Assembly: GCA_964016885.1 (NCBI GenBank)
Contig: OZ024747.1
Coordinates: 85,622,001 to 85,686,000, forward strand
Direction: 5' to 3'
DNA: 64,000 bases
Source: Eledone cirrhosa
Lineage: Eukaryota
In this document: one piece after another, positions 1 through 64,000 of the stretch
How the letters are laid out: each line of letters opens with the position of its first letter
Numbering within the stretch: position 1 is the first letter of the stretch
Program-made: the position numbers and the translations under genes
The notes under the pieces: generated by a model
Databases searched by the model: none
The model's input: the letters and a program-made list of their open reading frames with translations, nothing else
What the model was told of the DNA's origin: nothing

Positions 1-1011
1 CCTTGTGTTGTTCTTAAGCTAGCATAAGAACAATACAAGCTAACATTTCAACAACTTTGTAATCATTATTTTTAACATTTAACGTCCTTGTTGCATTGCT
101 ATAGCCCTCTTAGAAAACAGTTCTTTTACACTTTCCACAATGCTTCTCATCTCAGTAAGTTGTTTAATGTATAAATATTAAACAGAGTTATGTCTGTTGA
201 TGAGAGGCAGTCATGTCAACTGAGGTCTGACACTCCTCTACTAACACCAATTCAGTAAGGTTAGCAGCTTATGTTGACCCATTCATATATGTATGTAAAA
301 TACATTTAAAACATTAACTGAGTGAGTACTCAATACTAGTTGGTAGAGTGTAGAAATTTACACTAAGTAGAAAGTGGCAATAACTTCAAAGTTTAAGTTG
401 AAGTTACTCCCACTTTTCTACTTAGAATGAATAATATATATATATCTTTGTTTATTTAGATAGATATTCAGCCATATGATTAGTGTGTATGTGCAGTCAT
501 GTATATCTCTGAGGGAAGTTGAGGGCTCTGTAAGCCACAGGGATCGTAGCCTGTCTAGGAGAGCAGTAACTGACTAAATAGAACTGCATGGGGTAGGCGT
601 AGACTCAGTAAGCTAGAGTGAAGGCAATCTGTCTAGGAGAGTAGTAACTCTAAATAAATAAGACTGCACAAGGTAGACAACAGCTCTGTAAGCCATAGCA
701 AAGACAATCAATAAATGAGAGCAGTCATTATGATCATTTTGTTTTCCCTGCTAGCAAGGGTTGGATTGGTCATCACTTACCAAGTCAATACCTACGTGAT
801 GCTACTAACACCAGATGGGCTGATACAAGGTAGAGGGGATTCTTAAGTCCTGTCAAATAACCTCAGTAGAACTGGTGGCATGATAAAAGCATCCAGTCTA
901 TGCTGTAAAGTGGTTGGTGATAGGAAGACCATCTACAGTACAACTCATAAGATAATCACTAATGATTATATATATATATATATATATAATCATTAGTGAT
1001 TATCTTCCTAT

Positions 1012-1201
1012 AGGGCGGTGAATTGGCAGTATCGGTAGAGGGTCGGACGCCATGCTTTGACGCATAGATTTACGGCCCTTGCCATTCTGAGTTCAAATCC
1101 CGCCGAGGTTAACTTTGCCTTTTATCCTTACGGGGTCGATAAAATAAAGTACCAGTAATCTACTGGGTAATTGCTGGCCTTGTGCCAAAAGTAGAAACAA
1201 T

Positions 1202-1202
<1 letters not shown>
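1012..1202 (+). mobile_element. tRNA-derived SINE family A (MetaSINE-type central domain)
   Basis: A-box-like TGGCAGTATCGG, B-box GAGTTCAAATCC, central GCCTTT(C/T)ATCCTTACGGGGTCGATAAAATAAAGTACC, tail GGCCTTGTGCCAAAAGTAGAAAC. More than 15 copies or fragments in the window. Confidence 0.9.
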
Positions 1203-1234
<32 letters not shown>

Positions 1235-3099
1235 TATAGAGAGGAAAAACACAGGAGAGCGTGTTTTTACTATATATATATACACACACACACACAAACA
1301 TACTTATACATATATAAACATATCTATTTATACATAAACACATATGTTGGCAGGAGATAACATTTTATAGGATCTTTTAAATTTTATTTTGCTTCAAGAA
1401 TTAATTAACACTAAAATATATTTGAATATGAAGTTGATGATTGTAGGGTTATTGAGGTTTGGTGGCACAACACCATTTATCTATTTCTATGCTGCTGTCA
1501 CTTATTCATTTATACAAGGAATGTTTAAGTTATGACTGACCATGTGTTTGAACCTGAGAAGTTCCTCTTCAGGAAAGAAGCCCAGGCAATGTGTTTTATG
1601 GAAGACCAGCTGTTGCCAAAGCATATATGTCTACCTTCTCCATGGCACCAATGTTGTCCATGGGCAAGGCTAATACAGCTTGGCACAAGAGTCATTACAA
1701 CTTATATACACTAAATATGATGTCCTAAGGTCGACATCTTGGCACCAGTGACATAACTGATATAAACACTATAGAACAAGGAAAACTACCAAACTAGAAT
1801 AGAGTAAGTATTTTTCTGTTGTTAAAGGAGGGAGAGATGGGTGGGGTTTTTTCATATTATTCTTCAGAAATAAGATTGTATCATAATTATCATCACCAAC
1901 ATGAACATCATCGCCATCATCACCATCCTCATTTATTTAAACAAACTTTTAAGAACAATACAAATTAACATTAAAATATATTAAATATAAGTATATACAT
2001 ATGCGAGTGTATTTGTGTGTGTGCACTTATGTAACTATGTGTGTATATATATATATATACATATATGTATAATATATTAGTCTATGTATGTATATATACA
2101 CACACATACTTTGAGGGACACATCTAGGTACAGATATCTGAAGAGATAGAAGAATAGACATTTTGGAGATGACTTGTGTGAATTGGTCCCACTTGTTAAA
2201 AATATGCTCCCAACACATTGCTGATTGTAAAATGTCTAATACATTACTGCTAACTGGATCTTATATGTCACCTTTTTCAAACTTCCCAATTTTAACATTA
2301 ATTCATCATCACAATCAACAACAAAATCCAGAGTATTGTAAAAATAAGTCAAACAATAAATATACTTGGTATTGTTTGATTAATTAATAATGTTAATTAT
2401 TATTTATAACTTAGGTAGACAGCTATAACTCTAAAGAGAAAGGGTGTAAACAGCAGAGGGCCAGAGGTGTGTTTTAACTTCTCAGCTCAGTCATGTTACA
2501 TTTATGCTTCAATCTTTGGACAGCGGTTATGACTGCAGTTTTTCATGGCATTTTTCCAGATGTTTTTTTTTTGTCTTTTTTAAACCTAGCCCAGTGTCCC
2601 ACCAAGCATTCCCCAAATTGGTCTCTGGTGGTACTTTATTTTGACTCTTAATGGAAGAAGTGCGAAGTCAACTAACTCAGAACATTATGTAATTAAATAC
2701 CACAACCATTATTGTCCAGCACTATCATTTCTATATCTGTCACTACCATTTTACCAATCTATCAGTTAACTGATGATCATATATAACAATTCTTTAACAC
2801 AGGCACCACAAGGTCACAAATGTATATAAGGGAGAGGGGAGGAGAGAGTATGATATACTTGAGTCAACTTCAAGATATCACTGCCACTAATTTTATCAAA
2901 CCTCGAGAGGGATACTGAAAATATAGATAATAATAATGTATTGAATTATTATAACAGTTTATAACAGGTGTATGTGTATATATGTGTGTATACACACATA
3001 TATACACATATATATATATATATATAGAGTATATGTTATATATGTATACATGTATATATATGTATATATGTGTCTGTATATATATTTATATTGCTATAT

Positions 3100-3133
<34 letters not shown>

Positions 3134-3213
3134 GTGCATGTGTGTGTGTGTGTGTGTGTGTGTAATGTTCAACATAATAACCATGCTTAATACATTAACA
3201 CATCAATGGTTGC

Positions 3214-3219
3214 TTTATT
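3214..3219 (-). promoter_or_regulatory. Candidate proximal polyadenylation signal (AATAAA) for WBP2
   Basis: TTTATT on the + strand, about 66 nt past the stop codon. Common hexamer in AT-rich DNA. Confidence 0.35.
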
Positions 3220-3284
3220 GTTAGGTTATTGTTTTGACTGTTCTCATCTTCTCCTCCACTACTCTCACGATGGGGTCCATCTTA

Positions 3285-3412
3285 TCAGTTGTTCTTCTTG
3301 CCAATCTCAGAGTAAGGCGGTGGTGGTTCACTGGGACTTGGCATGTATACATTGTGGGGATTAGCAGGGTTGTAATACGCACTTGATGCTGCTGCCTCTT
3401 GCGCTTTGGCAT
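3285..3412 (-). CDS. WBP2: WBP2 terminal exon 7 ([42 protein letters not shown])
   Basis: CCTAG acceptor, TGA at 3287-3285. Closely matches the WBP2 C-terminus [23 protein letters not shown]...PPPPY. Total CDS is 735 nt (244 aa plus stop). Confidence 0.96.
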
Positions 3413-3589
3413 CTAGGACAACAGAAATAAACCATTTCATTAATTAATTAATGTATGTATTAATACACACACATACATTCACAGACACATATATAATACA
3501 ACAGACTAGTTATATCGCTAATAGAACTGGAGCAAGGCTACTGCCAGCATGTCCAGCAAAAGCAATATGAAATAGATGGCACAATACTA

Positions 3590-4240
3590 GATATAGCTCT
3601 ACAGAAAATCCTGGAGCTGTCAGTAAAGTGAGATTAGGTAATGGGTTTAGTGAGAGTAGGTAATGGGTTTAGTGAGAGTAGGTAATGGGTTTAGTGAGGA
3701 ATTCAATATACAGATAGTATCCATCAGGGCTCAGATCTCAGCCCACTATTGTTTATTATAGTTCGCCATGTCATAACAGAAGAGTTTATGCTTGGCTGCA
3801 CATGGTAACTTCAATATACTGATGACTGAGTTGTCATTGCTGAATCTGTGGAAGAGCTAGAGAAAACATTTCAGTTTTGGAAACAGAATTAAGAATTAAA
3901 TGGGCTTTAAGTAAATTTGGGAAAAAATAAAGTCTTAGTGAGTGGGAAAGGTGATGAGATCCCAATCTCTTCGAGGAAGTGACCTTACTCGTTATGTAGA
4001 AAAGGAGTAGATAGAAACTCTATATGATGTACAAGAGGTGTATTGGGACAGCAGGCAAACTAACAGAAAAGAATGACTTTGTATGTAGCAGATGCACAGG
4101 GATAATTGGTAGTAAAAGAATCAGTGAAGAAAATGTTTTCCAATCCAAGGATCCATAGAAGTTGTTGATAGCTTGTTACCTAGATGACACAAGTAGCAAT
4201 AGAGGAGATTGCTCTGGGAGCAGAGTAGTCAGAGTAGTCC
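3590..4240 (+). mobile_element. Degenerate RTE-clade LINE RT fragment (WBP2 intron 6)
   Basis: Homologous to the 12100-12870 and 24720-25020 fragments (HQGSDLSPLLF; WPCSxC zinc-finger region). Contains a 22-bp triplication at about 3636-3698. Confidence 0.75.
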
Positions 4241-4355
4241 TTTAGCTTCCAAACTCTCCTTTTCCAGATTTACAAACACATACGGTAGCAATAACACCAC
4301 CACCAACCACAACATGTTAAATATAATTATTTTGATTAACTCAATAATTACAAAC

Positions 4356-4442
4356 CTTGAGGTGAACGAGCAGGGTAAGGGTTCAAATTTGAATCAACCC
4401 CTGGATATGGTGGGGGTGCTTCTGCCATATACACCTCACTAG
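4356..4442 (-). CDS. WBP2: WBP2 exon 6 (ASEVYMAEAPPPYPGVDSNLNPYPARSPQ)
   Basis: CTTCAG acceptor, GTTTGT donor, 87 nt, phase 1->1. Encodes PPPYPG as in WBP2. Confidence 0.92.
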
Positions 4443-4753
4443 CTGAAGTTAGAAAATAAAAGAAGAAAAAAACATTAAAAACGAAATAACTGTGAATGTA
4501 AAAAAAAATGTTCTCATCAATCTCGATGACCCTGAAAAGAACCATTTAGACTGCCATTCAGTCCAACTGGTCTCTGAGACCCTAAAAATGGTCATTAAGA
4601 CTGCCCTTCTATCTCATCAATCTTGGGGACTCTGAAAGGGGTAATGAGATCTGTATTTCCCTTCCAGCAAAGGCCTGGGTCTGTATCCCGCCTACGCAGG
4701 GTCACATCGAGTGCAGAGAAAAATAAAATAAAGGATAGAGAGGTCAACATTAC

Positions 4754-4888
4754 CTGGGGGTGCAGAGGGGAACTTTTCGTATGGTACCCATCCATAGTTA
4801 GTTGCAGTGTAGGCAGGTGGCGTAGGCTGATAGTATGGTTCCTGAGGGGGAGTATAAGGTGGAGGTTGTGCCATTTGATAACGAGATG
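4754..4888 (-). CDS. WBP2: WBP2 exon 5 (ASRYQMAQPPPYTPPQEPYYQPTPPAYTATNYGWVPYEKFPSAPP)
   Basis: TTTCAG acceptor, GTAATG donor, 135 nt, phase 1->1. Encodes PPPY and PPAY. Confidence 0.93.
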
Positions 4889-4921
4889 CTGAAATAGAGA
4901 AATATTAAATACATCTAGAAA

Positions 4922-5093
4922 TAATTGTTTCTACTTTTGGCACAAGGCCAGCAGTTAACCAGTACATTACTGGTACTTTATTTTATCGAGCTCGTAAGGA
5001 TGAAAGGTAAAGTTAACTTCGGCGGGATTTGAGCTTAGATCGTAAAGGGACACAACTATGCTGGAAAACATGCCCGGCCCTCTACCGATACTG
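4922..5093 (-). mobile_element. SINE family A copy in WBP2 intron 4
   Basis: Reverse complement of the family A consensus. Confidence 0.85.
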
Positions 5094-6165
5094 TAATGAT
5101 ATATACATATATAATATATTAATGAGAGCATACAGAAATGTGGAGAGAGAGAGAGATTAGAAGTTACCAGTTTAGACTAGTAAAACAATTGTTCAGCTTA
5201 ATACTTGATACTCAAGTAGAGTGTAGGTATTGTAATGATTACTGCTCAACAGCACAAGCTCATCCATAAACATTCACACACATTGATATATACATTTAGA
5301 AAATTTATTGTAATTTTTATTTTACTTAATTTTTTTATATTACATAAGGTGGTAGCGTTGCTGCCACGATAAAATGTTCCCAGGGCATGCTGCAAAGTAG
5401 TTGGCATTAGAAAGGGCATCTAAATATATAAACCAGGCCAAAAGTGGAATACATGGGGAGGATGTAGTAATCTGACAAGTTTAAAGTCAGAACATGACAA
5501 CCTGTCTAACCCATGCCATCATGGAAAATAGATGTTTAAACAGGGATGATGTTGATATATTTATATACATATAGAAATATATAAGTATATACATATAAAA
5601 AATAGTTATTTCTTGTACCCACAACCACCAGCCTTAGGCAAAACTTAATACATCCATGGGTGGAATATGTCATTCTTCTGAAGAACTTTTTTCCCTTCAG
5701 TTCTATGTCTATGGTAGGATTTGAATTCAGCACTTCAATCAAAGAAAGCAGCCATATAATTAATACAGTTCCCCACTTTCCTTGCCCATTTGTATATCTC
5801 CTCATAAAACCTATTGACAGTCAGGTGAACTGTGTCCAGCAATAAATAACAGCTTCTAATAAACACTTTCTTATTTGGCCCTTAGTTACCTTTAGCAGAG
5901 ACCACTCAGTTACAAACATTAGGGCCAGGTCTCTGAGGATATCTTTCTTCTTTCCACCCACCAACCTTTGAAGCCTTAAAAAGAGTCATTAAAGCCTACA
6001 ACATTCACAGAAACCGTTATCCTCTGTGACCCACTACCACCAGTTTATTTGCCAACATCAATCACATTAACCATACCAAGACATGAGGCCCTGTCCATTC
6101 TTCACATTATTTTTTTCGGTTTTAAATGAAATTCAAATGAATATCTTATAATTTAAAATAGTTAC

Positions 6166-6258
6166 CAAGTTTTCCAGCCTGTAGCATAGCTTGTCCAAAT
6201 TCTATAGCTCCACCTTTGCTGAAAGAAAGTTTGAACGTAGCATGGCCTGACCATTTAC
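6166..6258 (-). CDS. WBP2: WBP2 exon 4 (GKWSGHATFKLSFSKGGAIEFGQAMLQAGKL)
   Basis: AAAG acceptor, GTAACT donor, 93 nt, phase 1->1. Contains the conserved GGAIEFGQ motif. Confidence 0.96.
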
Positions 6259-6923
6259 CTTTTAGAAAGCAAAGAAATATGGAGAAAAAAAACTTCATTA
6301 GTGATTATCTAATTAATTAAATAATCACTACATCCCTACCTTTAGATTATGTAACAGATTGTAGAGCAGACTTATTATGGCTCTCATAGTCTCTACCTCT
6401 TTCATCAAACTCCAATAATTTGATGAAATCTGATTATTTCATGCTGACAATGCTAAAAGAAGCAAAAACGCGTATATATGTGTTATATATATATATAAAA
6501 CTAATAGTTAAACACTCAGCAAGTTCTCTCCCTTGTTAAACTCAGAAAAATAAGTTAATTTTGTTTTTTAAAAAAATTTCATTTAGCAGTGCGGGTTGAC
6601 CTGTTCAGCAAATCTATGATCAATCTGTGAGTATACTTGGGTCTATAAGAATAGATACAATTTCCCTATGATTTGTAGAAGTGATTGAAAGCGTTGGCAT
6701 GAAGAAGGGCATTCAGTCATAGAGCACTAGCTGAAGGCTCTTTTTCCCATAAAAGGAACTGACATCAGCACTGCAAGCTACAAAATTATAGCCCTGTTGC
6801 TGCCACCAATGATGAAAGAAAGAAAGGCAGGAAGGAAAGAAATAAAAACGAAAAAGAAAGAAAAGAAAGGAAGAAAAAAAGAAAAAGAAAAAAGAAAGAA
6901 AGAAAGAAAAGAAAAACGACTAC

Positions 6924-7062
6924 CTCCCTCCTCTGCAAAGACAGTTCCTTTTATGTAATTGGCTAAAAATACAGGCTGCTCCAATTCAACTTCTTTCATG
7001 GTGAAGAATGGCATACTAAAGGACACGAGGGCATCTTTCTGAGAATTAGAGAGGAATATAAC
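6924..7062 (-). CDS. WBP2: WBP2 exon 3 ([46 protein letters not shown])
   Basis: CTGCAG acceptor, GTAGTC donor, 139 nt, phase 0->1. [13 protein letters not shown] is the WBP2/WBP2NL signature. Confidence 0.96.
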
Positions 7063-7119
7063 CTGCAGTGGAAGAGAGGAAGCAGAGAAAACCAGTTATT
7101 TACCAAAGTTACAAAAATG

Positions 7120-7590
7120 AGCTGAGTATGTTTTAATGGATGTGTGATGAATTGAGAGAAAACCTGGCTGTAAGAGGTATAAGATTTAGTGTGCAAGAGA
7201 AAAGATTGATCTGGTATGGACATGTGATGTGTATGGATGATCTTTGGGTGAAGAAGTGTCAGGAGTTTCCAGTAAAAGGAAGATGCAAGAGAGAATGCCT
7301 AGCTAGAAGAATAAGATTTAATGTGCAAGAGAGAAGATTGATCTGGTATGGACATGTGATGTGTATAAATGATGAACATTGGACTAAGAAGTGCCAGGAG
7401 ATCCCAGTGGAGGGAAGCTGCAATAAGAGACTGAAGTAGATCTGGGCAAAAGTGACAAGAGCTGATCTCAAAATGCTGAAGGTCACAAGGGATGACGAAG
7501 GAATATAAGAAGTAGAGGAAGGTTATACTGAAAAAGACCCATCCAACCCATGCAAACATGGAGAAGCAGATGTAAAATGATCATGATGAC
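7120..7590 (+). mobile_element. RTE LINE 3' end with an internal ~135-bp tandem duplication
   Basis: VQE(K/R)RLIWYGHVMC..D..WxKKCQE.PV.G occurs twice. Tail CCAACCCATGCAAACATGGA...ATGATGA. Confidence 0.85.
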
Positions 7591-7862
7591 ATACAAATTA
7601 TAACAACAAACAGTTACTGCCTAAGTCAAATTGGTAGTTAAGTTACACCACCATTTACAATGTACCATATATTTGGAATTGGAATTTTAAGTCACTAGTC
7701 TGGTCTTTCACATATTTCTGTAGAAAAATGTGTGACATATAAATGAGTATATGAAGTTTGTCATAATTTTTTCCTTTCAAATTAAAAACATTTTAGCCTC
7801 TTTAACATTTTTCTTGCTAATTTAACAAAATGAGAGAAATAAACTGGTAATAGTTAACTTAC

Positions 7863-7959
7863 TCTGTGAGTGGTAAGGTAGATTCTACCTTTTTTACCTC
7901 CCTTCGGTAGGTTACTGCCCTCAAATGACATCTGAACACCATCACAGTAGATTAAAATC
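7863..7959 (-). CDS. WBP2: WBP2 exon 2 (ILIYCDGVQMSFEGSNLPKGGKKGRIYLTTHR), GRAM/PH-like domain
   Basis: TTTCAG acceptor, GTAAGT donor, 97 nt, phase 2->0. KKGRIYLTTHR matches the WBP2 KKGTVYLTPYR motif. Confidence 0.95.
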
Positions 7960-10712
7960 CTGAAAAATAAACAAATATATTTTTACTGATTATTATGATG
8001 ATTGCCCCTATATTATCTCTACTCGATGAGGGCAACATCTTCTCTCTCTTTCTGTCACACTGTTTCTCTCTAAGTACATCTCTTGCGCTTGACGCTCCTC
8101 TCTCTCTATACAGATGAGGGTGACGTCATAACTTTCTATCTACCTCATTCTGTCATCTCGAAAACATACAATGTTCCATTTTCTCTATCTATATACGTAT
8201 CTCTCGCTTGGCACTCCCTCTCTCTGTATAAAACGAGCATGATGGACTAACCCATGCCAACATGATGATACTCAACCAGCAAAAAATATCAACCTAATAT
8301 CCCTCCACCCTTTCGATACAAAACTATAATGAAAAGGTTATATTACTAAATCTTTTCAAATTCCTGATTATTTTAAAAATTAATTGAAAATCTTAGGCTG
8401 TGTGTTTCATTAGAAATATGGTAATGAAAGTGTTAAGTCCCTCTCAGAATTAGCTCAGTGATTGACGATTTATTTTTTTTCTGAACCTAACTGAAATCTT
8501 AATAAAAATACATTTTTGTGTGTTCTTTAAAAATCTTAATGTTTATTAAGAAGCGAGTTCAAAATTAATAATTTTTATTGTAAAGATTAAAAATATTTTC
8601 TATATTTTTTCTTTGAATTTCTTTCACTGAAATGTTAGATGAGAGGTGGAAGTTGGTATTTAGACTTAGGTTCTTGACCTCTTTCGCTTGAAATCTCAAA
8701 TCTCTTCATTTCTACCCCAACCCCCATCTCTACCCACCTAGATACCAAAACATCCTCCTCCAAAATACTTCTTTAAATAATCAAATGTCTCAACTAAACT
8801 GTTGTGCTCAATACCATATTATTAGTTAGTAATATAACTAATTTTCACACTAAGTTGATGTTTGGAACAAAACAATGGTTCTCACACAAAATTATGATAG
8901 GTTTTTATATAAACTCTTTCGTTACCATATTTCTAATGAACGACAATGTCTATGATTTTCAAATAATTTTGAAAATAATCAAGAATTTGGAAGGATTTAA
9001 TAAAATAACTAATTTTCTCAAGATTAAGCTAGTAGTCGGAACATCACTTAATAAAGGTTCTTACATAAAATTACGATAGGTTTTTAGATAAATATAAATA
9101 TTTTAAAACAAACAGCTCTGTATCATAGAAAAAGGAACACTTTCAGGCAGTTTGAAGTCAGAAGGATTAAACTCCAAGATATTTGACCAACTCCACAGTG
9201 ATGAAATAATTAACCCAACGGAAAATTTGAACTCAGATTGGGAGAACAATTAACATCCATGCTGTATTTACACCTAAACCAGTATGCTAATTTTACACCT
9301 GTTCCAAGGCTGTGGCAATGCTAGTGCAATCTCATTAAACATCAAATAAAAAGCATAGAGAGAAGCTAAGCACAAGACACACATAGCCAAAAGTAAAGCA
9401 GAAACTAATAGGTTTGCACTGTCTTAAAATGTAAGGACCAAAGATGATCTAAATTACAAGGCAGTGTGCTAGAGAAAATCAAGACACAGTTGAGGAGGAG
9501 TGCTTTCAGAATGACACTGGTGAACTCACCAATGCTGAAAAGAAAGAAACTTCGCAATATCATTACGAGAGTCTGTTGAATGAAGAAAAAACTGTTAAAA
9601 TGTTGTAGTACTGGTACCACAATGCACTCAGCACTCAACCCCCATAGGATGTAGAACTGCTCATGCTATGACAAAAAAAACCAGTTCACCCTGTCAGGTG
9701 GTAGTACCATTAGAAAGCAAACACAGTATATGGCATGAAGTGGTTGGGATATATGAGCAAGACACAGTTGTCTGAGCTGCCTGTCTAGCCTCAGAGTATG
9801 ACAACCTGTATAACTCATGTAGGCATGGAAAATAGGCATATGATGATAATACATATATTTACATTAACAGTTAAGTCAAACTTAACATAATACTCAACTT
9901 CCACAGTATGCATTGATTGGTAATAACTTTCATTTGTACCCAGGACTATATATATATCAACCTCCTTTCTCTCATAACTGACATTATGAAAAGCATTAAG
10001 CTGTAGAAACCATGTCAGAGAAAGGGTTGAGAGGATACTTCATTTGTGTCAATGATACAACTACCTCTTTAGTGTTGTGGTGCCATAATAAAATGCACCC
10101 AGTACACTCCTAAGTGGTTAGTGATAGGAATGGCATTTGGTTGTAGATACCATAGCAAAACTTAAAGTATGCAAGTCTCAGTTCATCTGTGAAGACACTA
10201 GCATCAATTAAGTACTGATATGGTCCATGATAACCTGTGTAGACCATGCCATCATGAAAAATAATCCCAAACTCCACTGACATTAAATAATTCATTTTAG
10301 ACATATAAATATACTTCAGAATGGCTAGCATTGATTTCCTTTCACTAAAAACAGTGTCAGATTTATCACAAGTGATGGGGAGGGAAGAAAAAAGAATATC
10401 TTGAGTCCATTCTTCCACCATAGAATGTCATGTCAAGTTGTCAAAGGTAAAAATATAATGCCTAAGAACAGGAGTAAAAAATGAGGTTACAGAGGCTGGA
10501 CTTTATATTGTCAACATATTGATATTTTTACTCCACTCCGCTACTGACAACACACAAAAAAAACAAGGAAATTAAATCAATTGATAAGATATTGTGAGAA
10601 TGAGGTCAGCTTCTAGGTATAACTCCTTACATCCTGAACTGATTTAGCAGAAACATATCTAAAAATGGGTTTGGTAATAGGATTGTTTGTAATATCTTTA
10701 CTACTGGAAAAT

Positions 10713-10962
10713 TTAACCCTTTTCATAATAAACCCAGCTGAATATGCCCCTGGTTCTGTTTGTTTTAAAATGTTTATATTTATCTACAAACTGCCAGATC
10801 TTAATTTTATGTAAGAACATTTGTGAAGTTATGCTCCAAACACCAGCTTAATAAGAAAGTTAGTTATATTATTAAATCCTGCCAAATTCTTGATTGTTTT
10901 CAAAGTTATTTGAAAACTATAGGTATTGTCTTTCATTAGAAATATGGAAATGAAAATGTTAA
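10713..10962. mobile_element. Second, older TTAA-flanked MITE family
   Basis: TTAACCCTTTTCAT ... ATGAAAATGTTAA. Internal sequence recurs at about 8320-8435 and 63530-63655. Confidence 0.6.
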
Positions 10963-11113
10963 TGTTTAAAGTGATGCAATCATAGTACTGTTTGTTTTTT
11001 CAAGGAAGTTTTGTTAATGCAGTTTCATATGGTACAGGACGTTAAGAGTTAACTTCATAAAAAAAGCAAAACAAAGAAGAAAAAAACTGTAGCAATGTCT
11101 TTACATAGATTAA

Positions 11114-11290
11114 CCCGTTAGCATTTAAACCGGCTGAAACCAGCAACTCACACTGATGTTAAGGTATTGTTCTCAAAATAAATAATATCAAAATCTCATA
11201 GATTCAATATTATGTGAGATAATTATGTAAGATAAAGCCTTTACCACAAAAATACAATAGTACATATAGAGTAATGTGAATGCTAAAGGG
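11114..11290. mobile_element. piggyBac-like MITE
   Basis: TTAA|CCCGTTAGCATT ... AATGCTAAAGGG|TTAA. Confidence 0.88.
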
Positions 11291-11799
11291 TTAAAGCAGG
11301 GATCTCTAAACTTTTTAGACCATCAACTCCTTCATGCAATCCCAAATCTTACACTCTTCATTGACCCTGGACATGTAGACAAATAAATAAGTAAACAGAA
11401 TATAGAATGATGATACATAGAGAGTTAGAAATAATCTAGATAAGAGATCTCTAAGCATTTTAAGACCATTAACACCTTCATGGAAGGTTTGACTTTGTCA
11501 TCAACTCCAATCATGTACAAATATAAAATAGACAGACTAACTAACCATAGTAACACGCCATATGTTTGTATATTAACATATAGATCTGGCTAACATTACA
11601 ATTTATGGAAATACATACATACACACAATGCATTTCCTATTTCAGTCAGATTGCTTCAATATGACTCACTTTCCAATTATAAGGTGATAGGTTCTAAGTC
11701 TACATTTGTCCCAGTAAATAGTTATTTCTATAAACTTATTTGACAGCCTTCCACTATGAACTTTTTAAAGGGTGACTGCCGACACACATCCTTAGTTTC

Positions 11800-13900
11800 A
11801 GCAAAAGTTTACTTTATGGTATCTCTCCACACATCGCGATCCTTTGTCATCACCTCTGTGAGTCTCAGTGATTTGAAGTCAGCTCTCATAACCTCTGCCC
11901 AGGTCTTTCTTGATCTACCTCTACTGCAACTTCCTTCCACTGGCATTTCTTCACCCAACAAGTATTTTCCATGTGCATCACATGTCCAAACCAATGCAGT
12001 CTTCTCTCCTGCACACCATCTTGAATTCCTGTTAAACCCAGCTTCTCCTTCAACTCGGCCAAACTCTGCCTCACTCTCACACATACATTGCACATCTAAT
12101 GAAGCATGTTTGCTCCATTTCTTTCCTGTATATGCATGTCCTCTGCAGTCACAGCCTATGTTTCACTACCATATAGCATCGCACTTCACACACAAGTATC
12201 ATACAGTTGTCCTTTTGTATGTAGGGAGAAACCTTTTGTGGTCAATATTGGGTGTAGCTCTGAACTTTTTCCACCCTATCTTTATTCTAGCTATTATGCT
12301 CTCAGAACACCCTCCTCCATTACTAATTACATTTCCTACATAGCAGAAGCTATCAACCACTTCTATGGGTCCTTCCTGTGACTGAAATAGGCTTACATTA
12401 CTGCTTATCTTCCCTTCATGTTAGCTTACTCGTTATCCCACATCTCTTGTGTACCCAATATTTACATTGTGTACATCGTACAGGGTTAATGCATTCTCCC
12501 TTTCTACATATTGAGCAGGACCACTTCGTTGAAGGAATCAAGGTCCTATCTTCACTCCTACTCACTAGCACTTTAGTTTTGGCAAAGTTTACTCTTAGGT
12601 CTTTTGATTCTAAATTTTGCTTCCATAGTCAGAACTTATTTTCTAGCTCTTTAATGGATTTGGCTAGGACAAAATCATCTACATAGAGAAGTTCCAATGG
12701 CCAGCCAGTCTTAAAGTCTATTATATCTTGAAGGACTGAAATGAATAGTACTGAGTTAAGAACCAAACCCTGATGAACTCCTACTTGTACCTTGAATTTC
12801 TCACTAAACACAATTCCTACTCTCACTTTGCTGACAGCGCCTCTGTACATGATTTGCACTGCTCTCACCAACCATTCTTCTACACCTAATTTCCTTAAGG
12901 ACCACCAGATAATAGATCAGGGTACTCTGTCAAACACTTTTTCTAGATCAACAAAAGCTAGGTATAGTGGCATATTTTTGGCAAAGAACTTCTCTTGTAG
13001 TTGCCTCATGAAAAAGAAGACATCTGTAGTACTTTTCCCAGGCATGAAATCAAACTGCATTTCGTCTAATTTGACCTTTTCTTTAGTTAGTTGCTCTATA
13101 ACTCTTTCCATCACTTGGTTCATTAGTTTTATTCCTCTATAGTTGCTCCCCTCTAGGGCATCACCTTTGCCCTTCTAGCAATTTACAATAGTACTGCTGT
13201 GCCAGTTATTGGGTATGACACTATCCTGTATTAACTGATTGACAATGCAAGTCACTAGTTTGACTCCTACTTCTGACTTTTAGTATCTTAGCAGTTATCT
13301 CATAGTCGTGCAGCTTTACTATTTTTCATCTATTTGATTGCTTCTTTAACCCTATAACATTTCCAGGCCTCTTTCTTTAGAGCATCAGTGATGCTAAATA
13401 CACTGGTGTCGTTTCTAATACACTTTTCTCAAACATCACGATTCACACTAACACACTGCCTTGCAATGCTGAACACTTCATGTCTCTGATCTTCACATCT
13501 CAGGACGTTGGCAAACTTTCTTTCTTCAGCCTCTCTCTCAGCTGTGTATACTTGTCACCTAGCACCGGTCTCTGCTAGGTGACAAGTATACACAGCTCCG
13601 AGTCTTTTTCCAGTCTTTCCAAGCCTGTCTCTTGGCTTCAATTGCTCCATTTTCTGAGCTGTTCCACCACCAGGTCACCCTCTGACTGGCTGGTGCTCTA
13701 ATCCATAAGTCACATAAGTAGTTTGCAAAAGGTTGTCACATAAGAATTACCAGTTGTTCTCTATATCATAGATATCTAGCTCTTCAGCTTCCAGACCCTC
13801 TGTCTTCATATTTTCCTGCCTGTGCTGTTCTGTCTCATGTTTATTTTGATATCACTAATAACTAACTTGTGCTGAGTGGTGCATTCCTCTCCGGGGAAGC
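11800..13900 (-). mobile_element. Degenerate RTE-clade LINE (RT and C-terminal region), WBP2 intron 1
   Basis: Frameshifted ORFs with QFDFMPGKSTTD, LAFVDLEKVFDRVP, VGVHQG, LLYVDD and RRLHWFGHV. Confidence 0.92.
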
Positions 13901-15399
13901 CCTTACAGTCCGTTTGTATTGTTATCTAAAAGGAAATTGACTAATTTGGCTTTTGTATACACCTGATTGATATGTTTTCACCTACCACATTCCTCTCATA
14001 AGGCATTTGATAACCAGAGGCTAGTGGAAAACACTTTCCCAAGGTGCCACGCAGTGAGACTGAAACAAAAGCCAACTGGTTGCAAAGCGCATTTCTGTAC
14101 TCAACCATTTTTGGGATGTCGCTTGTTGATGTCATTGTGAGACAGATCTTTATAGATAATAATTCTTAGATGTTCACTCTGCCTGTTGCAGACTGTGAAT
14201 CAACATAAAATGTTCTCCACAAAGTTTGATTATCAACAGTAGAGTTTAAAGAGCAAATGTCAAGTCCAGTCCATAAATTGACATTATCAAGCCAGCATTT
14301 TGGCTGTCAACCTCTGCTTCTCTTACTGGCTAACTTTCCTTCTAGGCATAACTCACACCACGAGTTGATCTTTTAATATGACCATAGATTTATGTACTCT
14401 TGATTTGATAACTGATGTTAAACTTGGTAATGTTGAACAGCTTATTGATAGAGATATGGTTGCTGAGTCTGTTAGTCCTAAGTCTCATGATATGGTTCTG
14501 GAATGTAGAGAGCTTCTGAAGTGACCATGTCCAGTTAATGCAATCAAGACCATATAACACAACTGATAGCTGATAACGAAGATAGAACAATCTAGGTGTT
14601 TGAGAATCACTCATTTTTATAATAGCTGTTTGATAACACTCTTCGTGATTAAAATATGCAGCTACTACAGTATACACAAATACCTATATATTGTTGATAA
14701 AGGTGGTAAAGTTCCATACAAATCAAAGTTTATAGGTAAAAGTGAAAATAAAAAGCACAAGGGCTATATTTAAAGATTATTTTTTCTTTAATCTGATAGA
14801 ATGTATATTTTTATAATTGTTACATTAAATGGATTTAAATTGTCAAATATTACTGGTTTTAATTGGTATGACAATTCTATGAAATATTAAAAAAGTTTGT
14901 TCTCATATTCTGTGGGCAGCTAGAACATATGTGAATTTTCTGTCAGAATTTCTTCTCATATATATATATATATATATGTTCTTTATCAAGGTGGGGTGGT
15001 GAAGGTGTAAGTGGGTTGAATCCTGATCTGTTGAACCTCACTTTTACCATTACCACTCCCCCATCGTAACTTTTTTTAATATTTCATAAGATCGACATAC
15101 CAATCGAAATTAAAGATAATAACCTATATATATACTCATGTGTTTTCCACTTTTACTTTTTACTTATATATGTGTGTGTGTGTGTGTGTATCCTGGGTTC
15201 AATTGGGGTCCACAGTAAGTAAGGTACTCAATACACAGCAGGGTATAAATATCTAATATAGAAATGGCTTCTACATGACTTGATTTCCTTCGAATGAAAC
15301 AGTTCTAGTCCTGTAGAAGCCATTTCTATATTAAATATATATACATATAAACTTGTTCAACCTGCGCCGATGAAAATGAACCAGGTTGAACAAGTTGGT

Positions 15400-15770
15400 C
15401 TTAAGGGCTAACGAAAGGTAAGGGGCCAAAGTTATGGCCATTTACGTTGAGTTCAAATCCTGCCGAGATTAACTTTGCCTTTCATTCTTACGACATGAGT
15501 ATCAGTAATGCACTGGGGTAATTTGCTGGCCTTGAGCCAAAAGTGGAAGCAATAATTATATTCCAACTCGACCCACAGACTTAAGTTGTTCTATACCTTG
15601 GATACTTTTACATACCTATTACTACTATATATGTGTGTGTACACCAATATATCTTATAGGTATTGTGTCAGAGTTAACTTTGCCTTTCATCCTTACAGGG
15701 TCGATAAAATAAAGTACTAGTAATGCACTGGGGTAATTGCTGCCCTTGTGCCAAAAGTAGAAACAATTGT
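15400..15770 (+). mobile_element. Two SINE family A copies (one 5'-truncated) in WBP2 intron 1
   Basis: B-box, central domain and tail at 15448-15555. Central domain and tail again at 15668-15768. Confidence 0.8.
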
Positions 15771-16851
15771 GTATAATTAGTGTTATTTCCTATCCACAGC
15801 CATGCAGCAAAGAAACCATCAACAAAACTCCTCTATTTACAAAACATTCAACTATAATAATACGCCATGTGTGTTTGTATATATCTGCTTCTAACACTTT
15901 CAAATTTTCACACGCATACACACAATGCTTTCTCTATCTCAGTCCCAATTTGTCCACTTTCCAATCACTAGGTCCTCGGTTCTAACCCCATGTCTGTCCC
16001 TGTAAATCATTATTTCTCTTAAGTTAGTGTCATTTGTACATTTATGCTGAACATTTCTGTAATTATATTCTAGAAACAAAGTGTTAAAATATCATTATCT
16101 TTAATCACTTCCAGGTGTCAGTAATCAACATAAACTATAGGGTTTCTCTTATTCAAACCATTAATTTTTCTAAACGTAAATTCTCCAGTTTATATGATTG
16201 TTTCATATATTTAGTGTTCCTGGTATATATGACACGATTCCTGGACTACAAAGATTAAAACATTTAACGCTATTGCCGTCATTATTGACAGCATTGGTGA
16301 ACTAGTCAACAAATAATCAAGGATAATACCGCAGATGGATGGAAAACTTCTAGAACACACACCATAAACACTGGTAGCCACACATCCGTTTGAACTATAT
16401 AATATCCATACATATAAGTGTAAATATATATATATATATATATAGTATATGTATAAACTGTGTGTGTGAATGTAGTTTTTCTGTGTATATATTGGTCTCT
16501 ATACACTATTTTAACTATATACATACATACATACATACATTAGAGGAGTGTATATATATTCGTTTAGTTGTTTTCATCAGTAGACTGTGGTTATGTCGTG
16601 GTGTACATACATAAACACACACACATATATATATATATAAAGATTCAGGGCCCCGACGGTCGAGCTCCGGCCGTTTCGACAGCTAGATCCGATATATATA
16701 TATATATATAGTTACAATTATGTTCGTGTACATAATGTATATAAACATTATATATATGTATATACATACATGTATATAAACGATTACGTTGATTGTTTTT
16801 TGCATAAATTTATGATATATATATGTATGTATTTAATGAGGTTTTACTAAC

Positions 16852-16907
16852 CTTTCTCCCGTATAAATTAACACACCGTAATTACAATGTGCCGTGTTCA
16901 AAGCCAT
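16852..16907 (-). CDS. WBP2: WBP2 homologue, coding exon 1 (MALNTAHCNYGVLIYTGE-R)
   Basis: ATG at 16907, 56 nt, donor AG|GTTAGT (phase 2). The peptide resembles the vertebrate WBP2 N-terminus (MALNKNH...GVIV). Confidence 0.9.
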
Positions 16908-17064
16908 TGCTGCGAAACCAAATTCAACACATATATAAGTGTCTGTATATGTTTGTCTTTTTACACACCCAGTTATATATGCGTTTGCGTCAATGTGCAC
17001 GTATGTATCAGTATGGGCGCGTCTCTGTGTGTATATGTAGCTGTGTGTATGTGTAAAATACTGA

Positions 17065-17104
17065 TGACGCAGTTACGGCTGTTCACGTGACAAGTCTCAT
17101 GTGA
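17065..17104. promoter_or_regulatory. E-box/CLEAR-like TCACGTGAC and M-box-like TCATGTGA upstream of WBP2
   Basis: TCACGTGAC at 17083-17091, TCATGTGA at 17097-17104 and TGACGCA at 17065, all about 160-200 bp upstream of the WBP2 ATG in a locally CpG-richer patch. Confidence 0.4.
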
Positions 17105-18618
17105 TTAAGCACATCTCTTTCATTATAACTTCTCTTTTTGATTAACTAATAAACGACATATTTTAAATATATATATATATATACAGAGAGAGATAATCAA
17201 CGGTTTCTGATATAAGCACAAGACCTGCAATTTGGGGGAGGGGAAAGTCGATTAGATTGACCCTAGTGCGTTACTGGTACTTTATTTTATCGACTCCGTA
17301 AAGATGTATGACATTTATGTTGGGTTGAAGATAAATAGATATATAAAAAAAGTCAACAAATATTTATTGATGGAATGAGTCCATTACATATAGTAGAGTC
17401 GTATTTCTCTCATACGTACCTCACTTCACTAACATATCAATATATCATATTAATATATCTCTATAATATATAGTCATTATGAATATATATGTACGCGCAC
17501 ATTATCCCCCCCCCCTCTCTCTCTCTATATATATATATATATAAGTATACAGAAAATGCTGAAGTACAGAAATGCTATAAAAAATAGCTTAGGGCGAAGA
17601 CCCTTAAAAGACGGAAAAAGAAGTTGCTATTGGTCGCTATAAGGAATTGAACCCCATATCTTCCAGATACCGGGTATATATATATATTTATATAAACATA
17701 CAATATTTATTATATAAGGCGAAATGCACTAATTAAATATTTGAAAAAATCAATAAAAATAACAAATTTTTATTTTTTATGTAATACTGAATCGAAAACG
17801 AGAGTTGCTTCCCCTTTGCTTTTATGATCCCCCCCCCCCCCCCCCCCCCCGACCCCTCTTCTTCGTCCATAATTCTTTTTTTTTTCTTTCTCTATCAGTT
17901 CTCTATCCTTTCTTTTTTTACTGCTTTTTCCCCCTCACATTAACTCTATTATTTCGTTTTATCTAATCTCTTCTGTCTCTGTTTCCTTCATTAAGTTTCT
18001 AGTCTTGTCTCTCTTCCCCCTCCCGTTTTCTCTTAACTCTATATTTTCTCGCTGCTTTATAATCTGTATCTGTCTCTTCTTGCAGTCCCCTTTTCTACCT
18101 TTTCTCTTTTATTCTATTTGCTTTACCATCCATACCGCTCTCTCTCTCTTCCTCTGTTTTTCATTCGTTCTTTTCCCTCTCACGTTTTGCAGCTTTCAAT
18201 TTTTCTCTCTTTCTCCCTCCTTTCTTTTTACTCTCTCGTTTAACCATCTCCATACTTCACTGTGTTTTATCTCTATATTTTCCTTTTCATCTTACATAAA
18301 CACTACCTCATCCTTTCTCTCCGTTCATTTTATTACCTTTCTTTCTGCATCCCTATCTCTCTCCTTTTATTTTATCTTCTTATCTATCCCTTTTTGATCT
18401 TTCATACTGTCTCTCTCATCTTTTACTCCTCCTCCCCTGTTTACTTTCAAAGCTATAACTCCCCCTGCCTCTGTTTTATACTCTCACCTCACCTCACCTC
18501 ATCTTACCTTTGTCTTTCATCCCCCCTTCTACCTCCCTTCTCTGTGAGATGTCTCAGCAGCAGTCATTGTGCCGAGGGAAGCTAACGGTGTAAAGTGAAT
18601 CCAAGTGACTTGCGTGTG

Positions 18619-18640
18619 ATTGGCACGTCTTCATAGCAAC
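18619..18640. promoter_or_regulatory. CCAAT box (ATTGG) next to an RFX X-box-like GTCTTCATAGCAAC
   Basis: Motifs read directly from the sequence, in a CpG-containing unique segment of the divergent intergenic region. Confidence 0.35.
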
Positions 18641-19788
18641 GGTTGAAGGAGACGGAACCTTTGTAACGCTTTCCTTTGCCACATCGCGTCAATATATTCA
18701 TTATAACATTTCCAGAGTAGAAAACAAAAACACATGCATACTCAGACGAAAAATCTTACCATTTATTCAATATCATTTTCTCTCTCATGCTCCCGAGGGT
18801 CCATAAAATTAAGTACCAGTTATGCACTGAGTTCGTTTTAATCGATTATACCTTCTTCTAAAATGTATGGCATCTCTACTTATGTTAGAAAACATCATTA
18901 TGGTTATTAAGGCCAGTGGATTAGTAGAACAAGGTAAAGTCCTGGATTAATCAAAACAACAAACAAATAATAACAACAATAATACCTGGTGGTATTTAGA
19001 TACGTTTTCGATTTAAATTCCACCAGGGTCAACTAAACCTTACATCTTTCAGTGAGGGAGTGGGTTATATAAGGTTACCAAAAAGGTATTAGTGTGGGAA
19101 TCTATTTAATCTACTACAACACACATCTCCCTTCCCTACAGATGCGTGGCTTTTTGCCCTCCTATGTAACAAGAAATGTCTGATGATTCTATCAGCTTTA
19201 TATTTTGTATTGTTTCTGTAAAGAAAATCACACAAGGCCGGAGACATCGCACCTTTGTGGAGCACGCTGGCCATTCTCCAATAACAATAGACGTTAGTGT
19301 TGGCAAGTAGAGAGGAAGGAGCATGAAAGAAGAAGAAGCAGCAGTGAAGGAAGACTCATCATAACGCTAAAGAAATAACGGATTATATTTCTATTTCTAT
19401 CTCTATCGCTTATTTCTTCTACTTACTAATTTTTGTTTGTTTTTTTTGTTTTCTCTCCGTGTTGTATCTGCTTTGTGGAGATTACGTACGTTAAAAGACG
19501 AACCCTCGAGAAGAAAAATATTAAAGAAAAAATATAATGAAAACAATTCGCTTGTGATGCTGTGATACTGGTGACATCTTCGAGTTTTGTCCGATGGAAG
19601 TTGTAAGTTTGGTGTCGGTGCTGAAGCCAAAACAAACAAAGAAGCTTAGAAGTGATCTTTTGTTTTTGTTGTATGTCTATCCATTTCAAATAGATCTGAT
19701 ATAAGTTTTTAAATGAATGAATGAATTGAACGGTTGTTTCGTTGGTTGGGTGTCGTCGGTCTGTTTAGGTTGGAGCTGCTGCTAAAAA

Positions 19789-20302
19789 ATGTCCAACCAA
19801 ACAAGAAACGACGATGGTTGTAATACCATGTCTGATGACTACTACTACAACTACAATTACAACAACCACAACAATTACAATGACACTAATGACCCCAGTC
19901 CAGCTTATATGATGCCACCACCAACACCACCGCCACCTCCGTCGCCACCACCACCACAGATTACTACGTCAACGACGCTAAATTGTCGCACATCATCATC
20001 ACCAACAACAGCAACCACCACAACAAATAATAATAATAACAATAATAATAATTCGAACACTACTAGCAACGTGTGTCGTGCTATAGGACGGGGCAGATGT
20101 TGCCGCGACAGTTGCAGCCAAAGATGCCGTGGATGGAAGATAGAAGAACCAGGTGGACCGAAACTCTGGAGACAAATGGTCATCGGGTTTGTGAGTGCCG
20201 CCTGTGTTGGACTTATAATGTTCTCGTTAGGGAGTATCTTTATATCTGAGGCAGTTAGGTCGCGAATATCTATCACTATTATGCTCTGTATCATGGGAAT
20301 GG
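19789..20302 (+). CDS. Probable first coding exon of an unidentified membrane protein (low-complexity N-terminus, then two hydrophobic helices; DC-STAMP/DCST-like is only a guess)
   Basis: AAAAATG start, 514-nt open frame in unique CpG-containing sequence with N/P/T homopolymers and a Cys cluster. Hydrophobic segments MVIGFVSAACVGLIMFSLGSIFI and ISITIMLCIMGMG, then a strong donor G|GTGAGT at 20303. No downstream exon identified. Confidence 0.7.
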
Positions 20303-22759
20303 GTGAGTACACATTACTTCACTTTCTCTTTCTCTATCTATCTATAAACATGTGTATGTTTCTATATATTCGTAAATGTCTTTGTATATCTGCCTGTATT
20401 TTTCTATATATCTGTTTATCTAGCTCTCTACCTTATACTACAGATATGTGTGTAAATTCTATACATATATTTCTACCTATATGTGCAGCTTTCAGATTGT
20501 CTATTTGTCCATATAAATTAGCTATATGTTTGTAGAATTACCTATCTATATAACTACCTCTATAACCCCCCTCTCTCTTATACACATACATGCATCCACC
20601 TATCTATTTGTATATCTATCCATCCATATACCTGTCTATCTATCATTCCTGAACTGGTTGTGCACCATTCTCACTATCCATCTATTTGTCTCATAGTTAT
20701 CTATTTCGTCTGATCATTTGTTGGTCTACACGAAGGGAGAAACTTTACATGGTCGATTAACTTGCAAATAATAGCTGCCAAATTTCACTCAAATTACACC
20801 CTACAGTCTGAATTATATAATAAACACATTAGATAAAGGAATCCAAGATACTCTTGTACTTCTGGAATACCTGTGATCATTGATTTGTCTCTTCGATCAG
20901 GGATGAGATGGAACCAAACAAGAAAGAATGCAGTACCTGGGATTCGGACAAACCCCCCCAAGGACCAAAATACCACTCTACCTGATAAAATACCCAGATA
21001 GTAAAAAATAAAAAAGGCAAACGATAAAACAAAACCTCTTTATAGTTTTTCATAGCGAACATTATGAAAAGTAATTTACCTGATAAAGAATAAACTAAAA
21101 CTATATAAGCATCAACATTTCAAATTCTATTATTTTTTAACTATGTGGGGTAAGAGTATTTCAACCTGGTGCTTTTGTTGTGGACCTACAGTACCTCTAG
21201 CCCTCACTTTCAAACTCTTTAAAACTGATAAGGAGAACACAGGCAAGTCACAGACAATGCAGTTTCATTGATGTTTGAAAATCGTTAAGTCTATTGTTTT
21301 GTCTGTCTCCTCCTTTACCTGGTTTTAACGATAAATACACCAGCCACAAGGGATCCTATATGTGGTCATATGCTAGGAGTAGCAGCCAGATCCTCTACAA
21401 ATCATGCATGTCTCCTCCTTTACCCAGTTTTAACACTAGAAAGACACCAGCCACAAGAAAGCCTATATGTGGTCACCATACACGCTAGAAATAGCAGCTA
21501 AATACTCTTCCAATTACACCGTACCTTTTTTTAAAACGCGACACATTGAATACTATTGTTCGGGTTATACAATACCTTAGAGCATTAAACTCCCACACCC
21601 ATCGCTACCACCATCACCACTATCATAACCATCAACACCCCACCTCCACTATTACCATCCATTATCTTGGCTGAGACAGCGCAGTACCGCACTAAATGTT
21701 TGTAGCGTTAATAGTCCCCCTCTTTCACCTTTCAAGTTCAAATCCCATCAGTTTTTCTTACTTTACTTTTCGCTACTTCTGGGGTCAATAAAATAAGTAC
21801 CAGTCATGTACTAGGGTCTATAGTGTACACACTGATTTTCTTTTTTGGTCTATTACCTGTCGTGTATTATCATTACCTCTTGGGTTGATAATATAAGTAC
21901 CTGTCATATACTGAGATTTAGAGCACATAATGAGGATCTTCTTTTCACCATCAGATTGTTTTATAATTCATATAAATCATTAATGCCTCGTTGTTATTGT
22001 TGGAATGGGATGTTGTGAAGTTCATGCCATTACCAAATTCGTGTTCTGAGCTTCATTTATCTAGATATAGTTGAGTGGTTACAAAGGTTGCTTCACAACA
22101 ATGAGGTCTTGGGTTCCATCCCACTGCATGACATCTTGGGTAAAGTGTCTTTGCCATAGCTCTGGGTCAACCCAAGCATTGTGAGTGAGATTAGGTTGAC
22201 AGAAACTGTGTGGAAACCTGTTGGATGGACTGTATTTGTAATTCAAAGGTTCTGCGGAATACTCAGCCACTTTGACTATAATACAAAATGCACTGTACCT
22301 GTAATTAAAAGATCCAGCCTTGTTATGTATTTTATCATTCTGATTCAACTTCAGAATTGCATTAAGAGTAAACATGTCCATAGAATACTCAACCGCTTAC
22401 ATATTACATTAACAACCAGCTAGAAAGATGTTGCTAGCATGGAAAATAGCAACCAAATGATTATGATGATAGAGGTGGTGGTGGTGATGTTGATGGTGGA
22501 GGTGGTGGTGATGATGGATGCTCATCTTTGAAACTGACAGGTTCCATCATCAACAAACACTTGACAGTCCAATTTGTTCTGGTTGTTACAGACGTACTAA
22601 AAATATGTACATGTGCATATGGATCATGCACTAAAAGTATGTGTAAAGAAACTTCAACACAATTACAGCTTTCTAGTAAAGACCATCTGTTTGGCACATT
22701 TGTTTTTTTTTTCTTAAAGAATTAGAATTTTTTTCAAATTTGTATCAAGGAAAACATTT

Positions 22760-23010
22760 CAACCTTAAACCCTACTTAACACCTAACTGTAAATCATATC
22801 CAAACCCCTAACTCTAAACCCTAATAGTAAACACTAAACCCTAGTTCTGAAACCTAAACCAAACACCTAACCTAAAACTCAGCCCTAATCATAAACCCTA
22901 ACTCCAAACCTCACAACTTTAACCTTAACCCTAATCCCTAATGGTAAAACTATAACCTAACTGAAAACCCTAGTCCCTAAACCTTAGCCTAAATTGAACC
23001 CAAATCCCCA
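22760..23010. repeat. Degenerate (CCCTAA)n / AAACCCTAA telomere-like tract
   Basis: Many AACCCTAA and AACCTAA units in an interstitial position. Confidence 0.7.
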
Positions 23011-23054
23011 AGCTATAATAAATACTATAAATTTGATTAAGTATTACTTTAGGT

Positions 23055-23725
23055 CAAAGGTTCTCAACGGGGGGCATATGCACCCCCCGGGGGGGGGGTC
23101 CGGAACTCCAGGGGGAGGGGGGTTGGTGGGGCGCTGGAAGGCTCTTTATTTTGGTAAGTTTTATAAGCCATATTTGTATGTCTTTGAGACAGCCAGTGTG
23201 AATGCATTTGAATGAGCTTGCAGACAGCATAACTATAGTCTGACCGCAGCTGTGAGCAGGTGTGCAGGCATGTCTTGTAACTGAGACGTTAACCGGTAAT
23301 TGAGATCCTAAAAATGGAAAAACCCACAGTCAACTGGGTCAAAGACACTTTGAGCGCAGCCAGTTAGAATCTTATCTTTCCTTCACCGGTAACAATGTAT
23401 TTCATGTCTGAAATTATTGACTCAACCGCAACGAGTTAACACTATGTAGATCTATTTTATTCCCTATTGTATAAATAATATTACAAATAAAAAAAAGAAA
23501 AGAAAAAACAGAAGCGGGTAGCACACACATCTAGGACCACATACAACACATAATCAGATAATACACAAATCTTTGGAATATTGTTAATCAATTTTTTAGT
23601 AATCTACTGATATAAAAATCAGTAGTATATTGAAAAATGGAAAAATAGGGTGGCCGGGGGGGGGGGGGGGGGGGATTTCGAGGGACAAAAGGGGGCGTTT
23701 GGCCTAAATGGGTTGAGAACCTGTG
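23055..23725. mobile_element. hAT (Charlie-like) non-autonomous DNA transposon, 671 bp
   Basis: TIRs CAAAGGTTCTCAAC / GTTGAGAACCTGTG and a perfect 8-bp TSD CTTTAGGT (23047-23054 and 23726-23733). Confidence 0.92.
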
Positions 23726-24029
23726 CTTTAGGTCATGATCAAATAGCACACAATGAATTAGACCACCAAGTATTTGTTTTAAAACAATTTCTGGATCTAC
23801 GGAAAAGGTACCAGAAAAACAGTGTTTTGTGACTTTGGAACTATTTCACTTTATAAAGACATATATGAACCTATATAGGCAGTGAATTGGTAGAGTCATC
23901 GGAACATTAGATAGAAGTGTTTGTTCTGTCTCTCTGCACTCTGATTTCAAATCCCACCGAGGTCAACTTTGCCTTTCATCCTTTCAATGTCGAGAAAAAA
24001 AAAGGACCACTCCAATATTAGGGTAGATT

Positions 24030-25020
24030 TATCATCATTGTTTTTACGTCCATTTTTCCATGCTTGGACGGGTCCTTCCCAGCACAGCATCTCTCCACTT
24101 GTCGTGTTCCTTCAATATCTTTTCTGTGAGTCTTAGTGATTTGAGGTGAGCTCTCACAACCTCTGCCCCAGTCCTTCTTGGTCTACCTCCACTGTGGCTT
24201 CCTTCCACTGGCATTTCTTGGCATTTCTTCACCCAGCGATCATTGTCCATATGCATCACATGTCCATACCAATGCAGTCTTCTCTCCTGTATGCCACCTC
24301 GAATTCCTCCTAAACCCAGTTTCTCCCCAACTCGTCTAAGCTCTGCTTTTCTCTCACACTTACATTTTACATTCAATGAAGCATGGTTGCTTCATTTCTC
24401 TCCAGTCTATGCCTGTACTCTGCAGCCACAGCCCATGTTTCATTACCATGCAGCATCGCACTTCTTTGCACACAGGTGTCATATGGTCGTCCTTTTGTAC
24501 GTAGGGAGAAATGTTCAGTCATCAACAGTGGAATTAGCTCGCTAAATTTTTTTTTTCCATTTTATCCTTATTCTAGCTATTATGCTCTCAGAGCACCTTC
24601 CTCCATTGTTAATTAAGTTGCCTAGATAGCAGAAGCTATCAGCCACTTCTATGGGTCCTTCCTGTGACTGGAATAGATTTACATCACTGGCACTCTTCCC
24701 TTTGATTACCTCTGTGCATCTTCTACATACAAAGTCTTCCCTTTGTTAGTCTACCAGTTATCCCACTACATCTCCTGTGTACCTGTGATTTACATTGTGT
24801 GTATCGTATGGAGTTTATGCTTACTTCCTTTCTACATATTGAGCATGGCCAGTTCCCTGAAGGAATCAGGGTCCTATTTTCTGTCCTACTCACTAGCACT
24901 TTAGTTTTGGCTAAGTTTACTCTCAGATCTTCTAATTCCAAATTCAGTTTCGATAGTTGGAACTTATTGTCTAGTTCTTTAATGGATTTGGCTATAAGGA
25001 CCAAATCATCTGCATAGGTG
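24030..25020 (-). mobile_element. RTE LINE 3' fragment (same family as 11800-13900)
   Basis: YADDLVLIA, WPCSICRK and RRLHWYGHV motifs. Tail GCATGGAAAAATGGACGTAAAA. Confidence 0.9.
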
Positions 25021-25747
25021 AAGTATGAAAGACAAAATATACTGTGCTTTGTGGCATTGCATTTAATTGCATAATCAGCGAGTAATCAAGAAACTCAGAG
25101 TTGCAACACTGAGTACTCTCAATAATATAATAAAAACTATTTATGTTTCTGTGTATGTATATATGAAATCAAATTTAAACCACACCTATGCAGGTTTAGC
25201 TGACATCCTACAAGGTTGCATCTCATAGAAGGTTTCCCAAATGTTTTAATAATAGGGACTTCAGTCCTGTCATGAAAAGCAATGTGAAATAAAGTGTCTT
25301 CTTAAAAACACAATGTGCCACCCAGCCCAAGAATCCAACTCCAACCCTCTGATCATGAGTTCAACACCCTAACCACTAGGTCACACAGTACATTATTTTT
25401 TAATGTAATATATACTCTTTAAGGGATTTATCTAGTAAGCTGAATCCTTGAACACACAGATACACACACACATACCTGTTACCTGCCAAATGTTATTAAC
25501 TATGCAATATATCGGTTTGTCTGACTCATGTCTATGTATGTGTGCCTGTATGTGAGTGTGTGTGTGTATGTGAGTGTGTGCCTGTATGTGAGTGTGTGTG
25601 TGTATGTGAGTGTGTGCCTGTATGTGAGTGTGTGTGTGTATGTGAGTGTGTGTGTGTATGTGAGTGTGTGTATATGTGAGTGTTAAACAGATCGATTTGT
25701 CTTGTCTGACTTGGAAATATAACTGTCTGTTATATATCAGCAGCAAC

Positions 25748-27865
25748 AGTAGTGGTGGTGGTAGTGTTTGTAGTAGTGGTGCTGGTGGTGTTTGTAGTAG
25801 TGGTAGTAGTGGTGGTGGTGGTGTTTGTAGTAGTGGTGGTGGTAGTGTTTGTAGTAGTGGTAGTAGTGGTGCTGGTGGTGGTAGTGTTTGTAGTAGTGGT
25901 GCTGGTGGTGTTTGTAGTAGTGGTAGTAGTGGTGGTGGTGGTGGTAGTGTTTGTAGTAGTGGTAGTAGTGGTGCTGGTGGTGGTAGTGTTTGTAGTAGTG
26001 ATGCTGGTGGTGTTTGTAGTAGTGGTAGTAGTGGTGCTGGTGGTGGTAGTGTTTGTAGTAGTGGTGGTGGTGGTGTTTGTAGTAGTGGTGCTGGTGGTGG
26101 TAGTGTTTGTAGTAGTGGTGCTGGTGGTGGTAGTGTTTGTAGTAGTGGTGGTGGTAGTGTTTGTAGTAGTGGTGCTGGTGGTGGTAGTGTTTGTAGTAGT
26201 GGTGGTGGTAGTGTTTGTAGTAGTGGTGGTGGTAGTGTTTGTAGTAGTGGTGGTGGTAGTGTTTGTAGTAGTGGTGCTGGTGGTGTTTGTAGTAGTGGTA
26301 GTAGTGGTGCTGGTGGTGGTAGTGTTTGTAGTAGTGGTGCTGGTGGTGGTAGTGTTTGTAGTAGTGGTGGTGGTAGTGTTTGTAGTAGTGGTGCTGGTGG
26401 TGTTTGTAGTATTGGTAGTAGTGGTGCTGGTGGTGTTTGTAGTAGTGGTGATGGTGGTGTTTGTAGTATTGGTGCTAGTGGTGATGGTGGTGTTTGTAGT
26501 ATTGGTAGTAGTGGTGCTGGTGGTGTTTGTAGTAGTGGTGATGGTGGTGTTTGTAGTATTGGTGCTAGTGGTGATGGTGGTGTTTGTAGTATTGGTAGTA
26601 GTGGTGATGGTGGTGTTTGTAGTATTGGTAGTAGTGGTGATGGTGGTGTTTGTAGTATTGGTAGTAGTGGTGCTGGTGGTGTTTGTAGTAGTGGTGATGG
26701 TGGTGTTTGTAGTATTGGTGCTAGTGGTGATGGTGGTGTTTGTAGTATTGGTAGTAGTGGTGCTGGTGGTGTTTGTAGTAGTGGTGATGGTGGTGTTTGT
26801 AGTATTGGTGCTAGTGGTGATGGTGGTGTTTGTAGTATTGGTAGTAGTGGTGCTGGTGGTGTTTGTAGTATTGGTAGTAGTGGTGCTGGTGGTGTTTGTA
26901 GTAGTGGTGATGGTGGTGTTTGTAGTATTGGTGCTAGTGGTGATGGTGGTGTTTGTAGTATTGGTAGTAGTGGTGATGGTGGTGTTTGTAGTATTGGTAG
27001 TAGTGGTGCTGGTGGTGTTTGTAGTAGTGGTGATGGTGGTGTTTGTAGTATTGGTGCTAGTGGTGATGGTGGTGTTTGTAGTATTGGTAGTAGTGGTGCT
27101 GGTGGTGTTTGTAGTATTGGTAGTAGTGGTGATGGTGGTGTTTGTAGTATTGGTAGTAGTGGTGCTGGTGGTGTTTGTAGTATTGGTAGTAGTGGTGCTG
27201 GTGGTGTTTGTAGTATTGGTAGTAGTGGTGATGGTGGTGTTTGTAGTAATGGTGCTAGTGGTACTGGTGGTGTTTGTAGTATTGGTAGTAGTGGTGATGG
27301 TGGTGTTTGTAGTATTGGTAGTAGTGGTGATGGTGGTGTTTGTAGTAATGGTGCTAGTGGTACTGGTGGTGTTTGTAGTATTGGTAGTAGTGGTGCTGGT
27401 GGTGTTTGTAGTATTGGTAGTAGTGGTGATGGTGGTGTTTGTAGTAATGGTGCTAGTGGTACTGGTGGTGTTTGTAGTATTGGTAGTAGTGGTGCTGGTG
27501 GTGTTTGTAGTATTGGTAGTAGTGGTGCTGGTGGTGTTTGTAGTATTGGTAGTAGTGGTGCTGGTGGTGTTTGTAGTATTGGTAGTAGTGGTGATGGTGG
27601 TGTTTGTAGTATTGGTAGTAGTGGTGCTGGTGGTGTTTGTAGTATTGGTAGTAGTGGTGCTGGTGGTGTTTGTAGTATTGGTAGTAGTGGTGATGGTGGT
27701 GTTTGTAGTATTGGTAGTAGTGGTGCTGGTGGTGTTTGTAGTAATGGTGCTAGTGGTACTGGTGGTGTTTGTAGTATTGGTAGTAGTGGTGCTGGTGGTG
27801 TTTGTAGTATTGGTAGTAGTGGTGCTGGTGGTGTTTGTAGTATTGGTAGTAGTGGTGCTGGTCGT
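25748..27865. repeat. GT-rich minisatellite, ~33-bp unit GGTGGTGTTTGTAGTATTGGTAGTAGTGGTGCT with shorter variants
   Basis: Direct tandem periodicity. Explains the 730-769 aa ORFs. Confidence 0.95.
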
Positions 27866-28041
27866 GTTTGTACTCATGCTGGTAGAGGCTGTAGTGGTGG
27901 TGATGGTAATGGTAAAGGCTGTAATAGAGATGCTGGTGGTGTGACCACATCTAGTTCGTACATCCCATTTTGACATGGCCTCCATAGTCTGATGCCCTTC
28001 TCAACTGCATCCAAGCATTAGAACTCAGTATTTCCCATTAA

Positions 28042-28261
28042 CCCTTTAATGTTCAAACCGGCCAAAACCGGCCAGAATTCTCTACCTCTTTCTGTTGAAA
28101 CTGGCTGTAACTGGCCACTCATACTGATGTTAAGGTATTGTTCTCAAAATAAATACTTTCAAAATCTCATAGATTTGATATTATGTGAGATGATTATGCG
28201 AGGTAAAGCCTTTACCATGACATTATAATAGTATATATAGAATAATGTGAATGCTAAAGGG
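28042..28261. mobile_element. piggyBac-like MITE (same family)
   Basis: TTAA|CCCTTTAATGTT ... AATGCTAAAGGG|TTAA. Internal sequence shared with the 11114 and 36839 copies. Confidence 0.88.
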
Positions 28262-28477
28262 TTAAGTATTGATTTGGTCTCTAACAACCCATCCAACCTT
28301 GTCAGTAAGGAAAGCAGGTATTAAATGATGAGGAAGAGAAAGAATAATATAGAATAACATAATCTGATGAAGGATTATAATCCCAAAGTGCTCACTATCA
28401 AGTGACCCAGCAACAAGACTTGTAGACTGTAGCTACATGATTGTTCACAGTAACTAGTACTAACACTAATCCTAATA

Positions 28478-29299
28478 CGAGCTGAGTAGCCCATTGTTGC
28501 TGGGCAATAATCACAATAGTATGCTTCTATTTCAGACCAGTCTACCTGGAAGGATAGTCCCCATAATGAGGATGGATTTCTTTATTAATTGGATCAATTT
28601 ATAATGTTTGTATAAACAATGTTTGTTGTTTTTCCCATCTGGTACATAGATGTAAAGATTTTTCTGACTTCCTACTCTTGAATATCCAACATAAATCTGG
28701 CCATGGGTGAAGCAGGGCTCTTCAACATGTAAACCAGCAACTCGAAAATGTTTGTCCTTGTGATTTGTTGATGGTCATGGCAAAACTAAGACTCACTAGA
28801 AATTGAAGTCATTTGAATTGAAATGGGACATCAGTGGGGATAAGAGGAATTCTTGGAACAAACACATCCGTTCCCCTACCACATCCTGTTGAAATAGTGG
28901 CTTAAATCACATGTGTGTACATATTTTTCATAACCAATTGAGTGCCTTGGTGGGTCCAAATTCTTCAATAACATGATGGGTGCTCCTTCTTAAGGTGAAG
29001 GACATGTGGTGGGCATTCCTGATGGTTCTAAGAGTTGAGGAACTCTGTTGAGTTCCACCACAGTGTCAACAGATCGATAGAGCTTCGAAACCTTTGGAGT
29101 TCTTTTTAACATCTCTTGATTTACCAATTTCACAGTCACACTTTTCGGGGCCAATATAGCCCTTTCACTGAGCTACATGTGGTTTGAGAACTGATATTCA
29201 AGATTAGGGGAACACTTTTTCTATGTGATGAAATAATGATACCACCATCATGCTTATGGGACGTTATATCAATAGCTCCCTTGCAATCTTCTAAGAAGT
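28478..29299 (-). mobile_element. Helitron 3' remnant: degenerate PIF1-type helicase C-terminus and terminal hairpin
   Basis: Minus-strand translation gives SERAILAPK, EFLNSLEPSGMP, APIMLLKNLDPP, VFVPRIPLIPTDVPFQFK, FAMTINKSQGQT and CFTHGQIYVGYSRV. Hairpin GCCCA-N7-TGGGC (28505-28489), then CTCG|T (degenerate CTRR) ending at 28478. 5' part runs into the gap. Confidence 0.92.
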
Positions 29300-29499
29300 N
29301 NNNNNNNNNNNNNNNNNNNNNNNNNNNNNNNNNNNNNNNNNNNNNNNNNNNNNNNNNNNNNNNNNNNNNNNNNNNNNNNNNNNNNNNNNNNNNNNNNNNN
29401 NNNNNNNNNNNNNNNNNNNNNNNNNNNNNNNNNNNNNNNNNNNNNNNNNNNNNNNNNNNNNNNNNNNNNNNNNNNNNNNNNNNNNNNNNNNNNNNNNNN
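29300..29499. other. Assembly gap (200 N)
   Basis: Run of n characters. Confidence 1.
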
Positions 29500-29540
29500 T
29501 AAAACTATATATTATATATATAGATATATATATATAGAAA

Positions 29541-29574
<34 letters not shown>

Positions 29575-30097
29575 CACACACACAGACACACACATACATG
29601 TATGTGCCCACAACAGAACAAACTCATCAAACAGTGATGATGATGATGATGGTATAATTATATAAATACTCTTGCAGTACCTATAATATGTCTATATATA
29701 TAATAATGTGACTATATATATATATATATATGATAGTGTGTATGCATATGTGATGATATGGCTTTCTATGAGTGTGTGCATGTGTTCCATATGTGATATG
29801 TATGTGTGAGTTGGCGTTGAAGTGCCTCCTACATCTTCTTATCCTCCCACTCAGTCCATTCACAGTTTCACCAAAATCCAGCTGATCTCTGGCGGTAGTG
29901 GTGATGCTGCTGGTGTGTAGACACAATAGAGAACACCTATATACACCCAGTCACGTGTATATAAATACTAAGCCATGCACACACACATACATACATACAC
30001 ACACATATACACACACATACACACACACACACCTCTACATACTAAGGTACACATATATACGTATGCATATGTATGCACAGGTGCTTGCATTCACTGC

Positions 30098-30132
<35 letters not shown>

Positions 30133-30565
30133 ACGCACACATGTTCGTATTTACACATCCACAGCCATGCGTAGACACATAATTACATATACATACATCG
30201 CATACAGCCATGCATAGACACATAATTACATACATATTTAAGTATACACAACTACACTGTGACATATACACAGTACAGACACACACATAGTTATATATGT
30301 ACACACACATACATATAGACATACACAGGTACATACATATATATATGTATATATACACACATGCATACATGCGTACAGATTCTCTAAAGAAAGCCATATA
30401 TACAACTTTACATTACCAATTATTGGAAAAGTCCTGTGGTTGGCACATGATTTTGACTAAAGGTGGTGGTGGGCTGTAGGGTTTTGGGGTTGTTGTTTAG
30501 CCCTATGTCAGCTCATAGACATTCCAAACGTGACCATCCCATATTTGCACATGATCTTGACCAAA

Positions 30566-33160
30566 GGTGGTGTTAGTGGTTGTAGTACTAGTGGTAGTGT
30601 TGGTAGTGGTGTTAGTGGTTGTAGTATTAGTGGTAGTGTTGGTAGTGGTTGTAGTACTAGTGGTAGTGTTGGTAGTGGTGTTAGTGGTTGTAGTACTAGT
30701 GGTAGTGTCGGTAGTGGTGTTAGTGGTTGTAGTACTAGTGGTAGTGTTGGTAGTGGTGTTAGTAGTTGTAGTGTTGGTAGTGGTGTTAGTGGTTGTAGTA
30801 TAGTATTAGTGGTAGTGTTGGTAGTGGTGTTAGTGGTTGTAGTACTAGTGGTAGTGTTGGTAGTGGTGTTAGTGGTTGTAGTATAGTATTAGTCGTAGTG
30901 TTGGTAGTGGTGTTAGTGGTTGTAGTACTAGTGGTAGTGTTGGTAGTGGTGTTAGTGGTTGTAGTATAGTATTAGTGGTAGTGTTGGTAGTGGTGTTAGT
31001 GGTTGTAGTACTAGTGGTAGTGTTGGTAGTGGTGTTAGTGGTTGTAATACAAGTGGTAGTGTTGGTAGTGGTGTTAGTGGTTGTAGTACTAGTGGTAGTG
31101 TTGGTAATGGTGTTAGTGGTTGTAGTATAGTATTAGTGGTAGTGTTGGTAGTGGTGTTAGTGGTTGTAGTACTAGTGGTAGTGTTGGTAGTGGTGTTAGT
31201 GGTTGTAGTATTAGTGGTAGTGTTGGTAGTGGTGTTAGTGGTTGTAGTACAAGTGGTAGTTTGGTAGTGGTGTTAGTGGTTGTAGTACTAGTGGTAGTGT
31301 TGGTAGTGGTGTTAGTGGTTGTAATACAAGTGGTAGTGTTGGTAATGGTGTTAGTGGTTGTAGTATAGTATTAGTGGTAGTGTTGGTAGTGGTGTTAGTG
31401 GTTGTAGTATTAGTGGTAGTGTTGGTAGTGGTGTTAGTGGTTGTAGTACAAGTGGTAGTGTTGGTAGTGGTGTTAGTGGTTGTAGTACTAGTGGTAGTGT
31501 TGGTAGTGGTGTTAGTGGTTGTAGTATTAGTGGTAGTGTTGGTAGTGGTGTTAGTGGTTGTAGTACTAGTGGTAGTGTTGGTAGTGGTGTTAGTGGTTGT
31601 AGTACTAGTGGTAGTGTTGGTAGTGGTGTTAGTGGTTGTAGTATTAGTGGTAGTGTTGGTAGTGGTGTTAGTGGTTGTAGTACTAGTGGTAGTGTTGGTA
31701 GTGGTGTTAGTGGTTGTAGTACTAGTGGTAGTGTTGGTAGTGGTGTTAGTGGTTGTAGTACTAGTGGTAGTGTTGGTAGTGGTGTTAGTGGTTGTAGTAC
31801 TAGTGGTAGTGTTGGTAGTGGTGTTAGTGGTTGTAGTACTAGTGGTAGTGTTGGTAGTGGTGTTAGTGGTTGTAGTACTAGTAGTAGTGTTGGTAGTGGT
31901 GTTAGTGGTTGTAGTACTAGTGGTAGTGTTGGTAGTGGTGTTAGTGGTTGTAGTACTAGTGGTAGTGTTGGTAGTGGTGTTAGTGGTTGTAATACAAGTG
32001 GTAGTGTTGGTAGTGGTGTTAGTGGTTGTAGTACTAGTGGTAGTGTTGGTAATGGTGTTAGTGGTTGTAGTATAGTATTAGTGGTAGTGTTGGTAGTGGT
32101 GTTAGTGGTTGTAGTACTAGTGGTAGTGTTGGTAGTGGTGTTAGTGGTTGTAGTATTAGTGGTAGTGTTGGTAGTGGTGTTAGTGGTTGTAGTACAAGTG
32201 GTAGTTTGGTAGTGGTGTTAGTGGTTGTAGTACTAGTGGTAGTGTTGGTAGTGGTGTTAGTGGTTGTAATACAAGTGGTAGTGTTGGTAATGGTGTTAGT
32301 GGTTGTAGTATAGTATTAGTGGTAGTGTTGGTAGTGGTGTTAGTGGTTGTAGTATTAGTGGTAGTGTTGGTAGTGGTGTTAGTGGTTGTAGTACAAGTGG
32401 TAGTGTTGGTAGTGGTGTTAGTGGTTGTAGTACTAGTGGTAGTGTTGGTAGTGGTGTTAGTGGTTGTAGTATTAGTGGTAGTGTTGGTAGTGGTGTTAGT
32501 GGTTGTAGTACTAGTGGTAGTGTTGGTAGTGGTGTTAGTGGTTGTAGTACTAGTGGTAGTGTTGGTAGTGGTGTTAGTGGTTGTAGTATTAGTGGTAGTG
32601 TTGGTAGTGGTGTTAGTGGTTGTAGTACTAGTGGTAGTGTTGGTAGTGGTGTTAGTGGTTGTAGTACTAGTGGTAGTGTTGGTAGTGGTGTTAGTGGTTG
32701 TAGTACTAGTGGTAGTGTTGGTAGTGGTGTTAGTGGTTGTAGTACTAGTGGTAGTGTTGGTAGTGGTGTTAGTGGTTGTAGTACTAGTGGTAGTGTTGGT
32801 AGTGGTGTTAGTGGTTGTAGTACTAGTAGTAGTGTTGGTAGTGGTGTTAGTGGTTGTAGTACTAGTGGTAGTGTTGGTAGTGGTGTTAGTGGTTGTAGTA
32901 CTAGTGGTAGTGTTGGTAGTGGTGTTAGTGGTTGTAGTATTAGTGGTAGTGTTGGTAGTGGTGTTAGTGGTTGTAGTACTAGTGGTAGTGTTGGTAGTGG
33001 TGTTAGTGGTTGTAGTATTAGTGGTAGTGTTGGTAGTGGTGTTAGTGGTTGTAGTACTAGTGGTAGTGTTGGTAGTGGTGTTAGTGGTTGTAGTATTAGT
33101 GGTAGTGGTGTTAGTGGTTGTAGTATTAGTGGTAGTGTTGGTAGTGGTGTTAGTGGTAGT
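30566..33160. repeat. 39-bp minisatellite GTGGTAGTGTTGGTAGTGGTGTTAGTGGTTGTAGTACTA with a 945-bp higher-order duplication
   Basis: Tandem units. Diagnostic variants recur at a 945-bp offset. Confidence 0.95.
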
Positions 33161-33419
33161 GGTTTTAGTGATAGTTAGTGGTGTCTGTGGTAGTATTGTT
33201 GATGGTAACACCATTAGATATACAGTCGAAAGTGGTGTTGGTAGCAGTAGTAGTGGTGTTGGTGGTGGTTTTTGTGTTGGTGGTAGTGTTGTTGATATTG
33301 GTGTTGGTGGTATTGCTAGTGGTGATATTAGTATGGATGGTAGTTATAGTGGTATTTATGTGTTTCTTAGGGGTGGTGGTGGTGGTGGTGGTTGTGATAT
33401 TGGTATGTAGGTGATAGGA

Positions 33420-34590
33420 TGGTCGTGGCGACGTTAGTAAGGGTGGTTGTGATGTTAGTATAGGTGGTAGTGTTGGTGGTATGATGGTTGTGGTAACGTT
33501 AGTATGGGTGGTAGTGATGGTAGCGGTAATGTTAGTATGGGTGGTAGTGATGGTGGTATGATGGTAGCAGTGATGTCGGTATGATGGTTGCAGTGATGTC
33601 AGTATGGGTGGTAGTGATGGTGGTAGTGATGGGTAGTATGGGTGGTAGTGATGGTAGTAGTGATGGTGGTAGTGATGTCAGTATGGGTGGTAGTAATGGT
33701 GGTATGGTGGTGGTAGTGATGGTGGTAGTGATGGTAGTATGGGTGGCAGTGATGGGAGTAGTGATGTTAGTATGGGTGGTAGTGATGGTGGTATGGTAGT
33801 AGTAGTAGTGATGTCAGTATGGGTTGTAGTGATGGTGGTAGTGATGTTAGTATGGGTGGTAGTGATGATGGTGGTATGGTGGTGGTAGTAGTGATGTCAG
33901 TATGGGTTGTAGTGATGGTGGTAGTGATGTTAGTATGGGTGGTAGTGATGTTAGTATGGGTGGTAGTGATGATGGTGGTATGGTGGTGGTAGTGATGTCA
34001 GTATGAGTGGTAGTGATGGTGGTATGGTGGTGGTATGGTAGTAGTAGTAGTGATGTCAGTATGGGTTGTAGTGATGTTAGTATGGGTGGTAGTGATGATG
34101 GTGGTATGGTGGTGGTAGTGATGTTAGTATGGGTTGTAGTGATGTTAGTATGGGTGGTAGTGATGATGGTGGTATGGTGGTGGTAGTGATGTTAGTATGA
34201 GTGGTAGTGATGGTGGTATGGTGGTGTTAGTGATGGTAGTATGGGTGGTAGTGATGTCAGTATGGGTGGTAGTGATGGTGGTATGGTGGTGGTAGTGACG
34301 TCAGTATGGGTGGTAGTGATGTCAGTGTGGGTAGTAGTGATCGTGGTATGGTGGTGGTAGTGATGTCAGTATGGGTGGTAGTGATGGTGGTATGGTGGTG
34401 GTAGTGACGTCAGTATGGGTGGTAGTGATGTCAGTGTGGGTAGTAGTGATGGTGGTATGGTGGTGGTAGTGATGTCAGTATGGGTGGTAGTGATGGTGGT
34501 ATGGTGGTGGTAGTGATGTCAGTATGGGTGGTAGTGATGGTGGTATGGTGGTGGTAGTGATGTCAGTATGGGTGGTAGCGATGGTGGTAT
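33420..34590. repeat. Degenerate GTA/GAT/GGT minisatellite (~21-23 bp subunits, 44-bp dimer)
   Basis: Recurrent GTAGTGATGTCAGTATGGGTG and GTAGTGATGGTGGTATGGTGGTG. Confidence 0.85.
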
Positions 34591-35324
34591 GTAGGTATGT
34601 AGAGGTCGTTACTGAAGGTGAGTTATGTCATTGTGTCAATACTGTCACACCATCTTCATATGCAACAGTAATGTTTGTTGTTGTTGTGGTGTGAATGTCA
34701 CCACTGGACTGGACTGTTTCACTTAACTACACAACACATCGACACCACCACTGTCACCAGGAAAAGTGTTCTGGTTGTGGTGTTTGTGGTGGTAGTGGTG
34801 TTTGTGGTGGTGGTGGTTGTTCTGGTGTTGGTATTGGTGGTGGTGGTGGTAGTGGTTCTGGTATTGGTGGTGGTGGTGGTGGTGGTGGTGGTGGTGGTTC
34901 CGGTTGTGATGACAGTGGTATTGGTATTAATAGGGGTGGGGGTGGTAGTGGTGGTGGTGGTGGTTGTGATGACAGTGGTGTTGGTGGTGGTGGTGGTGGT
35001 AATAATAGTGTCGGTGGTGGTGGTGGTGGTGGTGATAATGGTGATAATGATGGTACTGGTTGTTATGGTTGTGATGATAGTGATGATGATGGTAGTTGTT
35101 GGTGATCTGGTTGTCTGATGATGGTTGTTGTGGTAGTAGTGGTGGTGGTGATTGTTGTGATGGTAAGTTTATTGTTGTTGGTGGTGGTAACAATGGTGAT
35201 GATAGTGTTGGTAATAACAGTGTTGATGCCCTCCAAATTATTTTATTGTTGTCTAAGTCGTTTTATTGTGTGATTATGGGTTTAGTACATGTCTGGTTTG
35301 ATGTGAAAGGTGTGTGTGTGTATG

Positions 35325-35427
<103 letters not shown>

Positions 35428-35934
35428 AGGATGAATATAAAATGAAAGTGCTTTTGTTAAAAAAGGAATTTATTAGGTATTGACATATGTTTCTGTAACA
35501 GACCGAATACCTATGTATCGCTGCTTGCGTAATCATATAATGTTAGCAAGTATTCGATAGCAAATGTATAATCAGTTGTCACTTCTTCAGAGATTTTGGA
35601 TAAACCTGCACGTACGCTGTTCATCTCTAACGTAACGATATATTATCACTACATTATTGATAACCTGAAATTTTATATATATATATATATATATATATGT
35701 CTGATGGTAGCTAAGATGGTTCCATAGGCGATATGCCAGTTGAGCACTCTATGTTCTTACAGAGCAGAGTATGATATAATAGAAAACGAAAAATCAGTGA
35801 TGCATCAGGGTTTATTTCAAGGTACCAAAAGTTTGTTTTATAAATATTGAGATCTTAACGGTTCAAGTTTTTCCTGGATAGTCAGGAAAAACTTGAACCG
35901 TTAAGATATGTCAATATTTATAAAACAGACTTTG

Positions 35935-35995
35935 TATTTTATCTGATGAGAGCATACCAAAGTTTTGGTGCCCTTGAAATATATATAATAGAATA
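35935..35995 (+). ncRNA. Minimal type-I hammerhead ribozyme candidate (PLE-type)
   Basis: Stem I TATTTTAT/ATAGAATA, core CTGATGA (35943), stem II around GCA-ACCAAA/TTTGGTGC, GAAA (35976), 2-bp stem III with palindromic ATAT loop, AUA cleavage triplet. Confidence 0.65.
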
Positions 35996-36161
35996 AATGT
36001 GGTTTTATAAATATAGTTTCCATTTATTAATATCATTGATATTATACTCCAGAAAACTTGTCGAGTGCTTTGAATCAGTTATAAATATATATATTTGTTG
36101 AATTACCAACAAATTAAATATCCCTTTTGCTTCATCATCATTCATATATATATATGCATAT

Positions 36162-36412
36162 ATAGGAAAATGTTTGACCCTGACGGCAGAGCTCAAGCCG
36201 TTTCAACGGCTATTTCTGGACTAAATTAGAATTTTTAGCGTGGTAATTTACCACGCTAAAAATTCTAATTTAGTCCAGAAATAGCCGTCGAAGTGGCTTG
36301 AGCTCTGCCGTCAGGGTCAAACATTTTCCTATTACCCACTCTACTACCCTAAGTATTGAGTACTCTGGTGCGTTATGGTCCATCTGGTTCCTTACCACAC
36401 CTCCTTCGTTAT
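36162..36412 (+). mobile_element. Fold-back element: 171-bp palindrome plus conserved tail (putative inverted PLE terminus)
   Basis: 85-bp arms, 1-nt loop at 36247, 3 mismatches. Tail TACCCACTCTACTACCCTAAGTATTGAGTAC... is shared with the 37553 element. Confidence 0.75.
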
Positions 36413-36838
36413 GTATATATAGATATTTTGGGTCATGCGGCCAAATAAAAACACACACACCAGTGAGTTTTACTTTAGTTTATTATTAGTTAGGTAACTA
36501 ATCCATTCCTCAGTTAGTTTGTCATATTTGATTATCAAAGCTCTTTTGTCACACATCTGTGGCCTTCTCAACAACTAATCTTGCTCCTCTGTATCTCCTC
36601 TTTGTTCCGATCTTGTTCTGTTTACTCCATCTTGTCTTCTCTGAGGTGCGTATGTAGTCTGTGCATGCATGTGTGTTTGTGTCTGTGTGTATATCTCTGT
36701 ATGCTGCTACTTCCACAGGTTTCTGTGTTTGTCATGTGTATGTGTACCTATGTATCTAAAAAGCAATTACATAAGATCAACAGCCAAGTGCATTTCTATG
36801 TCGTCAGCCAGCTGCTGTCATGCAATTTCACAGTTTAA

Positions 36839-37059
36839 CCCTTTAGCATTTAAACCGGCCATATCCGGCCAGAGTATTCTCACCTCTTTCTGTTCAAAAC
36901 GGTCGTAACCAGCTACTCATACTGATGTTAAGGTATTGTTCGCAAAATAAATAATATCAAAATCTCATAGATTCAATATTATGTGGGATAATTATGTGAG
37001 ATAAAGCCTTTACCGTGAAAATACAATAGTATATATAAAGTAATGTAAATGCTAAAGGG
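36839..37059. mobile_element. piggyBac-like MITE (same family)
   Basis: TTAA|CCCTTTAGCATTT ... AAATGCTAAAGGG|TTAA. Confidence 0.9.
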
Positions 37060-37499
37060 TTAAGGTAGGATTGGACTTGTAATGCCAGTTTGTGTAATAG
37101 ACTGGAGAATCACTTTGTCACTAAGGTGCATGTGAGTCAATATCACAGCAAAGAATGGACAGGAAAATTTACAGAGATAAATATTATGATTAAAAATAAA
37201 CAAACAGACTTATGACTGAATTAGTACAAAAGACACTGCAAAACACGTTAACACTGGTATGATCGAAACATTTAGACTTTCATCAAAGGAAAGAAGAAGG
37301 ATGGGCCGTAGAAGAGTAGAAGGAAGAAGAGAACAAGGAGAGAGTGGAAGAAGGGAAAGAGAGAAATTAATAAAAATGCATTTTATATATATATAAATGT
37401 AATATCAGCATACAGAGAAACTGTTAAGATAGACAGACAATTGCTTGTCTACCTCTTCAGCCACCTGCTGGCATGTGTGTGTGTATATGTATGTATATA

Positions 37500-37552
<53 letters not shown>

Positions 37553-37557
<5 letters not shown>

Positions 37558-37750
37558 AACGAGTAGGACCCCGACAGCTGAGCTCAAGCCGTTTCAACGG
37601 CTAATTCTGGTCCAGAATTAGCCATTGAAACGGCTTGAGCTCAGCCGTCGGGGTCCTACTCGTTCCTATTACCCACTCTACTACCCTAAGTATTGAGTAC
37701 TTTGGTGCGTTATGGTCCACCTGGTTCCTTACCACATTTCCTTCGTTATA
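37553..37750 (+). mobile_element. Fold-back element: 117-bp palindrome plus the same tail, in (TA)n
   Basis: 58-bp arms, 1-nt loop at 37611, 2 mismatches. Contains GAAACGGCT-TGAGCTC-AGCCGTC (hammerhead 3' half). Confidence 0.75.
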
Positions 37751-38062
37751 TATATATATATAGTGTGTGTATGTGTGTGTTTATATATGTAAATGTGTCA
37801 GGGTAATAATTGTGATGGGTGTGGTGGATACTAGTAGGATGTGTATGGAATTAAGCTTTCTTTCAACATTTTTAATGAAATCACTGAGGTGTGATAAAAT
37901 TCTTTCAGAACCAACTTGATGGTTGGCATTCTCCTCACAATTACATATGAGTCATCCCTACTCTATAAGAAAAACAACAATAACAACTGTATTATTTATT
38001 ATTTTGTAGCACAGACACAAGGCCAGAAATTTGATGGGAGCGTACTATCAATTATATCAACA

Positions 38063-38103
<41 letters not shown>

Positions 38104-38167
38104 TACATATATACATACATACACATATACATATATATACATATATATATATATACATATATATATG

Positions 38168-38473
38168 TGGAGGCACATGGCTTAGTGGTTAGAGCATTGG
38201 CCTTGCAATCGAAGAGTTGTGAGTTCAATTCTCAGACCGGGTGATGTGTTGTTTCTCAGCTGTAGAAATGAGAGGATAGGGACTGGGATCCCTATCGTTC
38301 CACTGTAAAGTGGTCGTGGAGGTGCCACGGTAAAAAAGCACCCAGCACTCACTGTAAATGAGGTTGGTGTTAGGAAGGGCATCCAGCTGTAGAAATCAAG
38401 CCAGAATCAGTTCCCGTCCCACCCTTGCAAGCAGGGAAAAAGCGGACGTAAAATGAAATGATGATGATGATGA
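38168..38473 (+). mobile_element. tRNA-derived SINE family B with RTE-like tail (internally deleted copy)
   Basis: tRNA head GGAGGCACATGGCTTAGTGGTTAGAGCA...GAGTTCAATTCTC, then GGTTGGTGTTAGGAAGGGCATCCAG and tail GGACGTAAAATGA(TGA)n. Confidence 0.85.
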
Positions 38474-38599
38474 TTATATATATCATCATCATCATCATCA
38501 ACGTTTAACGTCCGTGTTCCACGCTTGCATGGGTTTGGACGGGGGTAGTCCCACTTGAGGCAAGAGTGATTGTCTTGCTCGCATACACACACACATGCC

Positions 38600-39030
38600 A
38601 GCGGTGGATTGGCAATATCGGTAGAGAGTTGGACGCCATGCTTAGCAGCAAAGAGTTATGGCCCTTTATGATCTGAGTTCAAATCCCGCCGAAGTTAACT
38701 CTGCCTTTCATCCTTACGGGGTCGATAAAATAAAGTACCAGTTATGGTACTGAGATAATTGCTGGCTTTGTGCCTAAAGTAGAAATAATTATATCAACAC
38801 ACTGTACATTATTTTATTATGGTTTTTCTTCCTGAAATCCTAATAACAATGATTTCTACTTTTGGCACAAGGCCAGCAATTACCCTAGTGCATTACTGGT
38901 ACTTTATTTTATCCACCCCGAAAGGATGAAAGACAAAGTTAACCTCGATGGGATTTGAACTCAGTCCGTAAATGGACATGACTCTATGTTGGCAAGCATG
39001 GCGTTTGACCCTCTACTGATAGGGCCAAGT
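38600..39030. mobile_element. Tail-to-tail pair of SINE family A copies (+ 38600-38790; - 38850-39030)
   Basis: Consensus followed by its reverse complement about 60 bp downstream. Confidence 0.85.
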
Positions 39031-40966
39031 GTAGCAATTTTTATTTATTTATTTGTAATGGTCGTGGGAAATTCGATTAAATTGACTTCAATAATGACTG
39101 ATACTATTTCATTGACCTTTGTAAAGCAAAGATTTGAAGTCAAAATGTAAAGAGTTGTATTTAAATACAGCAGAGCATTTTGACCAATGATTCTGCAAAC
39201 CAACCACCTTCTAATGATAAGTTTAGGCATAAAGCTAGAAATTTTAGTGGGCGAGGAAGTCGGTTAAATTGACCCCAGTATTTAACTGGTACTTTATTTT
39301 AATCCTGGCAAGATGAAAGGCAGAGTTGACATCATTATCATCATCGTTTAATGTCCATCTTCCACGCTAGCATGGGTTGGACGATATGTCATGGTCTGAG
39401 ACAGGTCAGATCGGAACAACGGATCTTGCTCATTGTGTTCCATATTAGGCACGGTTTCTACAGCTGGATGCCCTTTCTAATGCCAACCACCTTACAGAGT
39501 GTACTAAGTGCATTTTCGTGATATCAGCACTACCACTTTGCATAGTATACTACAATAATAATAATAATGTTTCTACTTTTGGCACAAGGCCAGCAATTAC
39601 CCCAGTGCATTACTGGTACTTTATTTTATCAACTCCGGTAAGGTATAGTGTGTAGTGGTGTGAGACTGCAATAGTAGTTTGGTGTAGTGTTTAGCAGTAG
39701 TATGCTGTACTTTGGAAGGGTGGTGCAGTGTAGCATGGTGCGATATGAAATTTTTGTAATGGTGGTATGGTGTAATGTGTAACAGTAGTATACTGTAGTG
39801 TGTAGTGGTGGTGTTGTGAGTGTGACTGTGTGACTATATTGTGAGTTTGTATATGTGATGGTGCGTGACTGTAATTGTGCAATGAATTTGTATATGTGGC
39901 GGTGACATGGTGGAATGCACCATTTTTGCGAGACACTTTGTCTCATGCTGCACGTGTAAGATGTTTACATCCTTTCATCTTTGTTAGCACCTCCTCCTAC
40001 TTCCCCTCAACACAACACTGACGCACTGCATCAGTCTTGTGTAAGGGAGGGAGGTTTTAAGTGAGGTTGACAATAGTTGATTGATAAGTAGAGACAGATA
40101 AATACATTGATAGATAGATTGATATTTAGTAACGGTTGTATATAGATAGATGGATAGACATATAATATACTGTTAATATACTTGTCCCATAGTAAGAAGT
40201 AGGTCATGTGGCGACCATCAGTTTAATTAGATGACCTCAGTGCTGTCAACACCAGTGGCTTCGCAGATAATTGACTATTAATTTGACAATGGGTTGGCAC
40301 AACTGCTCCAGTTAGTGGAGAAATTTATGAGTATGCGGGTGTAGTGAGCCACATATATTCTAGCCATTAGAAAAAGCAAACGCTTCACCTTTCATATAGA
40401 GAGAAGGATCAAGAAGAAGAATGCACACACACACACATATATATCATCATCATCATCATCATCGTTTAATGTCCATCTTCCACACTAGCATGGATTGAAT
40501 GGGTTTGTCCCACTTGAGGCAAGATTGGTTGGGAGACATGTCTCCCTTGTACAAAACTGTTTCTAGCTGGTTTTCTGTGGCTGGATGCCCTTCCTAACAC
40601 CAACCACATTTACAGTGTGGACTGGGAGCCTTTTTACCGTGTCTCCTACACGACCACTTTACAGTGTGAACTGCATGCTTTTTGTCGTGTCATCTACATG
40701 ACCACTTTACAGTGGACGGAAGTGGGTAGATATTATAGATATGAATGAATAGATCCGGTTTTTTTCTAAAAGGAATTTGTTTTGTTTCTGCCATTGCCCA
40801 GTCGCCTCTATCTTTCTATTTCTTTAAGTTGTGATTCTATTTTCTGATGAAAGACTAACATCCAAGACGTTAAGATTCTTTTCCGATGATATCAAGCATA
40901 AAACTAATAATATACATCTTCATTGTACTGTATCATTTGCTTTGTTATTTCTGTCTGTTTGCCTTT

Positions 40967-41022
<56 letters not shown>

Positions 41023-41342
41023 TGCACTCCACATCATCTACTTTTCTAAAAAAAAGTATATCATATAGAAAACGCCAGCATCAACAGTTTTCCAAGAGAT
41101 GTCAACATGAATGGACCTGTTATTTTTCTCTAAAAACATTTTTTCTGATTCTACCCTGCCCGTCCCTTCAATCTTTCTAATTTCTTATTCTTTCTTCTGA
41201 TGAAGGACTAGCGTCCAAAACGTTAAGACCCTCTTCCTGCTATTTCAAGCGTTAAATTAATATATTCCTTCCATATTATTCATACCGATTGTGTTGTTAT
41301 TTCTGTTTACCTTTTACATACATATATATCTATATCTATCTA

Positions 41343-41390
<48 letters not shown>

Positions 41391-41393
<3 letters not shown>

Positions 41394-41575
41394 ATTGTTT
41401 CTACTTTTGGCACAAGGTCAGCAATTACCCAGTGCATTACTGGTACTTTATTTTATCAACCCCGTAAGGATGAAAGGCAAAGTCAACCTCGGCAGGATTT
41501 GAACTCAGAATGGCAAGAGCCGTAACTATGCATCAAAGCATGGCGTCTGACTCTCTACCGATACTGCCAATCCAA
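41391..41575 (-). mobile_element. SINE family A copy
   Basis: Reverse complement of the full-length consensus. Confidence 0.85.
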
Positions 41576-41696
41576 GGAGTTGACGGACCCAGCGTACTTA
41601 ACAATGCCAGGACCGGTTGTATTTCAGCGTACTCAATAGATAATGTAGAATACATTCCAGAGTATACACATAGTTATTCGCTTCAACACAACACAC

Positions 41697-41738
<42 letters not shown>

Positions 41739-41990
41739 TCATCATCATCATCATCATCGTTTAACGTCCATGTTCCATGCTTGCATGGGTTTGGACGGGA
41801 GTTTTCCCACTTGAGGCAAGAGTGGTTGTCTTGCTCGCATAGGACTGTCTGGCGGGTTTTCTACAGTTGGATACCCTTCCTAACACCAACCACATTTACA
41901 GTGTGGGGCTGGGAGGTTTTTACTGTGTTGCCTACACGGCCACATTACAGCGTGGACTGTCTGGCGGGTTTTCTACAGCTGGATGCATAT

Positions 41991-42027
<37 letters not shown>

Positions 42028-42030
<3 letters not shown>

Positions 42031-42294
42031 TATTTTCCGTTGTGTTGTAATATAAATATTACACACAGTAGATTATCAGCTCACGTAGAGTTTGCTCGAC
42101 GGTTCCAGTTGTAGTTCCAAAAGTAATCCGGAGAAAAATAGAAAGATTTGAATGGATACAGTTTAGTTGAAAGGAATTTATTGACACGTGTTTCTATAAC
42201 AGTTACATAACCTAAAACAGGTTATGTAACTGTTATAGAAACACGTGTCAATAAATTCCTTTCAACTAAACTGTATCCATTCAAATCTTTCTAT
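42028..42294 (-). mobile_element. Fold-back element: perfect 157-bp palindrome plus unique tail, in (TA)n
   Basis: 76-bp perfect arms (42138-42213 and 42219-42294) with an AAAAC loop. Arms contain GAAAC-ACGT-GTC (hammerhead stem III with GUC). Confidence 0.75.
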
Positions 42295-42717
42295 ATATAT
42301 ATATATATATATTACACCTCTCAAAGGCGATGACACACGACCGTGACCTCTGGCGTCACGCAGTAATACAGAGTACCCGACCTCCCATGGGTACAAGCTG
42401 AAGCATATAGACAATATGCCCCCACACCCCCCACTGCAAGGTGGTCGTGGAGGTGCCACGGCAAAAAAGCACCCAGCCCACACTGTAAAGTGGACGTGTA
42501 GGCGCCACGAAAAAGCACCCAGCACTCACTGTAAATGAGGTTGGTGTTAGGAAGGGCATCCAGCAGTAGAAATCAAGCCAAATCAGTTCCTGTAGGAGCA
42601 AGGCATGGTCAGCCGACCAGACACTGCCCACAACAGGACAACCCGTCTAACCCATGCTAGCGTGGAAGAACGGACGTAAAACGGTGATGATGATGATGAT
42701 GATATATATATATATAT

Positions 42718-43045
42718 GGAGGCACATGGCTTAGTGGTTAGAGCATTGGCCTTGCAATCGAAAGGTTGTGAGTTCAATTCTCAGACCGGGTGATGTGTTG
42801 TTTCCTTGAGCAAGACACTTTATTTCACATTGCTCCAGTTTACTCAGCTGTAGAAATGAGATGATAGGGACTGAGGTCACTATCATTCCACTGCAAAGTG
42901 GACGTGCAGGTGCCACGGCAAAAAATCACCCACCACTCACTGTAAATGAGGTTGGTGTTAGGAAGGGCATCCAGCTGTAGAAATCAAGCCAGAATCAGTT
43001 CCCGTCCCACCCTTGCAAGCAGGGAAAAGCGGACGTAAAATGAAT
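42718..43045 (+). mobile_element. SINE family B, fuller copy with CORE-like segment
   Basis: Same head as 38168 plus TTCCTTGAGCAAGACACTT and the same tail. Near-identical to the 38168 copy. Confidence 0.85.
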
Positions 43046-45264
43046 AATAAAAAAAAAAATTTCACACACTTGAAAACAAAAATGAAATTTAAGGCTTGCA
43101 CTTATATAGGTTTTGGTGAAATCCTACAATTTATATGAAAATGTTTCTATTTATTTTATTAAATGATTTTCACATTACAACCTGGGACAACCCATCTAAC
43201 CCATGCTAGCGTGGAAAAATGGACGTTACATAATAATGATAACGATATATATATATAAGTGTATTATTCATGTGAAACAACCAGTACTCATGTGCTGTTA
43301 TTGTTTTACTTACAACATCCCCTCCACACACACACAACCCTACCCATTATATTTTTGTTATCCCTATCCCCTTCCCCAGCCAAGTACTGAAATTCCTTCT
43401 TGTTCTCTCATTTACCATTAACCATTGGCAGGAATGGTGTTTTTCATTATTTTCCTCCCACTTTACCATTCTTTATATATAACAAAAAAAAAAAAATGTA
43501 TTTCATCAAACAAAACTTCCTATAAATGTTTTATTATTATCATTATTGTTGTTGTTGTTATCATTGTTGTTATTGTTATTGTTGTTATTGTTATTTTATT
43601 TTTGATTTTAGTTTGCATTATTTTGTTCTTTTTTTTTTTTGTCTGCTACAAAATATCAAGAGTTATGTTATTAGAAACTCTCTTTTAGTTTAGTAAACAA
43701 ACAGTCATCATCATCGCCACCATAATTATTGTCAACATCATCATCGCCACCATAATTATCGTCAACATCATCATAATCAGCTGCAGCATCGCCTTCATCA
43801 TAAACCTCATCATCACCTTCATCATCATCATCATTATCATTATCATATATCCATTTTTCTGTGCTTGCATTGGTTAAATGAATCTTCTCTAGTACAGCTG
43901 TTCTCTACCATTGATGAGTGTCTTCTACCATAGCGTCAGGTTTCACCAAATCCTTGTGAGTGAATTGGGGTGGATAAAGACAATATGGAAACCTGTCTAA
44001 AGGACTGTAAACGCTCTTTTTGGGGTGGTAGATTTAATGTGTCCCCTGGTCACTGCAATGTGGCATTTTAGTGGAGTCCACTCTGTTACAAGGTCTCTAG
44101 TGTAAGGATAGTACATCAGGTTAAATCAAAAACTGACTTACTACAGGTAATCATGTCAACCATTTCTACCTGTTTTATGCTCTGACTGTTGGTGACTAAA
44201 CTGGCATCACACTTCACCCTACTCTGGGATCTGACTCTGATGTGTGGGTGGTGGATGAACTCAACAAAGAGTCAACAGCCATCTATCAAGCCTATAAATG
44301 GAGCAAGGGCCCATGGAGGATTTTGAGTCTAGTATCACTGACTCTCTTGGTAACCTCTGTACCCAGTCCTCTCTCTCAGATGTACTGGCCTTACTTTTCC
44401 TCGGACCTAGGGAGACCCAGGGTGAACACTTTTGATAAGTCTAATTAACCACCTAAGATAGCTTACATCACTCCTAAGATTATTATCATCTCTTCTTAAC
44501 CCTTCTCTTTTCTCTGACCCAGAGTGAGAGAAAACCCTTGATGAGTGAAAGGACCACTCAAGGTAGTTTACATCTGTCATGACTAACTTTATTTTCCTCT
44601 CTTTCCTCCCACCAGTTTCAGAACCCCTGTAAAAAGCATTCTGGGTGATTCCCTTCCTTCTCTCACTAAGCTATGACAAAAACTAAAATTGAATATATAT
44701 CTATCATACATCATTACAAATACCACCATCAATATCAACACCTCCAACATGTATTGGGTCCTTTATCAGTCAATTCCTTGTTTTGTATGCATTTTCTTTA
44801 TTTGTCTTGAATTTGTAGTCATTTATTTTGTCTGTCCTAATGAATTCGATGGTGACTAATCAGGTTAGCCTTACAAAGACATATACGACCACAAATACCG
44901 CAGTCCTAGTTTTTGCCATCCACTTCGTAAATCGTACATTTCCGTGCCATTCATTTTAAGGAATAAGTGCTATCAATCTGTAACTTCAAAGCTATGGTAT
45001 GTATACCAGTTTCTAAGTGATGTAGATGTAAACATAGATAACATAGATACAGACAACCCTTGCTAGCAGAGAAAATAGACATTAAATGATGATGAGAATG
45101 ATGATATACATATGATGGGCTTTCATATAGTTTCCACCTATCAAACTTCAATTAATTCAAGGCTGTAATAAAAGACACTTGCCAGGGTGCTACACAGTGG
45201 GACTGAACCTCAACCCACACAATGCAAAATGAACGGCTTAACGTAGTTATTATATAACATTTTT

Positions 45265-45677
45265 AGGGCAATGGATTGGCAGTATCAGTAGAGAGTTGGA
45301 CACCATGCTTTGCAGCATAGAGTTACGGTCCTTTACGGTCTGAGTTCAAATCCCGCCGAGGTTAACTTTGCCTTTCATCCTTACGGGGTCAATAAAATAA
45401 ACCACCAGTAATGTACTGGGGTTGATTTAATCGACTTTCCCCTCTCCCCAAATTACTGGCCTTGTGCCTATACTAGGAATCATTATATAACGTTTTAAGG
45501 GTGGTGGATTGGCAGTATCGGTAGAGAGTCGGACGGCATGCTTTGACGCATAGAGTTACGGCCCTTGCCATTCTGAGTTCAAATCCCGCCGAGGTTAACT
45601 TACAGGGTCGATAAAATAAAGTACCAGTAATGTACTGGGTAATTGCTGGCCTTGTGTCAAAAGTAGAAACAATTATA
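45265..45677 (+). mobile_element. Tandem pair of SINE family A copies
   Basis: Two consecutive near-full-length copies, each followed by ATTATATAACGTTTT. Confidence 0.85.
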
Positions 45678-46989
45678 TAACGTTTTTTTGTTAAAACATA
45701 ACACAGCCTGTGTTGTTGTTATTAAGAGATGGTAGAGAACAGATGTTGAGTCATCTCAGATACACTGATGTTGTTGGTAATATTGGTGTTGTTGATGATA
45801 GTGGTGATGCTAATGATAATTATGTTGGTGCTGATGTTGATCAAGATGATGATGATGATGATCTATTCAGAGAGAAGAGGATCGCCTTTATTGATGTCAT
45901 CACACAAACATCTGGACCCTATTTTATTTCCTGCTTTGTTGGTTTGTTTATATTTTTTCTTTTCATATTTGAAGATTGTATGGCAAATTTTTCTGTTAAT
46001 TGCCTATTAATTAAATAACGATGATGTTGATGACTTAGATAATAATGATACTACACCTTCCGTGTCATATTTATCTACATAAACTATTAACTACAAAAGC
46101 TAAACCTGGTACATATATATATATTAGGATCATCTACTTAAACTATTAACTATAAGTGCTAACCTTTGTGAGTATGTGCATATGGGTGTATGTGTACATA
46201 TGTGTGTATGTGTACATGTGTGTGTATGTGTACATGTGTGTATGTGTACATATGTGTGTATGTGTATGTTTTAAGTGCTACAGATTAGCAAGAGACCTAC
46301 TTTATATTTAGACAGAAGAAATTTCAACAAATATAGAGACTGGTATGAAGTAGGTTTGGTTTCTAGTCTATAGGGACTCCATCTTTAGTGCTTTATATTG
46401 CCATGGAAACACTTTCCGACCATTTCATAATCTTTTTATGTATTATAATTGATAATTGATGCGACATGACATGATGAAGGCTCCAAGTGTGCTTTCACAA
46501 ATAAAAACACGTTTCTTTTTCCTGCTTTTTTCCTTTTTCTGTTTCTTTTGATCATTGACTGTGAATTGGCAGAGTCACAGAGTTGTTAGAAGTTAGGATT
46601 AAGTGGTATTTGATCTGGGCTCACTATATTCAGAGATCAAATCCTGCTGAGATTGACCTTGCCTTTCATAATTTCAAGGTTGATAGAATAAAGTACCAAT
46701 CCAGGGGGTTGGCAGAATTGTTAGAGCATCAGAAAGGTGCTACGTAATACATGTTTTGGTTCATAATCTTCTGAGTTCAAATTCCAGACCATTTGTAACC
46801 TACTTATAGCCTGTGTGAACAATTAAACCTAAAGAACCATTATGGTTCCTGAGGCTTCACCCAGCATTGGCTTGAAGAATGGCTGGGTGGAATGTATATT
46901 TGTGTATCCTGATTTTTAGAATAGGTACACTATATCCCTTTGTGTTGTATGAGATGACTGAAATATTTGGCATCAGGAAGGGTGCCCAG

Positions 46990-47720
46990 CAGCAAAACAC
47001 TGCCTCAAAACATTTCATCCAACCCATACTTCTAAAGTTTCCTCTCTCCAATGCATTTCCTTTGCCTTTGTAGCAGTTGACGATGATGATGCTATACCAG
47101 TCATTGATGACTCCATTCAATAATACCTGATTTATCCTCTGTGTGACAAGCATGTGACCTACCATTCCTGATGCTTTCAGTATCTTGGCAACTATCCCTG
47201 ACATCCCACCTGCCTTTCCTGTCTTCATATCATTGATTGCTTTACCTATGACACTACTGCTAACCTGAATGGCTGGTCCTTCAGTTGAATTTACTTGTGG
47301 TAGCCCTTCCTTCTCCTGTGATTTTTCTTCATTCAACAGTCCTTCATAATAACACTTCCAAGTTTCTTTCTTTTCAGCATTGGTGAGGGCAAGTTCACCA
47401 GTCATTCTGAATGCACTTCTCTCCAACTATGTCTTGATTTTCCCTACTATGCTGCCTTGCAAGCTGGAACACAGGACCTTCACAGCTTAAGACACATGCA
47501 AATGTCTTACTTTCTGGTGCACCTAGCTTCTTGGTATAGCTCCCTGCTTTCCCCATGTTTCAATTCTTCCACACCTGTTTCTTTAATTGCCTCACCTACA
47601 CTACTATTCCATTACAATGTTACCCTCCATCTTTGTGGAGCCTTGCACCAGCCACAGACCTTATTTGCAGCCTTCAGCAGATTGTTCTGCAAGAACCCTG
47701 CTTCCTTGCTGTGATAGGCA
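46990..47720 (-). mobile_element. RTE LINE internal fragment (linker/RT N-terminus)
   Basis: KAINDMKTGKAGG and IVNCYKGKGNALERGNFR motifs. A related fragment lies at 9290-9590 (+). Confidence 0.85.
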
Positions 47721-47832
47721 TCAAGCAGGTATTCCCTGAATTTGTCCCTAGCTGGGGACAAATACAATGTATAATTAATCTTGTCATGGGACCTGCAAAG
47801 CTAACCTTTGCTTTAGCAAGGAAAATCGACAT

Positions 47833-47929
<97 letters not shown>

Positions 47930-48066
47930 CTATCTGTCTTCCTACCTGTCTATCTGCCTTTCTACCTGTCTATCTATCTATCCATCCACCCATCTCTGTC
48001 TTTGTCTCTCTACTGTTATAGCTACTTGTTATTATCTACACAGCAAAACACTGCTACTACCACTAT

Positions 48067-48098
<32 letters not shown>

Positions 48099-48155
48099 GA
48101 GCCTACACAGCTTCTAAAGCTACCATAACCATTATTGCATGTTATTAGTATTATT

Positions 48156-48560
48156 AGGGTGGTGGGTTGGCAGTATCAGTAGACATGCTTTGCAGTATAT
48201 AGTTACAGCTTTTTATATTGAAATCCAGCTGAGCTTAACTTTTCATCCTTATGGGGTCGATAAAATAAAGTACCAGTCATACACTGGAGAAGATATAATC
48301 AACTTTCTCCTGCCCCCAAACCATGACCTTGTACCTAAATCAGAAACCATTATTATTATTGTTATTATAAGGGCGGGGGTTTGGCAGTATCAGTAGAGGG
48401 TCGGACGCCATGCTTTCCAGCACAGTTACGTCCCTTTACGATCTGAGTTCAAATCCCGCCGAGGTTGACTTTGCCTTTCATCCTTACGAGGTCGATAAAA
48501 TAAAAGTACCAGTAATGCACTGGGTAATTGATGGCCTTGTGCCTAAAGTAGAAACAATTA
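48156..48560 (+). mobile_element. Tandem pair of SINE family A copies
   Basis: Two copies with central domain and tail, separated by (ATT)n. Confidence 0.8.
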
Positions 48561-48889
48561 TTATTATTGTTATTACTATTGTTGTTGTTGTTGTTGTTGT
48601 TAATCAATGATGGTGTTTAAGAACCTATTTAGTTGATTGCAATTGACACAGCAGCAGCAACAACAATAACAGCAATCATCATCAACATTATATGTAGTTG
48701 TGATTCTATATGTATGTGTGTGTGTGTGTGTACGTGTATGTATTTGTGTATATATGTATGTGTGTGTGCATGTATGTGTATGTATTTGTGTATATATGTA
48801 TGTGTGTGTGTATATGTGACATGAATCACACTCAAACACACACACTATACATAATGTACTCACCGCCTGTTCATTATTTACATGAACAA

Positions 48890-49752
48890 GATTGACATGC
48901 ACAGCCTAGCTGCAAGTGGTATCATGATCATGACTGGCAGGTGTAAAATCATTCGGCTGGAATTTGCAGACGACATGGCGTTACTTAACTCGCGAGAAGG
49001 TGATCTCCGATTTGCACTCGATAGGTTTGATGCCAAGTGCTGTGTGGCTGGAATGAAAATCAGTGCTGCGAAAACAGAGACACTCGTCCTCTTAAAGAAG
49101 CCTGCACAGTGCACTTTACATGTGAATGGAGTTCCACTGAAGCAGGTGGAGAAGTTCAAGTATCTCAGGGCCGTGTTCATGAGTTATGGAAGGCAGGAGG
49201 CTGAATTAAGTGCAAGAATTGCAGGAGCTGTTGCAGTAATGCACCAGCTTCAGCATTCAGAAGACAGGAGGTAGGTGGAAAAGCCAAACTCGCTATTTTC
49301 AATTTGGTATTCATGCCAACCCTTACCTATGGTCATGAATCTTGGGTAATGATCAAAAGAATACGATCGCGAATACAAGTGGCCGAAATGGGATTTCTCC
49401 GAAGTGTCTTCGGAGTAACGTTACTCGATAGAGTGCATAGCTCGGAGATCAGAGGGTCACTCTAGGTAGAGCCACTACTTCTCAAAATTAAGAGATCACA
49501 GCTCCGATACTATGGAATATGGTTAGAATGCCTCAGAAAAGAATCGCTGGACAGGCAAAACCAACCAGCAGGAGACCCAGGGGTAGAACCTGAGCAAGAT
49601 GGTTGGGTAACATCCATGAACTTGGTTGGTCACGCTTGGGGATCCAGCTGGATCAGTTGGAGACGGTTGCTTCTGACAGGACCAGCTGGAAGGAGTGTTT
49701 GAGGGCTCTGCCCCCACAGCCCTCTCAGGAATAATGGAGCGAAGGAGAAGAC
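48890..49752 (+). mobile_element. RTE-clade (Rex3/Expander-like) LINE 3' part
   Basis: FADDMALL, GMKISAAKTE, QVEKFKYL and PTLTYGHESW..RIQVAEMGFLR, with stops and frameshifts. Confidence 0.88.
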
Positions 49753-52700
49753 CATATATACACAATATACTCACACACACATATACACCATATAGACACA
49801 CATAATATACTCACACACACATATACACCATATAGACACACATAATATACTCACACACACATACACACCATATAGACACACATAATATACTCACACACAC
49901 ATACACACCATATAGACACACATAATATACTCACACACACATACACACCATATAGACACACATAATATACTCACACACACATATACACCATATAGACACA
50001 CATAATATACTCACACACACATATACACCATATAGACACACATAATATACTCACACACACATACACACCATATAGACACACATAATATACTCACACACAC
50101 ATACACACCATATAGACACACATAATATACTCACACACACATATACACCATATAGACACACATAATATACTCACACACACATACACACCATATAGACACA
50201 CATAATATACTCACACACACATATACACCATATAGACACACATAATATACTCACACACACATATACACCATATAGACACACATAATATACTCACACACAC
50301 ATACACACCATATAGACACACATAATATACTCACACACACATATACACCATATAGACACACATAATATACTCACACACACATATACACCATATAGACACA
50401 CATAATATACTCACACACACATACACACCATATAGACACACACATAATATACTCACACACACATATACACCATATAGACACACACATAATATACTCACAC
50501 ACACATATACACCATATAGACACACATAATATACTCACACACACATATACACCATATAGACACACATAATATACTCACACACACATATACACCATATAGA
50601 CACACATAATATACTCACACACACATATACACCATATAGACACACATAATATACTCACACACACATACACACCATATAGACACACATAATATACTCACAC
50701 ACACATATACACCATATAGACACACATAATATACTCACACACACATATACACCATATAAACACACATAATATACTCACACACACATATACATCATATAAA
50801 CACACATAATATACTCACACACACATATACACCATATAAACACACATAATATACTCACACACACATACACACCATATAAACACACATAATATACTCACAC
50901 ACACATATACACCATATAGACACACACATAATATACTCACACACACATATACACCATATAGACACACATAATATACTCACACACACATATACACCATATA
51001 AACACACATAATATACTCACACACACATATACACCATATAAACACACATAATATACTCACACACACATACACACCATATAAACACACATAATATACTCGC
51101 ATATGCACATATACACCATATAGACACACACATAATATACTCACACACACATATACACCATATAAACACACATAATATACTCACACACACATACACACCA
51201 TATAAACACACATAATATACTCACACACACATATACACCATATAGACACACATAATATACTCACACACACACATATACACCATATAGACACACACATAAT
51301 ATACTCACACACACATATACACCATATAAACACACATAATATACTCACACACACATACACACCATATAAACACACATAATATACTCACACACACATATAC
51401 ACCATATAGACACACACATAATATACTCACACACACATATACACCATATAGACACACACATATACACCATATAGACACACATAATATACTCACACACACA
51501 TATACACCATATAGACACACATAATATACTCACACACACATATACACCATATAGACACACACATAATATACTCACACACACATATACACCATATAGACAC
51601 ATAATATACTCACACACACATATACACCATATAGACACACATAATATACTCACACACACATATACACCATATAGACACACCCATAATATACTCACACAGA
51701 CATATACACCATATAGACACACACATAATATACTCACACACACATATACACCATATAGACACACACATAATATACTCACACACACATATACACCATATAG
51801 ACACATAATATACTCACACACACATATACACCATATAAACACGCATAATATACTCACACACACATATACACCATATAAACACACATAATATACTCACACA
51901 CACATATACACCATATAGACACACATAATATACTCACACACACATATACACCATATAGACACACATAATATACTCACACACACATATACACCATATAGAC
52001 ACATAATATACTCACACACACACATATACACCATATAAACACATAATATACTCACACACACATATACACCATCTATCTATCTAAGGCGGGTAAAATTCCC
52101 GAGATCCATGGACGAGTTCTCTCCAGCGGTCTCTGTCCCTCATTATCGCTGCCATATCCTGCATCTCCAACAGACCAGTGTCTGTCCTTAGGGCATCAAC
52201 ATATGTTAACCTTGGTCTTCCTCTTCTAGTGTGTCCATGTAGGGGCTCCCAAAGGAGCACTGAGTGCAATGTCAACTCTGGATGTCGGTGAGCATGTCCA
52301 GCCAACCTCAATCTCCTCTGTGTCACTTTTGAGCTGACTTTTGGGATGCTCCCATACAGCTCTGAGTTTTTCATCCTCAGTGTATACTGATTAATGTTCA
52401 GAGCCATCCTCAGCATTCTCGTGTCTATATACACCATATAGACACATAATATACTCATATATAATATACTCATATATAATATACACCATCCTCAGCATTC
52501 TCGTGTCTATATACACCATATAGACACATAATATACTCATATATAATATACACCATATATAATATACTCATATATAATATACACCATATATAATATACTC
52601 ATATATAATATACACCATATAGACACATATACACCATATAAACACACATAATATACTCACACACACATATACACCATATAGACACACACATAATATACTC

Positions 52701-53040
52701 ACACATACATATACACCATATAGACACACATAATATAGTCACACACACATATACACCATATAGACACACACATAATATACTCACACACACATATACACCA
52801 TATAAACACACATGATATACTCACACACACATATACACCATATAGACACACATAATATACTCACACACACATATACACCATATAGACACACATAATATAC
52901 TCACACACACATATACACCATATAGACACATAATATACTCACACACATAATATACTCACACACACATATACACCATATAAACACGCATAATATACTCACA
53001 CACACACATATACACCATATAGACACACACATATACTCAC
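49753..53040. repeat. 40-bp minisatellite CACATAATATACTCACACACACATATACACCATATAGACA
   Basis: About 70 tandem units, interrupted by a LINE fragment at 52071-52425. Confidence 0.95.
52071..52425 (-). mobile_element. 5'-truncated RTE-type LINE 3' end with (TAGA)n tail, inserted in a minisatellite
   Basis: RMLRMALNI...RRLRLAGH...RRGRPRLTYVD...DRDRW. Near-identical to 61273-61598. Confidence 0.88.
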
Positions 53041-53144
53041 CACAGAGTGGCATGCACTCTACTTATGCTTGTTCTCCTCCTCCTTCTCCCCTCATTACTC
53101 CAATAACCACAGAACAGATGTCTAGACAAGTTCTATCTTGTTCC

Positions 53145-53150
53145 TCCTGC

Positions 53151-53181
<31 letters not shown>

Positions 53182-55730
53182 CTCATCATCACCATCATCA
53201 CCATCATCAGTACTGTCATCTTAACAACCTGCTTCACCACCACCATCACCACCATCGTCATCATCATCACCACCATCGTCATCATCATCACCACCATCAT
53301 CATCATCACCACCATCATCATCATCATCATCACCACCATCATCATCACCATCATCATCACCATCACCTTCATCATCATCGGTGCTGTCATCTTAACCTGC
53401 ATCATCACCACCACCACCATCACTAGCATCATCATCACCACCACCACCACCACCACCATCATCATCATCACCACCACCACCACCATCACTAGCATCATCA
53501 CCACCACCACCACCACCACCACCATCATCATCATCACCACCACCACCATCACTAGCATCATCATCACTACCACCACCATCACCACCATCATCGTCATCAT
53601 CACCACCATCATCATCACCACCATCATCATCATCACCACCATCATCATCATCATCATCACCACCATCATCATCACCATCATCATCACCATCACCTTCATC
53701 ATCATCGGTGCTGTCATCTTAACCTGCATCACCACCACCACCACCATCACTAGCATCATCATCACCACCACCACCACCACCACCACCACCACCATCATCA
53801 TCACCACCACCACCACCATCACTAGCATCATCATCACTACCACCACCATCACCACCATCATCGTCATCATCATTATCACCACCATCATCATCATCATCAT
53901 CATTGTCACTGTTGACATCACCACCTCCACCAATATCATCATCACTGTTGTCATATACATGTGTGTGTATGTATATGTATGTATATGTATGTGTGTGTAT
54001 GTGTATATATACATGTGTGTGTATGTATGTATGTATTGTGTGTATGTATATGTGTGTATGTGTATATATGTATGTGTGTGCATGTATGTATGTATATGTA
54101 TGTGTATGTATGTGTATATATACATGTGTGTGTATGTATGTATGTATGTATGTATGTATATGTGTGTATGTGTATATGTGTATGTATGTATGTATGTATA
54201 TGTGTATGTGTATGTATATGTGTATATGTATGTATATATGTGTATGTATGTATATATGTGTGTGTGTATGTATGTATATATGTGTATATATATGTGTGTA
54301 TATATGTACATGTGTATGTATGTATATGTGTGTATGTACGTATATGTATGTGTGTATATATGTACATGTGTATGTATGTATATGTGTATGTATGTATATG
54401 TGTATGTATGTATGTATGTGTATATGTGTGTATGTATGTATATGTGTATGCATGTATATGTGTGTATGTATATGTATGTGTGTATGTGTATGTGTGTATG
54501 TGTGTATGTATATGTATGTATATATGTATATGTATGTGTGTATGTGTATGTATGTGTATGTGTGAAGTCATGGGGATGAGTAACATCTCATGTTCTATAC
54601 AGATTTTGTTGTTGTTGTTGTTGTTGCTGATGTCATTATTGATGTTGCTGTCACAGTTATTGTTTGTTGAGGTTGTTCATGATGTTACTACTACTGCTGC
54701 TGCTACTACTACTACTGCTGCTGCTATTGCTGCTACTACTACTACTACTGCTGCTGTTACTACTACTACTGCTGCTGCTATTGCTGCTACTACTACTACT
54801 TCTGCTGCTGTTATAATTATTGCTGTTGTTGATGGTGTCACACCTGTTGTTGATATTGTTGTTATCACTGCTGTTATTCTTATCACTGTTGTTGTTGTTA
54901 TCACTGTTGTTATTGTTGTTGTAGTTATCACTGTTGTTGTTATTGTTGTTGTCATCACTGTTGTTGTTGTTGTTGTTGTTGTTATCACTGTTGTTGTTGT
55001 TATCACTGTTGTTATTGTTGTTGTAGTTATCACTGTTGTTGTTATTGTTGTTGTCATCACTGTTGTTGTTGTTGTTATCACTGTTGTTGTTGTTGTTATC
55101 ACTGTTGTTGTTATTGTTGTTGTTATCACTGTTGTTATTGTTGTTGTTGTAGTTGTTATCACTGTTGTTGTTGTAGTTGTTATCACTGTTGTTATTGTTG
55201 TTGTTGTTGTTGTTATCACTGTTGTTGTTGTAGTTGTTATCACTGTTGTTATTGTTGTTGTTGTCACAGAGTCAGTGTAAATATGAGTATCAGATCAATA
55301 TAGAACCAATAAATCCTTCTTAATTGACTGATTCATCTCCTCCTCCTCATGTTGCACTTACATGGGGGTTGGTGGGGTGTGATGGTGGTGGTGGAGATAA
55401 CGATGGTGGTGGTGGAGATAACGATGGTGGTGGTGGTGATAAGGTGTGATGGTGATGGGGATGATGGGGTGTGATGGCGGTGATGGTTGTGGTGGCAGGA
55501 GTGATGATGATTGTGGTGGGTGATGATGGTGGTGGTGGTGGAGTGTGATGATGTTGTTGGAGGTGACCGTTGTAATATTGATGGTGGTCATAATGGTAGT
55601 TGTGGTGGTGGTGGTGGTGGTGGTGGTGGTGATTGTCGTTGTGACTGTTATAACATTGATGATGACAGCAATGCTGGTGATGGTGAAGCGAATCATTGTC
55701 ATGGTGATAATAATAGCAATGGTGGTCTTG

Positions 55731-55795
<65 letters not shown>
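53145..55795. repeat. Compound microsatellite block: (CAT/CAC)n, (TATG)n, (GTT)n, (GGT)n, (CA)n
   Basis: Simple repeats read directly. Source of the His-, Val- and Thr-rich ORFs. Confidence 0.95.
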
Positions 55796-55887
55796 AAATG
55801 GGCCTAAAAAAGAATTAAAATAATTCAAAATAATTCTTTTGATTATTTTAACTCTTTCGGTCATGGAGCAAATCTTGTTAAGGCGGA

Positions 55888-55928
<41 letters not shown>

Positions 55929-56309
55929 TATACATATGTATATGTGTTTGTGCATATCATTATTATATATATATATATGAGAGAGCATAAAAGATGATGA
56001 TGATGAGTGCTATAATTTGCTTGTAGAATATGGAAAAAACTTGTCAAACAAACGGTTGAGAGGAGTCTTCACTGTATCAAAGATATGACAACCTCCCTAA
56101 GGTTGCTACCACCTTATAATGCACCTGGTACTCCCTGCATGCACCTAGCTGTAGAAAACATGTCAAAATCCCAAATGTGTGTAAGCCATGCTATCTCTGA
56201 GAGGGCAGTAGCTCCAATTAAGCACTGACTTGGTGAATGATGACATGGCCAAACCTTGCCAGCAGGAAAAGCAGCCATTAAATGATGATAATGTGGATAT
56301 GTCTGTGTT

Positions 56310-56355
<46 letters not shown>

Positions 56356-57879
56356 CATGTGCGTGTGTGTGTGTGTGCATGTGCGTGTGTGTGTGTGTGT
56401 TACAAAAAGGAACACAAACAAGAGATAGATATTTTCCCTTCATCAGTTGTCTACTACAGGTCACAGATGTTTCAGCACATTATAGACAATACATCTATAT
56501 GTAGCATGCCGATAACTTATTGTCAACAAGTTATGAGGGAAAGAATAGACGAAAAAGAGGCAATAGCGGAGAGAGAGGAAGAAATAAAATAAAGAAGAAA
56601 ACATATTGATAGCAGGGGGAGACACAGGACAATGGCACATGTAACTAAGTAACCGAGGGGAGAGAGAGGACGAAGTTAAAAAAAGCAGTTGGGTTTAAGC
56701 CCAGGGGCCTTATTAACAGCGTGAGACCAAGAGAACACATCTGTTCTTGGTGAGAACGGTGTAAAGAGAGAAAGAAACAAAGGAAACAGAAGTGGTAAGG
56801 AGGCAGATATTTGTGTGTGTGTGTGCAAAAAGTAAACAGAAACAACAAAGGAAGCAATAGAGTACAATGAAGACATATATTAGTTTAACACTTGATATAG
56901 TAGGAAAAGAATTTTAACGTTTTGGACACTAGTCCTTCATCAGAAGATAGAATGAGAAACAGAATAAGAAATAGAAAGAAAGAAAGTGAGAAGAGGAAGG
57001 AAAACATTTTGGGGGAGAAAAGGAATATGCATGCTCAGTCAGGGGTATGTGTGTGTATTTATATCAGGGTGAAGTAAGAACAGGTAAAAGCAGGTGTACA
57101 GATGTTGCTGAAGTTTTTTTTTTATTACTATATCTCAGTTTATCATTCAGATATAACCCCTCCTCCTCACTGATAGTGACATTTCCTTCCTGTGTTGTGA
57201 TAACAGCGACAACAAGAACAATAAACTAAATAGAAAAAAAACTGAATAACTAAAATACAAGTCAATTTCCTGAGAATGTTCTTAGTGATCCTCTTGTAAA
57301 TACCTTATCTGCCACACCCCCACCTCTGTACCTGTTCTTAATTATTTCGTCTTATGACCCTCCCCCTCAAAAAACAATTTCCTATGAAGGAAGGGTGGTT
57401 GTCCAGTGTATAATGTATTGTAAATAGATGACAATCATAGCTTCCTGTCCACCCCACTTCCCCTTTCTCCTTCTCTCTCTCTCACACACACACTCTTGTT
57501 TCCTCTATCTGTTTCTGTATATATATGTGCGTGTGTGCGTATGAATCATCATCATCACCATTATCATCATTTTATAGACTTTTTCCACACTGTCAAAGGT
57601 TGGATTGGTTTTCATGGTCCAAGACCAGGCTGTTTGGGGAACCACCATTTCTTACATATTTTGGCATGGTTTCTACTTGGTTTCTGGTTGCCCTGCCTAA
57701 TGTCAACCACTTTGCAAAGTATACTGGGGGGCTTTTACTGTGCACTATCTCTACCACTTTACAGGGTGTACTGGGTGCATTTTTTTTCTTTTGTGGCATT
57801 AGTGCTACCATTTTACAGAGTCTATAGGGTGCTTTTATCATGCCACCAGCATAAGAGGCATTGTCATATTTTGACCAAA

Positions 57880-58450
57880 CTAATGAATTTGGTTGAAGTT
57901 TGAGATTGCAGCAAACCCAGGAGTGTGTTTCTGAGGTGGTTGTGAGGATCAGATCTAGCTGGTGCCAGTGCCCTAAATGGGGATGACACCAGGAAACTTT
58001 GTGCTGAGCTTTAGCCTGGAAGTAGGTGTTGGTGACACATAGTCCATGGAGTATACAGAGTTCAAGCAGACGTCCATTGTCATTCATGTTGTCCACCAGC
58101 ACAAGAGCATGATGATGACTTCACATTCATTTCAAAGATGTCTGCAAGAGAGATATGAAGTCAATAGATCTAGGTGTCCAGAGATGGGGAGAGGTCACTA
58201 ATGATTACCCACACTAGAGACAGGTATTACACAAGGGGAAGAGAAACTGAAATCTGCCAATGAGGAAAAGCGCGCTCAAAGGAAGGACAAGACAGTAACA
58301 CTGGAGGGGAGCGTCCTCAAATGTAGTCGTTGCACACAAGACAGCCACACCTGTGTGGGCCTGTACAACCATAGCAGACACTGCATCACCATTAGCACAA
58401 AATTCTCCAGGCACAGATCCATGGTCTTTCGCGACCGACAGATGCCATGA
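57880..58450. mobile_element. RTE-BovB-like LINE fragments in opposite orientations (APE endonuclease on -, 3' end on +)
   Basis: Minus 57880-58100: NDNGRLLELC..LCVTNTYFQ.K..HKVSW.HP..GHWHQLDLIL. Plus 58130-58450: FKDVCKRDMKS, a C-terminal Cys/His motif and a 3' UTR CCATGGTCTTTCGCGACCGACAGATGCC. Confidence 0.8.
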
Positions 58451-58464
58451 ATGAATATATATAA

Positions 58465-58508
<44 letters not shown>

Positions 58509-58674
58509 CGATGTAAAAATGATGATGATGATGGTGATGAAGACACATATACAAATGAATAAAAAAAATATATATGGGCAAATACAGGAAAACAAAGAAA
58601 CACAGACAGTCTCACCTCATCAGTCAATCACTAGAAATATGTTGTTTTAGTGCTTTATGATCAATACAACTGAC

Positions 58675-58731
<57 letters not shown>

Positions 58732-58914
58732 TACTTACATACATACATATATATATATATTTATATGCACAGGGAAAATGAAAGTTAAATGAAAGTTAAA
58801 TAAATATTGACATACCCTGAAAAAAGACAACCTTAACAGACTACCCAGGAAGCTCCAACCGTTAAGGTTGTCTTTTTTCAGGGTATGTCAATATTTATTT
58901 ATAAAACAAATCTG

Positions 58915-58980
58915 TATTTTATCTGATGAAAGCGCACCATAATTTGCCTTGGTTGCCCTTGAAATATATATAATAAAATA
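58915..58980 (+). ncRNA. Minimal type-I hammerhead ribozyme candidate (same family)
   Basis: Perfect stem I TATTTTAT/ATAAAATA, CTGATGA (58923), imperfect stem II, GAAA (58961), TATATATA stem III/loop, AUA cleavage triplet. Confidence 0.65.
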
Positions 58981-59073
58981 AATATGGTTTTATAAATATA
59001 GTTTCCATTTATTAATATATTGTAATATATATATATTTATATATACACATGGAAAATGAAGGTTAAATGGTGA

Positions 59074-59110
<37 letters not shown>

Positions 59111-61219
59111 TATATCATGGAGTTTTTGAGTGTTTCAAGGAGGACTGGTTGTTGTTTATCAGGCAGGGCAGCCATTATGTATTGTTCATTATCTGACTGA
59201 GAGCAGCTTGATTTCATTAACAATAATTACATTGGTGAAGATGATTTTATAATCTTTTCTTTAAGTGGATATCTCCACTAATCACCATCACCACCACATC
59301 TCCATCACTACCCTGAATGTCATCATCATAACCTTTATTACCATCATCATCATCATCATCATAACCATCATCATCATTGTCATCATCATAACCCCCACCA
59401 TCACCCCCACCACCATCATCATCATTATAATCATCTTAATAATTGTTTTAATGACTGCTCTTCCATACTGGTAACTTTTTGTGGCAGCATTTTACAGTTA
59501 GCTGCCCTTTATGGCACCAACTCTTTTAGTCATTCCTTACATTGCTCTCCATAGTCTTGTTGAGAATATGTCATACGTAGTGATGGTGTCATGATAGAAT
59601 ATACTCCGTACTCTCTGAAAAGTGGTTGGTAAATGAGTGGAGAGAACGTATGGTGGTGGAGGTGGTCAAACTAGATGATATGACAGTTAAATGTGTTAAA
59701 TGTGGCCATTGACACAACATTGTTCCATTGGCAGGATGTAAACCACTGACCCCCAGTTGGCTGTCCTCTTCCCTATTCACTCAAGCCATCTTATGATTCA
59801 TTAACTAATCCAATGAGACAATCTCTTCATCACACATGCACACACATATACACACATATACACACATATACACACATATACACACCATACCTATACATGC
59901 ACATACGATGCTAGTGTGGAAAAAGGACGTTAAATGATGATGATGATGATTTACTCATACATTTACATACACACACACATATGCACATATATACTCATAT
60001 ATACACACATGCACACACATACTCACACATACACACACACACACACACACCATTTCCATATAAGGATGTTATAAGGAAAGATGACGTGACTCATATGTCT
60101 TTCCAGCAAATATATTGGAATATTTTAACTTGTACACAGCATATATTGTATGTGCTTTTGTGTGTATATGTATGCACATATGTGTGTGTATGTGCTTATG
60201 TGTATGTGTAGGTAAGATAGATGGAATGAAATGAATGTAGGGAATGTTTGGTTGTAAATGTGAGAGGTTCACAAGATTTCATTCCATGGCTGTTATTTAA
60301 TGTTTTGATGAAAACTCTGACAAAAGTAAAGAGAGAAAGGGAGTTATATATTTTGTCAAATATTGAATTTCAAAGTATGGAAATTACAAAGTTAACAATA
60401 AGACAAACATGACAATTTGATGAAGCATAATTGTAAACTACAGAATGTTTGTGTAGGTGAATTGTATGAAAGATTGAACAGATAAAGTGTGTTTGTGATA
60501 ACATATGTTAAGCTAGAACTAAGTTTATAATAAGAGTAAAATATTTAGAGAAAGTAAAATATATGACAAGCTATCGTAGTCAAATGGCCTGAGGTAAGCA
60601 ATGGCAGAATTGACTTCAACTAACGCTGCTCCTATCAAAATCAGGGACTAAATGAAAAGATGTTCTCTTTCTGCCCCACATTTTATAGGAGAGAGTGACC
60701 ACATACAGTGTTTGGTCATTTGGCAGGATTTGCACCAAAATGTTGAATATCAATAGGTAGATATGTGTAGGTAACACGGTAAACAGTTCCCAGTTCCACA
60801 CTGTAAATGTGGTTGGTGTTAGGAAGGACATCCAGCCGTAGAAAACCTGCCAGATAGTCCTATATGAGCGAGACACGGTCACCCGACCAGCCTTGCCTCA
60901 AGTGGGACAACTCCCGTCTAACCTATGCTAGCGTGGAAAATGGACGTTAAACGAAGATGATGATGAGATGATGATGATAAGATGAATACATTGTTTTATA
61001 CAATAACAAACTGGTTAATGTAGGATTTTGTTACATGTAAGGTGATTGGCATGAAGAAGGGTATTCAGTTGTATAAAACCAAGCCAGAAACGGATTGTAT
61101 GAGCAATGTGTGGTCAACTGATTTGTCTAGTCTCATAATGTGACAGCTTGTCAAACCCATGCATGCATACAACATAGATGTTAAACAGTGGTAATGATGA
61201 TGATGATAATATACATGTA

Positions 61220-61250
<31 letters not shown>

Positions 61251-61272
61251 GTATGTATGTGTGTATGTATAT

Positions 61273-61598
61273 ATCTATCTATCTAAGGCGGGTAAAATTC
61301 CTGAGATCCATGGACGAGTTCTCTCCAGCGGTCTCTGTCCCTCATTATCGCTGCCAAGTCCTGCGTCTCCAACAGACCAGTGTCTGTCCTTAGGGCATCA
61401 ACATACGTTAACCTTTGTCTTCCTCTTCTAGTGTGTCCATGTAGGGGCTCCCAAAGGAGCACTGAGTGCAATGTCAACTCTGGATGTCGGTGAGCATGTC
61501 CAGCTAACCTCAGTCTCCTCTGTGTCACTTTTGAGCTGACTTTTGGGATGCTCCCATACAGCTCTGAGTTTTTCATCCTCAGTGTATACTGATTAATG
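61273..61598 (-). mobile_element. Second copy of the same RTE-type 3' end
   Basis: Only scattered substitutions relative to the 52071 copy, and the same (TAGA)n tail. Confidence 0.88.
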
Positions 61599-62455
61599 TA
61601 TGTTATGTATGTATGTATGTGTATGTATATATGTGTGTGTGTGTATAGGTAACTGCAATCTGAGATTTATATTTAATCTTTCGGAAGAAGATGAAATTTC
61701 AAACAACATTTGAATGATTCGAAGTCACAGTTCATCTGAAACATTTGTAATTATTTGATGAGAGAAGATTGAGTTTCCTTTGAAACTTTAGCATGTGCAT
61801 GCTCTGCTTATTCTGCTGTTTCTGTTGTTAAATCTTTCTCTACCCTCTATCATCATCATCATCATCATCATCATTTAATGTCCATCTTCCACGCTAGGAT
61901 GGGTTGGATGGGTTTGTTCTACTTAAGGCAAGATTGGTTGAGTGACCGTGTCTTGCTCGTATCTACTATAAAATCTTGTTTATGCTTGGTAAATCCATGA
62001 CAATATATTGCACCTCCAATCTTGGTAGCTTCTTAGAGACTGGCTTGAAGATGTCCTCTCCTTTGGAACACACACTCATTCACACATCATGTAAAAACAT
62101 TTATAGGCACAAATTTAAAGCATAAAAAAGGAGCATCCCTCACACATGCTTTAGTACTGAAGCTACATATCTATTGCTTTTTTCAGTTCAAATTCTACCC
62201 CAGTCTCACACATACACACACACCAAACAATCACCTCAGCCCTCCTCCTTGTCTTCAAACAAAAGAAACATCCATCATCTTTAATTTAACATAACTGTCT
62301 GAAAATCCTGGAAACCAATCCTTGGCATGCCGTGAGTCATTGGTGAGTAGTTGACTGAGTGACTCACATCACTAACCAAGACAGTCAACAGATACATAAA
62401 TCACTGTAACTTCTTAAAAATAAAGAAGTGAAACATCATGCGATCTTTGTATATA

Positions 62456-63402
62456 CAGGGTGACTTTAAACAAATCTGGCCCTCGTGCTTTTTGTGTCAC
62501 TGTGTATTCATTTTGGAATCAATCAACCTTAAATTTTAATACATGGCAGATACATCTGAGAAGATGGCAAGATCACAATGAGAGCTCCAGCACCAGATTT
62601 TCTGCCTGAAACTACTATAAGTGTGGTTCATACAAACAAGTCCAGGAGCAATATCATGCATTTTGGGGAATGGGCAAATCTCTCTTCAAAGCTAATATAC
62701 AAAACTAGCTGAAGAAGTTTGAGACTTATGGGACAGTGGAGAACCATCCTACCCACTCTGGACAACCCAGGAAATGTATACAAGAAGTTATTGACATAGT
62801 CCAAGAGTCTGTTGAACAGAGCCCAAAAAGATTGCTCCATAGAAGCCAATCTTTTAAAAAGTGCCCCTCAAAGAGGATATTAAAAAATACCCCTACATAA
62901 TACAAACCAAACAACAGCTTATTTTAGCTGATAAGACCAAGAGAAAGGGTACAGCTGAAAAAATGCTGAAGAAGATGGAAAACAAGCCAAATTTTCTGAA
63001 TCTGCTGTGGATCTCTGATGAAGCCCACTTTCACTTAGAGGGGAAGATCAACTCTAAGAACAATGTGTTTTGAAGACTCAAAGAAACCCACTTAAGTTGC
63101 TGCGAAACCTCTCAACACGTCTTTATGTACCATCTGGGCTGATATTTCTGAGAGACGGTTGATTGAGCCATTCGTCTTCGAAGAAAATGGTGTCACTGCT
63201 ACAGTGACAAAGGAACCCTATGTGAAGGTCCTGGAAGACTTCAAAAAGGAGCTACAGACCATGGGCCCATCTCTAAGGAATAAGTTTTGGTTCTAACAAG
63301 CCCTCACATCTACAATGAGTCACGAGAATGGATGACAAATAACTTTGGAAACCATGTGATCAGTTTGAAGACTGTCTTTGAGTGGGCCCCACTCAGCCCT
63401 GA
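62456..63402 (+). mobile_element. Tc1/mariner-superfamily (DDxD, maT/rosa-like) transposon remnant
   Basis: TA|CAGGGTG left end. Broken transposase with WISDEAHFHLEGKINSKN, PFVFEENG.T.TVT.E.Y, FWF*Q and EWAPLSP. Right end replaced by a MITE fragment. Confidence 0.88.
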
Positions 63403-64000
63403 AAATGCAAGAGTAAATATAGAGTAATATAAATGCTAAAGGGTTAAACTCAGAACATAAAGAGGTGGGAGAAATACTGCTAAACACTTTTCCAACACCC
63501 TAACAACTCTGCCAATCCACTGCCCTCAAAACACCAACTTGATATGAGAAAGTTAGTTATATTACTGAATCCCTCCGATTTCTAGATTATTTAAAAAATT
63601 ATTTGAAAATCATAGAAAGTGTCTTTCATTAGAAATATGGTAATGAACATGGTAAACAACAAAAGCAGTTATCATGGGTGGTGCTTGGTCTGTTATAAAA
63701 TTGCTGAGTCATCTTATTTTTGTTTTTGTTGTTATTTTTTTTACTACTGAATCCTTAATTTCTTCTATTACTTACTTTTCTTTCTGTTAATTAAAACATT
63801 TTAGCTTTAAAATGTTTAGAATGAGGAAAAAGATGGGTAGATAGGGTGGAGGAAAAAGATGGGTAGATAGGGTGGAGGAAAAAGATGTAGGAACAGGTAA
63901 AATAAAATTTAATAAGTCTCAGGGTACCGCCCAAGATAAGGTAAAGATTCCCCTATTAACAGTTGGAAATCTGTCTCTCTCTCTCCCTGTCTGTCACTCT

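Follow-up and report, generated by a model that had tools for sequence, protein, structure and literature searches.

A probable Hydra-clade Penelope-like element stub with a hammerhead ribozyme and an inverted partner in an intron of Eledone cirrhosa

Analysis of a 64,000-nt stretch of the Eledone cirrhosa genome (the window; GCA_964016885.1, contig OZ024747.1, positions 85,622,001 to 85,686,000, forward strand) indicates, with a probability of roughly 0.88, that a hammerhead-bearing hairpin within it arose when a Penelope-like element (PLE) of the Hydra clade inserted in 5'-truncated form with an inverted partner, likely through reverse transcriptase (RT)/GIY-YIG endonuclease (EN) that primed from each strand of a (TA)n target, and that its ribozyme is predicted to be inactive here. 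The copy consists of a pseudo-LTR (pLTR), the 5'-truncated 3' end of the element (35883-36132, plus strand, 250 bp), and an inverted partner pLTR copy that forms the left hairpin arm (35813-35882, minus strand; delimited by alignment to locus L016). By sequence comparison, it is the last 250 bp of an autonomous PLE.

The minimal type-I hammerhead (35935-35995, plus strand) comprises stem I (35935-35942 / 35988-35995; 8 bp including one U-G), CUGAUGA (35943-35949), stem II (35950-35975), GAAA (35976-35979), and stem III with its loop (35980-35986); the cleavage triplet is AUA and the predicted cut falls after 35987. Stem III has 2 bp and a palindromic AUAU loop, and the conserved core, three stems and NUH triplet are all present. 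A preliminary description made from the letters alone had named the CTGATGA box, stem II, GAAA and the cut site, each of which is found at its given position, and its identification of a minimal type-I hammerhead with a palindromic loop III is borne out by these parts, by a descriptor search and by the family alignment (see below). It had also called the ribozyme intact-looking, which holds for the core but not for stem II: in the window copy this has 3 bp, a C-C mismatch and a weakened distal stem, positions 35954 and 35970 depart from the family majority (differing from ~97% and ~99%, respectively, of family depth in public contigs), and the stem folds at -5.1 kcal/mol vs -9.3 kcal/mol in the commonest family type. 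A feature in two halves surrounds the hammerhead (35914-36013, plus strand), and both halves occur in 81/111 distinct copies. The sequence previously described as the tail is present where it was reported, but 36001-36033 is still pLTR body, its first half prolonging stem I; the optional PLE tail (36043-36132, plus strand, ~90 nt) lies between a short 3' end (~36033-36042) and a long 3' end. The window pLTR has a 13-nt deletion near its start and terminates at the long 3' end of the PLE family, and its ~90-nt tail is part of the 5' leader ahead of the open reading frame (ORF) in full-length tandem copies.

The hairpin palindrome spans 35828-35933, slightly longer than the inverted repeat first reported (35834-35876 / 35883-35927), with a predicted RNA fold of -61.1 kcal/mol (z -13.8). 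Its arms abut with no spacer and carry different deletions. From the left arm 15, 32 and 1 nt have been deleted internally, and the arm stops right after GAAAUA; the deletions took out CUGAUGA and thus account for the inverted stem II/GAAA piece noticed earlier near 35815, which is present at 35814-35830. The left arm stops early and abuts another repeat, the terminus of a third repeat family (35695-35806, minus strand; 2,440 candidates) that is joined directly to it and whose other copies are likewise a hairpin with a one-sided tail. Just downstream lies a further hairpin-plus-tail repeat (arms 36162-36244 / 36250-36332, tail to 36420; 2,459 candidates), the inverted partners of which end where its 88-nt tail starts, an anatomy like that of the PLE stubs; no hammerhead occurs in the part of this repeat seen, and neither neighbouring family could be tied to an ORF. 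This TA-rich cluster therefore holds three such stubs together. Any target-site duplication of the window copy is obscured because its flanks are other repeats and TA tracts. A second copy, from a related subfamily (58840-59024, plus strand; hammerhead core at 58923), has the short 3' end and its own short inverted arm (~58797-58838).

The genome (3.0 Gb, 1,796 contigs) was searched with 35883-36060, giving 2,560 first-look candidates, 40 of which were scored, and with a 31-nt pattern over the ribozyme 3' half, giving 22,135 exact matches (reversed control, 0). From 150 listed endonuclease matches, 20 ORF loci were chosen because their frames were long or their identity high; 14 of them have the pLTR on the EN ORF's strand, 1-2 kb downstream, and a pLTR piece occurs within 9 kb in all 20. 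The association with an RT and GIY-YIG ORF, and with it the PLE pLTR origin that had been proposed, is thereby borne out. At L014/L015 the pLTR sequence follows the GIY-YIG frame after a 1.2-kb A/T-rich UTR, near-full elements are present at 15 further loci (selected for long frames), and four tandem loci contain units running from hammerhead through ORF to hammerhead of 3,691-4,240 bp. The open frames upstream of the pLTR encode 612-743 aa with YRDD-type and GIY/YIG-type motifs, and the ORF ATG is ~190 nt past the predicted cut. Pfam returned no family for the element ORFs and a PDB sequence search no meaningful match, so RT and EN are identified by their motifs and by comparing the frames by eye with Hydra proteins in print.

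The Hydra clade is marked by RWK, DKT, a CxCX5C linker, absence of CCHH, CxxC, CxH, hammerheads and (TA)n targets, according to the excerpted text of Craig 2021 (PMC8557442). Among 16 long loci, DKT (as SDKTN) is found in 15, the CxCX5C linker in 12, and RWR or RWC, at the same N-terminal position, in 10; RWK is found in none. The best 120 of 887 homologues (32-43% identity) contain RW[K/R] in 97, DK[T/S] in 115, CxCX5C in 112 and DKG in 1. No cysteine pair (CCHH) lies in the interval from the GIY to the YIG motif in the ORFs examined, and their C-terminal ends show C.LC and CRH/CKH (CxxC, CxH). Shared with the clade as excerpted (PMC8557442) are the single ORF with RT and C-terminal GIY-YIG, DKT, CxCX5C, CxxC and CxH without CCHH (RW[K/R] being shared less clearly), the canonical hammerhead close to the 3' end, in which a U often precedes GAA, and (TA)n targets, an inverted 5'-truncated copy and a tail at one end. 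At their 3' ends copies enter TA tracts in most of the 30 loci taken in position order, and contig loose ends show the same; partial tandems, the inverted 5'-truncated copy and the one-sided tail are all seen, as in EN+ PLEs. The ORF is provisionally assigned to a Hydra-clade PLE by these motifs and by-eye comparison with published proteins. More divergent Hydra-type RT or GIY-YIG frames occur elsewhere in the genome (L064, L171, L175, L003).

The family also differs from listed members of the clade. Its hammerhead-to-hammerhead unit exceeds the length of <3 kb general for the clade, a descriptive trait (3.7-4.2 kb, with a 3' UTR >1 kb, vs 1.1-3.0 kb in the clade table; PMC8557442), its tail is ~90 nt rather than the 30-40 nt given for Hydra elements (PMC8557442), and its stem III closes A-U/U-A (triplet AUA), whereas the Hydra hammerheads in that list begin stem III with AC (PMC8557442). 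Hydra-1_Obim of Octopus bimaculoides is listed at 2,507 bp with a hammerhead (Craig 2021, PMC8557442); that hammerhead is unlike the one here in all three stems, and the protein is collinear yet clearly divergent by eye, so the window family is another family.

Variation was assessed in 100 distinct superfamily hammerheads from the examined loci. Each stem I pair is kept in 97-100 of these, and what variation there is comprises one-sided, wobble-compatible changes only. Stem II in the 86 bulge-free copies (14 bulged copies were set aside) consists of 3 bp followed by a C-Y mismatch and a distal stem, the last of which shows double-sided changes, including swaps of G-C with A-U and of U-A with C-G; 398/430 distal cells are paired, vs a mean of 346 and a maximum of 360 in shuffles, a control that ignores the relatedness of copies. 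Loop III reads ATAT in 66, ATGT in 20, GCGC in 8 and other sequences in 6, and these variants remain self-complementary, as the dimer model needs. The covariation anticipated across genomic copies is thus seen in stem II and loop III, and stem I contributes only its one-sided changes. Like the minimal PLE hammerheads of Cervera and de la Pena 2014 (PMC4209133, as excerpted), those of this family are type I with a short palindromic helix III and a predicted dimer, with many solitary copies and with opposite-strand pairs 100-700 bp apart; they differ in that stem I is longer, its 8 bp being prolonged by a 13-bp extension, and in most copies A-U or G-U replaces the usual G10.1-C11.1 pair (PMC4209133). 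Other hammerhead families, at L021, L066, L072, L160 and more, have the same stem I with a different stem II and loop III, among them a GCGC loop and short CTAGTA, CGCGTA and CCACTGGTA types, which suggests many ribozyme-bearing PLE families in the host genome.

The 3' ends of copies fall at two sites, ~55 and ~145 nt beyond the predicted cut, both TA-like and within the 5' leader of the tandem unit; an end at the cut itself was seen for 0/123 cores. In the first 30 pattern matches along contig C1, taken in position order, the direct copy has the long 3' end in 11 and the short in 19. An inverted piece that reaches an element end has the opposite end type in 14/14 of the cases among these 30 loci (11 short direct/long inverted, 3 long direct/short inverted); against a 50:50 null this gives 2^-13, ~1e-4 by hand, two of the 14 loci being one insertion. 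No inverted piece lies within ~500 bp in 13/30 loci, one that reaches no end is present in 3/30, and the downstream control for inverted pieces gave 2/30. Across all loci, 17/21 classifiable pairs are long plus short, and 5 more pairs are truncated. In 7/11 short-ended loci the inverted piece is tail only, a sequence lacking in the direct arm. The window copy speaks neither for nor against this end rule, its left arm breaking off before any 3' end.

The opposite ends of inverted partners fit two internal RT start sites. In the proposed origin, the element endonuclease would nick both strands of a TA tract, reverse transcription would begin at two internal sites of an RNA left uncut by the ribozyme, and the two short cDNAs would be joined head to head to yield a hairpin plus tail; one start site would be used per target strand, by analogy with the Poseidon element of Frangieh 2024 (PMC11167929). 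In the excerpted text of that paper two internal RT start sites define the tail and both strands are extended, and an inverted copy, a tail and two RT start sites are described there and by Craig 2021 (PMC8557442). Poseidon PAc of Anolis carolinensis shares with the window family two internal RT starts downstream of the hammerhead that define the tail, cutting and extension of both target strands, an uncleaved RNA template, and no ends at the cut (PMC11167929, in part). PAc belongs to a different clade, and its ORF starts inside the hammerhead with the start sites in the ORF (PMC11167929), whereas in the window family both lie in the 5' leader, before the ATG ~190 nt past the cut; the ends here are TA-like sites, and the PAc start sites are reported, in the text as excerpted, as non-homologous to the target (PMC11167929).

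A stricter form of this origin, held tentatively and at slightly less than even odds, is that a dimeric RT-endonuclease primes one cDNA per strand of the cut TA tract, with the long start site always serving one and the short start site the other on a single uncleaved RNA, the sites being 90 nt apart (twin priming), so that PLE integration would be recorded more cleanly than in any described family. Twin priming is known for L1. If true here, one rule would cover both the inverted arm and the one-sided tail in >22,000 copies.

The hairpin of the same element could instead arise by fold-back, with a truncated cDNA priming itself at a small stem-loop upstream of the ribozyme and copying itself. 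The abutting of the window arms without a spacer, the truncation of many copies at one place 80-90 nt upstream of the core (by eye) and the L019 junction, which is as expected of self-priming at that stem-loop, all agree with this. Yet the two window arms have different deletions, and self-copying cannot produce the tail-only inverted pieces of the 7/11 short-ended loci, which are absent from the direct arm; fold-back is thus an unlikely general explanation, possible for some junctions such as L019. The truncation site itself, ACTATCCAG, is common to many copies of different subfamilies (L126-L155), lies at the foot of the small stem-loop, and is likely an RT stop or template-switch hot spot.

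Both hammerhead copies of the window lie within a host gene. Exon 1 (19789-20302, plus strand) encodes part of an uncharacterised mollusc protein with a hydrophobic stretch; its 77 searched residues are identical to a predicted Octopus vulgaris protein that maps to exon 1 and to two further exons ~58 kb on, beyond the window. The gene (19789-20302; G000:C7:85700541-85701561) thus has three exons and encodes roughly 270-290 aa of uncharacterised function, and the protein is conserved in cephalopods, bivalves and gastropods, with C-terminal PPxY-like motifs besides the hydrophobic stretch; an ESM Atlas search with exon 1 gave no usable match. Intron 1 runs from 20303 past the window end and is ~58 kb long, a length that is approximate because of a 200-base N run at 29300-29499. 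This exon mapping places both copies sense-strand in intron 1, in agreement with the intronic sense position suggested in the preliminary description, exon 1 ending at 20302 and exon 2 lying ~58 kb on.

Folding was modelled at equilibrium, which ignores proteins and kinetics. The active monomer fold of the window copy has a probability of ~2e-5, and its stem I pairs with a probability of ~0.6 when the left arm is left out and of 0.0 when it is included, which predicts that the inverted arm ties up stem I; copy 2 (58923) is largely misfolded, with a stem I pairing of 0.05 in context. A modelled dimer is ~4 kcal/mol better than two monomers, yet ~4 kcal/mol above the cofold minimum. Since the antisense left arm is transcribed first, we infer that the pre-mRNA holds the ribozyme shut. 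The parent element's hammerhead would be a weak cutter, acting as a dimer via the palindromic stem III or aided by the element's protein, and in the window copy the two stem II changes together with the left arm would prevent the ribozyme fold. The preliminary description of a self-cleaving RNA-based mobile element therefore stands as to PLE origin and falls as to a working mobile RNA at this locus: the window copy is probably a dead, 5'-truncated stub with a ribozyme predicted to be sequestered.

It is quite unlikely that the window copy serves as an active or co-opted ribozyme cleaving the host pre-mRNA, possibly dimerised with the copy on the same strand 23 kb downstream. In favour of this, the core nucleotides are all intact, the two copies lie sense-strand in intron 1 and have a stem III palindrome in common, and a dimer of copies 1 and 2 is modelled at -19.2 kcal/mol; against this are the near-absent stem I pairing of both copies in context, the decay of the window stem II relative to the family, and published minimal PLE hammerheads, which cut poorly even when dimerised or require the element's protein. 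In the excerpted text of Cervera and de la Pena 2014 (PMC4209133) a Schistosoma PLE hammerhead is inactive as a monomer and of low activity as a dimer, and in that of Frangieh 2024 (PMC11167929) ribozyme cleavage requires protein and is not required for insertion. A-to-I editing of the template RNA, hinted at by three A>G changes in the window copy, was ruled out from rare substitutions in 83 copies (A>G 41 vs T>C 41). On the sense strand of the element, rare A>T changes (43) are commoner than T>A (23), which may be due to the alignment close to TA tracts.

A non-autonomous retrozyme, in which tandem hammerheads would release a small RNA and close it into a circle, is a very unlikely identity for the unit, although mollusc retrozymes have been described (PMC7229834, in part) and metazoan non-LTR retrozymes share with this family a type-I hammerhead, low GC and high copy number (PMC7229834), here as many short copies of ~250 bp. 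Among the first 100 matches, 17/24 neighbouring pairs <=4.5 kb apart are head-to-head and only 5/24 same-strand, no core of the 123 ends at the cut site, and the sequence upstream runs on into the 1.2-kb 3' UTR and PLE ORF. Metazoan retrozymes are non-coding tandem repeats of 170-400 nt expressed as circles (PMC7229834), whereas the window family is autonomous and dispersed, with its own ORF and tandem units of 3.7-4.2 kb, and the retrozyme affiliation allowed for in the preliminary description is accordingly dropped.

A chance hammerhead-like motif beside a MITE-like inverted repeat, for which the AT-rich context and the absence of any hammerhead family among 97 Rfam matches at E<=1 (all microRNA-type, on hairpins and microsatellites, under gathering scores, so that the Rfam match looked for was missing) might speak, is extremely unlikely and is refuted by the ORF linkage; a type-I hammerhead descriptor has 2 matches in the 64-kb window (35943, 58923) vs a mean of 0.01 (maximum 1) in 100 local dinucleotide shuffles, the family shows covariation, and the arms copy an internal region head to head and are not terminal repeats.

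Already published are hammerheads in PLE pLTRs, Octopus members of the Hydra clade, inverted copies, tails on one side and a pair of RT starts. In the literature covered (Penelope and Hydra-clade elements, hammerheads, octopus transposable elements and, as listings, twin priming) neither the window family nor the opposite-end rule as twin priming is described. A 2026 O. vulgaris repeat paper (PMC13282606) reports 31 recently active Penelope-like families, with Hydra and ribozymes unmentioned in its excerpted text, and Repbase or that paper's library may already contain the window family. The single window locus is likely an ordinary, inactive insertion. In this family one hammerhead exists in tens of thousands of natural variants, whose stem II and loop III covary. 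The strict opposite-end rule is relevant to the formation of tandem and inverted PLE ends and to the purpose of the ribozyme, both called unclear in Craig 2021 (PMC8557442, in part). The findings suggest that PLE stubs may make up a sizeable fraction of short hairpins in octopus introns and, if so, would be sources of double-stranded RNA.

What the first reader, a model, noticed from the sequence alone, without database searches (positions are those of the whole stretch)
36162..37750. Two long palindromes that fold back inside a hammerhead and share a unique tail
Seen: 171-bp and 117-bp palindromes with 1-nt loops are each followed by the same ~80-bp tail. The arms contain GAAACGGC-(palindromic GAGCTC loop)-GCCGTC-(A/G)GGGTC, i.e. 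GAAA, stem III, GUC and the stem I 3' strand. The CUGANGA half is replaced by the inverted copy. The two elements differ from each other more than each element's arms do, so each palindrome formed after the copies diverged. This asymmetric palindrome + tail layout is not a MITE. Inference: a second PLE/retrozyme family whose cDNA snaps back in ribozyme stem II, leaving dsRNA-forming insertions.
Basis: partly seen in the sequence, partly recalled or inferred. Interest (0 to 1): 0.78.

Follow-up and report, generated by a model that had tools for sequence, protein, structure and literature searches.

The report
Head-to-head Penelope-like retroelement stubs
The two hairpins are short stubs of a very abundant Penelope-like retrotransposon, each likely made when the element's RNA was copied from two fixed start points onto the two ends of a cut in a TA repeat and the two copies were joined head to head.

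Summary
Both palindromes and the shared 79-nt tail are real. They are 5'-truncated insertions of an autonomous Penelope-like element (PLE) of the Hydra clade: a 3.6-kb copy encodes a telomerase-like RT with a C-terminal GIY-YIG-type nuclease. The genome holds at least 63,408 arms; 28,944 end at one fixed base against (TA)n and 24,708 carry the tail. Inverted copy plus tail is a published PLE hallmark. The hammerhead is supported by structure, but its core is the U3-A8 variant (2,017 copies) or a C3-A8 mismatch (1,488); canonical CUGANGA occurs 8 times. Simple cDNA snap-back is disfavoured: the tail-less arm is often longer than the tailed arm, and in 9 checked loci the partner is a piece of tail only. 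Both arms stop independently 55-65 nt from the inner start, which makes near-perfect palindromes. This fits two RNA-templated primings, as shown in vitro for another PLE. No peak of 5' ends at the ribozyme cut site. Expression, cleavage and editing are untested. Verdict: new family of a known kind, with useful genomic evidence on how PLE inversions form.

The parts
36162..36247 (-). E1 inner (tail-less) arm: antisense copy of the element's 3' region, starting at the fixed inner site, 86 nt, reaching into loop II
   Evidence: fixed end shared by 28,944 arms
36248..36332 (+). E1 tailed arm up to the inner site: loop II remnant, stem II 3' strand 36279-36287, GAAG (decayed GAAA) 36290-36293, stem III 36294-36310, GUC 36310-36312, stem I 3' strand 36313-36317
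   Evidence: aligned to intact copy L046 of the same subfamily; contigs continue this arm into ACCCC-TTGAAAA (loose ends at 36246)
36333..36411 (+). E1 tail, 79 nt, between inner and outer start sites
37553..37610 (-). E2 inner (tail-less) arm, 58 nt, starting at the fixed inner site in (TA)n
37611..37669 (+). E2 tailed arm up to the inner site: stem II 3' strand 37616-37624, GAAA 37627-37630, stem III 37631-37647 with GAGCTC loop, GUC 37647-37649, stem I 3' strand 37650-37654
37670..37748 (+). E2 tail, 79 nt, ending against (TA)n
   Evidence: 24,708 tail-bearing arms genome-wide
16639..16692 (-). Solo inner arm (about 55 nt) of an older sister subfamily, in (TA)n, no partner arm

Best explanation
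E1 and E2 are 5'-truncated, head-to-head insertions of a Hydra-clade Penelope-like retrotransposon into TA repeats, likely made by two separate target-primed reverse transcriptions of the element's uncleaved RNA, one from each end of the cut. Shown: membership of the repeat family, the attached RT-endonuclease ORF, two fixed 3' ends 79 nt apart, and arms that end independently. Inferred: the GIY-YIG nuclease cuts both strands in (TA)n; one 3' end primes at the outer site (giving the tailed arm) and the other at the inner site (giving the tail-less, inverted arm); both cDNAs usually stop 55-65 nt upstream of the inner site, just past the 3' strand of hammerhead stem II; host end-joining then joins the two 5'-truncated copies with 0-4 nt microhomology or a short insert. 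Because both arms stop in the same narrow zone, most products look like near-perfect palindromes with a tail. The window copies lack the 5' half of the ribozyme core and cannot be active hammerheads on their own.
For: Family: 941 candidates, the 40 scored are 99-100% alike; 63,408 arms, control 1; 24,708 with tail; 28,944 ending at one base before ATA. Autonomous partner: 710-codon open frame in L062, model pLDDT 85, top fold matches are telomerase RTs; DKT, RWR, CxCX5C, CxxC and CxH motifs read directly match the Hydra description (PMC8557442 section 11). Independent arms: of 81 short pairs kept (96 parsed, 15 dropped for failed parsing) the inner arm is longer by >5 nt in 27, the tailed arm in 11, within 5 nt in 43; no length coupling beyond the shared stop zone (22 vs 20.2 expected, p 0.35). 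In 9 loci checked by eye the partner of the inner arm is a piece of tail only, sharing no sequence with it. Genome-wide, 91, 57 and 98 junctions join an inner arm of 55 nt or more to a tailed arm reaching only about 16-24 nt past the inner site. Among 18 long pairs the inner arm is longer in 7, by up to 3.2 kb. Solo inner arms and one inner-inner pair exist. Short-read contigs also hold inner-arm-to-tail joints, and raw reads of another study show the inner end running into (TA)n. In vitro, an anole PLE cleaves and extends both strands from two internal sites that bound the tail, using uncleaved RNA (PMC11167929).
Against: 4 of the 27 'inner longer' rows (L097, L160, L203, L214) look like later internal deletions, not truncations. 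One-sided trimming of a hairpin tip after snap-back could also leave the inner arm longer. A looser BLAST parse gave length coupling (44 vs 28 expected, p 0.0002); I attribute this to over-extension across the palindromic joint, but E1 itself has both arms ending within 1 nt of each other away from the hot zone, which snap-back explains more simply. Both arms carry the same subfamily tag in 63 of 69 pairs (random pairing 15), which needs one RNA read twice or two RNAs of one source. The short-pair sample comes from the first 24 Mb of one contig; long pairs were selected for having the core in both arms. No Pfam, PDB-sequence or Rfam hammerhead hit. The cause of the 55-65-nt stop is unknown.
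Confidence: 0.72

Rival explanations
1. Snap-back: one cDNA is primed at the outer site, stalls near stem II, folds back and copies itself to the inner site; asymmetry arises later by trimming at the hairpin tip.
For: Explains identical subfamily tags (63 of 69), near-equal arms (43 of 81 within 5 nt) and E1's matched 86/85-nt arms. Self-priming was proposed for PLE palindromes (PMC3846280 Discussion).
Against: Tail-only partners (9 loci), inner arms kilobases longer, solo inner arms and an inner-inner pair, no coupling in the strict parse. It does not say why fill-in would stop at one base in 28,944 copies. Most joints have 0-1 nt microhomology (35 of 81), too little for a fold-back primer. 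No copy with the exact stem II snap-back signature (5' stem II strand plus whole loop II as spacer) stood among the short pairs listed.
Confidence: 0.18
2. The palindrome-plus-tail units are a non-autonomous element (MITE-, SINE- or retrozyme-like) that amplifies as a whole unit.
For: About 25,000 short units of similar size (my estimate); a few joints recur.
Against: Joints differ from copy to copy, and the recurring ones occur in different subfamilies; lengths grade continuously up to near full-length RT-bearing copies; no tandem ribozyme repeats; ends are not mutually inverted.
Confidence: 0.05
3. Assembly or library fold-back artefact.
For: No read or contig bridged the centres of E1 or E2.
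Against: Arms carry their own CpG-type differences; fixed ends in tens of thousands of places; joints seen in short-read contigs and the inner end in raw reads of another study.
Confidence: 0.02

Closest known systems
Hydra-clade PLEs (Craig et al. 2021, PMC8557442), including Hydra-1_Obim and Penelope-13_HM
   Same: C-terminal GIY-YIG-type nuclease, DKT, CxCX5C linker, CxxC and CxH motifs, (TA)n targets, 3' hammerhead, inverted 5'-truncated copy at the 5' end.
   Different: About 3.6 kb with a 1.2-kb 3' UTR (Hydra generally <3 kb); RWR for RWK; all Hydra ribozymes listed in File S2 have a CUGA core and short loop 2, this one has UUGANAA or CUGANAA and a 33-35-nt loop II. Hydra-1_Obim is another family: its listed ribozyme differs, and two family motifs were not found in the supplement.
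PAc, Poseidon PLE of Anolis (Frangieh et al. 2024, PMC11167929)
   Same: Two RT start sites bounding a tail, both strands extended, AT-rich target, ribozyme cleavage not needed.
   Different: Different clade; tail 79 nt against 30-40 nt; here the start site is nearly always inner on one strand and outer on the other (106 of 113 pairs).
Penelope elements of Adineta vaga (Arkhipova et al. 2013, PMC3846280)
   Same: Inverted pLTR, palindrome at the joint, optional tail on one pLTR.
   Different: Interpreted as self-priming; low copy number there, tens of thousands here.
U3-A8 hammerheads of Schistosoma Cercyon PLEs (PMC4209133) and Perreault et al. 2011 (PMC3088659)
   Same: Same covariant core, type I, palindromic loop III.
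   Different: Here stem III is a full 5-bp helix, loop II is long, and about 40% of core-bearing copies have an unpaired C3-A8.
L1 twin priming (recalled; listing only)
   Same: Both target strands prime on element RNA, giving an inverted 5' part joined by microhomology.
   Different: L1 inverts a non-overlapping upstream part; here the same stretch is copied twice from fixed sites.

Membership tests
EN+ Penelope-like element | Telomerase-like RT in a single ORF | tested here: met
   710-codon frame in L062; YRDD motif; top Foldseek matches are TERT structures, E 2e-8, TM 0.35. No Pfam hit.
EN+ Penelope-like element | GIY-YIG endonuclease | tested here: met
   VIY...YIG, R, E and N residues read; by motif only, no profile or fold hit to this domain alone was obtained.
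EN+ Penelope-like element | pLTR in tandem or inverted arrangement with a tail | tested here: met
   L016: pLTR and tail run directly into the ORF start; L070 and L136 partial tandems; inverted copies.
Hydra clade | DKT, CxCX5C linker, CxxC and CxH around E and N, no CCHH | tested here: met
   HSDKTG, CNCPDRSIC, CNLC, CKH; only one Cys between VIY and YIG (position of the CCHH cysteines is recalled).
Hydra clade | RWK motif and length under 3 kb | tested here: inconclusive
   RWR, and about 3.6 kb.
Hydra clade | (TA)n insertion | tested here: met
Hydra clade | Placement in an RT tree with reference PLEs | not tested
   Reference proteins were seen only in a paper supplement and compared by eye.
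Hammerhead ribozyme, type I (intact copies) | Three helices around the core | tested here: met
   93.4% of cells paired; 3 stem II pairs change on both sides between two lineages; stem I never varies in paired form, so is uninformative. MFE gives the three-way junction for L046 but not for L048.
Hammerhead ribozyme, type I (intact copies) | Canonical CUGANGA core | tested here: not met
   8 copies against 3,726 for the general pattern.
Hammerhead ribozyme, type I (intact copies) | Paired 3-8 positions (U3-A8 variant), free N7, GAAA, NUH | tested here: met
   2,017 UUGANAA copies with all four bases at N7; 1,488 copies have an unpaired C3-A8.
Hammerhead ribozyme, type I (intact copies) | Self-cleavage | not testable with these tools
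   No excess of 5' ends at the cut site: 57 against 98 and 91 at neighbouring positions (anchors differ slightly). No Rfam hammerhead hit.
Non-LTR retrozyme | Non-autonomous tandem ribozyme repeats | tested here: not met
   ORF-bearing copies, no tandem short units.
MITE | Inverted repeats at both termini and uniform copies | tested here: not met
   Tail lies outside the repeat; joints vary.
MITE | Target-site duplication | tested here: inconclusive
   Not discernible in (TA)n.

The most novel reading that the evidence does not exclude
PLE inversions are made by obligatory two-ended priming with a built-in stop at the ribozyme's stem II, and in this genome the process has seeded about 25,000 self-folding 55-65-bp hairpins that are a main source of the exceptional dsRNA load and A-to-I hyper-editing reported for octopus; a lineage with a dead C3-A8 core kept amplifying, showing the ribozyme fold serves as a protein-binding or stop signal rather than a catalyst.
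Probability: 0.2. Interest if true: 0.72.

Novelty: new member of a known kind. Interest (0 to 1): 0.43.

Why it matters
How PLEs make inverted repeats and tails is an open mechanistic question: self-priming was proposed from genomes (PMC3846280) and two internal start sites on both strands were shown in vitro for one element (PMC11167929). This family offers tens of thousands of natural products whose arm lengths favour two-ended priming, and names the exact sites to test. It also shows that CUGANGA-based searches and Rfam miss this ribozyme. If the host is an octopus (my inference from genome size and repeat style, not tested), the hairpins are a candidate for the unexplained high dsRNA potential and hyper-editing reported there (PMC5625713).

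Tried and rejected
Canonical CUGANGA upstream: 8 copies only. Template 5' ends set by ribozyme cleavage: 4 sample arms suggested it, but genome-wide counts show no peak (57 vs 98 and 91). Coupled arm lengths: seen with BLAST edges, gone with a strict parse. Same-molecule test by arm-to-arm distance against best other copy: inconclusive, distances similar in 17 pairs. Tail-to-loop II pairing as cause of the stop: not supported by folding. Rfam: only sub-threshold miRNA hairpin hits in the window, no hammerhead hit on 4 intact copies. Pfam and PDB sequence searches: no meaningful hit; 542 unnamed homologues of about 700 aa at 35-52% identity. No ORF piece of the element in the window. No RNA holder listed. 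Reads did not bridge E1 or E2 centres. Earlier findings: none shown. Literature searches: (0 papers with Penelope, octopus, retrotransposon, palindrome); none described this family, but Repbase and Dfam could not be searched and most subscription papers are missing.

Full report
Observation. Both palindromes are at the stated places: 85-nt arms with 3 mismatches and 58-nt arms with 2, each followed by one 79-nt tail and set in TA-rich DNA. E1 and E2 are 87.8% alike, their arms about 96.5%. E1's right arm has lost GAAA by two substitutions. No Rfam family reaches its gathering score here.

The family. A search of the window's genome (3.0 Gb) gave 941 candidates; the 40 scored were 99-100% alike. 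In the 30 loci fetched most showed the same layout, with the inverted arm starting at one fixed base and the joint differing from copy to copy. Exact patterns count 63,408 arms (control 1), 24,708 continuing into the tail and 28,944 ending at that base before ATA. These are lower bounds. In 140 regions taken by position from the first 24 Mb of contig C1, 113 head-to-head pairs were found, 106 of them one inner plus one tailed arm, and 62 unpaired arms, some of which are long pairs. From this I estimate about 25,000 short palindromic units.

The autonomous element. Longer copies continue into a 3' UTR and an ORF. L062 holds a 3.6-kb copy with a 710-codon open frame. Pfam and PDB sequence searches found nothing meaningful, but 542 homologues of similar length exist. 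The model has pLDDT 85 and its best fold matches are telomerase RTs. The protein shows DKT, RWR, CxCX5C, a VIY...YIG nuclease, CxxC and CxH, which is the description of the Hydra clade in PMC8557442 (section 11). That paper's supplement lists an octopus member, Hydra-1_Obim, with a different, canonical ribozyme, and notes an inverted 5'-truncated copy on Penelope-13_HM. I did not build a tree with references.

The ribozyme. Copies that are not cut short carry the 5' half: 3,726 matches to the general pattern, 2,017 with UUGANAA, 1,488 with CUGANAA and 8 with CUGANGA. N7 takes all four bases. U3-A8 is a known natural variant (PMC4209133; PMC3088659). An older sister subfamily keeps U3-A8 and changes stem II on both sides; on a 22-row alignment 93.4% of cells pair and three stem II pairs covary, though this is in effect two lineages. 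L046, of E1's subfamily, folds into the three-way junction (z -2.5); L048 and L236 do not fold better than shuffles. Contigs extend E1's right arm into the U3-A8 core. Rfam misses 4 of 4 intact copies. E1 and E2 lack the 5' half and cannot form the core alone.

How the inversion forms. Inverted pLTR with a 30-40-bp tail is a published PLE feature (PMC3846280; PMC8557442) and was read as self-priming. Snap-back of a tail-primed cDNA predicts that the inverted arm never holds sequence absent from the tailed arm. The data break this. In a strict parse, 96 short units were read and 15 dropped for failed parsing; of 81 the inner arm is longer by more than 5 nt in 27 (4 look like later deletions), the tailed arm in 11, and 43 are within 5 nt. 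Nine loci checked by eye join an inner arm to a piece of tail only. Genome-wide patterns give 91, 57 and 98 joints of a full inner arm to a very short tailed arm. Of 18 long pairs, chosen for having the core in both arms, the inner arm is longer in 7. Solo inner arms and an inner-inner pair occur. Both arms stop mostly 55-65 nt from the inner site, just past the 3' strand of stem II, and beyond that their lengths are not coupled (p 0.35); a looser BLAST parse did show coupling (p 0.0002), which I put down to over-extension. Joints mostly have 0-1 nt overlap (35 of 81) or short inserts. This fits the in vitro result that an anole PLE extends both strands from two internal sites bounding the tail, on uncleaved RNA (PMC11167929). 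Arms span the GUC site and 5' ends do not pile up there. Against my reading: both arms share the subfamily tag in 63 of 69 pairs, E1's arms end within 1 nt of each other away from the hot zone, and tip trimming after snap-back cannot be excluded. I put two-ended priming at about 0.72 and snap-back at 0.18.

Artefact check. Arms carry their own CpG-type changes. Short-read contigs show inner-arm-to-tail joints, and 584 raw reads of another study run from the inner end into (TA)n. No record bridged the centre of E1 or E2. No RNA run was listed, so expression, dsRNA and editing are untested.

Novelty. The kind of element, the layout and the U3-A8 core are known. The family was not found in six literature searches, and two of its motifs are absent from the Craig supplement, but repeat libraries could not be searched. 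What is new in degree: a 79-nt tail, a long loop II, about 40% of core-bearing copies with an unpaired C3-A8, a sharp shared stop, and population evidence for two-ended priming. The host is likely an octopus (inference, not tested); PMC5625713 reports exceptional dsRNA potential and hyper-editing there without naming the repeats, and PMC13282606 reports active Penelope families with no mention of palindromes or hammerheads.

What I saw of each paper: PMC3846280, passages and Discussion; PMC8557442, passages, section 11, supplement searches and part 2 of 59; PMC4209133 and PMC11167929, parts 1-2 of 4 (results and discussion; their supplements not seen and may bear on variant ribozymes and insertion structures); PMC3088659, PMC5625713, PMC13282606 and 10.64898/2026.07.22.740005, passages only. 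L1 twin priming and the position of the CCHH cysteines are recalled.

Noticed in passing
window 35852-35907 and 35939-35990; second copy near 58919: A 25-bp-arm palindrome followed by a hammerhead-like motif with canonical CTGATGA core and TTAT/ATAA stem I; likely another PLE family.
   Followed up: no
window 42138-42294: Perfect palindrome with 76-bp arms and 5-nt spacer next to (TA)n, unrelated to E1/E2; similar sequence flanks L012. Many fetched loci hold other TA-flanked palindromes, suggesting several families make such units.
   Followed up: no
window 13540-13597: Perfect 25-bp-arm palindrome with 8-nt spacer.
   Followed up: no
window 16639-16692: Solo inner arm of an older sister subfamily that stops at about the same distance from the inner site despite a different loop II.
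   Followed up: partly
genome-wide; e.g. L042, L064, L079: About 40% of core-bearing copies have an unpaired C3-A8, in at least two subfamilies, yet amplified to 1,488 counted copies.
   Followed up: partly
L097, L100, L160: Deletions between the two GCCGTC direct repeats remove GAAA and stem III in some arms.
   Followed up: no
window 25752-27872, 30567-34591, 49756-52072: Long minisatellite arrays with periods of 33, 39 and 40 nt and strong strand skew.
   Followed up: no
window 38178-38235, 42727-42784, 46857-47426: Weak tRNA-like matches (probable SINE heads) and a 189-codon frame resembling a LINE RT fragment (resemblance recalled).
   Followed up: no

Follow-up and report, generated by a model that had tools for sequence, protein, structure and literature searches.

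Craig et al. 2021 (PMC8557442) describe Penelope-like elements (PLEs) of the Hydra clade as carrying the motifs RWK and DKT, a CxCX5C linker, no CCHH and CxxC/CxH, and as inserting into (TA)n. The clade includes Hydra-1_Obim and Penelope-13_HM, the latter with an inverted 5'-truncated copy, and both inverted truncated copies and a one-sided tail of 30-40 bp are given there as general PLE features. In Poseidon_Ac (Frangieh et al. 2024, PMC11167929), as demonstrated or modelled there, two internal starts delimit the tail, both strands are cut, uncleaved RNA is the template and a dimer is predicted. The literature thus already covers inverted arms, the tail, the targeting of TA and a pair of start sites. 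No published account of twin priming or twin hairpins in PLEs was found in the open-licence literature, from which older PLE papers may be missing. In L1 twin priming, two primed cDNAs from one RNA are reportedly joined by microhomology, which produces an inversion. In L1 the second primer can pair at any place within the RNA, and there is no overlap between the resulting two parts.

Here we describe a palindrome from Eledone cirrhosa that is very probably a recent insertion, truncated twice, of a PLE of 3.57 kb with Hydra-type motifs. In it, the 3' end of the element is present in duplicate, head to head within a TA repeat, and twin priming is the likely origin. Both arms match the parent element, one end is short and the other tailed, the junction has 2 nt of microhomology, and the hammerhead core is absent.

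The palindrome and its parent PLE

The window, that is, the whole stretch of 64,000 nt that was analysed, is microsatellite-rich animal DNA, and genome searches were made against the 3.0-Gb assembly. The palindrome is perfect, with arms of 76 nt each (42138-42213 and 42219-42294), no mismatches and a loop of 5 nt (42214-42218). It is the longest perfect hairpin among the matches listed with the assembly N gap (29300-29499) left out; the runner-up, of 41 nt, lies at 36206-36288. GAAACACGTGTC begins at 42238 on the plus strand; its minus-strand mirror copy occupies 42183-42194. The centre, at 42216, is 22 nt upstream of GAAA.

Two truncated copies of one element account for these parts. The long arm (42028-42220, minus strand; unit positions 3532-3724 by BLAST map) is a 5'-truncated PLE 3' end that runs from the interior of hammerhead stem II across the cut site to the tailed end point. 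It contains the left palindrome arm (42138-42213, minus strand) and, between both fixed end points, the unpaired tail (42028-42137, minus strand; 110 nt), which corresponds to the parent's 5' leader preceding the ORF. Counting the TA shared with the target, the stretch between the mapped end points is 118 nt. The tail stretch is predicted to fold (z -3.2), and a bulged hairpin (42093-42133, minus strand) lies in it 5 nt behind the short end point. The short arm (42219-42294, plus strand; unit positions 3539-3614) is a second 5'-truncated copy, which stops at the short end point, 45 nt past the cut position. Between the arms, the inversion junction (42214-42220; locus L113) consists of the 5-nt loop and the 2-nt microhomology (42219-42220) common to both. 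(TA)n target repeats lie on the left (41987-42027), joining the tailed end of the long arm, and on the right (42292-42312). By exact pattern, the tailed junction occurs in 1,095 genomic places and the short end point in 1,499.

These coordinates bear out the initial annotation as to the faultless 76-nt arms, the (TA)n on both sides and the one-sided tail of about 110 nt. The tail is not unique sequence, as had been stated, and belongs to the PLE, since the arm 22-mer has 3,647 exact genomic matches (reversed control, 0). The event had also been judged recent, which is upheld by the long arm: read from 42220 to 42028 on the minus strand, it is identical at 193/193 nt to a full-length unit (L050). 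The short arm is identical to the parent at 76/76 nt.

Many matches of the arm 22-mer occur as a minus copy followed by a plus copy 0.2-4.9 kb away, or in tandem at a spacing of about 3.56 kb. The parent is a tandem unit of 3,569 nt (L050) with an ORF of 782 aa, and many other copies have open frames of 785 aa. Scoring of genomic matches to 300 aa of the parent protein was confined to the best among 34,095 candidates, which favours young copies; of the matches scored, 131/131 were identical at 99-100%. Motifs and atlas neighbours indicate that the single ORF encodes a reverse transcriptase (RT) followed by a C-terminal GIY-YIG nuclease. The RT motifs include RWK (VRWKT), DKG changed to DKT (ADKTS), and YRDD. 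The CxCX5C linker reads CNCTYPDNC, and the IIY..YVG core lacks CCHH and has one C between IIY and YVG. In a 785-aa copy (L122), CxxC is CKLC and CxH is CRH. The atlas neighbours (0.96-0.99) agree loosely, being proteins of animals that are assigned to the families HTH_animal, GIY-YIG or RVT_1. Searches of the parent protein against Pfam (0 families) and PDB gave nothing informative.

The parent inserts into (TA)n: nearly all mapped outer ends run into TA repeats, and two run into (CT)n. The family also displays PLE insertion architecture, with 5' truncation, an inverted truncated copy, tandem units and a tail at one end. The parent matches the Hydra clade of PLEs, where it is placed by motifs and not by a tree. 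The family is young and numerous and has many identical intact ORFs, so that it lends itself well to studying the way in which PLEs produce their inverted arms and a tail on one side. As far as sequence can tell, the palindrome is a head-to-head pair of 5'-truncated 3' ends of this 3.57-kb PLE and not a separate ribozyme element.

Hammerheads of the parent and of related elements

The short arm retains the 3' strand of hammerhead stem II (42229-42236, plus strand), followed by GAAA, the palindromic stem III, the GUC cut triplet (42247-42249) and the 3' strand of stem I (42238-42254, plus strand). Missing from the window copy are the CUGANGA core (CUGAUGA in the parent) and the 5' strands of stems I and II, and no CTGANGA occurs on either strand between 41197 and 43000. 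The tail's CTGATAA was considered as a core and rejected, as no stems fit by eye. GAAAC-ACGT-GTC was correctly recognised in the initial annotation as part of a genuine type I hammerhead motif, of which it is the 3' half. The proposed search for CTGANGA upstream in other copies found CTGATGA about 95 nt upstream, so those copies are not coreless. The core region was present upstream of 92 of the 102 stem III motifs in the fetched loci, CTGATGA was intact in 86 of these 92, and a core-bearing 22-mer has 2,276 exact matches genome-wide. The label of a third ribozyme family does not fit the window copy, a stub that lacks the catalytic core and derives from a PLE coding for protein. The stub is an ordinary remnant that retains only the rear half of the hammerhead motif and has neither ribozyme nor coding function; in a transcript, the hammerhead remnant would be expected to be locked into a 76-bp helix.

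Full-length copies, judged by their conserved motif, carry a type I hammerhead, for which self-cleavage is predicted. In the parent, stem I has 5 bp, basal stem II has 8 bp and stem III is an 8-nt palindrome, and CUGANGA, GAAA and NUH are all present. The roughly 86 nt of stem II form an irregular hairpin (z -3.9; 0/200 shuffles). At its base (10.1/11.1), the parent arms have A.A in 83/92 cases, A-U in 8/92 and G.A in 1/92, and the G10.1-C11.1 pair is absent. Rfam gave no hammerhead family among 135 weak matches in the whole window, and for the parent hammerhead region it gave two chance matches and did not recognise the hammerhead. Hammerheads with a long stem II thus escape Rfam. The short arm begins at a possible 3' splice site AG. 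Copies with an intron-less stem II number 0 genome-wide against 2,276 core-bearing matches; an intron in stem II is nevertheless a possible reading, since PLEs retain introns.

Cleavage by the hammerhead was considered as the source of 5' ends and rejected, because five truncations at the cut site compare with a rough background of 3-4 per position (hand estimate). These are the only arms ending there genome-wide (16 matches, of which 11 are point changes), and there is no pile-up. Such a small number is in line with uncleaved RNA as the template (Frangieh 2024). Three of the five arms (L210, L213 and L214) sit in tiny palindromes centred at the cut position. Elsewhere, 5' truncations cluster at the 5' edge of the core, at unit positions 3455-3465 (L075, L076, L084, L093, L096 and L069), about 30 nt behind a TATA-like box, and a second cluster lies about 40 nt upstream, at unit positions 3416-3423 (L059, L078, L080, L027, L072 and L070). 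These clusters possibly reflect the RNA 5' end.

The window holds further insertions of this type. At 35425-35673 there is a two-armed stub of a sister Hydra-type family, with a short-ended arm that has a whole CUGAAGA hammerhead and a tail-only arm. This family has 1,982 matches, a 3,294-nt unit and 72% protein identity to the parent. Its hammerhead has a stem II of 88 nt, whose first pair is changed from A-U to G-C, and a stem I of only 1 bp; a run of 7 nt within stem II is able to pair with the bases that follow the cut position. The stubs at 36162-36415 and 37553-37750 belong to a third Hydra-type family (parent L236), with 27,597 matches of a tail 24-mer, a 3,543-nt unit and 45% protein identity. 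Its hammerhead has a core of the U3-A8 variant, and the stem II, of 54 nt, has a z of only -1.4. The architecture shared with these two elements had been noted from the window alone, and they are indeed the same kind of object, their parent being likewise Hydra-type. Short palindromes with CTGATGA motifs at 35852-35907, 35945-35990, 40844 and 41197 resemble compact PLE hammerheads of other families, although a crude scan with strict stem limits returned none of them. Long, strand-skewed minisatellite arrays lie at 25752-27872, 30567-33175 and 49756-52072 (units of 33, 39 and 40 nt).

End points, hairpins and the origin of the inversion

Sister insertions were sampled from the surroundings of the first 100 arm 22-mer matches, which fall in the first 89 Mb of C1. 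One locus, L064 (C1:58194900-58199500), was dropped; it has two short-end pieces of 100 nt in the same direction, 2.7 kb apart, in a satellite array. Apart from a few irregular ones, the outer ends of the sampled insertions fall at two points, +45 (short) and +163 (tailed) from the cut position. Both ends are at fixed points in 38/41 two-armed insertions, and in 38/38 of these one end is short and the other tailed; the remaining 3/41 have one irregular end. About a third of the sampled insertions have a single recognisable arm, mostly short-ended. The tailed arm of L047 and of L096 consists of nothing but tail and breaks off almost precisely where the short end point lies, as though the RT that set out from site 2 had halted where the other starts.

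The arms of one insertion share their subfamily class in 25/25 testable cases (33% expected), with mean differences of 1.2 against 5.5. Arms range continuously in length from below 100 nt to more than the full unit, and the lengths are uncorrelated within insertions (rho 0.07); the tailed arm reaches further 5' in 21 cases and the short arm in 16, with three ties (n=40). The shared subfamily, the uncorrelated lengths and the fact that either arm may be the longer suggest that each arm is an independent cDNA of one RNA or source element. The inversion centre had been placed in stem II, which holds for the copy at 42028-42294 and not as a fixed place, as sister junctions are spread over the whole 3.57-kb unit.

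Each end point is followed 5-8 nt later by a bulged hairpin of the form CUC-stem-loop-stem-2-nt bulge-GAG-YA, an arrangement seen in all three families; in the present family and the sister family the hairpin begins 5 nt past a UA. The first copy is the one in the tail of the window insertion. The second lies just past the tailed end in the parent and is absent from 42028-42294. In the third family (36162/37553) the site-2 hairpin is seen in read-through copies at 6/20 loci, the other 14 having ordinary ends or unrelated flanks. A descriptor of the hairpin, written from the very sequences on which it was run, matched both sites in 3/3 parents, with one further sense and two antisense matches in 10.4 kb (0.15-0.3 expected per unit). 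The bulged hairpin is not the minimum-energy fold in 4/5 isolated stretches. Since the descriptor and the sequences are the same material and the fold is mostly not the most stable one, we infer, rather than observe, that the hairpin is a candidate start signal for the reverse transcriptase.

We propose that the element's GIY-YIG nuclease would cut both strands of (TA)n, and that each broken end would prime reverse transcription on uncleaved element RNA. One start would be 45 nt downstream of the position cut by the hammerhead, and the second some 118 nt beyond the first. Either would adjoin a UA able to pair with the target, with a bulged hairpin following a few bases later. The two cDNAs would end prematurely within the long stem II and would then be joined. 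A more specific version, towards which we lean slightly, is that the leaders of Hydra-clade PLEs carry the bulged hairpin twice. A dimer of the RT-nuclease would bind one hairpin per subunit, cut both (TA)n strands and initiate a cDNA on each broken end, at a point a few bases upstream of the respective hairpin. The tail would then be the distance between the hairpins, and every two-armed insertion would have one short and one tailed end. If this is true, the stub at 42028-42294 is the smallest record of the reaction.

A single cDNA might instead have given rise to both arms. Having started at the tailed site and stopped in stem II, it would have snapped back on an inverted match of 2-4 nt, copied itself to the short end point and joined the TA repeat. 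The arm ends here are 7 nt apart with a 5-nt loop, and 11 genomic palindromes are centred in the same 30-nt stretch, several of them on a native 6-nt palindrome. Near-symmetric junctions, a class that includes the window copy, are about 7-fold in excess (3/40 against 0.43 expected, P 0.008), which makes such an origin possible for 42028-42294. A rare parental variant (L009/L010) would even supply a 4-nt inverted match; this ACCT/AGGT seed was found in 0/92 sampled arms and in only two places (L009/L012 and L010/L015), and the junction overlap is accordingly taken as 2 nt. The snap-back account fails for the 16/40 insertions in which the short arm is the longer, as such an arm cannot be a copy of the tailed one. 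Nor does it account for copying back that ends precisely where independent short arms also have their end. We regard it as doubtful for this locus.

It is very improbable that a small ribozyme element, retrozyme-like or MITE-like, multiplies on its own as a 267-nt unit. Near-identical stubs do exist elsewhere (C4:355282159, 98%), and Li et al. 2026 (bioRxiv) describe retrozymes as derivatives of PLEs that are not autonomous; the accessible part of PMC13282606 mentions neither Hydra nor hammerhead. Against multiplication as a unit, there is no core on either strand, arm lengths are continuous, the parent codes for RT and EN, and the 11 look-alikes differ in their junctions and subfamily variants, which indicates that they arose separately. 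A non-LTR retrozyme, made of non-coding tandem monomers with a whole hammerhead, was rejected, as the parent is coding and the window copy is inverted and coreless. An assembly or library artefact, such as a fold-back chimera of a long read, would suit the perfect arms. The listing of public runs with matching sequence contained no RNA run. In contigs of four of the 21 listed public runs, the parent tail and arm are present with no joint or piece across the centre; short-word contigs cannot resolve a repeat palindrome. The different single flanks on each side, the junction microhomology, the rule of one short and one tailed end and the short arm's stop exactly at the family's fixed point all speak against an artefact, which we consider highly unlikely.

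Comparison with known PLEs and with L1

The present family resembles Hydra-clade PLEs in its RT followed by GIY-YIG, its (TA)n targets, its 3'-end hammerhead, its inverted truncated copy and its one-sided tail (PMC8557442). It is not Hydra-1_Obim, from which both hammerhead and protein differ when compared by eye. Hydra-clade elements are generally under 3 kb (PMC8557442), whereas the parent unit has 3.57 kb, the greater length being due to a microsatellite-rich 3' UTR of about 1 kb. The tail is likewise longer, at 110-118 nt against 30-40 in Hydra-clade PLEs (PMC8557442).

The parent hammerhead is like the dimer-type PLE hammerheads of Cervera and de la Pena 2014 in its core, its 5-bp stem I, its 8-bp basal stem II and its palindromic stem III suited to dimers. 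It differs from them in lacking G10.1-C11.1 and in its very long stem II, and the window copy is without the 5' half. Many Hydra rows of File S2 in Craig et al. 2021 (PMC8557442) have U.U at the 10.1/11.1 position. Loop 2 has 3-10 nt in 26/26 Hydra rows of that file, which covers canonical motifs only, as compared with the stem II of about 86 nt found here.

The family statistics make the model of two starts and twin hairpins testable, and the end rule, the shared subfamily of the arms and the hairpin behind each end point translate into mutations to test in a Frangieh-type assay. In contrast to L1 twin priming as outlined above, the two PLE arms start from fixed sites next to each other, and the same 3' region is duplicated in them. 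Poseidon_Ac likewise has two internal start points that delimit the tail and AT-rich targets, and its uncleaved template fits the small number of 5' ends at the cut site (PMC11167929). The available part of that study does not state a rule of one start per arm and reports no strand difference in vitro. Homology between start and target was not found by Frangieh (PMC11167929); in the present family, by contrast, 3-5 nt are common to (TA)n and each of the two end points. Poseidon_Ac belongs to a different clade (PMC11167929), and starts sited at UA, each followed by a bulged hairpin, are a feature of the present family.
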